DNA of 64,000 nt, taken from the NCBI GenBank assembly GCA_963794325.1, contig CAWCDG010000004.1, positions 512,001 through 576,000 of the forward strand. The letters are read 5' to 3'. A program made the position numbers and the translations under genes. This document shows positions 1-64,000 of the stretch, one piece after another; the first letter of the stretch is position 1; each line of letters opens with the position of its first letter. The notes under the pieces are model-generated. The model was not told the origin of the DNA. It searched no databases and saw only the letters and a list, made by a program, of their open reading frames with translations. The DNA comes from an uncultured delta proteobacterium. Lineage in GTDB: Bacteria; Desulfobacterota; Binatia; Binatales; Binataceae.

Positions 1-1
1 G

Positions 2-322
2 CATCTTGCCCGTGATTCGCGCCGAGGGCGACGAGTCGCGTCGCGCAGTCCCGGGCCGCAGCGGGGTCGAGCGCGGAGGTGGCGACACTGGCGGCGTGTA
101 CGCTTCGCCGGGCTCAACCCCCAGTCGCGCGCCGCAGAAGTTGCAGATCAATTCGCCCGGCTGCGCCTTGCCACCGCACACCGGACATTCGATTTGCGGG
201 CCTTCGGTGCTGTTCGCGCCTTCAGTAAAAGCGGGCCCCGCCTGCACCAGCGCGCTGCCGTCGGCGTCGCAAAAGGTCTCGGAGTCGGGGTAGGTCTTAT
301 CGCAGCGGGGGCACCTTTTCAT
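2..322 (-). CDS. double zinc-ribbon domain protein, N-terminal part (runs off the window start)
   Basis: Not in the ORF track. Manual translation from ATG at 322 gives MKRCPRCDKTYPDSETFCDADGSAL...ECPVCGGKAQPGELICNFCGARLG; the frame stays open to the window edge. Confidence 0.75.
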   Translation of the reverse strand, partial: MKRCPRCDKTYPDSETFCDADGSALVQAGPAFTEGANSTEGPQIECPVCGGKAQPGELICNFCGARLGVEPGEAYTPPVSPPPRSTPLRPGTARRDSSPSARITGKM

Positions 323-384
323 GTTGGTAAGAAGTCCTCTGGCGCAAGTTTCGATGAAATCGACGCGAATTGCGACAGGCTCAA

Positions 385-1236
385 CTACTGCCTGGAGATC
401 ACCTCGGCGCCAAATTTTTCCATCGCGGCAATATGCTCTCGGGTGGTCGCGGCCGGCCCGATTATTATTCGCGAAACACCCATCGATGCGAATTTTTCGA
501 TATCACCGGGCTTCAACTGTTCGCGCAACCTGCTCACGGTAATTTCCAGCGGCACGGTCCGCTCCGCCGCCCGCTCATGCTCGCGCAGGCGCTTGATCGT
601 CGCCGCAATCTCGTCGTTGCCTTCCGCGATTCCATACCAACCGTCGCCGAGTTTCGCCGCGCGCTTGAGCGACGGTTCAGTGTTGCCGCCGAATACGATC
701 GGCGGATGCGGCTTTTGCGCGGGCTTGGGCATGAACTTGAACCCTTCAGTCGAAATCGTCTTGCCGTGATACTCCGGCGAATCTTTGGTCCACAGCTCCT
801 TCATCAGCGCGAGATATTCGCGGGTACGGAGCGCGCGATCCTTGAAGTTCATGCCGACGCCTTCGAATTCCTCCTCGAGCCAACCGATGCCGACGCCGAA
901 AATAAATCGTCCGCCCGAAAGAACGTCGAGGCTGGCGACTGCCTTGGCGGTAGTGAATGCGTTGCGAATCGGCAGCACAAAGACTCCCGTCGCGAGGCGA
1001 ATCCTGGTTGTGACACCGGCGACGTAGGCCAGCGCCAGCAGTGGGTCGTGCAATGGCGTCTCCGGAGGCGCGCCCATCCTTCCACTAGAAGAATACGGAT
1101 ACGGCGAGCGGTAGGTTACCGGCAAAATAATATGCTCGGGAATCCAGAGCGATTCGAAGCCGCTCTCTTCGGCTTTGCGAGCCACCGCGGCGATACTGTT
1201 GGGCGAGGTCTGATACAAAAATGTGCCGAATTTCAT
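385..1236 (-). CDS. LLM-class (probably F420-dependent) oxidoreductase
   Basis: GFESLWIPEH, LDVLSGGRFIFGVGIGW and PKPAQKPHPPI motifs of the luciferase-like family. Confidence 0.88.
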   Translation of the reverse strand: MKFGTFLYQTSPNSIAAVARKAEESGFESLWIPEHIILPVTYRSPYPYSSSGRMGAPPETPLHDPLLALAYVAGVTTRIRLATGVFVLPIRNAFTTAKAVASLDVLSGGRFIFGVGIGWLEEEFEGVGMNFKDRALRTREYLALMKELWTKDSPEYHGKTISTEGFKFMPKPAQKPHPPIVFGGNTEPSLKRAAKLGDGWYGIAEGNDEIAATIKRLREHERAAERTVPLEITVSRLREQLKPGDIEKFASMGVSRIIIGPAATTREHIAAMEKFGAEVISRQ

Positions 1237-1275
1237 TTTTTCAATCGCTCCTCGAGCGCGGAAATTTTTACAATC

Positions 1276-2700
1276 CTAATCGGTTTTTAGCTTCGCCGAA
1301 AAGACTGAAGGATCCTCGATCGTGCGCAGATCGAGGATGAAAGAATCATCGGCCACCCGCCCGATAATTCGGGCGCGCCGGAACATCGTGGCAATCGCGT
1401 TGGCCGATTTCTCCGGATGGGTGACGCGAAGCGCAACCGACTTCAGCTCCTCGACCGGCATCGCGCCCGAACCGACCTGCGAAACCACATCGACAATCTC
1501 GACTGCGTAGCCCGCGCCGAGCCGCTCCGCGACGATCTCGCGAGCACGCGGTGCGATCGAGCCAATCTCACTCACGCTGCGTCCCAGGATTCGAAGCGTC
1601 GGCAGCGCGTGCGCCAGATCGGCCGAGCGTAGATAGAGGCGCAACGTCGCCGCGAGCGCCGCGAGCGTGAGCTTGTCGCATCTGAGCGCTCGCTTCAGCG
1701 GATTGCGCTTGATGCGATCGATCGCGGTATGACGCCCTACAATCACCCCTGCCTGCGGACCGCCAAGCAGCTTGTCGCCGGAGAACGTGACTATCGAAGC
1801 GCCTGCCGCGATTCGATCACGCACGATCGGCTCGCGCGGGATTCCGTATTCGGTCAGATCGATCAGCGCACCCGCGCCAAGATCTTCCATCACGTCGATT
1901 CCACGCGCGCGGCCGATTTCGACCAGGTCTTCCAGCGTCACTTCACTGGTGAATCCGACGACACGGTAGTTCGAGGGATGCACTTTCAGCAGCAGCGCGG
2001 TGCTCGGTCCAATCGCGTCGGCATAGTCGTTGGGATGAGTTCGATTCGTAGTTCCGATTTCGCGCAGAATTGCGCCGCTCTTCGCCATGACGTCGGGCAA
2101 TCGAAACGATCCGCCAATCTCGATCATCTCGCCGCGCGATACGATTACTTCGCGTCCCTCGGCGAGCGAGTTGAGCGCGAGGACGACCGCCGCAGCGTTG
2201 TTGTTCACAACCGTCGCTGCTTCCGCCCCTGTCAGCTCACAAATCTCACTTTCGACAATCGTGTCGCGGTCGCCGCGTTCACCGGTCCCTAGATCATATT
2301 CCAGGTTGACGGCGGACCGCGCGGCCATCTCGACCGCCTCGATGGCGGATTCCGACAAAATCGCACGCCCGAGATTGGTGTGCAGGACCACGCCGGTCGC
2401 GTTGACCACGGGCCTCAAAGCGGCCTCGTCCGCTACCACCGCGCGGGACGCTGCGCCTACCACCGCGTCGAGCATCGCCGCTCGATCGCGCGGATGCGCG
2501 TCACGCCCCGAGAGAATCGCGGCGCGCAATTCCGCTTGCGCCCTCTGCACCATCACTTTGAGGTAGCTGCGGCTGAAGCTGGAAAGTGCGGGATTGGCCT
2601 GCGCCGCCGTGAGGCATTCGTCGATCGACGGAACCGCGCGAATCGCTTCCGTACGCGCGGCGGTGTCTGCGTCACGAGTTTTTCGAGAGTGTTTCGGCAA
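1276..2700 (-). CDS. selA: L-seryl-tRNA(Sec) selenium transferase (selenocysteine synthase)
   Basis: VNATGVVLHTNLGRA, VNNNAAA, SRGEMIEIGGSFR and FSGDKLLGGPQAG (PLP Lys). Start placed at TTG 2700 because the ORF-track extension runs through a repeat. Confidence 0.95.
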   Translation of the reverse strand: MPKHSRKTRDADTAARTEAIRAVPSIDECLTAAQANPALSSFSRSYLKVMVQRAQAELRAAILSGRDAHPRDRAAMLDAVVGAASRAVVADEAALRPVVNATGVVLHTNLGRAILSESAIEAVEMAARSAVNLEYDLGTGERGDRDTIVESEICELTGAEAATVVNNNAAAVVLALNSLAEGREVIVSRGEMIEIGGSFRLPDVMAKSGAILREIGTTNRTHPNDYADAIGPSTALLLKVHPSNYRVVGFTSEVTLEDLVEIGRARGIDVMEDLGAGALIDLTEYGIPREPIVRDRIAAGASIVTFSGDKLLGGPQAGVIVGRHTAIDRIKRNPLKRALRCDKLTLAALAATLRLYLRSADLAHALPTLRILGRSVSEIGSIAPRAREIVAERLGAGYAVEIVDVVSQVGSGAMPVEELKSVALRVTHPEKSANAIATMFRRARIIGRVADDSFILDLRTIEDPSVFSAKLKTD

Positions 2701-2737
2701 CCTAACCCCTAACCCCTTCCCTCGAGGGAAGGGGAAC
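2701..2737. repeat. REP-like palindrome family A, copy 1 (CCTAACCCCTAACCCCTTCCC-N4-GGGAAGGGGAAC)
   Basis: Identical copy at 7598-7634, near-identical at 50574-50610; hairpin CCCCTTCCC/GGGAAGGGG. Confidence 0.85.
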
Positions 2738-2825
2738 AAACGCGGAAAAGGAGATCTTACCAAACACTGCTAACAGGGACCCTACGAGTACTCAGGGTAA
2801 ACTCCGTCCCGCATCCTATCTTATC

Positions 2826-2889
2826 ACTGGGTGCAGGGGTCACCCCTGCCGAAGGAAGTTTGAAACCCACCGCGGGTTTCAAATTAAAT
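2826..2889. repeat. REP-like palindrome family B, long copy (GCAGGGGTCACCCCTGC plus TTTGAAACCC..GGGTTTCAAA hairpins)
   Basis: 64 bp matching 34789-34852 with one mismatch. Confidence 0.85.
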
Positions 2890-4233
2890 TAAGTGGCTTC
2901 TGCTATCTCCGCCTGCGCTTGCGCGATCAACTTCAACTTGGTCAACAAAATGAACCCGCACATCAACGAGAACGCCGCGCAGAACATCACTGCCGTGCGC
3001 GGACTGAAATGCTCGCCGATGTAGCCGACCGCCAGGCTTCCGATGGGCGCGGTGCCGATGAATGACAGCGTGTAGATACTCATCACGCGGCCGCGCAATT
3101 CGTCAGTGACGAACATTTGCAGCAGGGTGTTGGTCGTCACCATGTGATTCATCAGGCCGACGCCGATGAACATTTGCGCGAGGAGAGAGACCGACATCCA
3201 GGTCGATACGCCGAAGCCCGCGGTCGCGAACGCCATGCAGAAAATTCCGAACACCAGATTTTGGCGCAATGTTTTCGGAGCGGTCGAGCGCATGTTCATC
3301 ACGATTGCGCTGATAACCGCGCCCAATCCCTGCGCCGCCATTAGGAATCCGTAACCATGCGCACCGACATGCAATAGATCGCGCGCGAAGACCGGAATCA
3401 GCACACTGTACTGCATCCCGATTCCCATGTTGATCGCCACCAGCACGAGCAGCCACAGGGTCGGGCGATGCCGCCAGACATATGAGAGTCCGAGCCGCAC
3501 CTGGCGCATCATGGTGGCGCCGAACTCGCGCCGCTCGCGCCGCGGCAGCCGCATCTCGAGCAGGCTCCAGATAACGGCGAGATAGCTGACGCCGTTGAGC
3601 AGGAAGCATCCGGCGATTCCGATCACCGCGAGCGACATGCCCGCGATGGCCGGGCCGATCATTCGCGCGCCGTTGAAGATCATCGAGTTCATCGAGATGG
3701 CGTTGGGTAGATCCTCGCGCCCGACCATCTCGACTACGAAGGCTTGACGGCCCGGCATGTCGAACGAGCTCACGAAACCGTTGAGCGCGGCCAGTGCGAT
3801 CACGTATTCGACTTTGACGGCGCCGGCCCAGGTCAATCCCGCGAGAACGAAGGCGCTGATCATCAAAAGAGTCTGAGCGCCGATTATGAGGCGTCGGCGA
3901 TCGACGTGATCGACCACGACGCCGGCGAACAATGCGACCAGTACGATGGGCATGAAGCCCGCAAACGAGACGACGCCAAGCATCAACGACGAATTCGTGA
4001 GTTTCAGCACCAGCCACGATTGCGCGACAATCTGCATCCAGGTGCCGATGAGCGAGATCAGTTGTCCGATGAAGAAGAGCCTGAAATTGCGATGGCGCAG
4101 TGCGCGGAACGCGGCGAGCCTGCCGCTCCAGTTGTCCTGCGCAGGAACGTCGCCGCCGGCCTCGTCAACTTCGGCGGCTTCTATCTCGGGGACAGTATCG
4201 ATGATTTTTCTCCGTGACCTGATTCTCCTTCAC
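2889..4233 (-). CDS. MFS transporter (MFS_3/DUF894-like); 5' end has an apparent frameshift or a non-canonical start
   Basis: Multi-TM ORF 2889-4037. The frame extends upstream through FRALRHRNFRLFFIGQLISLIGTW with no ATG/GTG/TTG; GTG at 4233 is in frame only if the A5 run at 4205-4209 is read as A4. Confidence 0.8.
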
Positions 4234-4301
4234 TTTGACAGAGCTGATTTCATCAATCGAGCGACTTGCCGCTTTCCGGTCTGTTTGCGAGTCTCACTGA
4301 C

Positions 4302-6203
4302 ATGGCATCGTTATCGCGACTCGAACTCCGATTTATCGACGCCGCCGGCAATCCTCGCGCGCTGGAGCTCTCGGCGCCCTTCAGCTCGAACGAATCGAAG
4401 ATTGTTCACGATGGCGTCTCCTTTTCGGCGCGCCTGGAAAACACGATCGGCGGCACCGTCGTTCGCGCAACTATCCGCAACCGCGGCGCCGACCCCGTGC
4501 GGCTCAATGCTGCAATCTTCGACGTCGAGACCGGCTTCGCGAAATCCGCAGCGGCGCGATTCTTCAAGCATGGATACCAGTCGTGGAGCTCATCGGAAGG
4601 TCGCGACCTGAGCGCTTCAAGCGCTCACACTGGCGACGGCGCCCATTTCATTACGCGCCTTATGCATCGGAGCGAACCGACTCGGCCGCCAGAATTCCCC
4701 GAAGCGCAGACATCCGAGCTCTTCACGATAGTCGAAAGCAATGGCGCGGCGGAGCGCGTGCTGGCCGGATTTATCGGAGCCGCCACTTCGCTTTCAACGA
4801 TCACCATCTCGAGCCCTGAAAAAATCGTTGCACGCGCGATCCTCGACGATGTAACGCTCGCGGCGGGCGCGCATCGCGAACTCGATCCAATGCTGATCGC
4901 CGCGGCGGACGAATCCGCGGCGCGGATGGCTGCGCGATGGGCTGACGCAATTGGCCGATGGATGAACGCGCGCGTGAATGCGCCATTCCAGCGCGGATGG
5001 TGTTCCTGGTACCACTACTTTCACGCGATCACAGAGGACGCGCTTCGCGCCAACATCAAATCGCTCGAGGCGATGCGCTCCGAGTTCCCGCTCGACGTGA
5101 TCCAGCTCGACGACGGCTTTCAGTCGGCGCTGGGCGACTGGGACACGACCAACGCCAAGTTTCCGGGCGGGCTCAAAAAGATCGCGGGAGAAATTCGCGC
5201 CGCGGGTTTCAAGGCCGGCATCTGGACCGCGCCATTTCTCGCTGCCCGCGATTCACGCCTGATGGCCGATCATCCCGATTGGTTCATCATGCACGAACAG
5301 AGCGGCGAACCGGTTCGCGCCGGCCACAACGCGAACTGGACGACGAGTGACGACAAATTCGCGTACGCGCTCGACCCGAGCAATCCTGCGTTCCGCGCGC
5401 ATCTGCGGCATCTGTTCAAGGAGCTCACCCGCGATTTCGGCTACTCGTATCTCAAACTCGATTTTCTTTACGCCGCCGCCGCGCCCGGCCGGCGTCACGA
5501 TCCAAATCTCACGCGCGGTGAAACGCTGCGCCAAGGCCTCGAGGCGATTCGCGCAGGGGCCGGCGACGACGCGTTCATCCTCGGATGCGGCTGCCCGCTT
5601 GGGCAGGCGGTCGGCGTGGTGGACGGAATGCGCATCGGGCCCGACGTATCGCCGTTCTGGGGCTCGACGGCATCCGGAGTGGGCGACCCGTCCACGGTGT
5701 ATGCGCTCGACGCGATCATCGCGCGCAGCTTCATGCATCGGCGGCTGTGGCTGAATGATCCCGACTGCCTGATGCTGCGGGCGCGCGAAACCCGCCTCAC
5801 CGCGGACGAACGCGCTGCACTGGCCGCGACCATCGTCGCGAGCGGCGGGATGCTGCTGATCTCCGACGACATGAGCTTGCTCGACGCCGAGGCGGGCAAA
5901 TTGTTTCGTACGCTCACAGAGATCGGCGAGAAGATCGATTCAAACGCGGCGCGAGAACCAGTCCTCGCGCTCGATCTGATGGCGACCGGCGACGTCCGGG
6001 GGATGATCACTCAGACCGAGATTGGCGCGGTCACGATGATACTGAATCGCGGCGACTCGCCGGCACGGGTGCAAACTTCTGATCTCAAACTGGGCGCCGG
6101 AGAAATCGCGGCGCTCGACCTCGCCGTCGACGAGAAAATTGAGATCTTCGATGCGATCGAGCTTCCGCCTCATTCCGCGCGCATCCTGCGCTTCAAGCGC
6201 TAG
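4302..6203 (+). CDS. alpha-galactosidase (GH36 family)
   Basis: GWCSWYHY, IQLDDGFQ, YLKLDFLY, ILGCG, MRIGPD and WLNDPDCL motifs. Confidence 0.88.
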   Translation: MASLSRLELRFIDAAGNPRALELSAPFSSNESKIVHDGVSFSARLENTIGGTVVRATIRNRGADPVRLNAAIFDVETGFAKSAAARFFKHGYQSWSSSEGRDLSASSAHTGDGAHFITRLMHRSEPTRPPEFPEAQTSELFTIVESNGAAERVLAGFIGAATSLSTITISSPEKIVARAILDDVTLAAGAHRELDPMLIAAADESAARMAARWADAIGRWMNARVNAPFQRGWCSWYHYFHAITEDALRANIKSLEAMRSEFPLDVIQLDDGFQSALGDWDTTNAKFPGGLKKIAGEIRAAGFKAGIWTAPFLAARDSRLMADHPDWFIMHEQSGEPVRAGHNANWTTSDDKFAYALDPSNPAFRAHLRHLFKELTRDFGYSYLKLDFLYAAAAPGRRHDPNLTRGETLRQGLEAIRAGAGDDAFILGCGCPLGQAVGVVDGMRIGPDVSPFWGSTASGVGDPSTVYALDAIIARSFMHRRLWLNDPDCLMLRARETRLTADERAALAATIVASGGMLLISDDMSLLDAEAGKLFRTLTEIGEKIDSNAAREPVLALDLMATGDVRGMITQTEIGAVTMILNRGDSPARVQTSDLKLGAGEIAALDLAVDEKIEIFDAIELPPHSARILRFKR

Positions 6204-7596
6204 CCGACAAATCGATCACGCTCGCACCCGCACCTGCGTGCAATACGGCTCGCCAACTTTCCGGCGCCGCTGTCGGAAATTGCTTTGCGAAATAGCCTCG
6301 ATCGATCGATTCAATCACAGCGGCCGCGTTAGACACGTCGCACAGAGCTACGATCGCGCCGCCGAAGCCTGCGCCAGTCAGCCGCGCGCCGAGTGCGCCG
6401 CCACGACGCGCACATTCCACGATTGCATCGAGCCGCGCCGTGCTGCATTCGAAGTCGTCTGCAAGACTTTGATGCGACGCGTTCATCAACGTTCCCATTT
6501 CGTCGAGACGGCCGGCCTCGAGCACGCCGGCCGCGCGAATCACGCGCTCGGTCTCGCTCAACACGTGCCGCGCGCGTTTGAGAATTTCCAGCGGGCGGCT
6601 CGAATCCAGCGCGATTCGCGTCGGGCCATGACCGAGCAACGCGGCATCGAGAGCCGGCTGCGAGACGCCAAGGATGTTTGCACCCTCCTTCAGGTCTGCA
6701 TTGAGCCGCGCGGGTGCTGCCGACGCGAGTCTCTCGACAAGGTTCGCCGCGTTCCACTCCGGCAGTGCGCGAATCACGTCGCCGAGAATTGTCACGCCGT
6801 CGAGTTTGAGCGCGCGGCCGAGAATTCGCGCCGCCAGCGAGCATTCGACGACGCGCCGATTGTATTCCGCGCGGACCTTCCCCGACTTGTCCGCGACTTC
6901 GCGCGTGTCCGCGACAACCAGCGCCGCGTTCGCAGGCATCTTGATCGCACGCACGCGCAGCGGGTCGAACTCGATGAACAGCGCGTGGTCGCGGCGGCCA
7001 AGAATCGAAACTGCCTGATCCATCCCGCCCCCGTGGGTCCCGACGTACCGCTCGCTGCGGGCCACCATCGTCGCGGTTTCGAGCGGATCGAGTTCGAGTT
7101 GGTTGACCGCCATGAACGCGAGCGCCGTCGAGACGGTCAGCGCGGACGATGACGACAATCCGGCGGCCGGCGGCACGCGCCCATCGACAATCATCGACGC
7201 GCCGCGCAATTGATGCGCAGGGAAGCGATCGATCACTCCCTGTATCGATGCCTTCACGTAGTTAGCCCAATCCCCGGTTTCGTAGGGTGGAATCTGTCGC
7301 TCGATTGCGAAGCGTCGTGAGGGCCACGCCGGGTCGGCGTTCTCCAGCTGGATTTCGCGTGTTGTGTTGGCAGCGGCTGCGACGATTGTCGATCGATCGA
7401 TCGCGACCGGTAGCACAGGCAGTCCGCTGTAGTCGGTGTGCTCACCGATTAGATTGACGCGTCCGGGTGCGCGGGCCGCGAAGATTCGCGGATTGACGCT
7501 GCCTCGCAGTTTGGCGGCGAGCCTCTCGGCGCGATCCAATTCATCGGGATGCCATCGGTTCGAGTTCGATGCGTGGGTTGTGATGGTTGCGGGCAA
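6193..7596 (-). CDS. galK: galactokinase
   Basis: APGRVNLIGEHTDY, PPAAGLSSSSA, GGMDQ and GARLTGAGFGG (GHMP kinase). Confidence 0.92.
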   Translation of the reverse strand: MPATITTHASNSNRWHPDELDRAERLAAKLRGSVNPRIFAARAPGRVNLIGEHTDYSGLPVLPVAIDRSTIVAAAANTTREIQLENADPAWPSRRFAIERQIPPYETGDWANYVKASIQGVIDRFPAHQLRGASMIVDGRVPPAAGLSSSSALTVSTALAFMAVNQLELDPLETATMVARSERYVGTHGGGMDQAVSILGRRDHALFIEFDPLRVRAIKMPANAALVVADTREVADKSGKVRAEYNRRVVECSLAARILGRALKLDGVTILGDVIRALPEWNAANLVERLASAAPARLNADLKEGANILGVSQPALDAALLGHGPTRIALDSSRPLEILKRARHVLSETERVIRAAGVLEAGRLDEMGTLMNASHQSLADDFECSTARLDAIVECARRGGALGARLTGAGFGGAIVALCDVSNAAAVIESIDRGYFAKQFPTAAPESWRAVLHAGAGASVIDLSASA

Positions 7597-7597
7597 A

Positions 7598-7634
7598 CCT
7601 AACCCCTAACCCCTTCCCTCGAGGGAAGGGGAAC
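7598..7634. repeat. REP-like palindrome family A, copy 2
   Basis: Identical to 2701-2737; overlaps the 3' end of the nucleotidyltransferase gene. Confidence 0.85.
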
Positions 7635-8429
7635 AATCGCGATTTGGTGATTCGAGCAATACGTCGGGTTCATCGGCGCTCTCCTCTTCGGCTTGAACCA
7701 TGCGCGCGCTGCTTCGAGATCGTTCGGCGTGCCGACGTCGCTCCAGAATCCGCGCATGTCGACTGCGCGCACGACGCGGCCGTCCGCGATCATTTGTGCG
7801 ATCGCGCCCGGGACCTCCAGTTCGCCGCGCGCCGACGGTTCGAGCCGCGCGAGATAGTCGAAGATTACCTGTCCGGTAGCGAAGAGTCCCGCGTTGTTCC
7901 ATTCGGTCTTTGCGGTTCCGGGCGCCGGTTTTTCGTCAAGGCGTTCGACGATCATCTGCGGAGTCACGTAGACGGCGGCGCCGCGAAATGGATCTTTGAC
8001 GCGATTTACCGCGAGCATCAAATCGTACTCGTCGATCCGCGCGTGACGGATGAATCGCGGATAGTTCGCGCGGTCCATCAGGATGTCGCCCCATCCGAAG
8101 ACGAAGCGCGGCTGTCCGGTGAGATGCGCTTTGACCGCGAGCATCGCGCCGCCAGTCCCGTTCAGTTCGGGCTGTTTGACCGTGGTAATTTCGATTCCCG
8201 GATTTTCGTGCTGGTAAGTTTTCGCCCATCCTTCGATTTGATCGGACAGGTAGCCCGTCACGACGATGAAATTAGCGAGCCCTGCCCCGGCGAGCGCGTC
8301 GATAATATGCGAAATCAACGGAGAACCGGCGATGTCGAGGACTGGTTTCGGCGTTTTCGCGGTCAAATCGCCAAGCCGTTTGCCACGCCCCGCCGCCAGC
8401 AATACCGCCGTAGTAATTTCCGCCGCCAC
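7599..8429 (-). CDS. sugar-phosphate nucleotidyltransferase (NTP_transferase family)
   Basis: LLAAGRGKRL...PKP, EKP, RGELE and WSDVGTP motifs. Confidence 0.88.
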   Translation of the reverse strand: MAAEITTAVLLAAGRGKRLGDLTAKTPKPVLDIAGSPLISHIIDALAGAGLANFIVVTGYLSDQIEGWAKTYQHENPGIEITTVKQPELNGTGGAMLAVKAHLTGQPRFVFGWGDILMDRANYPRFIRHARIDEYDLMLAVNRVKDPFRGAAVYVTPQMIVERLDEKPAPGTAKTEWNNAGLFATGQVIFDYLARLEPSARGELEVPGAIAQMIADGRVVRAVDMRGFWSDVGTPNDLEAARAWFKPKRRAPMNPTYCSNHQIAIVPLPSREGVRG

Positions 8430-8513
8430 CCGCTCAACATAGCATCGCGCGGGCGTTCGAGGGTGCTTGGCTGGCGGTATATAGTTGAGTAAGAGTTTAG
8501 CGAGAGCCGGATA

Positions 8514-9686
8514 ATGTTTGGTGAGATAAGTCCCCGCAAGAAAGCGCGCGCGCCGTTTATTTCAATCGAGGAAGCACTCGAGGAGACGCGGCGCGGCCAC
8601 ATGATCATCCTGATGGATGATGAGCAGCGCGAGAACGAGGGCGACCTTTGCATGGCGGCGGAGAAGGCGACGCCCGAAGCGGTCAACTTCATGGCCAAGT
8701 TCGGGCGCGGGCTGATTTGCCTGCCGATGTCGTCGGAGCGAATCGACCGGCTCGGGCTCAGCATGATGATTGGCGACAACCAGGCGCCGCTCGGGACCGC
8801 GTTCACGACGGCGATAACCGCGCGGCGCGCGTCGGGATCGGGAATCTCGGCGCAGGATCGCTCGACTACGATTCTGCAGGCGGTGCGCGAGGACGCCAGC
8901 GGCAGTGAGTTCATCACGCCCGGCTACGTCTATCCGCTGCGTGCGCGCGACGGCGGCGTTCTGGTGCGCACGGGACAGACCGAAGGCGCGGTCGATCTCG
9001 CGCGCCTGGCGGGACTGAAGCCGGCGGGCGTTATCTGCGAGATTCTGAAGGACGACGGCACGATGGCGCGGCGCGACGACCTGGTCGAGTTTGCCAAAGT
9101 GCATGGGCTGAAGATTGTCACGGTCGCGGACATAATCGAGTACCGGCTGCGCAACGAGACGATGGTCCAGCGAATCGCCGAGGCGAAGCTGCCGACTGCG
9201 TACGGCGAGTTCAGCGCGATCGTCTATCGCAACCTGGTCGATTACACCGAACATCTGGTGCTGGTGATGGGCAAGGTCGATTCGAAGAAACCCATTCTGG
9301 TGCGGGCGCATCGCGAGTACCTGCCCGGCGACGTGTTCGGCTACTCGATTCGCAATACTCGCAATCTGCTGCGATCCGCGATGGAACGAATTTCGGCGGC
9401 GGGCGAAGGCGTGCTGCTGTATCTAAAGCGCGAGTCGAATGCGCTGGCGTCGGATTTTGACGGCGGACGTCCGGCACGCCGTACGACTACGCGCGCAAAT
9501 ACGCCGGAGGCTGATTTCCGCGATTATGGAATCGGCGCACAGATTCTGCGCGATGTGGGCGTGCGCAAGATGATTATTATGTCGGACGCGACGCCGCGGC
9601 TGGCGAATCTGCCGGGCTACGGATTGGAGATTGTGGGATCGGTACCGCTTTCGTCGAGCGGCAAGCACCACGCGGCCGCCAAATAA
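8514..9686 (+). CDS. ribB: 3,4-dihydroxy-2-butanone-4-phosphate synthase fused to a degenerate GTP cyclohydrolase II domain (RibBX-like)
   Basis: DDEQRENEGD, GLIC, RTGQTEG and ICEI motifs. The C-terminal GCHII fold lacks the Zn cysteines (HREYLPGDVFGYSIRNT). Confidence 0.9.
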   Translation: MFGEISPRKKARAPFISIEEALEETRRGHMIILMDDEQRENEGDLCMAAEKATPEAVNFMAKFGRGLICLPMSSERIDRLGLSMMIGDNQAPLGTAFTTAITARRASGSGISAQDRSTTILQAVREDASGSEFITPGYVYPLRARDGGVLVRTGQTEGAVDLARLAGLKPAGVICEILKDDGTMARRDDLVEFAKVHGLKIVTVADIIEYRLRNETMVQRIAEAKLPTAYGEFSAIVYRNLVDYTEHLVLVMGKVDSKKPILVRAHREYLPGDVFGYSIRNTRNLLRSAMERISAAGEGVLLYLKRESNALASDFDGGRPARRTTTRANTPEADFRDYGIGAQILRDVGVRKMIIMSDATPRLANLPGYGLEIVGSVPLSSSGKHHAAAK

Positions 9687-9743
9687 ATGTACACTGTTCA
9701 GGAACCGCGGAGCCGCTCGTGCGGTTGTAGTTCTCGACAAATC

Positions 9744-11537
9744 ATGACGCGCAATTTCCGATTGTTTTCATACGCTACGTTACTGGCTGGAGCTTTCCTT
9801 GCCGTATCTTTGATCGCGGCGCCGGCGGCGCATGCGGTCAAGGCTGACGAGCTGGTAAAAATCAATTCCGCGACGATCGATCCCCCGCTGAAGGCCAGCG
9901 GCGCGAGCACGCTCAAGGTCGCCGCCACGGTGATTCCGGACTGGCATATCAATTCGGACAAGCCGTTCAGCGAGGACTACATTCCGACCAAGCTCGAAAT
10001 CAAAGGGCCGGTCAGCGTGACGCCGGGCGCAATCAAGTATCCGCCGGCGGAGACAATGGCGCTCGATCCGGCGGCGGGCGGCGACAAGATTTCGGTGTTC
10101 GGCGGTGATATCAAATTTGAAGTGCCGTTGAAGGCGGGCGCCGACTTCGCGCCGAAGCCAGGCGACGCGATCACGGTCACGATCGATTATCAGGGGTGCA
10201 ACAACAACGAATGCTTGCGGCCGGCATCCGCCAGTACGACAGTCGCGCTGGCGGTTCCGAACGCGGCTGCTGGCGCGCTCAGCGGTATTAGCGCTGGCAG
10301 CATGACGCTCGGCGGCGGCGTCGGCAGTGGCGACGATTCCGGCGGCGCGATCTCGCGCATCTTCGACAATCATGGATGGTTCCTCGGCTTCCTCGCGGTT
10401 TTCCTCGGCGGGCTCGCGCTCAATCTGACGCCGTGCGTCTATCCGCTAATCGGCGTGACGATCGCGTACTTCGGCAACCAGGGCGGCGGCCATCGCCGTG
10501 TGATGTACCTGGCGATTGTGTTCGTGCTCGGAATCGCGCTGATGTTCTCGTCGGTGGGTGTCGCGGTCGCGATGTCGGGCGGGCTATTCGGCGCCGCTTT
10601 GCAAAATCCGGTCGTGCTCGTCGTGCTCTCGATGATGCTCTTGACCCTTGCCGCGTCGAGCTTCGGACTGTTCGTATTGCAGCCGCCGCAGTGGATTATG
10701 CAGCGTGCCGGATCGGCGCATCCCGGATATGCGGGCGCGTTGTTGATGGGCCTTGGGATGGGTGTAGTGGCGGCGCCATGCATCGGCCCGATCGTGCTCG
10801 GGCTGCTGCTGATGGTCGAGAAAAGCGGAAGCGCGCTTTTCGGATTCGCGCTGTTCTTCACGCTGGCATTGGGACTCGGACTGCCGTACATCGGGCTTGC
10901 GATGGCGGCGGGACATATCCGCCGCCTGCCGCGGTCGGGCGAATGGCTTACCTGGGTCGAGCATCTTTTCGGATTCGTGCTGGTCGGACTCGCGTTGTAT
11001 TTTCTCGATCCGGTCGTGCCGAACAATCTGATGACGCGAATACTCCCGTACTACGCTGCGGGCGTGGGAATTTACCTCGGCTTCATTTCGCCCGAGGGTC
11101 GAAGCTGGCGTCCGTTCCTCGTGATGAGGTCGGCAATCGGCGTAGCCGCGGTCGCGGCGCTCATATTCTTGCTGTATCCGCGACAGCCACAGGAGAAGCT
11201 TCGCTTCGAGCCGTTCGACTCCGGGTTGCTCGCGTCGGCGACCGAAGCGCGCAAGCCGGTGCTGATCGATTTTAGTGCCGATTGGTGTATCCCATGCCGC
11301 GAGATGGAGCATTCGACCTTTATCGATCCGTCCGTGGTCAGCGAGGCCAAGCGCTTCGTCACGATGAAGGCGAATTTGACCGCGCAGGACAAGAAGACTG
11401 AAGACCTGATGACCAAGTTCGAAATCCAGGGCGTGCCGACGACCGTGATGATCGACTCGGCGGGCAAAGTGTTGCAGCGCAAAGTCGGTTATATCGGGCC
11501 GCGCGAGATGCTCGCGGATCTAAGGCACGTCGATTGA
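9744..11537 (+). CDS. dsbD: DsbD-family protein-disulfide reductase
   Basis: Signal peptide, N-domain WHIN...YQGCNNNEC, TM domain LTPCVYP / APCIGP, thioredoxin domain ADWCIPC. Confidence 0.9.
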   Translation: MTRNFRLFSYATLLAGAFLAVSLIAAPAAHAVKADELVKINSATIDPPLKASGASTLKVAATVIPDWHINSDKPFSEDYIPTKLEIKGPVSVTPGAIKYPPAETMALDPAAGGDKISVFGGDIKFEVPLKAGADFAPKPGDAITVTIDYQGCNNNECLRPASASTTVALAVPNAAAGALSGISAGSMTLGGGVGSGDDSGGAISRIFDNHGWFLGFLAVFLGGLALNLTPCVYPLIGVTIAYFGNQGGGHRRVMYLAIVFVLGIALMFSSVGVAVAMSGGLFGAALQNPVVLVVLSMMLLTLAASSFGLFVLQPPQWIMQRAGSAHPGYAGALLMGLGMGVVAAPCIGPIVLGLLLMVEKSGSALFGFALFFTLALGLGLPYIGLAMAAGHIRRLPRSGEWLTWVEHLFGFVLVGLALYFLDPVVPNNLMTRILPYYAAGVGIYLGFISPEGRSWRPFLVMRSAIGVAAVAALIFLLYPRQPQEKLRFEPFDSGLLASATEARKPVLIDFSADWCIPCREMEHSTFIDPSVVSEAKRFVTMKANLTAQDKKTEDLMTKFEIQGVPTTVMIDSAGKVLQRKVGYIGPREMLADLRHVD

Positions 11538-11540
11538 AAT

Positions 11541-11745
11541 GCGGGGCTGCTCGCCCCGCACCCTCGGCAGGGGTGACCCCTGCACCCAGTATCCATTCAA
11601 GATGCGGGGCTTCGCCCCTGTTAGAACTATTCTAGAGAAGAAGCGTCGAGGTTTATCCGCGACTGCGGGCACCAGCACGCTTCGCGTCCTCTTCCATTGG
11701 GTGCAGGGGTCACCCCTGCCGCGGGCGCGGGGCGCGCAGCCCCGC
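11541..11745. repeat. inverted pair of family B repeats (MITE/BIME-like, about 205 bp)
   Basis: About 48-bp imperfect inverted repeats at 11541-11588 and 11698-11745 (3 mismatches). Confidence 0.75.
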
Positions 11746-11815
11746 TATGATTCCTGCGCGCTGCGCTTCACATTGCGTGCGCGCTCTCCTACATTCGCGG
11801 GTATGAGGTTTAGCC

Positions 11816-12505
11816 ATGGCTGCGAATGACGGGTTCGTGCGCGAGATATTTGCGATGGTCAAAGAGCGGCGATCTTTCGGACGCCATCCGATTTGGCATC
11901 GAATTGCCGAGGGCAAAGTCTCCCAAGCCGGACTATGTAATTTCGCGACGCAGTTCTTTTTGCAGGTGCGTGAATTTCCGCGCGCGCTGAGCGCGTTGCA
12001 TTCGCGATGCATCAACGCGGAAGAGCGCGTGAAGCTCGCCGAGAGTTTGTACGAAGAGGAGACGGGGAAGATTTCCGGCAGCGCGCCGCATCCCGAGTTG
12101 TTCATCCGGCTCGGACTCGGCGTTGGGTTGAGCCGCGAGGACATGATCCACGGCAAGGCGCTTCCCTCGACTGCGGCGCTGATCGATTGGTTCGAGCTAT
12201 CGACCAAGGACCGATCTTTCGCGGAGGGAATCGGCGCGATCAATCTCGCGGCAGAGGGACAGGTGCCCGGCAACTTCGCGCCGTTCGCGCGCGCACTCGA
12301 AAAGTATTATGGGCTTTCGCGAGAGCAGGTCGCGTTTTTCGACGTGCATGAAATCGCGGATCGCGATCACAGCGACGTCGGCGACAACATTCTCAGTCAC
12401 ACACCGATGAGCGAGATCGAGCGCGCGAAAGTGTGGGCGGCGGTCGAGCGCTCGCTCGACATGTGGTGGCAATTCTTCGACGGAATCCAGCGCGCCTGCG
12501 AGTGA
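11816..12505 (+). CDS. heme-oxygenase-like iron-containing redox enzyme (TenA/PqqC/CADD superfamily)
   Basis: LYEEETG...HPEL, AAEGQ and FFDVHEIADRDH metal-ligand pattern. Confidence 0.8.
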   Translation: MAANDGFVREIFAMVKERRSFGRHPIWHRIAEGKVSQAGLCNFATQFFLQVREFPRALSALHSRCINAEERVKLAESLYEEETGKISGSAPHPELFIRLGLGVGLSREDMIHGKALPSTAALIDWFELSTKDRSFAEGIGAINLAAEGQVPGNFAPFARALEKYYGLSREQVAFFDVHEIADRDHSDVGDNILSHTPMSEIERAKVWAAVERSLDMWWQFFDGIQRACE

Positions 12506-12631
12506 AACCTGCGTTACGTTAAAACGTCGCAAGACCAATCATGCCGCAATATTTCGCGCTTTTGCTGTTGCAACCTGCTATATTCGGCCCACTTGAAAAT
12601 AAGCTGAAGTAGGTATGGGGAGGAACGACCA

Positions 12632-13111
12632 ATGAGCCGACGAAAGGTAATGGCGGGGCTGGCTGCCGCGATGCTTCTGGTATTCGCATCGACGCAGGTC
12701 CAGGCGGGAGTGAAGTGCAAGACGAAGAAGAAAGGCGGCGACGTCTTCCACAATGGCGCCGACGGGAGCATGTGCGAGGCCGTCGCGGATAACACCAGCA
12801 AGTCGCAAGCAAAGGCGGCGGGAAGCGGAAGCATGGCGGAATCAACTTCCGACTCGCATGGCAAAGCAAAATCCACCGCGACCAGCGGCGGCAATGCTCA
12901 AGCGGCAGCGTTCGGGGACCCCGGATCGTGCAAAGCTACGGCCAGCGCTTCCAGTGGCGCGACAGCGTTCGCGCAATGTGAGGCCGGTGGTTTTGCGAAT
13001 GCGACCGCAACCAACGGAGGGCTGGCTATGGCCTTCGACGACAAGGCGCCAACCTGCGATCCCGGCGCCACCGGAACCGCCAAAGTTCACAGCAGCTTTG
13101 GCGATTGCTGA
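12632..13111 (+). CDS. secreted Ala/Gly/Ser-rich protein with 6 Cys, hypothetical
   Basis: GGAGG RBS, signal peptide (MSRRKVMAGLAAAMLLVFASTQVQA), repeated A-x-A-x-A-xx-GG units. Confidence 0.7.
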   Translation: MSRRKVMAGLAAAMLLVFASTQVQAGVKCKTKKKGGDVFHNGADGSMCEAVADNTSKSQAKAAGSGSMAESTSDSHGKAKSTATSGGNAQAAAFGDPGSCKATASASSGATAFAQCEAGGFANATATNGGLAMAFDDKAPTCDPGATGTAKVHSSFGDC

Positions 13112-13117
13112 TAGGGC

Positions 13118-13579
13118 TCAGATGTGATTTTTGAGCGCGTTGAGTTCCGCACCTGAATAACTAGAGAAAGGGCCAGGTGAGAGCAGGGAACTCTGAGAGG
13201 TAGCTGCTTCTGCTGGCGAAGAAGTTGGAGCAGGATGTGCTGGCACGACGTGTTGCGAGGCGCCGCTAGGTAAAGGAGACGGAGAACGCTGATTTAAACG
13301 GCCCAACTTCTGCAAATTCCACAGATCTTTTGCGGTTTGACAAATGTAGCCGCATCCCTTATCTGCGTTCGGGAGATTCATGCACATCTGTCTAGCTTCG
13401 GCCCAGTCTCCGGGTCTCTGTTCAAACTGTGGAGGCGGCGGTGATGCCGGTGCAGAAGAGCACCAATTCGGATTGAGTGGCGAGGAAGGAGTCGGCTGTT
13501 GCGCAGAGGCGCTAGCCGCAAACAGAGCAGTGACTATAACAGCAACCGCCGCCATTCGTACTCGTTTTGCAATGTCCAT
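13118..13579 (-). CDS. secreted Pro/Cys-rich hypothetical protein (paralog of 61440-61862)
   Basis: GGAG RBS before ATG 13579, signal peptide, NPNWCSSAPASPPPP motif shared with the paralog. Confidence 0.65.
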   Translation of the reverse strand: MDIAKRVRMAAVAVIVTALFAASASAQQPTPSSPLNPNWCSSAPASPPPPQFEQRPGDWAEARQMCMNLPNADKGCGYICQTAKDLWNLQKLGRLNQRSPSPLPSGASQHVVPAHPAPTSSPAEAATSQSSLLSPGPFSSYSGAELNALKNHI

Positions 13580-14126
13580 GAGCACTCCTACAGTTTGCGG
13601 GAAAAGCCTGCCGTCCCAATTCCTGTTATCTACGAGTGAACATTGTGTAGGCCAAGGCAGTCGGAATGTCCAACTCACAGTATTGCAACTGTTCACAGTG
13701 TAGGACTCTCCGGCGAATCGGACTCGCCGAAAACAGATGCGTGTGTCCGGGTTCCGCCACCGCGACAGTTCACAGTTCCGGCAGCAACCGCTGATTGACG
13801 CGCGGGGCGCGACGTATCCGAGGTTCTGCATAGCGCTTCAGTTTTCGATTGAAATTTAGGTGCAATTTCGATCGCTTTTGGCGCAGGCTGTGCGTATCTA
13901 TTTTTGCAAAATGATGTTCTGTTATCTGCGCTGCCTCCTTTTAGAAAAACGCTCATAAAGCGGACGCCAGACAGGCTAGAAAGCGCCCGTTACCGGCTGC
14001 TTTTCTATCAACAGGCCATTCTGTCAAATGCCGTTTGATAACTCGGTAAAAATGACGAGTTTTTCCTTTACTTTGTTGCACTAGACAAATACAATTCTGA
14101 CTGGCGGTGGTGTGGCGGAAAGGTAG

Positions 14127-16580
<2,454 letters not shown>

Positions 16581-16625
16581 CGAGCGGCAACTTTGGATGC
16601 CCCGGCTCTGGGCCAAACGCATCGC

Positions 16626-16865
16626 ATGTCATCGAGGGAGTCGTTGCACGAAGAAATCCGCATCATGGTGACGAATTGCGCCGTGTGCGAACGTGACGCG
16701 CGCGATGCGGAGCAGAAGCTGGGCGTCGCGCTCGACCTCGAGGAAATCGCGCATCCTGAGGATTCGTTCGCGTACGATTTGCTGCCGCATCGGCGCGAAT
16801 TCCATCGCGAAAAACTGCTGAGCAAAATTCAACAATGGGCGGCGCTTGGCCAGCAATGCGACTAG
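16626..16865 (+). CDS. small hypothetical protein between gyrB and gyrA
   Basis: 79-aa ORF (alternative TTG start at 16593) filling the gap on the same strand, with a CAVC motif. Confidence 0.6.
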   Translation: MSSRESLHEEIRIMVTNCAVCERDARDAEQKLGVALDLEEIAHPEDSFAYDLLPHRREFHREKLLSKIQQWAALGQQCD

Positions 16866-16904
16866 TCCAAATTTCCGCACGTGACTCACGGGAGCCCGGA
16901 TTAA

Positions 16905-19451
<2,547 letters not shown>

Positions 19452-19457
19452 CTAATA

Positions 19458-19483
19458 CAGTGACTATTCCGCAATAGTCATTG
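19458..19483. terminator. hairpin between convergent gyrA and GST genes, likely terminator
   Basis: CAGTGACTATT-CCGC-AATAGTCATTG stem-loop. Confidence 0.55.
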
Positions 19484-19484
19484 A

Positions 19485-20093
19485 CTACGCCTTCGCGCTA
19501 GGCCGCGATGACACCTGGCTATGCCATCGTGCCAGGTTCGTCTGTTCCGGCTGAATTCGGATATCGACCGTCCGCGCGAAGTCGATCATGCAGAGAGTCG
19601 TGATGTCCGCGATTGAGTATTTGTCGCCCGCGATGAATTCCCGACTCTCCAACTCCGTATCGACCCACGCAATTCGATTGACCGCTGCGCGCTTTTGAAT
19701 CTCGCCGAATTCCGGTATCCGCCGGCTGCGCCCTTCTGCGACCTTGCTGAGATGCGACCAGACGTGTCCAACCGGCGCGAAGACTTCGAGTTCGATTCGC
19801 CGGTTCCACATCTCGACTAACGCCTTCTCGCGTGCGCCGACGCCGAACAGCGGCGGCGACGGCTGGATTTCCTCGAAGTATCGGCAAATCGCGACACTCT
19901 CTGAAAGACAACTGCCGTCGTCAAGTTCGAGAATCGGGAGCGAGCCGAGCGGATTCTTCTGGTAAAAATCCGGCGTGCGATTCGCATTGCGCATTATATC
20001 GACTTGCACCAGCTCGACGTCGATCCCCTTCTCCGCGAGGAAGATCCTCACTCGCCGGGGGCTTGGCGCAAGAGTGAAGTCGTACATTTTCAT
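19485..20093 (-). CDS. glutathione S-transferase family protein
   Basis: APSPRRVRIFLAEKG, NPLG..P.L, SESVAICRY, YSIADI; ATGA overlap with the upstream gene. Confidence 0.9.
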   Translation of the reverse strand: MKMYDFTLAPSPRRVRIFLAEKGIDVELVQVDIMRNANRTPDFYQKNPLGSLPILELDDGSCLSESVAICRYFEEIQPSPPLFGVGAREKALVEMWNRRIELEVFAPVGHVWSHLSKVAEGRSRRIPEFGEIQKRAAVNRIAWVDTELESREFIAGDKYSIADITTLCMIDFARTVDIRIQPEQTNLARWHSQVSSRPSAKA

Positions 20094-21310
20094 GATGCTT
20101 CGGCGGGCGGCTCTCCGGCCCCGGTTCCCTCCGCGCTGTAAGCATTGTCGGCGGCGGTCAGCGCCCTTCCCCGAGCAATCTCGAAACCCATCGAGCCGAG
20201 AATTTCTTCGAGCGCGTTCAGCGCCAGCATCACGTTCTCGCGGCGCGAGCCTTCGCCCATCAGGCCGACGCGCCAAATCTTACCTTTGAGCGGCCCGAGT
20301 CCCGCCGCGATTTCGATATTGAACAGCCGCAGCAATTCCGATCGCACCTTCATGTCGTCGATGTTTGCAGGCACCGCTATCGTTGTGAGTTGGGGCAGCC
20401 GGTGGCCCTCCTGCGCGGCGAGTTGCAGACCCATCGCCCGCACTCCGGCCTGGAACGCCGCCGCGTTGATGCGATGCCTCTTCCATCGCGCCTCCAGTCC
20501 TTCCTCGACGACGATTCGCAGCGCCTCGTACAGCGCGTAGTTCATCGTGATCGGCGCGGTGTGATGATAGAGGCGGTCGGGTCCCCAATACTGTTCGATC
20601 AGCGCGACGTCGAAGTACCAGGAACGGCACTTCGTTTTGCGTTTGCGCATCGCCTCCATCGCGCGTTCGCTGAACGTCACGGGCGACAGTCCCGGCGGCG
20701 CGCCGATTCCCTTCTGCGTGCAGCTGTAACAGGCGTCGATGTTCCACTGGTCGATCTCGACCGGCACGCACGCGAGCGATGTCACCGCGTCGATCGCGAT
20801 CATCGCGCCGTGCCGGTGCGCAAGCTCGGCGATTTCTTCGATCGGCTGATGAACCCCGGTCGAGGTTTCAGCGTGAACCACCGCGACCAGCTTCGGATTC
20901 TTCGCCGCCTTCAGCGCCGCCGCGACTTTCGCCGGCTCGACGATCGTTCCCCATTCCGCCTCGACCTTGTGAACCTTTGCGCCGAGCCGCGACGCGACTT
21001 CCGCCATCCGCGTGCCGAACGCGCCGTTGACTCCGACCACGACTTCGTCGCCGTCCTCGATCAGATTCGCCATCACCGTTTCCATCCCGGCGGACCCGGT
21101 GCCCGAGACGGGAAACGTGATCTCGTTTTTCGTGCGAAACACGATGCGCAGGAGCTTCTTGATATTCTCCATCACCTTCAGAAAATCGGGATCGAGATGA
21201 CCGACGACCGGCGACGCCATTGCTTTCATCACGCGCGGATTGACGTTCGACGGCCCCGGACCGAGCAGAATCCGCGCCGCCGGCCTGAGTTCTGGAAATG
21301 AATCCGCCAC
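20090..21310 (-). CDS. alanine/serine-glyoxylate aminotransferase (class V PLP)
   Basis: LLGPGPSN, HAETSTG, DAVTS, TQKG, YHHTAP and WRVGLMG motifs. Confidence 0.9.
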   Translation of the reverse strand: MADSFPELRPAARILLGPGPSNVNPRVMKAMASPVVGHLDPDFLKVMENIKKLLRIVFRTKNEITFPVSGTGSAGMETVMANLIEDGDEVVVGVNGAFGTRMAEVASRLGAKVHKVEAEWGTIVEPAKVAAALKAAKNPKLVAVVHAETSTGVHQPIEEIAELAHRHGAMIAIDAVTSLACVPVEIDQWNIDACYSCTQKGIGAPPGLSPVTFSERAMEAMRKRKTKCRSWYFDVALIEQYWGPDRLYHHTAPITMNYALYEALRIVVEEGLEARWKRHRINAAAFQAGVRAMGLQLAAQEGHRLPQLTTIAVPANIDDMKVRSELLRLFNIEIAAGLGPLKGKIWRVGLMGEGSRRENVMLALNALEEILGSMGFEIARGRALTAADNAYSAEGTGAGEPPAEAS

Positions 21311-21470
21311 CTTCTTTTCTCCTTAAATTGCGCTGGAAACCGCAAATCCGGCCCGGTTTCGCTTTCCTAGAAACAGATCGAACCTTGCTATTATGACCGC
21401 GAAGGATCAACCGCAAAAGCGTCGCTCGTGGTAGAGTGCTGCGGATATTGAACCGACCGTTGGAATAACA

Positions 21471-22904
21471 ATGAGCGCCATCGATCGCAAACTTCTCGAC
21501 GAGCTTCGCGAAATTCTGGGCGATGGCGGAATCGTCTCACGCGCGACCGAGCTTAAGGTTTACGAGTGCGACGGGTGGACTGTCGAAAAAAGCGTGCCCG
21601 ACGTCCTGCTGCTCCCGCGCACGACTTCGCAGTTGAGCGCAATTCTCAGCGCGCTGGATCGCCGCGGTATCGCTTTCGTTCCGCGCGGCGCCGGCACCGG
21701 ACTCTCCGGCGGATGTCTCCCGCTGAACGCGCCTGCGATGATCTGCACTTCGAAGATGAACCGGATTGTCGAAATCGATCTCGACAATCGGCGCGTCGTC
21801 GCCGAGAGCGGCGTCGTCAACCTGCACGTCACCAACGCCGTCAAGTCGAAAGGATATTTCTACGCGCCCGATCCGTCGTCGCAGGTCGCATGCACGATCG
21901 GTGGCAACATCGCCGAAAATTCCGGCGGCCCTCATACTCTGAAATACGGAGTGACGACTAATCACGTGCTCGCGCTCGAGCTGGTGCTGCCGGACGGCCA
22001 GGTCGTCGAGCTCGGTGGACCGGCGGAAGAACGATGCGGTTACGATTTGGTCGGCGCGGTCGTCGGCGCGGAGGGCACCACGGGAATCGTCACACGCGCG
22101 ACGCTCAAGCTGATGCGCGAGCCCGAGAACCATCGCACACTGCTCGCCACTTTTCCCGACGCCGACACCGCGACGCGCTCCGTGTCGATGATCATCGCGT
22201 CGGGGATTGTGCCTGCCGCTCTCGAAATGATGGACCAGCTCATCATTCAGGCCGTCGAGGAGGCGTTCCATGTCGGGCTGCCGCTTGACGCGGGCGCGGT
22301 GCTCATCATTGAGCTGGAAGGTCTCGAGGCGGGGCTGACGACCTATGCCGACGAGGTAATGAAGATTGTGAGTGCGGCCGGCGCGTCGAGCGTCAGGCTG
22401 GCGCGTGATGAAGCTGAACGCGCGTTGTTGTGGAAAGCGCGCAAACGGGCTTTCGGAGCGGTCGGGCGCCTCGCGCCAAATTACGCAACGCAGGACGGCG
22501 TCGTTCCGCGCACCTGCCTGCCGCAGATTCTGCGCGTGATCGCCGACGTCAGCCGTCGCTACGATTTGCGCATCGGCAACGTGTTCCACGCCGGCGACGG
22601 AAATTTGCATCCGATCATTCTTTACGACGAGCGCGAGCCCGATCAGGTCCGCCGTGCAATCGACGCGGGCCGCGAAATTCTTAAAGCCTGCATCGAGATG
22701 GGCGGGAGCCTCACCGGGGAGCACGGAATTGGCGTTGAGAAAATCGGCGAGATGGCGCTGATGTTCTCGCCCGACGATCTTCGCGTTATGACCGAGCTGC
22801 GCCACGTGTTCGATCCACTTGAGCGATCGAATCCCGGCAAAGTGGTCCCGCAACCCGGCGCGTGCGTCGAGGTTGCAGCGCCTCGCCGTCAGGTACCGAT
22901 TTAA
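21471..22904 (+). CDS. glcD: glycolate oxidase FAD subunit
   Basis: RGAGTGLSGG, PDPSSQ, GGPHTLKYG, HAGDGNLHP and GEHGIG motifs. Confidence 0.9.
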   Translation: MSAIDRKLLDELREILGDGGIVSRATELKVYECDGWTVEKSVPDVLLLPRTTSQLSAILSALDRRGIAFVPRGAGTGLSGGCLPLNAPAMICTSKMNRIVEIDLDNRRVVAESGVVNLHVTNAVKSKGYFYAPDPSSQVACTIGGNIAENSGGPHTLKYGVTTNHVLALELVLPDGQVVELGGPAEERCGYDLVGAVVGAEGTTGIVTRATLKLMREPENHRTLLATFPDADTATRSVSMIIASGIVPAALEMMDQLIIQAVEEAFHVGLPLDAGAVLIIELEGLEAGLTTYADEVMKIVSAAGASSVRLARDEAERALLWKARKRAFGAVGRLAPNYATQDGVVPRTCLPQILRVIADVSRRYDLRIGNVFHAGDGNLHPIILYDEREPDQVRRAIDAGREILKACIEMGGSLTGEHGIGVEKIGEMALMFSPDDLRVMTELRHVFDPLERSNPGKVVPQPGACVEVAAPRRQVPI

Positions 22905-22911
22905 TCGCCGC

Positions 22912-24195
22912 GTGCCAAAAATCGTGGCTGCCACTACCTCCTCAAATCTCGCGAACCATCTCGAATCGATCGTCAGCGCTGATTATGTCCGCGCACCAAC
23001 TGCGAGCGAGTCGCGCGCCGCGGAGGTGATCGTTGAGCCCGCGTCGGTCGGGGAAATTTGCGAAATCGTGAAAATGTGCGAAGCCGATCGTATCACGCTG
23101 GCTCCCATTGGATCGGCTCGATCGCTCTCGATGATCCGGCACACGCCCGTCGCACTCGGTATCTCGATGGTGCGGCTCGCGCGAATTGTCGCTCATGAAC
23201 CACACGACATGACGGTGGTGGCTGAATCAGGAATCACCGTCGACCAACTGAATGCGACGATGGCATCTACCCGTCAGCGGCTGCCGGTCGATCCTTGCAG
23301 TCCCGAATTGACGACGCTCGGCTCGCTGGTCGGCGCGTCGCACTCGGGGCCGCTGCGCCTCTCCGAGGGCACCTCGCGCGATCTACTGATCGGAGTTCGC
23401 TTCGTCGGTCACGGCGGCAACCTGGTTCATGGCGGTGGCCGCGTGGTCAAAAACGTCGCCGGTTATGATTTGATGAAGCTGATGGGCGGCTCGTTCGGCA
23501 CGCTTGGAATATTGACTGAGTTGACGTTCAAGGTGCGTCCGGTTCCACCCGAGTACTGTCTTGCGGTGATTCCGTATGCACGCGCAGCAGATGCGTTCGC
23601 CGCCGCCCACATACTCAATGAGTCGTTGCCACTGGCTAATCTCGATATACTAAGTCCTGCTCTCGCAGCGCGCTTCAACTCTACTACTCAATACCTGCTT
23701 CTAGCCGGTTTCTCGGGAAGTCCGCTCGAGATTGGCTACCAGGCTGAACGGATCCGCGATCTGATCGGCGCGCGCGGCGATATCCTTGACCCAGCGACCG
23801 CGCTCAAAAACTACGAGTTGCTGCGCGACATCGACTTTCATTCGGTTCCATTGTCGGCACAAATCGCGGTTCCGCCCGCGCTCCTCGCACGAGCGCTGGA
23901 GGCGTGCGGAAATGAAACTGAATTTCGAGCCCACGCCGGCTCAGGAGTCGCGCAGATGGTGCTCGCCGGCGAGCTCTCAGCCGAATCAGCGGTCAAGAGC
24001 GTCGCGCGATGGCGCGAGGCGGCGCATTCGGCGCACGGCAATCTTCGATTACTCGCCGCTGCTCCCGCCATTCGCGGTTCGCTGGAATTCTTCGACACTC
24101 CCAACGACGGCGCGCTCGCAATCATGCGCAGACTCAAGGCAGCCTTCGATCCAGCCGCGATCTTCAACCCCGGATGCTTCGTCGGAGGAATCTGA
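22912..24195 (+). CDS. glcE: glycolate oxidase FAD-binding subunit
   Basis: GGRVVKNVAGYDLMKL and LKAAFDP..IFNPG; lies between glcD and glcF. Confidence 0.88.
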   Translation: MPKIVAATTSSNLANHLESIVSADYVRAPTASESRAAEVIVEPASVGEICEIVKMCEADRITLAPIGSARSLSMIRHTPVALGISMVRLARIVAHEPHDMTVVAESGITVDQLNATMASTRQRLPVDPCSPELTTLGSLVGASHSGPLRLSEGTSRDLLIGVRFVGHGGNLVHGGGRVVKNVAGYDLMKLMGGSFGTLGILTELTFKVRPVPPEYCLAVIPYARAADAFAAAHILNESLPLANLDILSPALAARFNSTTQYLLLAGFSGSPLEIGYQAERIRDLIGARGDILDPATALKNYELLRDIDFHSVPLSAQIAVPPALLARALEACGNETEFRAHAGSGVAQMVLAGELSAESAVKSVARWREAAHSAHGNLRLLAAAPAIRGSLEFFDTPNDGALAIMRRLKAAFDPAAIFNPGCFVGGI

Positions 24196-25472
24196 TGGCG
24201 GAGCCGGGCGTCACATCGCTAAATCCGATTCGCGACGTCTGCGATTACGACCTGCTGTTCGATTGCGTTCATTGCGGACTTTGCGCTGAGGCTTGTCCGA
24301 CCTACATTGTATCTCGATGCGAGATGGACTCGCCGCGCGGCCGAATCTATCTGATGAAGTCGATTGCCGAAGGCCGCATCGAGCTCGACGACGACGCCGC
24401 GCGCCATCTCGATTTGTGCCTCGGATGTCGCGGATGCGAGACCGCCTGTCCGTCCGGCGTTCACTACGGCCGCCTGATTGAAGGCGCGCGTTCGTTCGTC
24501 GAGCGCAACCACCGCCGAGGCTTCATCGATCGATTCAAGCGGCGAGCCGTAAGCGAGATTTTCCCATACCCGAATCGCCTCCAGATACTGCTGGCTCCGC
24601 TGAGAATCGTTGACCGTCTGGGCTTGAGGCCCGCTCTGAGAGCCATCGTGCCGCGCACGGTCCGCGATTGGCTCGATCTCCTACCGCCGCTGGAAGCGAA
24701 CCCGCGCCCGCTCGCGAGGGCAGCAACCGTCGCGCCGCAGGCAGACGCACCCGCGGTCGTCGTGCATCACGGATGCGTCGCGCAAGTACTCGCGAATTCG
24801 GAAAACCTGAACAGCGAGCGCCTGCTCGCCGCTGCTGGTTATCGTGTCGTCCGACTCGAAGCGACCACATGCTGCGGAGCGCTCGATCTGCATTCGGGAA
24901 ACGCGATCCGTGCTCGCGATTTCGCCCGCGCCAACGTTCGCGCGCTGAAGAACTCCGGCGCCGACGCAATCGTTTCAGCCGCGTCGGGATGCTCAGTGGC
25001 AATCGCCGAATACGGCGACCTGCTCAGAGACGAACCGGAGTTCGCCGAGGACGCGCGCGCAGTTTCCTCGAGAGTTCGCGACCTGAGTTCCTTGCTGCTC
25101 GACGCGACCGCAAATCCGTGGCGTGAAAATCGGTGCCGCGTCACTTATCACGACGCATGTCATCTCGCGCATGGGCTCGGCGTGCGCGACGCACCGCGCA
25201 AACTGCTCGCTTCAATTCCCGGCGTGACGATCGTCGAGATGAGCGAGTCCGATCTCTGCTGCGGCTCGGCTGGGTCCTACAATTTGACCGAGCCCGCGAT
25301 GGCGCGTGAGTTGGCTCGGCGCAAAGCCGACAACATCGTCGCGACCGGCGCGGATTATGTCGTGCTGGCAAATCCGGGATGCGAGTTTCAAATTGCCGCC
25401 GAACTTCGCCGTCGCGGTTCGAAAATCAAGGTCGTCCATCTCGCCGATTTCCTGGCGATGGCGTCACAGTGA
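24195..25472 (+). CDS. glcF: glycolate oxidase iron-sulfur subunit
   Basis: CVHCGLCAEACP, CLGCRGCETACP and two CCG domains. Confidence 0.9.
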   Translation: MAEPGVTSLNPIRDVCDYDLLFDCVHCGLCAEACPTYIVSRCEMDSPRGRIYLMKSIAEGRIELDDDAARHLDLCLGCRGCETACPSGVHYGRLIEGARSFVERNHRRGFIDRFKRRAVSEIFPYPNRLQILLAPLRIVDRLGLRPALRAIVPRTVRDWLDLLPPLEANPRPLARAATVAPQADAPAVVVHHGCVAQVLANSENLNSERLLAAAGYRVVRLEATTCCGALDLHSGNAIRARDFARANVRALKNSGADAIVSAASGCSVAIAEYGDLLRDEPEFAEDARAVSSRVRDLSSLLLDATANPWRENRCRVTYHDACHLAHGLGVRDAPRKLLASIPGVTIVEMSESDLCCGSAGSYNLTEPAMARELARRKADNIVATGADYVVLANPGCEFQIAAELRRRGSKIKVVHLADFLAMASQ

Positions 25473-26068
25473 CTCTTCACGAAGTCAAACTCTATTTCGC
25501 GTACACGAGTCCCTATTCGTATCTCGCGATGCAGCCTGCGTACGACCTCGAAGAATCTCACAACGTGCGCGTGCGTTTCATGCCGTACGGAGTGAACATT
25601 CGAAAGGTGTACGGCCCGCTGGATCGCGAGGACGCCGACCGCCGTAAGGTTCGCTATCTGTATATCGACGCGCGCCGAATCGCGAAGGAGCGCGGCCTAG
25701 TCATCTACCCGCCAAAAAAGATTTTCAGCGCGCGGCTTGCGTTCTACGGCGGCCTCTACGCCACCAAGCATCGACATTTTCGCGCGTACTCGGATCGCGT
25801 GTTCGACCGCTTCTGGAAACAGGAACTCGATGTTGAGAGTCGCGACGCAATTTCGGCGATCGTCGCTGAAGTCGGGCTCGATCCCGCCGAATTTCTTCGC
25901 TACGCAGACGCTGACGCGCGCGCCGACCTGGATGCATGTTTCGCCGAGGCCGATAGCGACAAGATCTTCGGCGTGCCGACCTTCATCGTGGAGGGCGAGC
26001 CGTTCTGGGGCGAGGACCGAATTGAGTGGGTGATTCGCAAGCTCGACGCGATGGGTCTGCGCCGATGA
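25469..26068 (+). CDS. DsbA/2-hydroxychromene-2-carboxylate isomerase (kappa GST) family
   Basis: SPYSY, FGVPTF and FWGEDR motifs; GTGA overlap with glcF. Confidence 0.85.
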   Translation: MTLHEVKLYFAYTSPYSYLAMQPAYDLEESHNVRVRFMPYGVNIRKVYGPLDREDADRRKVRYLYIDARRIAKERGLVIYPPKKIFSARLAFYGGLYATKHRHFRAYSDRVFDRFWKQELDVESRDAISAIVAEVGLDPAEFLRYADADARADLDACFAEADSDKIFGVPTFIVEGEPFWGEDRIEWVIRKLDAMGLRR

Positions 26069-26071
26069 AGT

Positions 26072-26680
26072 TCAGCCAAGCGTGATCGGTATATGCCGAG
26101 GCTGCGACCTGACGCGTTCGAGCCACGCGCGAATCGCCGGATAATCAGCCAGATCGAAACCGCCTTCATCGGCGACGTGCGTGTAGGCATATAGCGCGAT
26201 GTCGGCGACGGAGTAGCGCTCGCCGACGAACCACTCGCGCGATTTCAGATGCCCTTCCATGACGCCGAGTGCGTCATATCCGCGCGGACGCATCATCGTA
26301 TCGAGAATGGTGCGGCGAGCATCCGACACATCGGGATGAATCACCAGGTATCGAACGCTCGCGATGTACGGTTCGTGGCTGTACTGTTCGAAAAAGAGCC
26401 ACTGTAGAACCTGCGCGCGCTGGAAACGATCGGCCGGCATGAATGGTGTACCTTCTGCAAAGTACAAGATGATCGCGTTCGACTCGAACAGGAGTCTGCC
26501 GTCATCCAATTCGACGGCTGGAATTCTGCCGTTCGGGAATTTGCGGAGAAACTCCGGCGTGCGTGTCTCGCCCTTGATGATGTCGAGTTCGACCCGCTCG
26601 AATGGAACTCCAAGCTGCGTCAGCAGCAGGCGAACCTTGTAGCCGTTGCCCGACGGCAGATAGTCGTACAGGCGAATCAT
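26072..26680 (-). CDS. glutathione S-transferase family protein
   Basis: SGNGYKVRL, ESNAI, WLFFEQYSHEPYI and ADIALYAYTH motifs. Confidence 0.9.
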   Translation of the reverse strand: MIRLYDYLPSGNGYKVRLLLTQLGVPFERVELDIIKGETRTPEFLRKFPNGRIPAVELDDGRLLFESNAIILYFAEGTPFMPADRFQRAQVLQWLFFEQYSHEPYIASVRYLVIHPDVSDARRTILDTMMRPRGYDALGVMEGHLKSREWFVGERYSVADIALYAYTHVADEGGFDLADYPAIRAWLERVRSQPRHIPITLG

Positions 26681-26692
26681 CGTCGCGGCAAA

Positions 26693-28138
26693 TCAGAGTT
26701 CGGGACTCGAGGGCAGGAACGTCTCGCCCATCAGGTACGCGTCGACTGCGCGGGCGGCCTCGCGCCCCTCCCATATCGCCCACACTACCAGCGATTGTCC
26801 GCGACGCGTATCGCCGGCGGCGAAAACTCCCGGCACGCTCGACATGTAGTTCTCGCACTGCACATTGCTACGCGGATCGAGCTTGAGGCCGAGCTCGGAG
26901 ATTATGCCGTCGGGCTCGGGGCCGAGAAATCCTAGCGCGAGCAGCACGAGGTCGCACTCGATCTCGAAATCGGTGCTCGGAATTTGCTCCATCACCATGC
27001 GTCCGTTGTCATGCTTCCAGTTGAGCCGCACGCCATGGAGTTTCTTCACGACGCCATTTTCGCCCGAGAACTTGCTGGTGTTGATGCTCCAGTCGCGCTG
27101 CACGCCTTCTTCATGCGAGCTCGAAGTGCGCATGATCATCGGCCAGTCGGGCCACGGCATTTCGGCGGTGCGCTTCTCCGGCGGCATCGGAAGCAACTCG
27201 AACTGATGCACGACGATCGCACCCTGGCGATTCGAGGTGCCCAGGCAATCTGAACCCGTGTCGCCGCCGCCCAGAATGACCACGCGTTTTCCGTTCGCCG
27301 TGATCTCGGACGCCGGATCGAGCGCGTCACCGAAGTTGCGCTTGTTCTGTTGCGGCAGGAAGTCCATCGCGAAATGGATTCCCTTGAGCTCGCGTCCCGG
27401 GATCGGAAGATCGCGCGGCTTGGTCGCGCCCATCGTGAGCACGATCGCGTCGTATTTCGATCGCATCTCGTCGGCGTGGATGTCGATGCCGACGCGGCAG
27501 TTGGTGACAATGTCCAGGCCTTCGGCCCTCATCTGCTCGACGCGGCGGTTGACGATCCACTTTTCCAGCTTGAAATCAGGAATGCCGTACGTGAGCAGGC
27601 CGCCAACGCGATCCGAGCGCTCGTAGAGTGTCACCGAATGTCCGGCGCGCGTGAGTTGCTGAGCGCACGCGAGTCCCGACGGTCCCGAACCCACGACTGC
27701 AACAGACTTTCCTGATTTGCGCGCCGGCGGCAGCGGCACAATCCATTTTTCCGCCCACGCGTGATCGATAATGTTCTTTTCGATCAATTTAATCGTAACG
27801 GGATCGTTGTTGATGTTGAGTACGCAGGCTTCTTCGCACGGCGCGGGGCAAATCCTGCCGGTGAACTCGGGAAAGTTGTTTGTGGCGTGCAGCCGGTCAA
27901 TCGCCTCGCGCCACCTGCCGCGATAAATGAGATCGTTCCAATCCGGAATGATGTTCCCGAGCGGGCAACCCTTGTGGCAGAAGGGGATTCCGCAATCCAT
28001 GCAGCGGGCGCCCTGCGCGCGTAGCTTCTCTTCGGGCATCTTGAGATCGAACTCGCGCCAATCCTTCAGGCGTTCGCCGATCGGACGCCGCGAGGGAGTC
28101 TCGCGTTTGATCTCCATGAAGCCGGTGATCTTGCCCAT
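26693..28138 (-). CDS. gltD: glutamate synthase small subunit
   Basis: [35 protein letters not shown] and [11 protein letters not shown] motifs. Confidence 0.96.
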
Positions 28139-28143
28139 CGAAG

Positions 28144-31100
28144 CTAGACCGCCGCCAGCCGCGCGAGATCGGAATTCATGTTGAGATGCTGCCGTTCGAG
28201 CACCGCTCGATACTCAGTCGGCAATACCTTTACAAACTTCTTCGCATAGTCGTCCCACTTGTCGAGTATCTTTCGTGCGATCGTGCTCTCCGTGTACTGC
28301 TGATGCCGCACGATCAACGAATGCAGTTGCGTCAGCTCGTCGTGATTGCTCACTGCTCCAAGCTCAACCATTCCCGGATTGCATCGCGATGCGAACGAGC
28401 CGTCTTCGTCGAGCACGTACGCGACACCGCCGCTCATGCCAGCCGCGAAGTTGCGGCCGGTCCTGCCGAGCACGACGATCAGCCCGCGCGTCATGTACTC
28501 GCATCCATGATCGCCGACACCCTCGACGACGGCGTGCGCGCCGCTGTTGCGCACGGCGAATCGCTCGCCGGCCACGCCGCGGAAGAATGCTTCGCCGCCG
28601 GTTGCACCGTAGAGCGCGACGTTACCGATGATGATGTTCTCTTCGGCTTTGAAGGTCGCTTCTCTTGGCGGACGCACCGACATAAATCCGCCCGAGAGTC
28701 CCTTGCCGCAGTAGTCGTTCGCGTCGCCTTCAAGATAGAGCGCGACTCCCGGCGCGAGCCACGACCCGAAACTCTGGCCCGCTGAACCCTTGAGATGAAT
28801 TTGAACCGTGTAGGGCGGCAATCCCTCCGCGCCGAATCGCCGCGATACTTCCGCCGACAGCATCGTGCTGACGGTGCGGTTCACGTTGCGAATCGGCAGG
28901 TGAATTTCGACCGGCTCGCGCTGCTCGAGCGCATCTTTCGCCAGCTCGATGATCTGATTGTCGAGCGCCTTGTCGAGGCCATGGTCCTGCAACTCGACGC
29001 AGTGCAGCGGCTCGTCAGGGCCGACATCGGGACGGCGAAGAATGTTGGCGAGATCGACGTTGCGCGCTTTCCAATGCGCGATCGCTTCGTTGGCATCGAG
29101 ACATTCGACGTGGCCAACCATTTCGGCGAGCGTGCGGAAGCCCAACTGCGCCATGTATTCGCGCAATTCGTCCGCGATGAACATCATGAAGTTCACAACG
29201 TGTTCGGGCTTGCCTGCAAACTTCGCGCGCAGTACCGGATCCTGCGTCGCGATGCCGACCGGGCAGGTGTTGAGATGGCAGACGCGCATCATGATGCATC
29301 CCGAAGCGACCAGTGCAGCGCTCGCGAAACCGAATTCCTCGGCGCCGAGCAGCGCGGCAATTGCGACGTCGCGGCCGGTCTTGAGCTGGCCGTCGGTCTC
29401 GACGTGGATGCGTCCGCGCAGACCGTTCATCACGAGAGTCTGCTGCGTCTCGGCGAGTCCGAGCTCCCACGGAATTCCCGCGTGCTTGATCGATTGCAGC
29501 GGCGACGCTCCCGTGCCGCCGTCGTAACCGCTAATCAGCACGACGTCCGCCTTGGCCTTTGCGACTCCCGCCGCGATAGTCCCGACGCCGACCTCGGCGA
29601 CCAGCTTGACGCTGATGCGCGCGCGATTGTTGGAATTTTTTAGATCGTGGATCAGCTGCGCCAGATCTTCGATCGAATAAATGTCGTGATGCGGCGGCGG
29701 TGAGATCAACCCAACGCCGGGCGTCGAGTAGCGAATCTTCGCGATGAAATCATCAACCTTATGACCCGGTAGCTGGCCACCCTCACCCGGCTTGGCGCCC
29801 TGCGCCATCTTGATTTGCAGTTCGTCGGCGTTGACCAGGTAATGACTGGTGACGCCGAAGCGCGCCGATGCGACCTGCTTGATCGCGCTGCGGCGGAAGT
29901 CACCGTTCGCGTCGCGCACGAAGCGCGCAGGATCCTCGCCGCCCTCTCCGGTGTTGCTCTTGCCACCGATCCGGTTCATCGCAATCGCGAGATTTTCGTG
30001 GGCTTCCTTGCCGATCGAGCCGAACGACATCGCCCCGGTTTTGAAGCGTTTGACGATCTCGGTGGCTGGCTCGACTTCCTCGAGCGGCACCGACGGCCGA
30101 TTCGAATTGAACTTGAGCAGCGATCGCAAGGTGGCGAGCGATCGACTCTGCTCGTCAACCGCCTTGGTGTATTCCTTGAACAGCCGGAAATTTCCCGATC
30201 GCACCGAATGCTGCAGGCGCGCGATGGTGTTCGGATTGTACATGTGGAATTCGCCGGCGCGGCGCCACTGGTATTGGCCACCGACATCGAGCGCGCCATC
30301 GAGATTCGCCGCCACCTTGAACGCATAGCTGTGACGCTCCGCAGTCTCGCGCGCGATCGCGTCGAGACCGACGCCGGCGATGCGCGACGGCGTCCAGGTG
30401 AAGTACTTCTCGATCACGTCCTGTGACAGTCCGATCGCTTCGAAAATCTGCGCGCCGCGATAACTCTGCGTGGTCGAGATGCCCATCTTCGACGCGACTT
30501 TCGTGATGCTCTTGCCGACCGCTTTGACAAAGTTGTGGACCGCGGTGTCTTCGTCGATGTCCTTGAGCTGACCGTCGCGAATCATTCCCGCCATCGTCGC
30601 GTATGCGAGGTACGGGTTGACGGCGCCCGCGCCATAGCCGACCAGCAGGCAGAAATGCATCGCCTCGCGCGGCTCGCCTGACTCGACGACGATGCCGGCC
30701 CGGGTACGCGTCCCTTCGCGAATCAGATGATGATGTACGGCGCCGGTCGCGAGCAGCGCAGGAATCGCGGCGTAGTCGGCATTCACCCCGCGATCTGAAA
30801 GCACGATTATCGTGTACCCGGATTCGATCGCGTCGGAAGCGCCTTTACAAAGCGCGTCGAGCGCCGTTCGAAGACCGGCTTCGCCATCCGCGACGCGGTA
30901 CAGCGTCGAAAGCGTGATCGTGCGCAGACCCTCGACGTCGAGCCGTTTGATCCTTTCGAGTTCTTCGTTGGTGAGAATCGGCTGCTTAAGTTGAAGCTGC
31001 CGGCAATGTCGCGGCGATTCCTCGAACAGATTGTCCTCGGCGCCAATCGTCGTCTCGGTCGAGGTCACCAGCTCCTCGCGAATCGGATCGATCGGCGGAT

Positions 31101-32703
31101 TCGTCACCTGCGCGAATAACTGTTTGAAATAGTTGTAGAGCGGCTGCGATTTGTTCGACAGCACGGCGAGCGGAGTGTCGGTGCCCATCGAGCCGACCGG
31201 CTCCTGCGCGTTGGTCGCCATCGGCGCGAGGATCATTTTGAGATCCTCGATCGTGTAGCCGAACGACTGCTGCTGCTTAAGCAGCTCGCCGTCCTCGAAG
31301 CAGTCCACGGCCGGCGCGCCAGCCGCCTCGGGAAGCGAGTCGAGCCTGATGAGGCTATTGTCGATCCATTTGCGATACGGCTGCCGCGCCGCCATCGACT
31401 CCTTAATCTCTTCGTCCTGCACGATTCGGCCGAGCGACGTATCGATAAGAAACATGCGGCCCGGCTGGAGCCGTCCCTTGTGCGCGACGTTCTCGGGCGC
31501 GATGTCGAGAACGCCGGTCTCCGACGCCATCACGACCAGCCCGTCCTTCGTCACCGTGTAGCGCGATGGTCGCAGACCGTTGCGATCGAGCACCGCGCCA
31601 ATCCGAATTCCGTCGGTGAAAGCAATCGACGCCGGACCATCCCACGGCTCCATCATGCACGAATGAAAATGATAGAAGGCGCGCTTGCTGTCGCTCATCT
31701 GCGGGTCGTTCTGCCACGCTTCCGGAATCATCATCATCACCGCGTGCGGCAATGAGCGCCCAGTGCGGACCAGCAGCTCGAGACAGTTGTCGAAGGTGGC
31801 GGAGTCGCTGCCGTTGGGCTCGACGATCGGCAGCAGCTTCTTGATGTCGTCGCCGAACAGCGGCGAGGAAAACAGTTTCTCGCGCGCGACCATCCAGTTG
31901 ATATTGCCGCGCAGCGTGTTGATTTCGCCGTTGTGCGACATGAAGCGGTACGGATGCGCGCGGTCCCAGCTCGGGAACGTGTTGGTCGAGAACCGCTGAT
32001 GCACCATCGCGAGCGCAGTCTTGACCGCCTGGTTGCGCAAGTCGGGGAAGAACAGCGGAATCTGCGTCGAAATCAACTGACCCTTGTAAACGACGGTCAG
32101 CGCCGACAGGCTGCAGAAATAAAATAGCTCGGGATCGAACAGGCCGAGGGTTTCCGCCGCGGAAGTGGCGCGCTTGCGAATCACGTACAGCTTGCGCTCG
32201 AGCGCCTCGATGCCTTTGATGTCCGGACTTGCCGCGATGAACACCTGGCGGATCGCGGGCATCCCGCGCCGCGCGATATCGCCGCACTCGGATTCGACCA
32301 CCGGCACGTCGCGCCATCCGAGGATTCGCTGACCTTCCTCATTGACGATTTTCTCGAACGCGTCCTCGCACTCTTTGCGCTTGACCGCGTCGAGCGGCAG
32401 GAAAACCTGGCCGACGCCGTATTCGCCGGGCGCGGGCAGTTTGAATCCGATCCGCTCGGCCTCGCTCGCGAAAAAATCATGCGGAATCTGCATCAGGATT
32501 CCGGCGCCGTCGCCGGTGCGCGGGTCGCATCCGCACGCTCCCCGATGCGTCAGGTTGTCGAGCACCTGCAGCGCCTTGACGACGATGTCATGCGAGCGAT
32601 CGCCCTTGATATTGACGACGAAGCCGACGCCGCACGCGTCATGCTCGTGCGCGGGATCGTAGAGGCCCTGCTTTTTCGGAATGCTTCGATAGTTATGCAT
32701 CAT
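28144..32703 (-). CDS. gltB: glutamate synthase large subunit
   Basis: [43 protein letters not shown]. Start at ATG 32703 overlaps the lrp stop. Confidence 0.96.
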
Positions 32704-33263
32704 GACACCCGCCTTGGATCCGGCGGCGCGGATTTCGCAGCTGCGTGGCGATGCCGTCTGCCGTTGGCGGGCTCGTGCGAGTCGCCATTGGTATGCACTG
32801 AGATCAGACCGCGCTCGGTATGCGTCGACAGCACCACCATCGTCTCCGTCCGCGCCACTCCCTCGATCGAGCGGATCGCGCTGATGAGCCGCTCGAGCGA
32901 CGAAGTGTTCTCGGTTTTGACTTTCATCATGAGGGTGTGCTCGCCGGTGACGTGATGGCATTCGAGGACGTCGTCGAGCAGCGCGACGGATTCCTCGAAC
33001 AGCGAAATTGTTTTCGGATGCGCGATCGACACGCCGATGAAAGCGGTCACGTCCTTGCCAAGACGCGTCGCATCGACCGTGGCGTGATAGCCGATGATGA
33101 CGCCGCCGTCCTCGAGTTTTTTGACGCGCTCGTTGACCGAAGGCGCCGACAGCCCGACGTGCTCGCCGAGCTTGACGAGCGGAATCCTGCCGTGTTCCTG
33201 CAGCAGAGCGATAATCTGCAGGTCGATAGCATCGAGTTCGGGGGAATCACCGCCGAATTTCAT
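32700..33263 (-). CDS. Lrp/AsnC-family transcriptional regulator
   Basis: [28 protein letters not shown] and ECHHVTGE motifs. Confidence 0.92.
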
Positions 33264-33289
33264 AAGGTTATCCTCGTCGTGAGTCGATG

Positions 33290-33318
33290 AAGATAAAAGA
33301 AAACCAAAACTGTGTCAA
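33290..33318 (-). promoter_or_regulatory. sigma70 promoter of lrp-gltBD
   Basis: TTGACA-17 bp-TATCTT on the minus strand in an AT-rich intergenic region. Confidence 0.7.
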
Positions 33319-33588
33319 GTGTTTATAAGGAGGAAGCTAAATAAAACGACTGTTTATTAAGTACAGCCGGTGCTCTCCGATGAAACATAGGGCAATCGTG
33401 CCAAACGCCTACGCTCATGATGAACCTTTAGGCATGCGACGACAGCTTGCGGAGGCCCGCCGGCATTTGCGGTTAGGATGCTAATCGAAGCGCAGCGGTC
33501 GTGCCGCCAGTCGACTCGGGGACCCTCGGACAATTAGATTATCCTCACCTGATACCGGCCGGGCTTAGTTCAGCCAAAAAGAGAAATC

Positions 33589-34695
33589 ATGGCGCGGTTC
33601 ATTCCAGGCCTCGAACTCAATCGTATGTATTATCGCGAGGCGGTCGCGCCGATTCTCGCGGCAAACTTTGCGCAGCTGAAATATTCGGCTGCGCTGATCA
33701 GCTACGGCTCGGACGTTCTCGGCTACGACTCGGAGCGATCGACCGATCATGAATGGGGTCCGCGCCTCCTGCTCTTCCTTGACGAGCGGGACCATGATGC
33801 GCTCGCCCCTCAGATCGCTGAAACGCTGGCGAGAGATCTGCCGCCCACGTTCCACGGCTACTCGACGAATTTCTCGAAGCCTGACGCGAACGGAGTTCGT
33901 TGCATGGTTCCCGGCGAAGCGGGCCGCATCGATCACCATGTGTACACGCACACGGTTCCCCGCTTCGCTCGCCTGATGCTCAACATCGAACCTGGGCAAA
34001 CGCTCGACGCTGTTGACTGGCTCTTGATGTCGCAACAGAAGCTGCTCGAAATCACCAGTGGCGAGGTCTTCCACGACGGGCTCGGCGAACTCGCGCCTCT
34101 CCGCAAAACGCTGGCCTGGTATCCGCGCGATGTCTGGTTATTCATGATGGCGGCGGGATGGTACCGAATTGCGCAGGAAGAGCATTTCGTCGGCCGCTGC
34201 GGCGAAGAGGGCGATGACCTCGGCTCGAGGCTCGTCTGCGGGCGGCTGGTTCGCGACCTGATACGGTTGTGCCTGCTGATGGAGCGCCGGTATGCGCCGT
34301 ACAGCAAGTGGCTGGGCACGGCGTTTTCGCGTCTCGCGTGCGCCAGCGGACTTAGCCCGAGCCTCCGCGCTGCAATATCGGCGAACTCATGGCAGGAGCG
34401 CGAGGAGCATCTGTGCGCCGCGTACGCGGCCGTTGCGCGGATGCATAACTCGCTGGGCGTCACCGCGGCGCTCGATACCTCGACAATGCAATTCCACGGG
34501 CGTCCCTACCGCGTGCTCGGAGCCGGACGATTTGCGAAAGCGGCCAGCGACGCGATCGCCTCCGAAGAATTAAAAGCTATCTACGTAGCGGCGAACGGAA
34601 TTGGCGCGGTCGATCAGTTCGTCGACAGCACCAACCTGCTTGGCCGCGCAGACCTGTGCGCGCGCCTGCGCGTCCTGTTCAAGCCGGCAGCTTGA
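33589..34695 (+). CDS. DUF4037-domain protein (nucleotidyltransferase-like)
   Basis: GSDVLGYD..STDHEWGPR, GEVFHD, YPRDVW and YAPYSKWLG motifs. Confidence 0.8.
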   Translation: MARFIPGLELNRMYYREAVAPILAANFAQLKYSAALISYGSDVLGYDSERSTDHEWGPRLLLFLDERDHDALAPQIAETLARDLPPTFHGYSTNFSKPDANGVRCMVPGEAGRIDHHVYTHTVPRFARLMLNIEPGQTLDAVDWLLMSQQKLLEITSGEVFHDGLGELAPLRKTLAWYPRDVWLFMMAAGWYRIAQEEHFVGRCGEEGDDLGSRLVCGRLVRDLIRLCLLMERRYAPYSKWLGTAFSRLACASGLSPSLRAAISANSWQEREEHLCAAYAAVARMHNSLGVTAALDTSTMQFHGRPYRVLGAGRFAKAASDAIASEELKAIYVAANGIGAVDQFVDSTNLLGRADLCARLRVLFKPAA

Positions 34696-34788
34696 GGACG
34701 CTATAACCTCTCGTCGGACGACGAGAGGAGGTCTTCCCGCCCAACAACTTCCTAACAGGGCGCGAGCCCGCATCCTTTCTTTCTTAAT

Positions 34789-34852
34789 ACTGGGTGCAGG
34801 GGTCACCCCTGCCGAAGGAAGTTTGAAACCCACCGTGGGTTTCAAATTAAAT
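34789..34852. repeat. REP-like palindrome family B, long copy
   Basis: Matches 2826-2889; lies between convergent genes. Confidence 0.85.
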
Positions 34853-34885
34853 CAAGTGATTTGTCCTTCCCGTTTCTAGCGCACG

Positions 34886-35692
34886 TCACTCGCCTTTGAA
34901 GTTTGCGGCGCGCTTCTCTACGAATGACTTCGCGCCTTCGAGATGGTCCTTTGATGTGAGCATCAGGTGTTGGCCGTGGCGCTGGTAGTCGAAGAAGTAC
35001 GGCAGATTGAGATTGAGACCGACGCGCAGAGCCTCCTTCGCGAGGCGTTGTGCGAGCGGGGCCTGCGCCGCGATTTTTTTGGCGAACGCTGTGGTCGCTT
35101 CGCCGAGCTGCGCGTGCGGGACGACTTTGTTGACCATCCCGATGCGCTCGGCTTCGGCGGCGTCGATGATGTCGCCGCTCAGGATCAGTTCGTACGCGCG
35201 TGCGAGTCCGATCAGTCGCGGCAGTATGAGTAGTCCGCCTGCCTCGGGAATCAGTCCGCGACGAATGAACACTTCGCCGAAGCGCGCCTGGTCGGAACAG
35301 ACCCGCATATCGCACATCAACGCGATGTCGCATCCGTAGCCGACGGCGGCGCCGTTGACCGACGCGATGGTCGGCTTCGGATAGGTGACGAGCAAATCGA
35401 GCGCGACGGGGCGATGCTCGCGCCATTCCTCAACCAACTTGCGCTGCGCAGGCTTGGCGTCGCGAAATTCGGGATTGAGAAAAATTTCCTTGACGTCGTC
35501 ACCCGCGCAGAACGCGCGGCCCGCGCCGGTCAGCACGACGACGCGCACGCTGTCGTCCGCTTCGGCGTCGTGCAACGCGTCGATCATCTCATCGTAGGTT
35601 TTGATCGTCGCGGCGTTCATCGCATGCGGCCGATTGATCGTGATCGTCGCGATTGCGTCGCGCTTGTCGTAGAGAATGTCGCTGTATGCCAT
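34886..35692 (-). CDS. enoyl-CoA hydratase/isomerase family protein
   Basis: ITINRP, GRAFCAGDD, KPTIASVNGAAVG and F.EKR motifs. Confidence 0.9.
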   Translation of the reverse strand: MAYSDILYDKRDAIATITINRPHAMNAATIKTYDEMIDALHDAEADDSVRVVVLTGAGRAFCAGDDVKEIFLNPEFRDAKPAQRKLVEEWREHRPVALDLLVTYPKPTIASVNGAAVGYGCDIALMCDMRVCSDQARFGEVFIRRGLIPEAGGLLILPRLIGLARAYELILSGDIIDAAEAERIGMVNKVVPHAQLGEATTAFAKKIAAQAPLAQRLAKEALRVGLNLNLPYFFDYQRHGQHLMLTSKDHLEGAKSFVEKRAANFKGE

Positions 35693-35715
35693 CGCTCTAG
35701 CTCCTCGCGTGTGTT

Positions 35716-37155
35716 TTACGAATGCGGGTAGGCGTCGCTTCCCATTTCTAGCGCATCGAGGCCCGACCATTCCACTTCCACCAGCACGCGGTTGCCGACG
35801 GTGCGCTCGACGATTTTGAAGAACAGCATCGCCAGTCCGAATACCACGACGATGTTCACCGTCACGCCGATCAGCTGCGCGAAAAATTGGCCGACGTCGC
35901 CATAGAGCAGCCCCGTCACTGGACCGGCGACGCCGTTCCATCCATCGCCGTAGGTGCCGTCGGCAAACAGGCCGAGTGCGAGCGCGCCCCATATTCCGCA
36001 TGCGCCATGGACGGCGATCGCGCCGACCGGATCGTCGATTCGGAAGCGGCGTTCGATCTCGAGGACTGCCCACACCACCAGCAGTCCCGCAACGGTTCCG
36101 ATCAAAACCGCGGCCGCCGGCGTTACGAATGCGCATGGGGCGGTGATCGCGACGAGTCCGCCGAGCAGGCCGTTGCTGGCCATCGCGATGTCGGGCTTGT
36201 TGTAGCGATGCCACAGATAGAGCAGTGCCGCGAGCGCTCCGGCGGCCGACGACAGCATCGTGTTCACGCCAATGATCGCGATTCGTGGATCAGATGCGGC
36301 CAACGTCGAGCCGCAGTTGAAGCCGAACCATCCGAACGCGAGTATCAATGTTCCGCTCACAGCCATCGGCAGGTTGTGTCCCGGCAGAGCGCCGATTGTG
36401 CCGTCGCGCCGGAATTTTCCGATGCGCGGGCCCACCATGTAAGCGCCGGCGAGTGCGGTCACTCCGCCCGTCATATGCACGACTGACGATCCCGCGAAAT
36501 CGAGATGTCCGTGGCCGAGGCCCAGATTGACACCGAGCTGCGAGAGCCATCCGCCGCCCCACACCCAGTTGCCGTACAGCGGGTAGAGGAACATCGACAT
36601 GAAAATTCCGTAGATGAAGAACGCTTTGAACTTCCATCGCTCGGCCATCGCACCGGTGGGAATGGTCGCGGCGGTGTCCATGAACACCAGCGTGAATAGA
36701 AACATGCCGAGGCTCGCCGGATCGCGGCTGACGTTGAGCAGCGCGAACTTGCTGAACCCGAGGATGCCGTACGAATGCGCCCCGATTGTGATCGACAGCT
36801 CGTGATGACCGATCGCGCCCATGCCGAGGGACGGCCAATGCGCGACGCCGCCCATCATGAAGCCGTAGCCGGTGAGCCAAAACCCGAGGATGCCGATCGG
36901 ATAGATGATCAGGTTCATCGCCATGGTATTGACCGCGTTCTTGGAGCGCGTGAACCCGGTCTCGACCATCGCGAATCCGAGCTGCATGAACATCACAAGG
37001 AAGCCGGCGACCAGCAGCCATGCGAGATTCAGTGAATTGTCCAGCGGTGGCGACGACGCGGCGGTCTGCGCATTCGCGACAACGGGAAAGGCGAAAAGCG
37101 CCGGCGCAATGAAAACCGCGGCGACCAATCCGGGTTGCGATCGTCTCGGCATCAT
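35716..37155 (-). CDS. amt: ammonium transporter (Amt), copy 1
   Basis: FMQLGFAMVETG, DFAGSSVVH, WFGFN and DDPVGAIAVHG; twin His intact; ATGA overlap with the kinase stop. Confidence 0.93.
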   Translation of the reverse strand: MMPRRSQPGLVAAVFIAPALFAFPVVANAQTAASSPPLDNSLNLAWLLVAGFLVMFMQLGFAMVETGFTRSKNAVNTMAMNLIIYPIGILGFWLTGYGFMMGGVAHWPSLGMGAIGHHELSITIGAHSYGILGFSKFALLNVSRDPASLGMFLFTLVFMDTAATIPTGAMAERWKFKAFFIYGIFMSMFLYPLYGNWVWGGGWLSQLGVNLGLGHGHLDFAGSSVVHMTGGVTALAGAYMVGPRIGKFRRDGTIGALPGHNLPMAVSGTLILAFGWFGFNCGSTLAASDPRIAIIGVNTMLSSAAGALAALLYLWHRYNKPDIAMASNGLLGGLVAITAPCAFVTPAAAVLIGTVAGLLVVWAVLEIERRFRIDDPVGAIAVHGACGIWGALALGLFADGTYGDGWNGVAGPVTGLLYGDVGQFFAQLIGVTVNIVVVFGLAMLFFKIVERTVGNRVLVEVEWSGLDALEMGSDAYPHS

Positions 37156-38168
37156 CTCGTCTGCCCTCGATATGACCGGCGCGGAGGAGTTTTCGCCGCC
37201 GGGAAACGGTTTGCGAGCCAAATCAGGAATAGAAATGCTCCAATGAGTGACGTGAAAAACGCTACGTAGCCAAGCCGGCGGCGCATGTTCTGCATCGCGA
37301 GGCTGCGTGGATGGAGGTGCTCGGCGCGATTCTGCGGGACGACCCGCGATGGATCGCGCAGGTCTTCGATCATCTGGCCGGCCGTAGCATAGCGGTCGCG
37401 CGGATTGCGCTCGATCGCATGGAGCACGATCTCTTCGAGCTTGGGATCAAGATCCGGCTTGAATGCGCTCGGCGGCTGCGGATCTTCCGCGGTCTTGGAG
37501 CGCATCACGTTGTAAACATTGGGGCCCGAGTATGGCAGGTGGCCGGTCAGCATTTCGTAGAGAATCACGCCGAGCGAATAGACGTCGGTGCGGACGTCGC
37601 CGCGCCGGCCGCTGACCTGCTCGGGCGCCATGTAGTCGGGAGTGCCAATCGTCGATGACAACCCGGACCAGGTCAGTCGCCGCGCGGATTCGTCGAGCGC
37701 GATTCCGAAGTCCATGATCTTGGTCTGCCCTTCGGCGGTCACCAGGATGTTTTCCGGCTTCAGATCGCGATGCACCACGCCTTCGCCGTGCATGTACACG
37801 AGTGTCTCCGCCAATTGGCGCGCGAGACCAAGCGCCCGTTCCGCCGGCATCCCGTCGGCGCTGCGCATCAACGCGCGCAGCGAATCGCCCTCGATGTACT
37901 CCATCGCGATGTACATGCGGCTCTTCTTTCGCGGCGCGAGAACCTTGACGATGCCCGGATGGTTGAGGCGGAGCCCGACTTCCTCTTCGCGCTGAAAGCG
38001 GCCGTAGAAAACCACGTCGCTCTCGAACTGCATGTAGGGGACTTTGATCGCGACGGTGTTGCCGTCGATTTGATCGATGGCTTTGAAGATCGACGCCATC
38101 CCGCTGCGCGCGATCACCTCGATCAACTTGTACTGATCGAGGTTTTCACCGACGCTGACCTCGCGCAT
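37152..38168 (-). CDS. Hanks-type Ser/Thr protein kinase with C-terminal TM anchor
   Basis: VAIK, HRDLKPEN, DFG, GTPDYMAPE and DVYSLG; hydrophobic C-terminal helix. Confidence 0.93.
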   Translation of the reverse strand: MREVSVGENLDQYKLIEVIARSGMASIFKAIDQIDGNTVAIKVPYMQFESDVVFYGRFQREEEVGLRLNHPGIVKVLAPRKKSRMYIAMEYIEGDSLRALMRSADGMPAERALGLARQLAETLVYMHGEGVVHRDLKPENILVTAEGQTKIMDFGIALDESARRLTWSGLSSTIGTPDYMAPEQVSGRRGDVRTDVYSLGVILYEMLTGHLPYSGPNVYNVMRSKTAEDPQPPSAFKPDLDPKLEEIVLHAIERNPRDRYATAGQMIEDLRDPSRVVPQNRAEHLHPRSLAMQNMRRRLGYVAFFTSLIGAFLFLIWLANRFPAAKTPPRRSYRGQTR

Positions 38169-38245
38169 TTTGTAGACCGTCTCGGGGTAAAAGGGTCAGC
38201 GGACGTTAACATCCGGCACTCCGCCAAGGGAAGGGCCCGACGGCT

Positions 38246-39073
38246 TCATCGCCGGAACAATCGGCTCAGGCGGTCGCGCCAGCCGCCCGTCGCCGCTGTG
38301 TGGCCGGTGTGGGAGGTCATGCGGAAGACTGCGCAGGTCAGGTTGTCGCGCGTGCCGCGACTGTTGGCGGTATCGATCAGAGTGCGGCAGGCGGTTTCGG
38401 CGTCGACGTCGCGGGTTAGCGATTCGAGTTCCTTGTCTTCGAGGGTGTTGTAGAGGCCGTCGCTGCATAGGATCAGCCGGTCGCGTTCCATCAGCGGCAG
38501 AGTGATTCGATCGATCGACGCTATCAGCTCGCGACCAAGGCTGCGCAGAAGCATCCCGCGCTCGGGATGAGTCTTCGCGCGCGCGGCGGTCATCAGGCCC
38601 AGCCTGACCTTGTCTGCGACCATCGTGTGATCTTTGGTGACCACCGAGATTGAGCTGTGGCGAATCAGGTGCAACCGGCAATCTCCGATATGCACCGCCG
38701 ACAGAATCCCCTTGTCGACTGCGACCGCCGTCATCGTGGTCGCCATGCGCGACAGTTCCGGCACGGTCAGCGCCTTGTCATGAATTCCGATATTGGCCCG
38801 TGTGATCGCGCGATAGAGCCGCTTGGCCGATCCCCAAGCCGGCGGGCTTTCGCGGTAAGCTTCGAGCAGGATGTCGACCGCCATCCGGCTGGCGATTTCG
38901 CCGCCTTCGTAGCCGCCGACGCCGTCGGCGACCGTGAACACCACGCTGTCAGGACTCTCGATGTAATGACCGCACGAGTCTTCATTGTCGGGCCGTGTCG
39001 TGCCGACATCGGACAGCAGCGCCAATTCGAATGCCTGCTCCGCAGAAGGAGGAGCGGAAATTGGCGAATCCAT
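38246..39073 (-). CDS. PP2C-family Ser/Thr phosphatase
   Basis: NED, VADGVGG, GDCR, LCSDGL and DN motifs. Confidence 0.93.
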   Translation of the reverse strand: MDSPISAPPSAEQAFELALLSDVGTTRPDNEDSCGHYIESPDSVVFTVADGVGGYEGGEIASRMAVDILLEAYRESPPAWGSAKRLYRAITRANIGIHDKALTVPELSRMATTMTAVAVDKGILSAVHIGDCRLHLIRHSSISVVTKDHTMVADKVRLGLMTAARAKTHPERGMLLRSLGRELIASIDRITLPLMERDRLILCSDGLYNTLEDKELESLTRDVDAETACRTLIDTANSRGTRDNLTCAVFRMTSHTGHTAATGGWRDRLSRLFRR

Positions 39074-39133
39074 TTCCGGCAAACTACCCAGAGAAACGAC
39101 CTGACGTAAAGTCGATTAGGAGTGAACGGCCAA

Positions 39134-39165
39134 GGGGCGGGCCGCGATCGCTCGCGGCTCGCCCC
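39134..39165. other. strong GC hairpin between the APC permease and PP2C genes
   Basis: GGGGCGGGCCGCG-N6-CGCGGCTCGCCCC; no clear U-tract. Confidence 0.45.
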
Positions 39166-39198
39166 AGGGATTTATTCGCCAGACCAGCCTGTTCGGGA

Positions 39199-40854
39199 TC
39201 AGGCGGGCTTGGTTACGAGAATCGTCTCTTTGCCCTTCTTCTTCGAGTTACGTAGGAAGTAAATCGCTCCGTAGATTCCCCAAATCACCGAGATGCCAAC
39301 TGCCATCAGCGGTTCCTTCACACTGCCGAGTCCTTCGATTGGCCCGATGATGTAGAACGCCATGCAGGCAAAGTTCGCAATCGCGCCGAAAACCGGGATG
39401 ACCATGTGCTTGAAGCCGCTGAATTCGTGGTGTTCGCGGAAGGCTACAATGGCGACGATATTGGTCAGTCCGTACAGCGCGAAGGTGCCAAAGTTTGAAA
39501 CCAATGTCACCAGGGCCAGTCCGTTGGGCAGCGATGACAGCGACGCGTTGGAGCTCATTCCGACCGCATACCAAAGGTTGTGCGGCAGGGTCGCGATAGT
39601 CTTGTCATCCGGGGCTGCCGAGCCGGCGAAAAAGTATAGTGCAGCGTATGCGCCGAGGACCGCCGAAATCGTGGCGAGCGTCCAGATTGCGCGATGCGGC
39701 GTGAGGTTCTCGCCGTGGAGAATTCCGAAATGCTCCGGCACTTCGTCATCCCGGCCCATTGCGTAGGTCACGCGGGCACCGGTGTTGATGCAACTCAATG
39801 TCGTTCCGATCAGGGCAAGGAACACCGTCAGGGCTTCCATGAGCATGAAGGCCTGCCCGTGCCCGCCTAACAGCGCGTTCCCAAGGATCACCATCATGTC
39901 GCCGATCGGGGCCGCAGATCCTTTTGCATCCGCAAGGCTGTATGCACTGCTCAGGAAATAGTTAGCCGCGAAGTATTCGATCAGGTAGCAGAACAAGCAT
40001 TGGATCGTCAGCGAGAGTATGACGGCGCGCGGGATATCGCGTTTCGGGTTCAACGCTTCCTCACCGAGCGAGGTGACTGACTCAAAACCAACCAGCAGCA
40101 GGATAGCTACCGTCGCCTGAAGCATCACCCAGTTGAAGTTGTGCGGAAGTATTACCGACAACGCGCTCGTATGAGACGGCGTGTCGCCGGTCAGAGAGTA
40201 GTGCAGGACCTTCGAGGTTCCGTCCAGGGCGAGACCCGTCGAGCCGTCGGGATGTCCCAGGCGGTAGGCGATCGCCAACGCCGAAAAGAACAGCAGCGCG
40301 ATGATCTGAATCGCGTTGATCGCGATGTTGACGTTGGTCGAACCGTTGACGCCCTGAAACGCGATCCACGCGACCGCGTACGAGAAAACGATCGCAACCA
40401 GCGCCATGAAGACCGGCCCGGGCACGCCCGCGTTCATCGTCGAAGGCGCGACGCTACCGACGATGTAGCCGATCATTACGCCCATGGTCGCGACCATCAC
40501 GCCTGGATAGACCCAGTAGTAAAGGTGCGACGCCCACCCAATTGTGAATTTCGCGATGCGTGCAAACCGGTATGCGTGGGTCTTGCCGAGGAACGCCTGC
40601 TCGGCAAAGAGATACGAACTGCCTGCCCCTGGATAGAGTTTGGCCAATTCCGAGTACGAGATCGCCGTCGCATATGCCAGCACCAAGGCCGCGAAGATTC
40701 CTGCCCACATAGCGAGACCAGACGGATATGCGTATCCAGCCTGCACGACAAACGTGATCCACAGGAAAGCTCCTGGGGCGATGAGCGCCATCGCATTGAC
40801 CGTGACTCCGGTCAAGCCGAGGGTCGGCACCATCTTTTTCTGTTCTTCAGCCAT
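39199..40854 (-). CDS. APC-superfamily permease
   Basis: Multi-TM; ELAKLYPGAGSSY, GFESVTSLGEE..NPKRDIPRA and ARVTYAMGRD; GGAGG RBS. Confidence 0.9.
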   Translation of the reverse strand: MAEEQKKMVPTLGLTGVTVNAMALIAPGAFLWITFVVQAGYAYPSGLAMWAGIFAALVLAYATAISYSELAKLYPGAGSSYLFAEQAFLGKTHAYRFARIAKFTIGWASHLYYWVYPGVMVATMGVMIGYIVGSVAPSTMNAGVPGPVFMALVAIVFSYAVAWIAFQGVNGSTNVNIAINAIQIIALLFFSALAIAYRLGHPDGSTGLALDGTSKVLHYSLTGDTPSHTSALSVILPHNFNWVMLQATVAILLLVGFESVTSLGEEALNPKRDIPRAVILSLTIQCLFCYLIEYFAANYFLSSAYSLADAKGSAAPIGDMMVILGNALLGGHGQAFMLMEALTVFLALIGTTLSCINTGARVTYAMGRDDEVPEHFGILHGENLTPHRAIWTLATISAVLGAYAALYFFAGSAAPDDKTIATLPHNLWYAVGMSSNASLSSLPNGLALVTLVSNFGTFALYGLTNIVAIVAFREHHEFSGFKHMVIPVFGAIANFACMAFYIIGPIEGLGSVKEPLMAVGISVIWGIYGAIYFLRNSKKKGKETILVTKPA

Positions 40855-40936
40855 CTTGCCTCCTTCGATTCACGGCGGAGGTTTGTCCGCCGCGGCGCGC
40901 GTCGCTCCCGTTACGGGCGGGAGCACAGAGGCTCAA

Positions 40937-40952
40937 AGCATGAAAAGTGCCA
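40937..40952 (-). promoter_or_regulatory. sigma54 (-24/-12) promoter upstream of the APC permease
   Basis: Minus strand TGGCAC-TTTTC-ATGCT (GG-N10-GC). Confidence 0.65.
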
Positions 40953-41204
40953 TTTTAAAAACGAATGAATACCGATGAAAAATGCAACGCAGTGCACAAA
41001 GGAAAGGCACCCGCCTGTTTGACAGTCATCAGCGCGGTAAAATCCGGTCCTCAGTACTCTCTAATTGGCCAGCGACTCGAACCGCCAGTTAGCCAGGCCG
41101 GCCCCGAGTCGGTGGCTGATTCCGACTGAGGCCGGCCCGTTGGTTCCGTGCGCATGGATGACTCCCGTAAAGTCTCCATGCTGCAGCCCACATCGCGAAG
41201 GTTC

Positions 41205-42761
41205 CTATGCCACCTTCTTTTGTTTTGAAGGCCGGGCCATGGTGCGCCTGCCGACGGGTACGTCGTCGATCGTCTTGGGACATCCGTCGTCGCCGGTGAC
41301 TACGTATTCCGGGTACGCCGGGAAGCCGTGCTCGCTGAGATCGAGTCCTTCGATTTCCCCTTCGGTCGGGATGCGCAGTCTGAAGGCGTATTTGACTCCA
41401 TACATCAGCGCCATCGAGGCCACGAAGGTTGCTATCGTAATCGAGAAGCTGCCGATCATTTGTGCTTTCAGAACACCAAAGCCGCCGCCGTAGAACAGTC
41501 CCGTGACTACGCTGCTGGTGTCCGCTCCGGTCGCAGTCGGCGCACCGTACTTGCCGGCGGCGAAGAGCCCCAGCGAGAGCGTGCCCCAGATTCCCGCGAT
41601 CATATGCACCGGGACGGCGCCAATCGGATCGTCGATGCGCAGGTATTCGAGCAAGTCGATACCCCAGACCACCACGAGGCCGGCGCCGATGCCGAGCAGA
41701 AACGCGCCTTCGGGATCGACCCAGTAACAGGGACAGGTGATCGCAACGAGGCCCGCCAGGAATCCGTTAACCGTCAGCGCGAGATCCCATTTGCCAGCCT
41801 TGTAGTACGAATAGAAGAGCGAGGTCAGTCCTGCCGAGCATGCGGCGATGGTCGTGTTGAACGAAACGCGGCCGATGCCCTGCGCGTCCATTGCGGACAG
41901 CGTGCTGCCCGGATTGAATCCGTACCATCCAAACCAAAGGATCAGACCGCCGGTCGCGCCGATGATCAAATCGTGCGGTTTCATCGGTGCGCCGCCATCG
42001 CGTTTGAAGACCCGGCCGAGGCGAGGTCCGAGCGCGATTGCGCCGGCCAGTGAGATCGTTCCGCCGATCGTGTGCACGACGGTCGATCCGGCGAAGTCGT
42101 GGAAGTTAACCGGGTTCAGGTTCGCCAGCCATCCGTCCGGACCCCATGCCCAGTGACCGATGATCGGGTAGATGAAGCCGGTTACGCCGACGCTGTAGAG
42201 CAGGTCGCCAATGAAGTCGCATCGACCAATCATCGCGCCCGAGGTTACCGTCGAGCAGGTGTCCGCGAACGCATACTGGAAGACCCAATACGCGAGCAGC
42301 GGAACGCCGGTGGTGCCGTAGGTCGGGGCGAGTCCATGCAGCATGAAGCCGGTGGTGCCGATCCACGGCGTCCCCGGACAGAACATGAATGCGAAGCCCC
42401 ATAGCCAGAAGGTCACGCCGCAGATGCAGGTGTCGGCGATTCCCTCGACGAGGATGTTTACCGTCTCGCGCGATCGGGCGAATCCCGACTCGAGCATGAC
42501 GAAGCCGACCTGCATGCAGAACACCAGGTACGCCGCGACCAGCGTCCATACGGTGTTGATCGCGTTGACTTGCGGCGGAGGCAGCGCTGGCGCAGCGTCT
42601 GCGTATGCCATCGCCGGCAGGTACCATTTTGAAATCAGCAAGAGAACGAGCCCGAGCCCGATCATCTTGCCTGCCATCAGGTAACCCGCGTTGCGGCGGA
42701 CCATCGGGTCTCGCCAGCTTTCGCGGATTCTCTCCCACAATCCTGTTGCTCCTGAGTACAT
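41205..42761 (-). CDS. amt: ammonium transporter (Amt), copy 2
   Basis: MQVGFVMLESG, DFAGSTVVH, WYGFN and DDPIGAVPVH; GGAGG RBS before ATG 42761. Confidence 0.93.
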   Translation of the reverse strand: MYSGATGLWERIRESWRDPMVRRNAGYLMAGKMIGLGLVLLLISKWYLPAMAYADAAPALPPPQVNAINTVWTLVAAYLVFCMQVGFVMLESGFARSRETVNILVEGIADTCICGVTFWLWGFAFMFCPGTPWIGTTGFMLHGLAPTYGTTGVPLLAYWVFQYAFADTCSTVTSGAMIGRCDFIGDLLYSVGVTGFIYPIIGHWAWGPDGWLANLNPVNFHDFAGSTVVHTIGGTISLAGAIALGPRLGRVFKRDGGAPMKPHDLIIGATGGLILWFGWYGFNPGSTLSAMDAQGIGRVSFNTTIAACSAGLTSLFYSYYKAGKWDLALTVNGFLAGLVAITCPCYWVDPEGAFLLGIGAGLVVVWGIDLLEYLRIDDPIGAVPVHMIAGIWGTLSLGLFAAGKYGAPTATGADTSSVVTGLFYGGGFGVLKAQMIGSFSITIATFVASMALMYGVKYAFRLRIPTEGEIEGLDLSEHGFPAYPEYVVTGDDGCPKTIDDVPVGRRTMARPSKQKKVA

Positions 42762-42851
42762 CGATCGTTTCCCTCCGAAAGTTGGTTTTGGCGTTGGCCT
42801 GCGCGCCACCGCGCGGCGCGACGGACGCCTGATCGCGCCGCATGGTGTGAG

Positions 42852-42867
42852 AGCAAGACGTATGCCT
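42852..42867 (-). promoter_or_regulatory. sigma54 (-24/-12) promoter upstream of amt copy 2
   Basis: Minus strand AGGCAT-ACGTC-TTGCT (GG-N10-GC). Confidence 0.6.
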
Positions 42868-43076
42868 CGACGCCAAAAATTCGGAGTGCAATCAACGATG
42901 GATTAAGGACTAGACCTATCGATGGAGCCAACGATCCATCTTAGGTTTCAAATTCTCGCTTAACTCGGAGTGATCATCGCAGACGCGAGAAATCCGACGA
43001 GAATGACGATGCCGCAAGTAACGGCAGTGCCCGTCATATGCGCATCAGTGCGAGCGGCCTGTCACGATCATTCTGG

Positions 43077-43697
43077 TCAGCGACTGCGATCGAGTACCGC
43101 GACCATACCGGTCTTGATCGCGTAATGCGTCAGCTCGAGACGATCGCGCACGGCAAGCTTTTGAAAAATATTGTTGAGATGAGTTTTGACGGTACTCTCG
43201 GTTATCGAGAGTCGATCTGCAACTTCGATATTCCTCAGGCCAGAAGCCACATAGCGAACAATTTCGGATTCTCGCGGCGTCAATTCCTTACCGCTCGAAC
43301 TTTCCTGTCGCGCAAATTCCGTTTGCACCATCGGCGGCATCCAGACCAAACCATCCGCGACCGATCGCAAAGCCATCATCAGGGTCTCGATCGCAAATCG
43401 CTTCTGCACGACGCCCTTGGCGCCGAGGCGCAGGGCTCTGACCCCATTTTCGGCGCTCTCGCTCGCAGTCAGCACGATCACGTTGGTCAGACGGCTGAGT
43501 CGCGGGATGTCTTCCATCATCCAACGGTCCATCTGCAGGTCGAGTAGAAGGATGTCGCAGTCGGTCGCGGAAACCACCGGAGCTACATCATCTGAGGATT
43601 CTATTTCAGCGACGACCTGGGTATCCGGTTGAAGCAGCAGCAGCGACTTGAGCCCTTGCCGGAAGAGGGCGTGATCGTCGGCGATAATTAAACGCAT
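43077..43697 (-). CDS. NarL/LuxR-family response regulator
   Basis: IADDH, LLDLQM and LTPRESEI..VASG..N..VA..L.I...TVKTH motifs. Confidence 0.93.
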   Translation of the reverse strand: MRLIIADDHALFRQGLKSLLLLQPDTQVVAEIESSDDVAPVVSATDCDILLLDLQMDRWMMEDIPRLSRLTNVIVLTASESAENGVRALRLGAKGVVQKRFAIETLMMALRSVADGLVWMPPMVQTEFARQESSSGKELTPRESEIVRYVASGLRNIEVADRLSITESTVKTHLNNIFQKLAVRDRLELTHYAIKTGMVAVLDRSR

Positions 43698-43705
43698 TAG
43701 TGTTG

Positions 43706-44788
43706 CTATATCTGACTGTTAGGAAGCTCGATTTGCAGCCGCGTGCTGCCATCGCTGTGCATGCTCATGTGCCCTTCCAGTTCCGCGACTCTCGAGGCTA
43801 TCGCCCATGGCCGCGACGACGAGTCCGACAAGCCCACGCCGTCATCCTCGATAGTGATCGAAACCTTGTCCTCGACCTCGTGCACGTCGATTCTTACCAG
43901 GTTAGCCAGTCCATGGCTTCGTGAATTGCGGAGACCTTCAAGCATGATCTGCAGTATATGCTCGCCGAGGAGACTGCCTCCACTGAAGTCGGCTCGAACC
44001 TCAAAGCTTGGATCGGAACTGCGCGCGGCGAATTCCGCCGCGGGTCTCTGCTCGATGCCGGCGAGCGAGCGCAGATAGATTCGAACCGCATCGTACTCCC
44101 GCGCAACGCCGGCTTGCAGGTCAGTGATTTCTGTCAGCGCATCTTGAGGACGATTGCGACTCAGTAGCGCGCGACAGGTCTCGAGCCGCAGGTTCACTCC
44201 GGCCAGGGCCTGCACGTAACCGTCGTGCAATGAACGGGCGATTGATTGCCGCTCGGTGCGAGTTTCGAGCTCGCGTAGCTCTGCCTCAAACAGGGCGCGC
44301 TGTTGCGAGAAGAATCCAATCAAATATCCGGCGATCGCAAGATAGACCGCCCGCATATCGTAAACACTGGTGATTCCTTGAGTCAGCACTATCACCAGCA
44401 AATACAGCGCCACGCTGCAAACCGTCACGGTTGCTATAGGACGCGAGCGGGCGCGGTTTCCGGCGGCGATAATCGCGAAGACAAAGAATACGTACGAAGC
44501 GCTGGTTTGTCCTTCGGTTATGAATGCGATCGCGGTCGCGAAGAACAGGTCGAAGCAGGTTGAAAGCACCTGTAGATTCCAGTCCGAATATCGGCGGCTC
44601 AGCGCGAAATACATTCCGATGCTGTACGCCAGATGGCACAGGAGGGTCGTCAACGCGTAGGCGTTCAGATGAAACAGGCCGCCAGCGGTGCTCGGATCGA
44701 TATACAGGGACAGCATCGCGATCAGCGACAGCGCGATTCGCGCTCGAGCGATGCTCAAATCCAGATTCTGGAACGCAGGCAGGTTCAT
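43706..44788 (-). CDS. membrane sensor histidine kinase (HisKA_3 type)
   Basis: Multi-TM N-terminus, IARSLHD H-box, EGLRN N-box, DDGVG. Confidence 0.85.
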   Translation of the reverse strand: MNLPAFQNLDLSIARARIALSLIAMLSLYIDPSTAGGLFHLNAYALTTLLCHLAYSIGMYFALSRRYSDWNLQVLSTCFDLFFATAIAFITEGQTSASYVFFVFAIIAAGNRARSRPIATVTVCSVALYLLVIVLTQGITSVYDMRAVYLAIAGYLIGFFSQQRALFEAELRELETRTERQSIARSLHDGYVQALAGVNLRLETCRALLSRNRPQDALTEITDLQAGVAREYDAVRIYLRSLAGIEQRPAAEFAARSSDPSFEVRADFSGGSLLGEHILQIMLEGLRNSRSHGLANLVRIDVHEVEDKVSITIEDDGVGLSDSSSRPWAIASRVAELEGHMSMHSDGSTRLQIELPNSQI

Positions 44789-44888
44789 GGAACTATCAAC
44801 CTCTGCGAAAGAATAACCAGATCGAATCGAGTGAACATAGGCACTCGAGCCTGGCAGACCTTTAAGCGCGCACGATTCTTGAGACTGG

Positions 44889-46418
44889 TTACGATTTCGC
44901 TCGCGAGCGGGGAATTCCGAGCGCCACCATCAATAGCGGACTCTTTCCCGCGGCGTGAGGTTCGAAAAATTTCGTGGTGTCGTCGTCGTAGAAGGTGAGT
45001 CCAGTCGCGCCGCGGCCGAGCGAATACGCAGCAAGGTATGCGCGGCCGCCGAGAATTCCCGCCTCGAGATGCGCATCGCCATAGCCGCGATTTCCCAACG
45101 CGCCCAGCGCGCGCTCGAGATCGGCCATATAGACCACCAGCGCGGAACAATCCATGCCGAGCGGCTGTTCGAGGCACAGGTATCCCGCCTCGCCGCGGAA
45201 GTTTCCCGGTTTCAGCAACTCGAACGCGTGCGCTGCGCGGTTATAGTAGTACGCGCCGGGCTCTAATCCTTCCGCCGCGTTGACGATCAGGTAAGTGTCA
45301 GTCAGTGGCGGAAAGTCGGCCTGCGGATGGTCGCTCGATGCCGCCATGATCGTCGCGAGTTCTTCGGCGGTAATCGCTTCTTGCGCAAACGCTCGCGACG
45401 ATCCGCGCCGCAAAATTGTTTCACCAAGTCCCGCGGACTCCTCCGACGTGATCGTTTCCAGATGAAGCCCATCCACGCTCGGCGATCGCGGCGTTGGTTC
45501 CACTTTCGCAGTGGCGACCGTCGCGACTTCGTCTGCGGTGACAAGGCGCGACTCGCCATGCATCTTAATGAGATCAGGATACGCGACCTCTTTCGACGAC
45601 AGCGGGATCGATTCCAGCGTTAGTGGCTCGGCCGCAGGTGACGATGCGGCCGGGTCGTCGCTGCGCCCGAGCGCGACCAGCGCGATCATTCCTTCATGCT
45701 CGCCGTCGATTCCAAGCAGCGCTTCGAGCGCGGGATCCTCGAATGCGGTGATCACTTCCGCAGAAATTTCCTCGGCCGCCGCCGCTGCCAGCAGATTCGC
45801 CAGGATAGTTCCCGCGTCCCAATAGCAATACCGGTATGCCCGCGCGCGATACTTCCATTCGCTGCGCCAGTAAATCGCCGACATCGCGATCACCGCGCGC
45901 GCGTTGCGAATCGACGGGCGTTTTGCGGTCGCGTCCGCAATGTACGAGCGCCAGTCGCCGCGACGCAGCCCACACATCCGCAGATCGGCAGGCGAAAAGT
46001 GGTACAGGCCCGCCTCGAGCCCTTCGACCTCTGATGCTGCGACGTAGATCTCGATCGGGTAGAGCGCGCCCGCCGACGCCGCGGCGCGGAAATGATAGTC
46101 GTCCGCGCCGACCCGCTTCTGCCGCGTCAGACCGTCAGCACAAAACAGAATTCTGATCAGCGCGGCCTCGTCGATAGGTGCTGAAAAGTCCGCCGGCACG
46201 TAAGACGACAATGCCGCCAGCGCCGGCGTCGAGGACAGATTGAGATCGCGCGGCAATGCTACCGACGCGGCGCCCGGATAAATCTTGTACGGGATCGGCT
46301 TGATGTCCCAATCGAGGAAGTGCGGCGACGATCGGACGCTGGTGTACGAATGCTTGGTGATCTCGTGGAAGACCCGCGCCGCTTCGATGTAGTCGTTGCC
46401 CATCACTTCTCCAAACAT
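44889..46418 (-). CDS. SagB/ThcOx-type tandem nitroreductase-fold protein
   Basis: R..ASAGALYP.E.Y, WKYRARAYRYCYWDAG, and a second domain R.S.R...RGY...EAG. Confidence 0.85.
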   Translation of the reverse strand: MFGEVMGNDYIEAARVFHEITKHSYTSVRSSPHFLDWDIKPIPYKIYPGAASVALPRDLNLSSTPALAALSSYVPADFSAPIDEAALIRILFCADGLTRQKRVGADDYHFRAAASAGALYPIEIYVAASEVEGLEAGLYHFSPADLRMCGLRRGDWRSYIADATAKRPSIRNARAVIAMSAIYWRSEWKYRARAYRYCYWDAGTILANLLAAAAAEEISAEVITAFEDPALEALLGIDGEHEGMIALVALGRSDDPAASSPAAEPLTLESIPLSSKEVAYPDLIKMHGESRLVTADEVATVATAKVEPTPRSPSVDGLHLETITSEESAGLGETILRRGSSRAFAQEAITAEELATIMAASSDHPQADFPPLTDTYLIVNAAEGLEPGAYYYNRAAHAFELLKPGNFRGEAGYLCLEQPLGMDCSALVVYMADLERALGALGNRGYGDAHLEAGILGGRAYLAAYSLGRGATGLTFYDDDTTKFFEPHAAGKSPLLMVALGIPRSRAKS

Positions 46419-46499
46419 ACCGATCGTTCAAATTGACAGGGTCGCCGCCCGGCGTGCTATACGGATTTCCAGCCACCATCCTCTTCGGGAGAGACTATC

Positions 46500-47426
46500 A
46501 TGGCGAATAAACTGACGCCTTCGGACGTGAAAGGATTATTCGAGAAGCTCAGCAACTGGGGCCGCTGGGGCAAGGAAGACCAGCGCGGTGCGCTGAACTT
46601 TATCACCAATCAAAAACGCACCGCGGCCGCGCGGCTGGTGCAGACTGGCGAGAGCGTATCGATGGCGCTCCCGCTAGCGACGATTCCAGCGCCCGACAAT
46701 CCCACTCCCGTGACTCATCTGATGGTGCAAGCGGGCGCCGACTCGCACGAAGAGGCACTTCCTTATTCGGGTGATTACTTCGCGATCGCGCCGCACGGCA
46801 TGGCGAATACTCACATCGATGCGCTCTGCCATGTGTTCTGGCAGAACAAAATGTACAACGGCTTCGACGCCAGCGAAGTCGGCTCGCATGGCGCGAAGAA
46901 GTGCGCGATCGACGTAACCCGCGCGGGCATCGTCAGTCGCGGCGTCCTGCTCGACATTCCGCGGTTGAAAAAAATTGATTGGATGGAGCCTGGACAAAAA
47001 ATTCTTCCTGAAGATCTCGACGCGGCCGAGAAAGCGCAAAAGGTCCACGTCGAAGAAGGCGACGTGCTGATGATTCGCACCGGCCGCGCCGCGATGCGCA
47101 AAGCCAAAGGCGGATGGGATCCGATGCGCGTCGGACTCCCCGGCCTCGACGCCAGTTGCCTGCCATGGCTCCACGAGCGGCGCATCGCAGTTCTCGGCTG
47201 CGACGCCGTCAGCGACGTCATCCCAAGCGGCTACGATGGCGTCCCGCTTCCGATTCACGTCGGCACGCTGGTCGCGATGGGCATACATCTGATCGACAAC
47301 GCCGACCTCGACGCAGTGTCGTCCACCAGCGCGAAGCTGGGGCGCTACGAGTTCATGTTCTCGATGGCGCCGTTGATCCTCGAGCGCGGAACCGCCTCGC
47401 CGGTGAATCCGCTCGCCATCTTTTGA
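46500..47426 (+). CDS. cyclase-family (kynurenine formamidase-like) metal hydrolase
   Basis: NWGRWG..DQRGALN, HG..THIDALCH, RGVLLD and SPVNPLAIF motifs. Confidence 0.9.
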   Translation: MANKLTPSDVKGLFEKLSNWGRWGKEDQRGALNFITNQKRTAAARLVQTGESVSMALPLATIPAPDNPTPVTHLMVQAGADSHEEALPYSGDYFAIAPHGMANTHIDALCHVFWQNKMYNGFDASEVGSHGAKKCAIDVTRAGIVSRGVLLDIPRLKKIDWMEPGQKILPEDLDAAEKAQKVHVEEGDVLMIRTGRAAMRKAKGGWDPMRVGLPGLDASCLPWLHERRIAVLGCDAVSDVIPSGYDGVPLPIHVGTLVAMGIHLIDNADLDAVSSTSAKLGRYEFMFSMAPLILERGTASPVNPLAIF

Positions 47427-47456
47427 TTAGTAAGTGAGTAATCCGGAGTTGACACT

Positions 47457-48656
47457 ATGAAAACCGAAGCACTGATTATCGATTGCGACGGACATATCCT
47501 CGAACCGCCCGATCTCTGGGAAAAGTATATCGACCCGAAGTATCGCGAACGCGCGATGCGTATTCGTGTCGGCGATGACGGCTTCGAGTATCTCGAAATC
47601 GATCGCAAGCGCGCGAAGATGACGGCGCCCGGACTGCTTGGCTCGCTCGGCGGGATGGGCAAGAAAGTCGAGGACGCGCGAAAACTGCGCGAGAGCGCGA
47701 TGCGCGGCGACACCAATCCCGAGCAGGTGCGGATGCTCGCGCCGAAGCCCGAGAACACTTACCTAAAGGGCGCCGCCTTCGGAACGATGGATATGAAGGA
47801 GCGGCTCGAGTTGCTGAAACGCGAGGGGATGGAGAAATCGATTCTCTATCCCACAATCGGATTGCTGTGGGAGGCCGAGCTTTTCGACGCCGAACTTTCC
47901 GCCGCTTACTGCAAAGCCTACAACCGATGGATTGCCGACTTCTGCCGCGACTCCGGCGGACGATTGATCCCGATTGCGCATCTCTCGCTCGGCGATCCCG
48001 CCGAGGCTGCGCGCGAACTCGAGCGCGCCGTCAAAGACGGATGCAAAGGCGCGTTCGTGTGTCCCTTCACCATCACCCGCGTCCCGCACGGCGACTCGCG
48101 ACACGACGCCGTCTTCTCCGCCGCGCAGGATCTCGATGTACCGCTGGCGATTCATCCGACCTTCGAGCCCGCCAGCTTCGGCATCCACCATCGCTACGAC
48201 AATTTCAGTTGGGCCGCATGGTATTTCGATCTGTTCGCGGGCCAGGGCGTACAGCACGCGTTCGGGACGTTCTTTCAGTTGGGCGTGTTCGACCGATTTC
48301 CGAAATTGCGGGTAGTGGTACTGGAATCGCAAGCCGGATGGATCGGCTACTTCCTCGATCGCGGCGACGCAATCTTCAACGGCACGACGCTCGGCGCGAC
48401 GGTCCGCCTCAAGGAGAAGCCGTCGTACTACTTCAAGCGCCAGTGCTACATCTCAGCCGATCCCGACGAACGTACTATTGCGGCGATGATGCAGATTGTC
48501 GGCGAGGACAAATTTTTCTGGGCGACTGACTATCCGCATCCCGACCATCCCGGAAATTATCTGGAAGAGCTTAAGGGCATGATCGCGCCAATGAAGGACT
48601 CGGGACGCCGCGGGATCCTCGGCGAAAACGTCGCGCGCGCATACCAACTGAGGTAG
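47457..48656 (+). CDS. amidohydrolase_2 family protein
   Basis: DCDGH, YNRW, GVFDRFPKL and ATDYPHPD motifs. Confidence 0.9.
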   Translation: MKTEALIIDCDGHILEPPDLWEKYIDPKYRERAMRIRVGDDGFEYLEIDRKRAKMTAPGLLGSLGGMGKKVEDARKLRESAMRGDTNPEQVRMLAPKPENTYLKGAAFGTMDMKERLELLKREGMEKSILYPTIGLLWEAELFDAELSAAYCKAYNRWIADFCRDSGGRLIPIAHLSLGDPAEAARELERAVKDGCKGAFVCPFTITRVPHGDSRHDAVFSAAQDLDVPLAIHPTFEPASFGIHHRYDNFSWAAWYFDLFAGQGVQHAFGTFFQLGVFDRFPKLRVVVLESQAGWIGYFLDRGDAIFNGTTLGATVRLKEKPSYYFKRQCYISADPDERTIAAMMQIVGEDKFFWATDYPHPDHPGNYLEELKGMIAPMKDSGRRGILGENVARAYQLR

Positions 48657-48668
48657 CCAGCCGCAATA

Positions 48669-49832
48669 CTACTTGGCGCCGGCTACCATCGCGTCGATCG
48701 TGATCGGGATTTCGAACGCGACCTTCTGCGGCAGTTTGCAGATCTGATCGCTGCATTCCTGGAAACGAAGCGTCCCCTTGAGCTTGTACTCGCCGGGTTT
48801 GAGACCCGACTTGATTACGACTCTGCCGAAGGCGCGCATCGTTCCTGAATACACCGGCAATGTCTCGCCCAGCGATTTGAACTCGACCGGCGTGGCCTTC
48901 GGAAAATCAAACGACTGCGCACTTACTGTCTCGGGCTCGAATTCCAACGCGGTCGCCACATAGTTATCCGGAAGCGGCTGGCCATAGATATGCCATCCCG
49001 AAGGAATCTCGAACTCGGCCGAGACACCGAGCTCCCGGCCGGGCACCGCGCGGTCGGATGAGATGCGGATAGTCGCTCGAATGTCATCGGCATTAATCGC
49101 GATTCCACGAGCATCGGCGGCGACCCCAAAGTTCTTCAGCAGCACTTCCGACGCAGCCGGCCTGGTCTCATAGTTCGGAAGGAAATGCTTGTCGCGCACC
49201 GTGCCGTTGGCGTCGATCAGGTAGTCTCCGGGAAATGGAATCCCGTAAAACGGATGTCCTTCAGGAATGTTGGCATTCAGGATTCCGTACTTTCGGATGA
49301 CCACGCTGCCCTTGTCCGACAGCATCGGATATTTAATCTGATAGGCGTCAGCAAATCGCTTCAGCGTCGTCGGCGGGTCGTAGGTGATCGACGCGACCTT
49401 GACGCCCTGCTTTTCCAGCCCCGCGCGCGATTGTTCCAGCTCAACGAGCTGGCTTCTGCAGTAGGGTCACCAATCCGCGCTGCGGCTGAACACCAGCAGC
49501 AGTCCATTGCGCCCCATGAGATCGTGGAGCGACCATTGCTTGCCGTTCTGATCGGCGAGTTCGAAGTCCGGAACCCGCTCGCCAATATTGGGCCCCGTCT
49601 TCAGGTCATCGTTCTGCGCGCGAACGAAATCCTTCCAGTCGGCCGGATCGATCTTCTTCCCCGAACCGAAGCTCATCGGCACTTCGGTCAGCACTTTTAT
49701 TTTGCGCGCGGTATCCAGTTTCGAATCGATCGGCGGTCCGCTGGCTCCTGATGTACTCATCGCGATCCCTCTAATCGTGAATAATGCGAGCGCTGCAATC
49801 GCGACTCGGCCAAGCCGACGCAGTCTCATCAT
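48669..49832 (-). CDS. predicted selenoprotein: AhpC/TSA-like redoxin (UxxC) fused to a DsbD-N domain; in-frame TGA at 49467-49469
   Basis: ORFs 49467-49904 and 48669-49325 share a frame and join as RSADW-U-PYCRSQLVEL with no other stop; SECIS-like hairpin follows; C-terminal WHIY...QECSDQIC. Confidence 0.85.
49436..49466 (-). promoter_or_regulatory. bacterial SECIS-like element
   Basis: UGA, then 14 nt, then stem CCAGCUC-GUU-GAGCUGG with a G-first apical loop. Confidence 0.7.
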
Positions 49833-49991
49833 AACAACACTTGCATTACCCTTGCTGGAATTCCAGCGGCGAAACTTCCTGCGTCCGGTACGCCGCGCCA
49901 GCATTGACGCGGCGTTGAGAAAAACTCAATCTGCTGCGCAGCGTCGCAGCGTTGTCTATACTCTGCGACCATCCGTTCGAGGGAGGACACT

Positions 49992-50540
49992 ATGCCCCGT
50001 CCGAGGAACCATCGCCATTCACCAACTTCGCTAGCCGCGCTTGCGTCGATCGCGATGCTGTTCGCCTGCGCCGCTGCTGCGTGCAATTCGCAGTCGTTCC
50101 AATATGCGGCGTCCGAATCGATGCCGGTGGTTCCGCCGACGCCCGTGCAAGCGCCCCCGCCGCCGATGAACGTCGCGCGATTACTCAATGGAAACTGGAT
50201 GGCCACTTATCCGGGCGGCCCGCTTCGAGTGGTGATCACCCTGGATCCGATGCTGCGCGGGCGCAACTACGTTGCGACCCTGGTCGATGGCAACAAAACT
50301 CTCCCCGCCGGCGAGGTCGTGTGGCGCGGAAGGTTGGATCAAAACGTCACCGGCATCGTGAATGCCAAACAGCTATGCGCCGATAACGGACTGCCGCTGG
50401 CGCGACAGGTGCCGGTGCGAATCCTCGTCAGCGACGCGAGTCACTTCAGCGAAGAACTCGTCAATCCAGGTGACTGCCACGGATTCCCGGTGAAATACAC
50501 CCGCGTCGGCCCGCCACCGACAGCGCCGGTTAAGGACTGA
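49992..50540 (+). CDS. putative lipoprotein/secreted hypothetical protein
   Basis: GGAGG RBS, hydrophobic signal ending AAAC, Pro-rich linker. Confidence 0.7.
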   Translation: MPRPRNHRHSPTSLAALASIAMLFACAAAACNSQSFQYAASESMPVVPPTPVQAPPPPMNVARLLNGNWMATYPGGPLRVVITLDPMLRGRNYVATLVDGNKTLPAGEVVWRGRLDQNVTGIVNAKQLCADNGLPLARQVPVRILVSDASHFSEELVNPGDCHGFPVKYTRVGPPPTAPVKD

Positions 50541-50573
50541 AACGAAAAATAGGCGTCGCGTCAGCGCTAGCAA

Positions 50574-50610
50574 CCTAACCCCTAACCCCTTCCCGAGCGG
50601 GAAGGGGAAC
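50574..50610. repeat. REP-like palindrome family A, copy 3
   Basis: Same as 2701-2737 except loop GAGC; lies between convergent genes. Confidence 0.85.
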
Positions 50611-50688
50611 CGGAGTGTGGGAGGCTTGCGCCGTCGCGAGCAGCGCGAGCCTCTCTGGCATCCTGACGACGCGGGCAACGCGATTTTT

Positions 50689-50734
50689 GTGTCATCCTGA
50701 CGGAGCGAGCAACGCGAGCGGCTGGAAGGATCTC
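50689..50734. repeat. REP-like element family C (TGTCATCCTGA...GAAGGATCTC)
   Basis: Resembles the widespread GTCATCCTGAGC..GAAGGATCT palindromic repeats; partial copy GCATCCTGAC just upstream. Confidence 0.5.
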
Positions 50735-50810
50735 GGACAGCTTCGCGTCAGCGAAGCCGGTTCCGGTATCTGAAATCGCGCGCCGCGCGCGCTCCACTGC
50801 CGGCGCGTCG

Positions 50811-52004
50811 CTATACCAGCATCCCGGCCTGCACCACCGTCGGTCCGTCGCTCTTCGGAATCTTTGGCTCGCGCTTGCGCTTCATCGCCTTGTCGAGAAT
50901 CGGCGCGATTCGCTCGGCCTTCTGATGCGCCCGCTTTTGCTCGCGCTCCTTGAACTCCGGCATCACCTTCTCTGCGAACAGGTTGAGCGACGAGCAAATA
51001 TCCTCGTGCTTGTTGTTGCCCGCCTGCGAGATGAACACGACCTGGTCGACGCCGACTTCCTCGTACTCGCGCAGCCGCGTGCGAATCTGATCGGGCGATC
51101 CGACGCACGAGTTGGTGCCGTCCATTCCTGGCAGCGTGAACGGGCTCGCTTTGAAATTGCTCCAGATGTCGGTCTTGCCCGGCTCGTGCCTCCCGAACGC
51201 ATAGTGATGTCCCAGCGCGTAGGAGAAAAACTTCAGCCCCTCTTCGCCCATCTTGTGCGCCAGCTCCGCATTCTCGTCGCACATGAAGCCGGTGACGATC
51301 GCGATGTTCGGGTTGATTGCGTATCCGATCGGCTCGCACTCGTTCTCGAGCGTCGTGTAGTAGTCGGTGACCCAGGTCCGCGCTTCTTCCGGCGACACGA
51401 AGGCAAACGTCAGCGCGCCGATTCCGAGCTTGGCCGCCAGATGAATCGTCTCGCGCCGCGAACATGCGACCCACAGCGGCGGATGCGGTTTCTGCACCGG
51501 CTTCGGCACCACGTTGCGCACCGGCATCGAGAAGTACTTGCCCTCATGCCCAAGAAACGGATCCTCGACGAACATCCGCGCGATCGCCCCGAGCGACTCC
51601 TGCCACATCTCGCGCTTGTCGGCGCGCGGAATGTGAAAGCCGCCCAGCTCCAGCTCCGCCGACGATTCGCCGGTGCCGAACTCGACACGCCCGCCGCTCA
51701 CCAAATCGAGCGTCGCGATGCGCTCCGCGACGCGCGCGGGATGATTGTAGCCCGGCGGCAGCAGCACGATCCCATGCCCGAGCCGAATCTGCTTGGTCCG
51801 CTGACTCGCCGCAGCCAAAAAAATCTCCGGCGCCGACGAATGCGCGTATTCCTCGAGAAAGTGATGCTCGACTTCCCACATATGGTCGATGCCGAGTTTG
51901 TCCGCGAGCTCAACCTGGTCGAGCGCGTCCTTAAACAGCTTCAGCTCCGCGCCCTCCTTCCACGGCCGCGGCAACTGATGCTCATAAAAAGTTCCCAACT
52001 TCAT
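50811..52004 (-). CDS. LLM-class flavin-dependent oxidoreductase
   Basis: VEHHFLEEYAHSSAPE, HPARVAERIATLD and PKPVQKPHPPLW motifs. Confidence 0.9.
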   Translation of the reverse strand: MKLGTFYEHQLPRPWKEGAELKLFKDALDQVELADKLGIDHMWEVEHHFLEEYAHSSAPEIFLAAASQRTKQIRLGHGIVLLPPGYNHPARVAERIATLDLVSGGRVEFGTGESSAELELGGFHIPRADKREMWQESLGAIARMFVEDPFLGHEGKYFSMPVRNVVPKPVQKPHPPLWVACSRRETIHLAAKLGIGALTFAFVSPEEARTWVTDYYTTLENECEPIGYAINPNIAIVTGFMCDENAELAHKMGEEGLKFFSYALGHHYAFGRHEPGKTDIWSNFKASPFTLPGMDGTNSCVGSPDQIRTRLREYEEVGVDQVVFISQAGNNKHEDICSSLNLFAEKVMPEFKEREQKRAHQKAERIAPILDKAMKRKREPKIPKSDGPTVVQAGMLV

Positions 52005-52015
52005 TTTTTCAGTAC

Positions 52016-52708
52016 CTATTCCTTTGATGTTTGAGGCGTTTGCGGGTTCGCCGTAAACAGCGTGCGCTCGACCATGTCGATCACTTCGCGCTTGCGCCGC
52101 TCGATCATCGCGGGCTCGAGCAGGTTCATGCTCCACAGCCGCCGGATCATCGCCGCGGTCGTGAAGTAGCCAATCGTGATCGAGTTCAGGCTCCACATGA
52201 AATGCAGCGGATCGACTTCGGCGCGGAACTCGCCGTCGCGCTGTCCGCGAAAAATAAAATTCACCGCGATCGAAAACAGCGGCGGCAGCCGCCGCTTGAG
52301 CACTTGCCGCCCGACGCCGCTTTCGTCGGCCATCTCCTTCCACATGATACGCACGAAATCCGGATGGCTCGCGATAAAATCGATCGCGTCGCCGACCGCC
52401 TGGCGCATCCGCTCCTGCCGGCTCTCGCGCCCCCACGCAATCGCATTGGCCGCGTCCTCGAGACTCTCGAACATCTTGTCGAGCACCGAAAGGTAGAGCT
52501 GCTGCTTCGACGGAAAATGATGCAACAGCGACGGCGCCTTAATCCCAATCCGCTTCGCGATATCGCGCAAACTGGTCCCACGATACCCGCGCTCGGCAAA
52601 CAACACCTGCGCCACCTGCAAAACGCGGTCGCGCGTATCAGCAGGCCGCCGCAGGTCGACAACCTTGGCGGTGGCGCGAGAGGATGAACCTTTAGAAACG
52701 CTCCGCAT
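52016..52708 (-). CDS. TetR/AcrR-family transcriptional regulator
   Basis: LFAERGY.GTSLRDIA..GI..PSLLHHF.SK HTH. Confidence 0.92.
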   Translation of the reverse strand: MRSVSKGSSSRATAKVVDLRRPADTRDRVLQVAQVLFAERGYRGTSLRDIAKRIGIKAPSLLHHFPSKQQLYLSVLDKMFESLEDAANAIAWGRESRQERMRQAVGDAIDFIASHPDFVRIMWKEMADESGVGRQVLKRRLPPLFSIAVNFIFRGQRDGEFRAEVDPLHFMWSLNSITIGYFTTAAMIRRLWSMNLLEPAMIERRKREVIDMVERTLFTANPQTPQTSKE

Positions 52709-52720
52709 TGACGTGTAAAA

Positions 52721-52749
52721 AATCTATCTAACGCCTGTTAGGGAGTCAA
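52721..52749 (-). promoter_or_regulatory. sigma70 promoter of tetR-LLM with an operator palindrome in the spacer
   Basis: TTGACT-17 bp-TAGATT; CTAAC-N4-GTTAG at 52728-52741. Confidence 0.65.
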
Positions 52750-52827
52750 ACTACGCTGCCCGCCGCGCAATTAAGAACTTAGGAGGCTATCCAAAACCGG
52801 AAGCCCGTCGCGAATCGTCTCGATTAG

Positions 52828-53097
52828 CTACGCAGTTTTGAGCAGGTCTTCCCGTACCGCTTTGACTTCCTTGCGCACTGCCTGCCGTATCACGGTTTCA
52901 AGTCGGGCACCCCGGATGTGTTCGCGCAACGCGTCGTTGATCAGAGTCTGATAGTTGCCGCCGCCGGCGCGGTCCACCTTCGCCAGGAAGTGCTCGATGA
53001 TGTCGTTGTCCAGACGTATCGTGACCCGGGTCTTTCCTGGCGTCGACGGTACTATCGGACCTCGGCGCGCCTTGTGGAAATCGTATTCTTTCTTCAT
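52828..53097 (-). CDS. BrnA-family antitoxin
   Basis: MKKEYDF, RVTIRLD..I..F and YQTLIN.ALR motifs. Confidence 0.88.
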   Translation of the reverse strand: MKKEYDFHKARRGPIVPSTPGKTRVTIRLDNDIIEHFLAKVDRAGGGNYQTLINDALREHIRGARLETVIRQAVRKEVKAVREDLLKTA

Positions 53098-53366
53098 CCG
53101 CTTCTTTCCTCGTACTGAGACCGCTCATTTCGCGTGGCCTTGCGGGCAGAAATGATTCTGATCCGATCGGCGCGCGTCGTGTAAACGACGACCAGGACTT
53201 TTCCCAAAGAGCTGACCCCGAGCGCGACGAATCGTTCCTCGTCCGGCGCGTCGTCTGCCACCATCAGCATCGCTTCGTCCTCGAAGACGGTCATCGCCTC
53301 GGCAAAACGTACCCGATGTTTTCGCAGGTTGCTCCCGGCCTTATCGGGATCCCACTCAAATTGCAC
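53094..53366 (-). CDS. BrnT-family toxin
   Basis: FEWDPDK..NLRKH.V.F, EERF and IRIISARKAT..E; overlaps the antitoxin start. Confidence 0.9.
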   Translation of the reverse strand: MQFEWDPDKAGSNLRKHRVRFAEAMTVFEDEAMLMVADDAPDEERFVALGVSSLGKVLVVVYTTRADRIRIISARKATRNERSQYEERSG

Positions 53367-53483
53367 AACCCGCCCCTGTGCATATTTGTACACGAACTCG
53401 GTATCGGCGTCCACTCCAGGCCGACCGGACGGTTCGCCTCAGCGGAATCCGCGGCGCAACGGACAATCGCGCCGCGGAAACGT

Positions 53484-53522
53484 CCCCCACCCTAGCCCTC
53501 CCCCCACGAACGGGGGAGGGAA
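53484..53522. repeat. diverged family A repeat
   Basis: CCCCACCCTAGCCCTCCCCC-N-GGGGGAGGG hairpin. Confidence 0.6.
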
Positions 53523-53702
53523 TCAGAAATCAGAGCCTTCGGTTCGGCGGTACGGAATGAGCAAAAGGACAATCCATTTTCGCTTTATAACTGCGCCGCC
53601 AACGTAGTAAGTTTCGTTCGAAGGAACCGGCACAAATATACGGAAGCGTTCCTCACATAAATCCTTCGCGAAAGACGCGCTGCGCGGATTTCGCGTCTTC
53701 AC

Positions 53703-53728
53703 ACTGGGTGCAGGGGTCACCCCTGCCG
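53703..53728. repeat. family B repeat, core copy
   Basis: ACTGGGTGCAGGGGTCACCCCTGCCG. Confidence 0.8.
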
Positions 53729-53765
53729 CTCACCGCGCAGGTGATTTTCCGGGGAGGTGTCTTAG

Positions 53766-55175
53766 ATGAAAGAACTTTATTGGAAGCCGGCGCATGAACT
53801 TGCTGCGATGATTCGCAAGCGGGAGGTCAAACCCAGCGAGTTGATGGATGTGACCATCAGGCGGATCGAGCAGACTAATTCGAAGATTAATGCGTTTGTG
53901 GCGCTGCGGGCTGATGCTGCCATGGGTGAGGCGCGCGCGCTTGACGAGAAGATTGCGCGCGGCGAGAAAACCGGCACGCTCGCCGGGTTGCCGCTCGGGG
54001 TCAAGGACCTCGAGGACACGGTCGGGCTGGTGACTTCGCATGGATCGAAGCCGTTCAAGGACAACATGGCCAAGAAGGATTCGATCCAGGTCGCGCGGCT
54101 GAAGGCGGCGGGCGCGATCGTTATCGGCAAGACCAATGCGCCCGAGTTCGGCTACACCGCGTTCACCAAGAATCTGTTGTTCGGGCCGACCCGCAATCCG
54201 TGGAATCTCGAGCGCACGCCCGGCGGTTCGTCGGGCGGCACTTCGGCGGCGATCGCGGCGGGCGTCGTGCCGATTTCGACCGGTTCCGACGGCGGCGGAT
54301 CGGTGCGAATCCCGGCGTGCTACACCGGATGCTACGGGCTGAAGCCGACCTATGGCAGGATTCCCAACGACCCGACCTTCGGGATGCAAAGTTGGAACGA
54401 CACCTCGGTGCACGGCCCGATCGTGCGCACGGTCCGCGACGCTGCGATCTTCATGGACGCAGTGGTCGGCTATCACCCCGCCGATCCCGACTCGCTGCCG
54501 CATCCGGGGATCTCCTACGCCGCGATCCTCGAGGGTCTGCCGAAAAAACTGCGCATCGCATTTCATCCTGACTTCGGCCAGCTCGTGCAGACCGACGTTG
54601 CTCGCGAAATCGCGAAGGCGGCGGCCATCTTCAAGGACCTCGGCCACGACGTTACCACGATCGACGATCCAGTGCCCGACACCGGCCGCGCCTGGATGCA
54701 AGTTGGCGCGGGCCAGGCTTACGCGATGCTGCATGAATACTTCGAGAAGCATCACGAGGATTTCGGCCGCGCGTTCATCACCGGCAGCGAAGGCGCGCCG
54801 CGCGTGACGTGGAAGCATATGGGCGCCGCGTATCGACGCCGCCGCGAATTCAACGATTGGTGCCAGCACGTGTTCGAGCGCTTCGACCTGCTGCTGTGCC
54901 CGGTGCTGCCGACCGAAGCATTTCCGGCGAAGGGCCCGATGCCGACCGAGATCAACGGCCAGCCGCTCAAGGAACCACTGAACGCCGTCGTGTTCACCTA
55001 TCCGTTCAATATGAGCGGGCATCCCGGAGCGTCGGTACGCGCGGGACTTACCGATTCGGGCCTGCCCTGCGGACTGCAGATTGTCGCCGAGCGTCATCGC
55101 GAAGATCTGGTGCTGCAAGCGTCCTATGCATACGAGCAAGCGCGCCCATGGAACAACAAGTGGCCTCAGATCTGA
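53766..55175 (+). CDS. amidase signature family protein
   Basis: GVKD, GKTN.PEFG, GGSSGG and GSDGGGSVRIPA motifs. Confidence 0.92.
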   Translation: MKELYWKPAHELAAMIRKREVKPSELMDVTIRRIEQTNSKINAFVALRADAAMGEARALDEKIARGEKTGTLAGLPLGVKDLEDTVGLVTSHGSKPFKDNMAKKDSIQVARLKAAGAIVIGKTNAPEFGYTAFTKNLLFGPTRNPWNLERTPGGSSGGTSAAIAAGVVPISTGSDGGGSVRIPACYTGCYGLKPTYGRIPNDPTFGMQSWNDTSVHGPIVRTVRDAAIFMDAVVGYHPADPDSLPHPGISYAAILEGLPKKLRIAFHPDFGQLVQTDVAREIAKAAAIFKDLGHDVTTIDDPVPDTGRAWMQVGAGQAYAMLHEYFEKHHEDFGRAFITGSEGAPRVTWKHMGAAYRRRREFNDWCQHVFERFDLLLCPVLPTEAFPAKGPMPTEINGQPLKEPLNAVVFTYPFNMSGHPGASVRAGLTDSGLPCGLQIVAERHREDLVLQASYAYEQARPWNNKWPQI

Positions 55176-55198
55176 TTATTTTATAGACAGGAAGGCAG

Positions 55199-56302
55199 AT
55201 GGATTTCGGACTAAGCGAAGAACAACAGCAACTCAAGGAAAGCGCTCGCGCATTTCTGACCGGCGAGTGTCCAACCACCTTCGTGCGCAAAGCGATGGCG
55301 ACGGAAGAGGGCTATCCGCGCGAGCTCTACGACCACATCGCAAAGCTCGGATGGACTGGCCTTACCGTCCCGGAACAATTCGGCGGCGCGGGACTCGGGA
55401 TGCTCGATATGGCGATGCTGCTCGAAGAAGGCGGCTACGCCGCGATGCCGGGACCGTTCCTTTTCTCATCGGCGCTCGCAGCCGGCGCGCTCAAGCTCAG
55501 CGGCGCCGAAAAACTCAATTCGAAATGGCTCACCGCGCTCGCCGAGGGTCGAGCAATCGGCACGGTCGCGGTGGTCGAGAGCGCGGGCAGTATCGATCCG
55601 CGGGACATCAACACGATCGCGACGAAGAGCGGTGGGGGCTGGCATCTCAACGGCATCAAGATGTTGGCGCCGTATGCGAACGTCGCCGACTTCATCGTCG
55701 TCGCCGCCAAACATGACTCTGATATTTTTCTATTCGTGGTCGATGCGAAATCCACCGGTGTGACGACTCGCTTGATAAAGAATCTCGATCTGACGCGTCG
55801 CGTTTCAAGCGTCGAGCTCAAGAACGCTCCCGCCGAGCGGCTGACCGGTGGAACCGACCTCTTCGCGAAGCTGATCGACGTCGCAGCAATCGCAATCGCC
55901 GCGGACTCGCTCGGCGGCACCGAGCGCGCGCTCGAGATGGCGGTCGATTACTCGAAAGTTCGCGAGCAGTTCGGCAAGCCGATCGGATCGTTTCAGGCGC
56001 TCAAGCACGCCGCCGCCGAAATTGTCGCGGATCTCGAGCCCGCGCGCGCATTGCTCTGGTACGCCGCCTACGCGTTCGACAACCATGCGGCAGACGCCGA
56101 GCGCGCGGCCTCGATGGCGAAGGCGCGCCTGTGCGATATCTACAGCCGCGCCAGCGACCGCGCCGTTCTGATGCACGGCGGAATCGGCTTCACCTGGGAG
56201 CACGATATGCATCTGTGGTTCAAACGCGCGCGCTTCAACGAATCGTGCTTCGGCTCGCCGTCGTTCCATCGCGAGCGCATCGCCGGCCTGGGCGACTACT
56301 GA
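55199..56302 (+). CDS. acyl-CoA dehydrogenase family protein
   Basis: REQFGKPIGSFQALKH and HGGIGFTWEH motifs. Confidence 0.9.
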   Translation: MDFGLSEEQQQLKESARAFLTGECPTTFVRKAMATEEGYPRELYDHIAKLGWTGLTVPEQFGGAGLGMLDMAMLLEEGGYAAMPGPFLFSSALAAGALKLSGAEKLNSKWLTALAEGRAIGTVAVVESAGSIDPRDINTIATKSGGGWHLNGIKMLAPYANVADFIVVAAKHDSDIFLFVVDAKSTGVTTRLIKNLDLTRRVSSVELKNAPAERLTGGTDLFAKLIDVAAIAIAADSLGGTERALEMAVDYSKVREQFGKPIGSFQALKHAAAEIVADLEPARALLWYAAYAFDNHAADAERAASMAKARLCDIYSRASDRAVLMHGGIGFTWEHDMHLWFKRARFNESCFGSPSFHRERIAGLGDY

Positions 56303-56313
56303 ATCGGCGCTCC

Positions 56314-57333
56314 GTGAAGTTCGACATCTTCTACCAGCTCCCCGAAGCGGCGAATCAAATCACTGCTGAGCGTTATCGCGAGCTGATCGCGGAAGCCGCG
56401 GAAGCCGATCGGCTCGGCTTCAATACGGTGTGGCTCGCCGAGGTGCATTTCGCGCCGCGCTTTTCCGTGATGCCCACGCCGCTGCTGCTGCTCGCCGCAA
56501 TCGCGGAGCGCACCACCAACCTCCGCCTCGGCATGGCCGTCAACCTGATGCCGCTGCATCATCCGATCCGGCTGGCCGAAGAGGTGGCAACGCTGGACGT
56601 GCTGAGCGGCGGCCGGGTCGAGTTCGGCGCCGGCCGCGGCGCATTCCCGCTGAACTATCGCGGCTACGGCGTCGCGATGTCCGACAGCCGCGCACTGTTC
56701 GAAGACGGCCTCGAATCAATCAAGACTGCGTGGACGCAACCGCGCGTCGATGGAATCGAAGTAGTTCCCAAACCGATACAGCGGCCGCATCCGCCGATTC
56801 GGCTGGCCGCCAACAGCGCCGACACTTTCACTTTCGCCGGTGCGAATCGTTATCCAATCTTCGCCGGCGGTCCAGTGAATCCGATCCCGGTGCTCGCCGA
56901 GCGGCTTAAGATTTATGAGAGCGCGCTGAAGGCGGCGGGACACGAGCGTCCCGACGATTGGCTGGCGGCGGCGCTGATGGTGTTCGTCGGCCGCGATCGC
57001 GCTAAGGTTCGCGCGACGATTGAGCCCAGCCTGCGCAACTACTTCAACGCGGTCAGCGACATCATCGAGCCTGAAAGCCTCGCGCCCGGCCATCAAGCGG
57101 AATTCCAGAAAGTCCGCAATCGGCTGCGCACGATCGACTACTCGACTATCGATTCGATAATGGGAATTTTCGGCGACCCCGAATACTGCATCGATCGAAT
57201 CGCGCAACTAGAACAGCAATTCGGTTTCACGCGTCTGGTGTGCTGGTTCGAAATAGGCGGCATCAGCGGGCATCAGAACGTACTCGCATCAATGCGCCAA
57301 TTCGCTGATCGCGTGATGCCGAGGTTTCAATGA
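56314..57333 (+). CDS. LLM-class flavin-dependent oxidoreductase
   Basis: WLAEVHF, HPIRLAEEVATLD.LSGGRVEFG.GRG and PKPIQRPHPPI motifs. Confidence 0.88.
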   Translation: MKFDIFYQLPEAANQITAERYRELIAEAAEADRLGFNTVWLAEVHFAPRFSVMPTPLLLLAAIAERTTNLRLGMAVNLMPLHHPIRLAEEVATLDVLSGGRVEFGAGRGAFPLNYRGYGVAMSDSRALFEDGLESIKTAWTQPRVDGIEVVPKPIQRPHPPIRLAANSADTFTFAGANRYPIFAGGPVNPIPVLAERLKIYESALKAAGHERPDDWLAAALMVFVGRDRAKVRATIEPSLRNYFNAVSDIIEPESLAPGHQAEFQKVRNRLRTIDYSTIDSIMGIFGDPEYCIDRIAQLEQQFGFTRLVCWFEIGGISGHQNVLASMRQFADRVMPRFQ

Positions 57334-59087
57334 CGCGGCGAGTCTGACGACATCCTCACTGCGCGCAGGATGTCGGTCTTCGTCACGATTCCCTGCAGTG
57401 CGCCGGCTTCGTCGGTTACCAGCAGGATCTGCGCGCCGCGCTCTTGCACCAACAGCCGCAGCGCTTCGCTGAGGTCGCAGTCTTCCATGACTCGGATTGC
57501 GCTGCGGTCCGCGATTTCGCCGACGGTGATCTTGTCCCAATCCTCGGATGAGACTCGACTTAGATCTGATACTGAAATCGTTCCCACTACTTTGTCGCCT
57601 TCGTAAACCGGAAAAATCGTGTGACGGTGATGAGCCGCGACGCTCGCGACGAATTCGCGAATCGTCGAAATCGCTTGCACCGAGACTACGCGACGCTGCA
57701 TTACGTCCCGCACCGCCATGCCGGATAGCTCGGCAAGTTTCGCGGTCTCGTGAAGATGTTGATCGCCAGAGACCGACGCCTCGCCCGAAATCGCGTACGC
57801 GACTGCGGCGCCGATCAGACTCGGGATGATGTACGAATGACCTCCGGTAGTCTCCGCGACGAAGACCACTGCCGTGAGCGGGGCTTTGTAGCCGGCTGCG
57901 ATGAACGCCGCCATCCCGACCGCCGCATATAGATCGTGCGTCGGCGCGTGAACTACAGATTGCGCGTAGGCGTTGCCAAGAGCGCCGCCGACCAGCAGCA
58001 ACGGCACGAACATCGCGCTGACGCCGCCTGAGCCGAGCGTGAAAATTGTCGCGAGCAATTTCAACGCGACGAATAACAGCAGCACTTCGGTCGGTATCGG
58101 ATGCGCGAGTACGTAGCGCACGGCCTCGTAGTTGGGGCCGATCGGGATGAGCGGGCCGTCGTAAATCGTCACGAACGCGAGTCCGCACAGCGCGGTGCCG
58201 AGGCCGCCGATCGTGAGCTTCAGCCAGTGTGGTATCCGGCTGGCGATGAAGAAAACGCGCACGCGGCGGAACGTGATGTCGAAAACGATGGCGATGAGCC
58301 CGATGCCTGCGCCGAGCAGCGCCGACCACCAAATGTCGCTGGCTCGAAAGCTGGTGCTGCCGGCGAAACCGAACAGCGGCTGCGCGCCGACGATCGACAC
58401 CAGCGTCGCATATGCGACCACCGACGCGATCAGCGATGGCAGCAACGCTTCGTGCGCGAGGTCATCCTTGTACGGCATCTCGAGTGCGAACACGATCCCG
58501 GTGAGCGGCGCGCGGAAGACTGCCGACATGCCGGCCGCAGCGCCGCTGATCAACATGATGCGACGGTCGCGCGCCTCCAGCCCGAAACGTCGCAGCTTGG
58601 TCCATAGCCACGATCCGATCGCGCCGCCGCTGTAGATGCTAGGTCCCTCGAGCGCCGCGCTGCCGCCTGATCCGACAGTGGTCACTGCGGCGAGCAGCTT
58701 CCACCAGAACGGACCGATGTCGATGTCGCCCTGATGCTCGTGATAGGAGCGCACGATCTCTTCGGTCGAGTGCTCGTCGGGATTGGGCGTACAGAATTGC
58801 ATTATCAGGCCTGTCGCGAAGAAGCCGCTGACCAGTCCGACCACGATTGCCCAATGATGCCCAAGGTAGTAGAGAAGGAGCGCCCTCCAGATGACATCGA
58901 GAACGAGCACGGCGATCCCGGTTATGATGAGTCCGGTGAGGACGCCGATAACTGGCGCGACGAGGAGCCATTTCTGGATGTCCCGCGAGTAAGTTGCCGT
59001 CAGGTCTTCGTTGACGAGGGTGGCGTATTTTCGCAGTAGCGGATGTTTGAGGAATTTCGACTTGAGAACGTTCGTCAGAATTCCCAA
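57327..59087 (-). CDS. ClC-family anion channel/transporter with C-terminal CBS pair
   Basis: GGSAALEGP, GAAAGMSAVFRAPLTG..FALE, APLT..VFVAETTG and CBS motifs; start uncertain (TTG 59087 with RBS). Confidence 0.9.
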   Translation of the reverse strand: MGILTNVLKSKFLKHPLLRKYATLVNEDLTATYSRDIQKWLLVAPVIGVLTGLIITGIAVLVLDVIWRALLLYYLGHHWAIVVGLVSGFFATGLIMQFCTPNPDEHSTEEIVRSYHEHQGDIDIGPFWWKLLAAVTTVGSGGSAALEGPSIYSGGAIGSWLWTKLRRFGLEARDRRIMLISGAAAGMSAVFRAPLTGIVFALEMPYKDDLAHEALLPSLIASVVAYATLVSIVGAQPLFGFAGSTSFRASDIWWSALLGAGIGLIAIVFDITFRRVRVFFIASRIPHWLKLTIGGLGTALCGLAFVTIYDGPLIPIGPNYEAVRYVLAHPIPTEVLLLFVALKLLATIFTLGSGGVSAMFVPLLLVGGALGNAYAQSVVHAPTHDLYAAVGMAAFIAAGYKAPLTAVVFVAETTGGHSYIIPSLIGAAVAYAISGEASVSGDQHLHETAKLAELSGMAVRDVMQRRVVSVQAISTIREFVASVAAHHRHTIFPVYEGDKVVGTISVSDLSRVSSEDWDKITVGEIADRSAIRVMEDCDLSEALRLLVQERGAQILLVTDEAGALQGIVTKTDILRAVRMSSDSPRH

Positions 59088-59513
59088 TGACGCTATCCTT
59101 TCCCTTCCCGGAGTCAGGCCGGACGAGTCACATTTCACAATCGCTGATGGTTATCACTATGTCTCGGCGTGGCACAGTCGCAGCAACGGATGTAGCAAAA
59201 TTGCCACAAGCGAACCATGGCAGGACACTGACTGAACGGGCGTTTCGCGTGCGTGTGCAGAATGCAGCCGATCTTCAACGTCCAAATCTGCGATTTGCTG
59301 GTTATCGAGGGCTTCAATTGCCCTCGCATCATCATACGTCAGCTAGGCGTACGGTTACTCGTCTTGCGATGGCTCCGAAGCTGGCACCAAGGAAATGGCA
59401 CGGCAATTGGATCATCTCCGATCAGTAGCTTTCATCTGGCTTAGTTGAGACAGTTTTAGTTGACCGATTTACTGAAATCCGCGGGACCGGATTTCGTCAG
59501 GTGACGGGGGATT

Positions 59514-59996
59514 ATGAGCGACGAGAATAAAGAAAAAGAGCAAGACAAGGACTTGGGTGTGTTGAATCCGGCGGTCAGGATTTTCCTTGTCGAAGATAAT
59601 CCTGACCATGTTTTTATCGCGCTCACCGTGGTCAGGCAGGTGCTCGGCGACGATATCGAGTTGGTGCACGCGGCCAATGCTGACGAGGCGCTGCTCATGA
59701 TCGCTCAGTTCACCGAGCATGACCGTCCGGACTTGTTCCTGGTTGATTTGCGCCTGCCCGACAACGGCGGCTTCTCGGTGTTGCAGGCGGCGCGCGCGAA
59801 CGAGGCGCTCACTGCGGTGCCGATGTTCGTGATCACCAGCTCGCTCTACGATCGCGACATTGCCGAGAGCTATCAACTCGGCGCGTCCGCAGTCCTGTGC
59901 AAGCCGCTCTCGCGCGCCAAGCTGCGCGATGAGTTGGTGCGCGTCGGCGCGCTGCCTCTCTCGCAGCGGCCGAGCGACCCCGCATATCGTCACTAG
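59514..59996 (+). CDS. stand-alone response regulator receiver protein
   Basis: LVEDN, PDLFLVDLRLP, TSS and KP motifs. Confidence 0.88.
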   Translation: MSDENKEKEQDKDLGVLNPAVRIFLVEDNPDHVFIALTVVRQVLGDDIELVHAANADEALLMIAQFTEHDRPDLFLVDLRLPDNGGFSVLQAARANEALTAVPMFVITSSLYDRDIAESYQLGASAVLCKPLSRAKLRDELVRVGALPLSQRPSDPAYRH

Positions 59997-60169
59997 CTCA
60001 AGATCAAATTGCATAATTGCTGCGGGCTGTGAGTCATCCGACTCGCGGCTCGTTTGCTTTTGCAGACTTGACGCTCGCGCCTGCAAATAGGATCGTCGCC
60101 TGACGGTCTGCGGAGCGGCAGACGCACTTGCCTAGCAGCGAAAGCGAAAATCATCGCACAGGAGTTGCC

Positions 60170-61411
60170 GTGAAACCCTACACATTCGAGAAAAGCGACG
60201 CGCTGATGGAGCGCGCGAAAAAAGTTGTTCCTGGCGGTATTTACGGGCATCAGACGCCGCTGGTTCTCACCAAGGGCGCATACCCCTCGTTCTTCGCGCG
60301 CGGCGAGGGCTCGCACATCTGGGACGTCGATGGCAACGAGTACATCGATTACATGTGCTCGTACGGGCCAATTGTGCTCGGCCATCGGCATCCCAAGGTC
60401 GAGGAAGCGGCGCGCCGGCAGATGGAACTCGGCAACTGCTTCAACGCGCCGGGGCCGGCGTGGGTCGTGCTCGCGGAGCATCTCGTGTCAATCACGCCGT
60501 TCGCGGACTGGACGGTGTTTGCGAAGAACGGGTCGGATGTTTGCACGTGGGCGACCGAGGTCGCGCGTCATGCGACCGGGCGGCCAAAGATCGCGATGTG
60601 CTCGGGCGCGTACCACGGCACGCACGCGTGGTGCACGCCGGCGCCCAACGGGGTGACGCCGGAAGATCGCGCGAACGTCGTTTATTTTCGATTCAACGAT
60701 CTCGAGAGCCTGCGTAGCGCGGTCGAAGCGAACAGCGGCAAAGTTGCGGGCGTCATCGTGTCACCGTTCAAGCATGACGCCGGTCACGATTCGGAATTGC
60801 CGGTCGAAGGATTTCTGTCCGGGGTGCGAAAGATCTGCGACGACAACGGCATCGTGCTGATCCTCGACGACGTGCGGGCCGGCTTCCGCCTGCACATGGG
60901 CGGATCGGGCGAGCTGTTCGGAGTGCGTCCCGACCTGACGACCTACTGCAAGGCAATCGCCAACGGCTATCCGCTCGCCGCATGCCTCGGGCGCGACAGC
61001 CTGAAGCAGACGGCCCAGGAAGTATTTTTCACGGGATCGTATTTCACCAGCGCGGTGCCGATGGCGGCGAGCCTGGCGAATCTCAAGGAGCTGCAGGCGA
61101 GCGGTGGAATCGAGCGGATGCGCGCGACCGGCGAGAAGCTGCGCACCGGTCTGCTCGCGCAGGCGCGCAGTGCCGGAATCGAGGTGACCTGGTCGGGGCC
61201 GCCCGCGCTTCCGTACATGACGTTCAAGGCCGACGCGGGCCATTTCGATCGCGCGAAGGTTTTCGCCGGCGCATGCTCGCGAAGCGGCGTGTACTTCGCG
61301 CCTCGCCACAACTGGTTCATCTCGGCCGCGCACACCGATCGCGATATCGAGCAGACCCTGAACGTCACCGAGCAAGCATTCGCCGCAGTGCGGAAACAGT
61401 TCGGCGCATAG
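60170..61411 (+). CDS. class III aminotransferase (glutamate-1-semialdehyde aminomutase-like)
   Basis: VVPGG, WDVDGNEYIDY..SYGP, AYHG, DDVRAGFR and KAIANGYP; GGAG RBS before GTG. Confidence 0.85.
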   Translation: MKPYTFEKSDALMERAKKVVPGGIYGHQTPLVLTKGAYPSFFARGEGSHIWDVDGNEYIDYMCSYGPIVLGHRHPKVEEAARRQMELGNCFNAPGPAWVVLAEHLVSITPFADWTVFAKNGSDVCTWATEVARHATGRPKIAMCSGAYHGTHAWCTPAPNGVTPEDRANVVYFRFNDLESLRSAVEANSGKVAGVIVSPFKHDAGHDSELPVEGFLSGVRKICDDNGIVLILDDVRAGFRLHMGGSGELFGVRPDLTTYCKAIANGYPLAACLGRDSLKQTAQEVFFTGSYFTSAVPMAASLANLKELQASGGIERMRATGEKLRTGLLAQARSAGIEVTWSGPPALPYMTFKADAGHFDRAKVFAGACSRSGVYFAPRHNWFISAAHTDRDIEQTLNVTEQAFAAVRKQFGA

Positions 61412-61439
61412 CTGCAGTCGAGCGACGTTTCCCGCCCGC

Positions 61440-61862
61440 TCAGTGAGCCGCTGCTGTCGCGAGGCCGTAAGGCATCGGCAACACCCAGCCTTTGGCCCCT
61501 CCCTGCAGAGGGAGCGGGCCTTGCAGCTTATCGGTCGACAATGGGTATGTAAGAGGCTGGTTGAGTGTTCCGTCTTTCGCACGTTGCCAAAGCTCTCTCG
61601 CAGCGCCACAATCGTCCATGCACATCCAGTCGGTGACGGCCGCGTTCGTGCAGCGCTTCCTGGTAGCTGCCCAAGCATTTGGGCGATTTTCCGCCTGGTA
61701 GTGAGGTGGCGGCGGAGACGCGGGTACGTCTGAGCACCAGTTCGGATTTCGCGGTGCTGGCGTGGGAGCCGCCGTCGGCTGCTGCGCGCCGGCGCTCGCC
61801 ACCATCAGCGCCGCGCCGATAGCGGCGAGAATTACGATTATTTCCCCTTTCGCAAAATTCAT
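61440..61862 (-). CDS. secreted Pro/Cys-rich hypothetical protein (paralog of 13118-13579)
   Basis: Signal peptide, NPNWCSDVPASPPPP and C..DC..ARELW motifs. Confidence 0.7.
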   Translation of the reverse strand: MNFAKGEIIVILAAIGAALMVASAGAQQPTAAPTPAPRNPNWCSDVPASPPPPHYQAENRPNAWAATRKRCTNAAVTDWMCMDDCGAARELWQRAKDGTLNQPLTYPLSTDKLQGPLPLQGGAKGWVLPMPYGLATAAAH

Positions 61863-61891
61863 CTTCCGCTCTTCACCCACGGATCGAATAG

Positions 61892-62980
61892 CTACTCGCC
61901 GCTCAGGAATCGATACACCAGTTTCTGGAAGTGCTGGATGCCGCGTTCGCGCGACAGCATCAACTGGCCGTGCTCGATCGCGCCTGAGCGCAGTCCGCGC
62001 TGGACCGATTCGCATAGCACGATGTCCTCGCGCGTCACGAGGTCGCTGAATTCCACGTCGTTACGAATCTCCGCTTCGCTCGCATCAGCCGCGAAAAAGT
62101 AATCGACGACTTGCCGCGAGTGTCCCGCATCGATCGGAACGACGGATATCGCCTGGAGATTCGGCGGATTGCCGTAAAGCGAGAACAATACGTTTGGCCA
62201 GAGCGTTGCGTAGTTGACGCCGGCGCCAGGCGATCCCAGGATCGGGCCGTAGTAGGTCGAGAAGTATTCGTGATCGGTCTCGACGCGATAAGCGTTGGTG
62301 TCGATCACTTCTGAGAATTTCGGATGCGCGATCGGACAGTGGTAGCATTCGTTGAAATTCTCGACGACGATTTTCCAGTTCGAGGCAATTTCGTAAACGT
62401 CGCGCCGCAGCATCCGCATTCGCGCGAAATCGATCCCCGCGCGCTCGAAGATAGCCGGTAATTCGCCGATCACGTCGCGCAACGGAGTCGCGGCCGGAGA
62501 AGGGTTGACGAAAATCAGCGGCCCCCAGGTCTCGACCGCGAACGGCGCGAGCGAAAGGGTGTCCTTCGCGAACTCGCGTTGCTCATTCTCGCGAGGCGCG
62601 GTGCGCAGCGTGCCGTCCAGATTGTAGGTCCATCCGTGATAGTGGCACTGCAGCGTCTTGCGATTGCCCGCGCACTCGAGAACCACCTCGCTCCCGCGAT
62701 GCCGGCATACGTTGGCAAACGCGCGAATCGCTTTTTCAGTATCCCGCACAACCACGACCGGGATGTCGCCCAGAAGCGTCGTGAAAAAATCGCCGACGCT
62801 CCCTAGCTGTGCGGTGTGCCCGACGTACTGCCACGCGCGATGAAAGATGCGATCCTTCTCGGCCCGAAACACATCAGGCTCGACATACCATCGCGCCGGC
62901 AAAGTTTCGCCGCGTTCGAGCCCGCTGGCGATCGCCGGGTCTGCGTATTTGTTCGATGTCGTATTCAGCCGCTCACTCAC
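61892..62980 (-). CDS. Rieske non-heme iron oxygenase alpha subunit (choline monooxygenase-like)
   Basis: CRHRG..CHYHGW Rieske motif, NWK..ENF.ECYHC..AHP, and ED. Confidence 0.9.
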   Translation of the reverse strand: MSERLNTTSNKYADPAIASGLERGETLPARWYVEPDVFRAEKDRIFHRAWQYVGHTAQLGSVGDFFTTLLGDIPVVVVRDTEKAIRAFANVCRHRGSEVVLECAGNRKTLQCHYHGWTYNLDGTLRTAPRENEQREFAKDTLSLAPFAVETWGPLIFVNPSPAATPLRDVIGELPAIFERAGIDFARMRMLRRDVYEIASNWKIVVENFNECYHCPIAHPKFSEVIDTNAYRVETDHEYFSTYYGPILGSPGAGVNYATLWPNVLFSLYGNPPNLQAISVVPIDAGHSRQVVDYFFAADASEAEIRNDVEFSDLVTREDIVLCESVQRGLRSGAIEHGQLMLSRERGIQHFQKLVYRFLSGE

Positions 62981-63543
62981 TCAGAACCGGGATCTTGCCT
63001 TTGAATAGCACATCGGACCTCATCGAGCAGTTCTTGTATCGGCCGAATTCCGTCGAGGCGCAGGACGTGGCATGGTAGCGTCGCGAGCCATGCCTGATGC
63101 CGCGCGAGATTGCGCTCCTCGCGAGTGCCGTCGTCGTAATGCGACGCCCATTCGAAGAACTCTTCCGCCTTCTGATGCATCGAGCCGCCCGGAGCAACGG
63201 CGTCGGCGCCGAGGCGCTGAGACTCGCGCGCCCGCAACCGCTCCAGACGAATCGAGGTCGGGACATACAAAAATATCACCAGGTCAAAAAACGGAACGAT
63301 GGGATCGCCCCAGCCGTCGAGCGATCCACTCAGCACCCAGTCCGGCCGTTCGAGGAACATCTCGAGCATCAGCCGGAGGCGATCGGCAACCTCGCGTATC
63401 TCGCGATAATGCGGATTCGTCGGCCGCCAGAAGTAATCGTCAGTATCGTGATGCGCGATCGCGAGCGCATCGGCCAACGCGCGCCCGAGACTCGTCACCC
63501 CGGCGCCGGAAGCTCCCGTGATGTGAATCCGCCGAGTCTGCAT
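62977..63543 (-). CDS. P-loop nucleotide kinase-like protein
   Basis: IHITGASGAGVTSLG, DTDDYFW and WVLSGSL.GWGD motifs. Confidence 0.8.
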   Translation of the reverse strand: MQTRRIHITGASGAGVTSLGRALADALAIAHHDTDDYFWRPTNPHYREIREVADRLRLMLEMFLERPDWVLSGSLDGWGDPIVPFFDLVIFLYVPTSIRLERLRARESQRLGADAVAPGGSMHQKAEEFFEWASHYDDGTREERNLARHQAWLATLPCHVLRLDGIRPIQELLDEVRCAIQRQDPGSE

Positions 63544-63906
63544 CTAGCCGCTTTTCAGATTGCGCAGCACCTCGAGCCGCAGCTTCAGCTTTTCGCCGAG
63601 CCATAGCGCGTTGACTGCGTGATCGGTGTAAGCGTTGGTGGTCTCCGGATGCACCAGAATATTCAGTCCGTCGCGATTCAGCATCAGCCACGGCACGATC
63701 CTGGCGAATTCTTCAGGCTCGAATTTCACCTGGTACATCGCCTGCGGATGCGGCCCTACCGGCGCATCGCGCCATCGGCCCATCTCCACTTTGAAGCGGC
63801 GCTCGATCTCTTCCCGGATACGCGCGGCGGTCTCGCGCGACGCATCATCGTAATAGATGTGCGCGTGATAGCAATTTATGATCGCTGGATCGATCGCATT
63901 TGCCAT
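63544..63906 (-). CDS. DOPA 4,5-dioxygenase family protein
   Basis: YHAHIYY, PVGPHP, WLMLNR.GL.ILVHP and DH...LWLG motifs. Confidence 0.88.
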   Translation of the reverse strand: MANAIDPAIINCYHAHIYYDDASRETAARIREEIERRFKVEMGRWRDAPVGPHPQAMYQVKFEPEEFARIVPWLMLNRDGLNILVHPETTNAYTDHAVNALWLGEKLKLRLEVLRNLKSG

Positions 63907-63923
63907 CGCTATTACTCAGTCGA

Positions 63924-64000
63924 TCACATGCGTTCCAGCGCTATCACCGGGATCTGCCGCGTCGTCGCCTTCTGGTAATCGTTGAATGTCGGCATCACCT
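63924..64000 (-). CDS. C-terminus of a deazaflavin-dependent nitroreductase (Ddn-like), partial
   Basis: Manual translation ...MPTFNDYQKATTRQIPVIALERM* matches the Y(Q)..T.R.IP C-terminal motif. Confidence 0.7.
   Translation of the reverse strand, partial: VMPTFNDYQKATTRQIPVIALERM

Follow-up and report, generated by a model that had tools for sequence, protein, structure and literature searches.

A divergent APC-superfamily permease, a PP2C-type phosphatase, a tail-anchored Hanks-type Ser/Thr kinase and an Amt ammonium transporter form a gene module that recurs across phyla and very probably acts as a functional unit in connection with nitrogen transport or sensing. In the window, by which we mean the whole stretch of 64,000 nucleotides from a soil bacterium that was analyzed (C4:512001-576000), open reading frames and Pfam place five genes on the reverse strand between 35716 and 42809, comprising amt2, the APC permease, the PP2C, the kinase and amt1. 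This bears out a preliminary description of the DNA, which had noted five co-oriented genes, an overlap of the kinase stop with the amt1 start and the proximity of lrp-gltBD; Pfam locates Lrp (32700-33263), gltB (28144-32961) and a gltD-like gene (26693-28138) downstream of the cluster. The kinase and amt1 coordinates overlap or abut in same-genus genomes too.

Table 1. Features of the kinase-transporter region (positions within the window)
Feature	Position	Strand	Basis
amt1 ammonium transporter, short C-terminal region	35716..37155	-	Pfam Ammonium_transp 362.8 bits; TIGR00836 377.4 vs cut-off 343.3
amt1 Ser473 codon (EMG-S-DAYP), cytoplasmic C-terminal region, candidate phosphosite	35737..35739	-	
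ATGA, kinase TGA sharing bases with amt1 ATG (translational coupling)	37152..37155	-	
Hanks-type Ser/Thr kinase, catalytic domain and one C-terminal membrane anchor	37152..38168	-	Pfam Pkinase 162.7 bits
Transmembrane anchor of the kinase (residues about 300-322) with a 16-residue tail after it	37203..37271	-	top hydropathy window from residue 301; alignment
PP2C/PPM Ser/Thr phosphatase	38246..39082	-	Pfam PP2C_2 63.9 bits
Divergent APC-superfamily permease	39199..40854	-	Pfam AA_permease_2 75.8 bits
APC Ser537 codon, basic C-terminal cytoplasmic tail, candidate phosphosite	39244..39246	-	
Sigma-54-type promoter TGGCAC-N5-ATGC, 84 nt 5' of APC ATG	40938..40952	-	
GC-rich hairpin, 67 nt past amt2 stop, likely transcript boundary, U-tract absent	41096..41138	-	MFE -38.3 kcal/mol
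amt2 ammonium transporter	41205..42809	-	Pfam Ammonium_transp 360 bits; TIGR00836 380.9 vs cut-off 343.3
NarL-type response regulator, upstream of amt2 (context only)	43077-43697	-	Pfam
HisKA_3 histidine kinase, upstream of amt2 (context only)	43706-44788	-	Pfam

We compared 79 loci that carry relatives of the kinase; they span about ten phyla and were drawn from the 80 best among at least 598 matches, and all counts out of 79 refer to this set of best matches. PP2C is present in 63 loci, APC in 55, Amt in 53 and PII in 20, with none of the four in nine. In 29/79 loci the PP2C is fused with the kinase in one ORF, and Pfam found both domains in each of the four fused ORFs scanned. The gene order can be rearranged with the set intact, for example in the divergent arrangements of L032, L040, L044 and L054, and kinase and amt1 are kept without an adjacent PP2C or APC in L006 and G170. 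Among 121 genomes of the order of G268, APC is found in eight and a fused PP2C-kinase in the same eight, adjacent in every case, and the remaining 113 have neither. In a sample of 151 genomes of the class Binatia, the 21 with APC all lie among the 25 with the kinase; APC and kinase are at most 5 kb apart on one contig in 17 of the 20 other APC genomes, and the kinase is directly 5' of a gene of the amt1 type (70% identity or more) in 13/13 genomes, or 12/12 if the unpublished genome G204 is set aside. Being conserved across phyla, this adjacency is far beyond chance, and the synteny of kinase, PP2C, APC and Amt that had been named beforehand as a test holds strongly. It is the APC permease, not an Amt, that accompanies the kinase most constantly. 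At 26/79 loci the APC-PP2C-kinase core has no Amt in view, so an Amt is not the sole or universal target.

The five genes form at least two transcription units. The hairpin and the sigma-54-type promoter lie between amt2 and APC-PP2C-kinase-amt1 and set the former apart. The same promoter motif precedes APC by ∼70-160 nt in 18 of 21 Binataceae regions, against a background of 0.008 per 380 nt, and rpoN is present in the genome. amt2 is a transcription unit of its own behind its own HisKA_3/NarL pair, outside the conserved module, and amt2-type genes occur in only 5/79 loci of these best kinase matches, all from close relatives. The phosphorylation target proposed earlier, the tail of amt2, lies in a gene that does not belong to the module. 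A two-component pair paralogous to that of amt2 is found upstream of a third Amt gene, amt3, on contig C2.

The kinase has a single hydrophobic stretch, preceded by RRR, near its C-terminus and no sensor domain, in keeping with the earlier view of a membrane-anchored enzyme with essentially no extracellular sensor domain. The C-terminal anchor is found in almost all 79 of these best-matching relatives, but the transmembrane helix is poorly conserved from phylum to phylum, so a simple anchor fits better than a specific helix-helix dock. The catalytic elements K42, HRD, N140, DFG and TPDYMAPE are invariant across 26 aligned orthologues, and in the PDB the enzyme matches PknB kinase domains best (2e-53). 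The metal-binding motifs of the PP2C are likewise intact. Its best PDB matches are 5iti, 2j82, 2j86, 2y09 and 2xzv (E about 1e-34 to 1e-35), all of which we take to be tPphA, with Stp1 and PstP ranking below (about 1e-27 to 1e-28; 124 vs 102 bits). The pair resembles PknB/PstP and Stk1/Stp1 in that a PP2C adjoins a single-pass membrane Hanks kinase whose catalytic domain is most similar to theirs. In contrast to those systems, the kinase lacks PASTA or other extracellular domains, both proteins score below the equivalog cut-offs (287 vs 450 for the kinase; 202 vs 230 for the PP2C against the Stp1/IreP model), the glycine-rich loop has the variant form A-R-S-G-M-A-S, invariant in the orthologue alignment, the genomic context is different and PP2C-kinase fusion is frequent. 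The APC permease scores far under every NCBIfam subfamily cut-off.

A single clade of 31 rows (SH-aLRT 100) unites the kinase-adjacent Amts, and none of these 31 members was found next to a PII gene. Amts that follow the kinase at a distance of up to 1.2 kb also turn up at four further positions of the tree (a 6-row clade, L070, L045 and L042), which points to repeated recruitment. The pore histidines H227 and H383 of amt1 are both kept and invariant in alignment A2, and amt1 retains all pore residues checked, as transporters do; receptors do likewise, so this observation is neutral.

We tentatively favor a model in which the transporters themselves are the phospho-targets. APC-PP2C-kinase-amt1 would form one sigma-54-dependent nitrogen-uptake operon, probably induced by nitrogen limitation. 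The sensor-less kinase would be tethered on the inner side of the membrane through its single C-terminal helix and, with the PP2C, would constitute a reversible Ser/Thr phospho-switch acting on the co-encoded transporters, turning uptake off or on independently of a GlnK plug. The best candidate targets would be amt1 Ser473 and APC Ser537. Ser or Thr occupies the Ser473 column in 32/33 kinase-adjacent Amts, among them that of L070, which is unrelated to the rest, vs 0/30 of the remaining Amts at these loci; since 31 of the kinase-adjacent Amts form one clade, this represents one or two evolutionary events rather than 32. Nor is such a residue unique to these Amts: in a wider sample of 150 Amt representatives, about 13 of the 81 that bear the motif have Ser or Thr in this column, of which one is a spurious regex match and one probably belongs to the amt1 clade itself. 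The APC Ser537 position is Ser or Thr in 51/51 aligned orthologues across phyla.

Phosphorylation of this kind has precedents. The cytoplasmic C-terminal region of Amt proteins couples the subunits of the trimer, and plant AMT1 is phosphorylated there at Thr460 by CIPK23; the amt1 candidate site lies in the same conserved region, although the plant Thr460 probably does not align with Ser473. In yeast, the Npr1 kinase acts on both Mep2, of the Amt family, and Gap1, of the APC family, so that by analogy a single Ser/Thr kinase may here regulate the same two transporter families in the control of nitrogen. The kinase described here, unrelated to CIPK23 and Npr1, is a PknB-like Hanks enzyme with a tail anchor, and its PP2C is encoded in the same operon. 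A PP2C-Hanks kinase beside a nitrogen-compound transporter also recalls the PA1782-type “bifunctional kinase/phosphatase” genes, presumably located in proteobacterial nitrate-assimilation clusters, in a comparison of gene context. The only passage on PA1782 that our literature search found, in the accessible part of PMC8560001, lists it among the Ser/Thr kinases of P. aeruginosa as a third, unstudied one.

In the GlnK-AmtB system, a PII protein controlled by GlnD plugs the ammonium channel. Here too an Amt would have a dedicated, co-transcribed regulator at the cytoplasmic face, but one that consists of a Hanks kinase and a PP2C. No PII gene was found in the window; the only two P-II matches of the genome, at C4:1788716 and C2:43140, lie outside it. 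The preliminary description of a cluster without GlnK therefore stands locally, in that no PII adjoins amt1 or amt2, but not more broadly: the genome encodes GlnD (760 bits) and, in an amt3-TPR-PII cluster, a GlnK-like PII, both of which could act in trans on amt1 and amt2, and PII genes do occur at related loci. At nine of the 20 best-matching loci with PII, from four lineages, a co-oriented PII gene lies directly 5' of APC (L010, L024, L046, L049, L050-L053 and L061), and many of these PIIs, like the amt3-linked PII of this genome, have Ser at T-loop position 49. Together with the ranking of tPphA above Stp1 and PstP, this raises the alternative, which we regard as quite improbable, that the membrane-tethered kinase and PP2C modify Ser49 of a PII docking on APC or Amt, such that PII gating would be phospho-controlled as in cyanobacteria. 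According to the accessible part of PMC8042125, PphA is the PII-P phosphatase, tPphA is its Thermosynechococcus elongatus homologue, and the cyanobacterial PII kinase has never been purified or identified. The hosts here are not cyanobacteria, however, and 59/79 of the best-matching loci, like the window, show no PII gene. Ser49 is not specific to the module, as Amt-linked PIIs of the same loci have it too, and some module-linked PIIs have Ala, Leu or Arg instead. Moreover, with GlnD the usual uridylylation route exists, and the PDB margin in favor of tPphA is modest.

It is also possible, though rather unlikely, that the transporters are inputs and not substrates, with amt1 and/or APC reporting substrate availability or flux to the kinase, and kinase and PP2C passing the signal on to further targets, mainly in the cytoplasm, for instance assimilation enzymes or regulators. 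Neither enzyme has a sensing domain of its own, an R-L-x-P-type juxtamembrane motif recurs ahead of the kinase anchor across phyla, and sensor proteins widely employ an Amt domain as their input. In most of the 120 longer amt1 homologues listed, the Amt is joined to a histidine kinase, GGDEF/EAL, MCP or cyclase domain, and in two to a SpoIIE-type PP2C; a Hanks kinase domain occurs in none of these 120. Among solved structures, both amt1 and amt2 come closest to 6eu6 (4.5e-67 for amt1), presumably Ks-Amt5, an Amt-histidine kinase, and 8qj3/8qpf (3.7e-59 for amt1), with AmtB behind at about 1e-46. The latter entries are the Amt-HAMP-GGDEF receptor Sd-Amt1, whose published N1/N2 signature, as given in the accessible part of PMC11152129, is found in 0/63 Amts of the loci; its Asp-Phe/Thr pair is missing in the amt1 clade and its Asn in amt2. 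As in these receptors, an Amt goes together with a signalling enzyme, but the transducer here is a separate gene for a Ser/Thr kinase. The module encodes no downstream target. Finally, kinase and PP2C may simply share a nitrogen-regulated operon with the transporters and have unrelated targets, for example in envelope or growth control like PknB/PstP-type pairs. They most resemble two generic families (PknB/Stk1 and Stp1), stand-alone paralogues of the same subfamily exist without partners, as at the nine loci with none of the four genes, and extra kinase copies are present in G268, G516 and others. We nevertheless consider this explanation improbable. The joint gain and loss of APC and PP2C-kinase in the order of G268 and in Binatia, the unbroken amt1-kinase adjacency, the recruitment, more than once, of distinct Amt clades and of PII, and the rearranged but intact gene sets are not easily explained by shared regulation alone.

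Our literature search found no account of a transporter phospho-switch, a transporter acting as sensor or a PII substrate for such a module. The accessible part of a paper of October 2026 still attributes control by GlnK to bacteria and control by phosphorylation to plants and fungi (PMC13745463). The recurrence of the module in many phyla suggests that some bacteria control nitrogen uptake through reversible phosphorylation, as plants and yeast do.

The module, comprising an APC-superfamily permease, a PP2C phosphatase, a tail-anchored Hanks-type kinase and the ammonium transporter amt1, is real, inherited as a unit and tied to nitrogen transport. Open reading frames and Pfam assignments recover the five co-oriented genes of the preliminary description, a second ammonium transporter (amt2) among them, and the kinase stop does overlap the amt1 start as ATGA. 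Upstream on the same strand of the source genome (4.45 Mb, 10 contigs; window at C4:512001-576000) lie genes for a NarL-type regulator, a HisKA_3 kinase and a double-nitroreductase protein. Lrp and gltB, said to lie near the cluster, are found downstream together with an enoyl-CoA hydratase and a gltD-like gene.

Features of the cluster, in window positions
Feature	Position	Strand	Remark
amt2	41205-42809	minus	ammonium transporter
Hairpin	41138-41096		3′ of amt2; stable, -38.3 kcal/mol
Sigma-54-type -24/-12 motif	40952-40938		84 nt ahead of APC start
APC-superfamily permease	39199-40854	minus	
PP2C phosphatase	38246-39082	minus	
Hanks-type Ser/Thr kinase	37152-38168	minus	
amt1	35716-37155	minus	ammonium transporter

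APC, PP2C, kinase and amt1 probably form one nitrogen-regulated sigma-54 operon, whereas amt2 would be a transcription unit of its own. Of 21 Binataceae regions, 18 have the motif TGGCA[CT]-N5-NTGC ∼70–160 nt 5′ of APC (among the remaining three, one offered just 57 nt), the genome-wide background being 0.008 per 380 nt. The source genome also encodes rpoN (214.5 bits), so both features of a sigma-54 (NtrC-type) regulon, a -24/-12 promoter 5′ of the operon and rpoN, are present. Across the whole window such motifs are not above chance (65 versus 61 expected), and weight is given only to the conserved position ahead of APC. The candidate match 5′ of amt2 carries two mismatches.

Scanning one genome per species identified at least 598 relatives of the kinase, and the analysis used the best 79 loci. 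Partners were scored with the window's own proteins (tblastn, E ≤ 1e-8, query coverage ≥ 40%), so distant ones may be missed, and several loci are cut by contig ends. Synteny of the kinase with PP2C, APC and Amt is conserved, with PP2C in 63, APC in 55 and Amt in 53 of the 79 loci; PII accompanies the kinase in 20, and 9 have none of these four partners. For the 22 Binataceae-type loci, a group that we drew from identity and record titles, the corresponding counts are 21, 20, 21 (≤250 nt downstream) and 3, and for 42 loci of other phyla they are 35, 28, 20 and 14. The PP2C of the latter is fused in 29 cases as a single ∼600-residue PP2C-kinase-anchor ORF, with both domains recovered by Pfam in all four fused ORFs scanned. 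By record titles, carriers belong to Binataceae, Polyangia, Anaeromyxobacter, Gemmatimonadales, Planctomycetia, Tepidisphaerales, Acidobacteria, Verrucomicrobiae, Opitutaceae, Chthoniobacterales, Nitrospirota, Geomonas, Desulfobacteraceae, Baltobacteraceae and Roseiarcus, and include the cultured Anaeromyxobacter oryzisoli SG63 (locus L040) and Geomonas sp. Red32 (L075). The module set is still together in loci with divergent arrangements (L032, L040, L044 and L054) or the order kinase-amt-APC-PP2C (L034). At one locus (L020:5305-9015), each of the APC, PP2C and kinase genes is broken into a pair of overlapping ORFs, reflecting assembly indels or decay.

The association extends to whole genomes. 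In 121 genomes sampled from the order to which G268 (source of locus L053) belongs, the APC subfamily occurs in 8, the fused PP2C-kinase occurs in the same 8, adjacent in every case, and the other 113 have neither. For 151 genomes of the window's class (Binatia), the kinase is found in 25 and APC in 21, all 21 within the kinase set. The source genome aside, 20 have both; in 17 of them APC and kinase lie ≤5 kb apart on one contig, and in three (G170, G137 and G200) they are on separate contigs. The kinase-only genomes are G204 (a match near a contig end; unpublished), G236, G121 and G154. Genes of amt1 type (≥70% identity) occur in 13 genomes, the source included, and each of the 13 has the kinase immediately upstream; leaving out the unpublished G204 gives 12 of 12. 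Two samples drawn evenly by phylum contain no carrier of the APC subfamily (0 of 120 and 0 of 150 other genomes), so on this scale the module is patchily distributed or rare.

The kinase comprises a catalytic domain, ∼25 linker residues and one hydrophobic helix (∼residues 301–322), with only 16 residues beyond it, consistent with its earlier description as membrane-anchored and lacking a sensor domain. It is a Hanks-type enzyme (Pkinase 162.7 bits; cut-off 31.7) in which K42, H133-R134-D135, K137, N140, D153-F154-G155 and A181-P182-E183 are invariant across the kinase alignment. Although it resembles PknB/Stk1, it has no PASTA repeats and scores below the NCBIfam cut-off (NF033483, 287.3 versus 450), matching profile positions 7–276 of 563 only. 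An R-L-x-P-type juxtamembrane motif ahead of the anchor, described by eye, was retrieved from 21 of 79 relatives by a regular expression that is too strict. In place of the usual G-x-G-x-x-G, the glycine-rich loop (residues 20–27) invariably reads A-R-S-G-M-A-S-I/L, in the fused forms too. Carriers of fused forms also hold one or two stand-alone kinase paralogs of 358–402 residues, 54–60% identical (e.g., G268:C5:251246 and G268:C4:454248), and no partner gene of the module is seen at the similar kinase-only loci L072, L073, L083 and L084. The contig of the window also carries, at G000:C4:1136661-1141203, three further Hanks kinases clustered with a PP2C and unrelated to the module.

The phosphatase is a PP2C/PPM family member (PP2C_2 63.9; cut-off 24), with the metal-binding motifs NED, DGVGG, GD and DN in its translation. 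It resembles Stp1 but scores below the Stp1/IreP cut-off (NF033484, 202 bits versus 230). Its closest solved structures are 5iti, 2j82, 2j86, 2y09 and 2xzv (∼1e-35), which we take to be tPphA.

The permease falls within the APC superfamily (AA_permease_2 75.8 versus 27; AA_permease 49 versus 24.6) and reaches none of the characterized subfamilies (TIGR00909, BcaP, CAT and others; best 95.7 bits versus 556.8). Only generic names are attached to its 120 listed homologs and Atlas clusters. Its sequence sets it apart as an APC subfamily of its own, and a strongly conserved one: orthologs are 53–60% identical over conserved parts from phylum to phylum, long forms carry a variable loop insert dividing the conserved halves, and the gene is single-copy in all five carrier genomes checked from other lineages. 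The candidate phosphosite Ser537, in the basic C-terminal tail directly past the last helix, is Ser or Thr in 51 of 51 aligned orthologs. A PII gene lies directly 5′ of APC, in the same orientation, in nine loci that span four lineages, an order that mirrors glnK-amtB and suggests that the permease may be a nitrogen-compound transporter gateable by PII. Tandem APC duplicates precede PP2C in two relatives (L009:2316-5888 and G220:C2:574020-578125), and genomes G196 and G220 have further copies at other sites. A BBP2 (OmpL-like) β-barrel porin gene adjoins the module in 13 loci (e.g., L081:3972-5117 and L016:4959-6404), in some Binataceae between APC and PP2C.

Both amt1 and amt2 belong to the Amt family (PF00909 362.8 and 360.3 bits, cut-off 23.2; TIGR00836 377.4 and 380.9, cut-off 343.3). 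The twin-histidine pore pair of amt1, H227 and H383, is invariant in 26 aligned orthologs and aligns with His positions of 6eu6 and 8qj3. In a quick IQ-TREE search with 63 Amts from the loci, 31 kinase-adjacent Amts of Binataceae and Myxococcota, including amt1, form one clade (SH-aLRT 100). A PII gene adjoins none of these 31, compared with 12 of 30 other Amts. Further Amts directly 3′ of the kinase, namely a six-row clade (Nitrospirota and Desulfobacterota) and those of L070, L045 and L042, fall at several places in the tree; the module has therefore recruited different Amts on more than one occasion.

The C-terminal region of the clade, where Ser473 of amt1 is a candidate phosphosite, reads ...EVEW-x-GLD-x-LEMG-[S/T]-[D/E]-AYP, and the protein ends within 2–3 residues, 3 residues past AYP in amt1. 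The Ser/Thr column is occupied in 32 of 33 kinase-adjacent Amts, the unrelated L070 included, versus 0 of 30 others. However, among the best 150 representatives from a 1.8-billion-protein library, used as a control, 13 of the 81 with a recognizable motif also carry Ser/Thr (one a spurious match and one probably of the clade itself), so the column is enriched rather than unique. As the clade is monophyletic, the shared residue also represents very few independent events. For a possible likeness to plant and fungal Amts, in which a dedicated kinase regulates the transporter by phosphorylating its C-terminal region, the observations are this conserved Ser/Thr column and the linkage of the genes. 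Complex prediction for amt1 and kinase, with the Amt as monomer rather than trimer, scored 0.00 and 0.01 and has no bearing on the ranking of explanations. A 108-residue four-helix membrane protein with a weak YnfA/UPF0060 match (24.2 bits versus 24.9) is encoded in 12 loci, mostly directly 3′ of the kinase (e.g., L055:5249-5575) and in several between kinase and an Amt. One amt1 ortholog (L026:8948-10449) is in two pieces, from assembly indels or decay.

The source genome has three Amt genes and two P-II genes, neither of the latter in the window, where no P-II match was found. A GlnK-AmtB-like adjacency is absent at amt1 and amt2 and present only at the third Amt gene (amt3, contig C2), where a TPR gene separates the Amt and PII genes. 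The claim that the system lacks GlnK thus holds for the neighbors of amt1 and amt2 but not for the organism, which has GlnD (760 bits) and an amt3-linked PII. At this locus (G000:C2:42832-47145), the order is amt3, a 165-residue TPR-repeat protein and the GlnK-like PII; T-loop position 49 is Ser in this PII and Ala in the other (C4:1788716). Paralogous HisKA_3 and NarL-type pairs (50% and 57% identical, respectively) precede amt2 (window 43077-44788) and amt3 (G000:C2:46809-48496), so two of the three Amt genes have a two-component system of their own. Binataceae (15 related loci) keep, 5′ of the module, the gene for a protein of 509 residues that has two nitroreductase-like domains (window 44889-46418); in L006 this gene directly abuts the kinase, and the histidine kinase, regulator, amt2, APC and PP2C are absent.

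The amt2 tail had been put forward as a phosphorylation target. Genes of amt2 type occur in only 5 of the 79 loci, all close relatives, and this rarity rules the tail out as leading candidate. One amt2 C-terminal column is presumably the Thr460 equivalent of plant transporters; Ser stands there in the window's amt2 and in only two of the five orthologs from the loci.

We tentatively favor a membrane-proximal phospho-switch that would act on amt1 and/or the permease, a reading we hold to be possible but short of probable. That the transporter instead acts as a sensor is unlikely. The closest solved structures of amt1 and amt2, ahead of AmtB, are 6eu6, which we take to be Ks-Amt5, and 8qj3/8qpf. 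The latter are described as Sd-Amt1 in a source that also puts forward an N1/N2 signature of receptor Amts, Q-X6-E-X15-N-X2-D-[F/T]-X54-60-T-X2-[S/T] (PMC11152129, part of the text). Among 120 listed of 223 longer amt1 homologs, most are Amts fused to a histidine kinase, GGDEF/EAL, MCP or cyclase and two carry a SpoIIE-type PP2C, but none is fused to a Hanks kinase. No transducer is fused to the amt1 C terminus, the kinase being a separate upstream gene, and the signature matches 0 of 63 locus Amts: amt1 has N-x-x-I-Y, without the Asp-Phe/Thr pair, and amt2 has G-x-x-D-T, without the Asn. A sensor is thus plausible in kind, yet fails the sole published test of membership.

That the genes are co-regulated neighbors only we consider quite improbable, and we give slightly less credence still to the kinase and PP2C being a PII T-loop (Ser49) pair that would act on PII docked to APC or Amt. 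In favor of the latter are the best solved relatives of the PP2C, presumably tPphA, a homolog of the cyanobacterial PII-P phosphatase, and the Ser at T-loop position 49 of many PIIs near the module. PphA is the cyanobacterial PII-P phosphatase and tPphA its Thermosynechococcus elongatus homolog, and in the accessible part of a 2019 review the PII kinase is said never to have been identified (PMC8042125). However, Ser49 is also found in Amt-linked PIIs of the same loci, some module PIIs are without it, and the genome has GlnD; Ser49, common to module-linked and Amt-linked PIIs, is ruled out as a discriminator. Were PII nevertheless the substrate, a kinase class could be named for PII Ser49 phosphorylation, and phosphorylation would control PII gating of transporters in many phyla outside the cyanobacteria.

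GlnK gating is the taught mode of control for ammonium transport in bacteria, with Amt/Mep phosphorylation treated as the plant and fungal solution. Full-text searches of a collection without most subscription journals retrieved no paper in which a bacterial Amt or APC permease is coupled to a Hanks kinase and a PP2C. The accessible text of a 2026 structural paper assigns GlnK control to bacteria and phosphorylation to plants and fungi (PMC13745463), and that of another paper gives PA1782 only as an unstudied third Ser/Thr kinase of P. aeruginosa (PMC8560001). The module is a conserved multi-phylum set of membrane-tethered Hanks kinase, PP2C and permease, joined in two phyla by Amts of a dedicated clade whose members lack an adjacent PII gene. 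It offers concrete, mutable candidate sites and a possible route to the PII kinase, and it would give abundant bacteria of soil and peat (Binatia, Myxococcota, Verrucomicrobiota, Acidobacteriota, Nitrospirota and Planctomycetota) a second logic, resembling that of eukaryotes, for taking up or sensing nitrogen.
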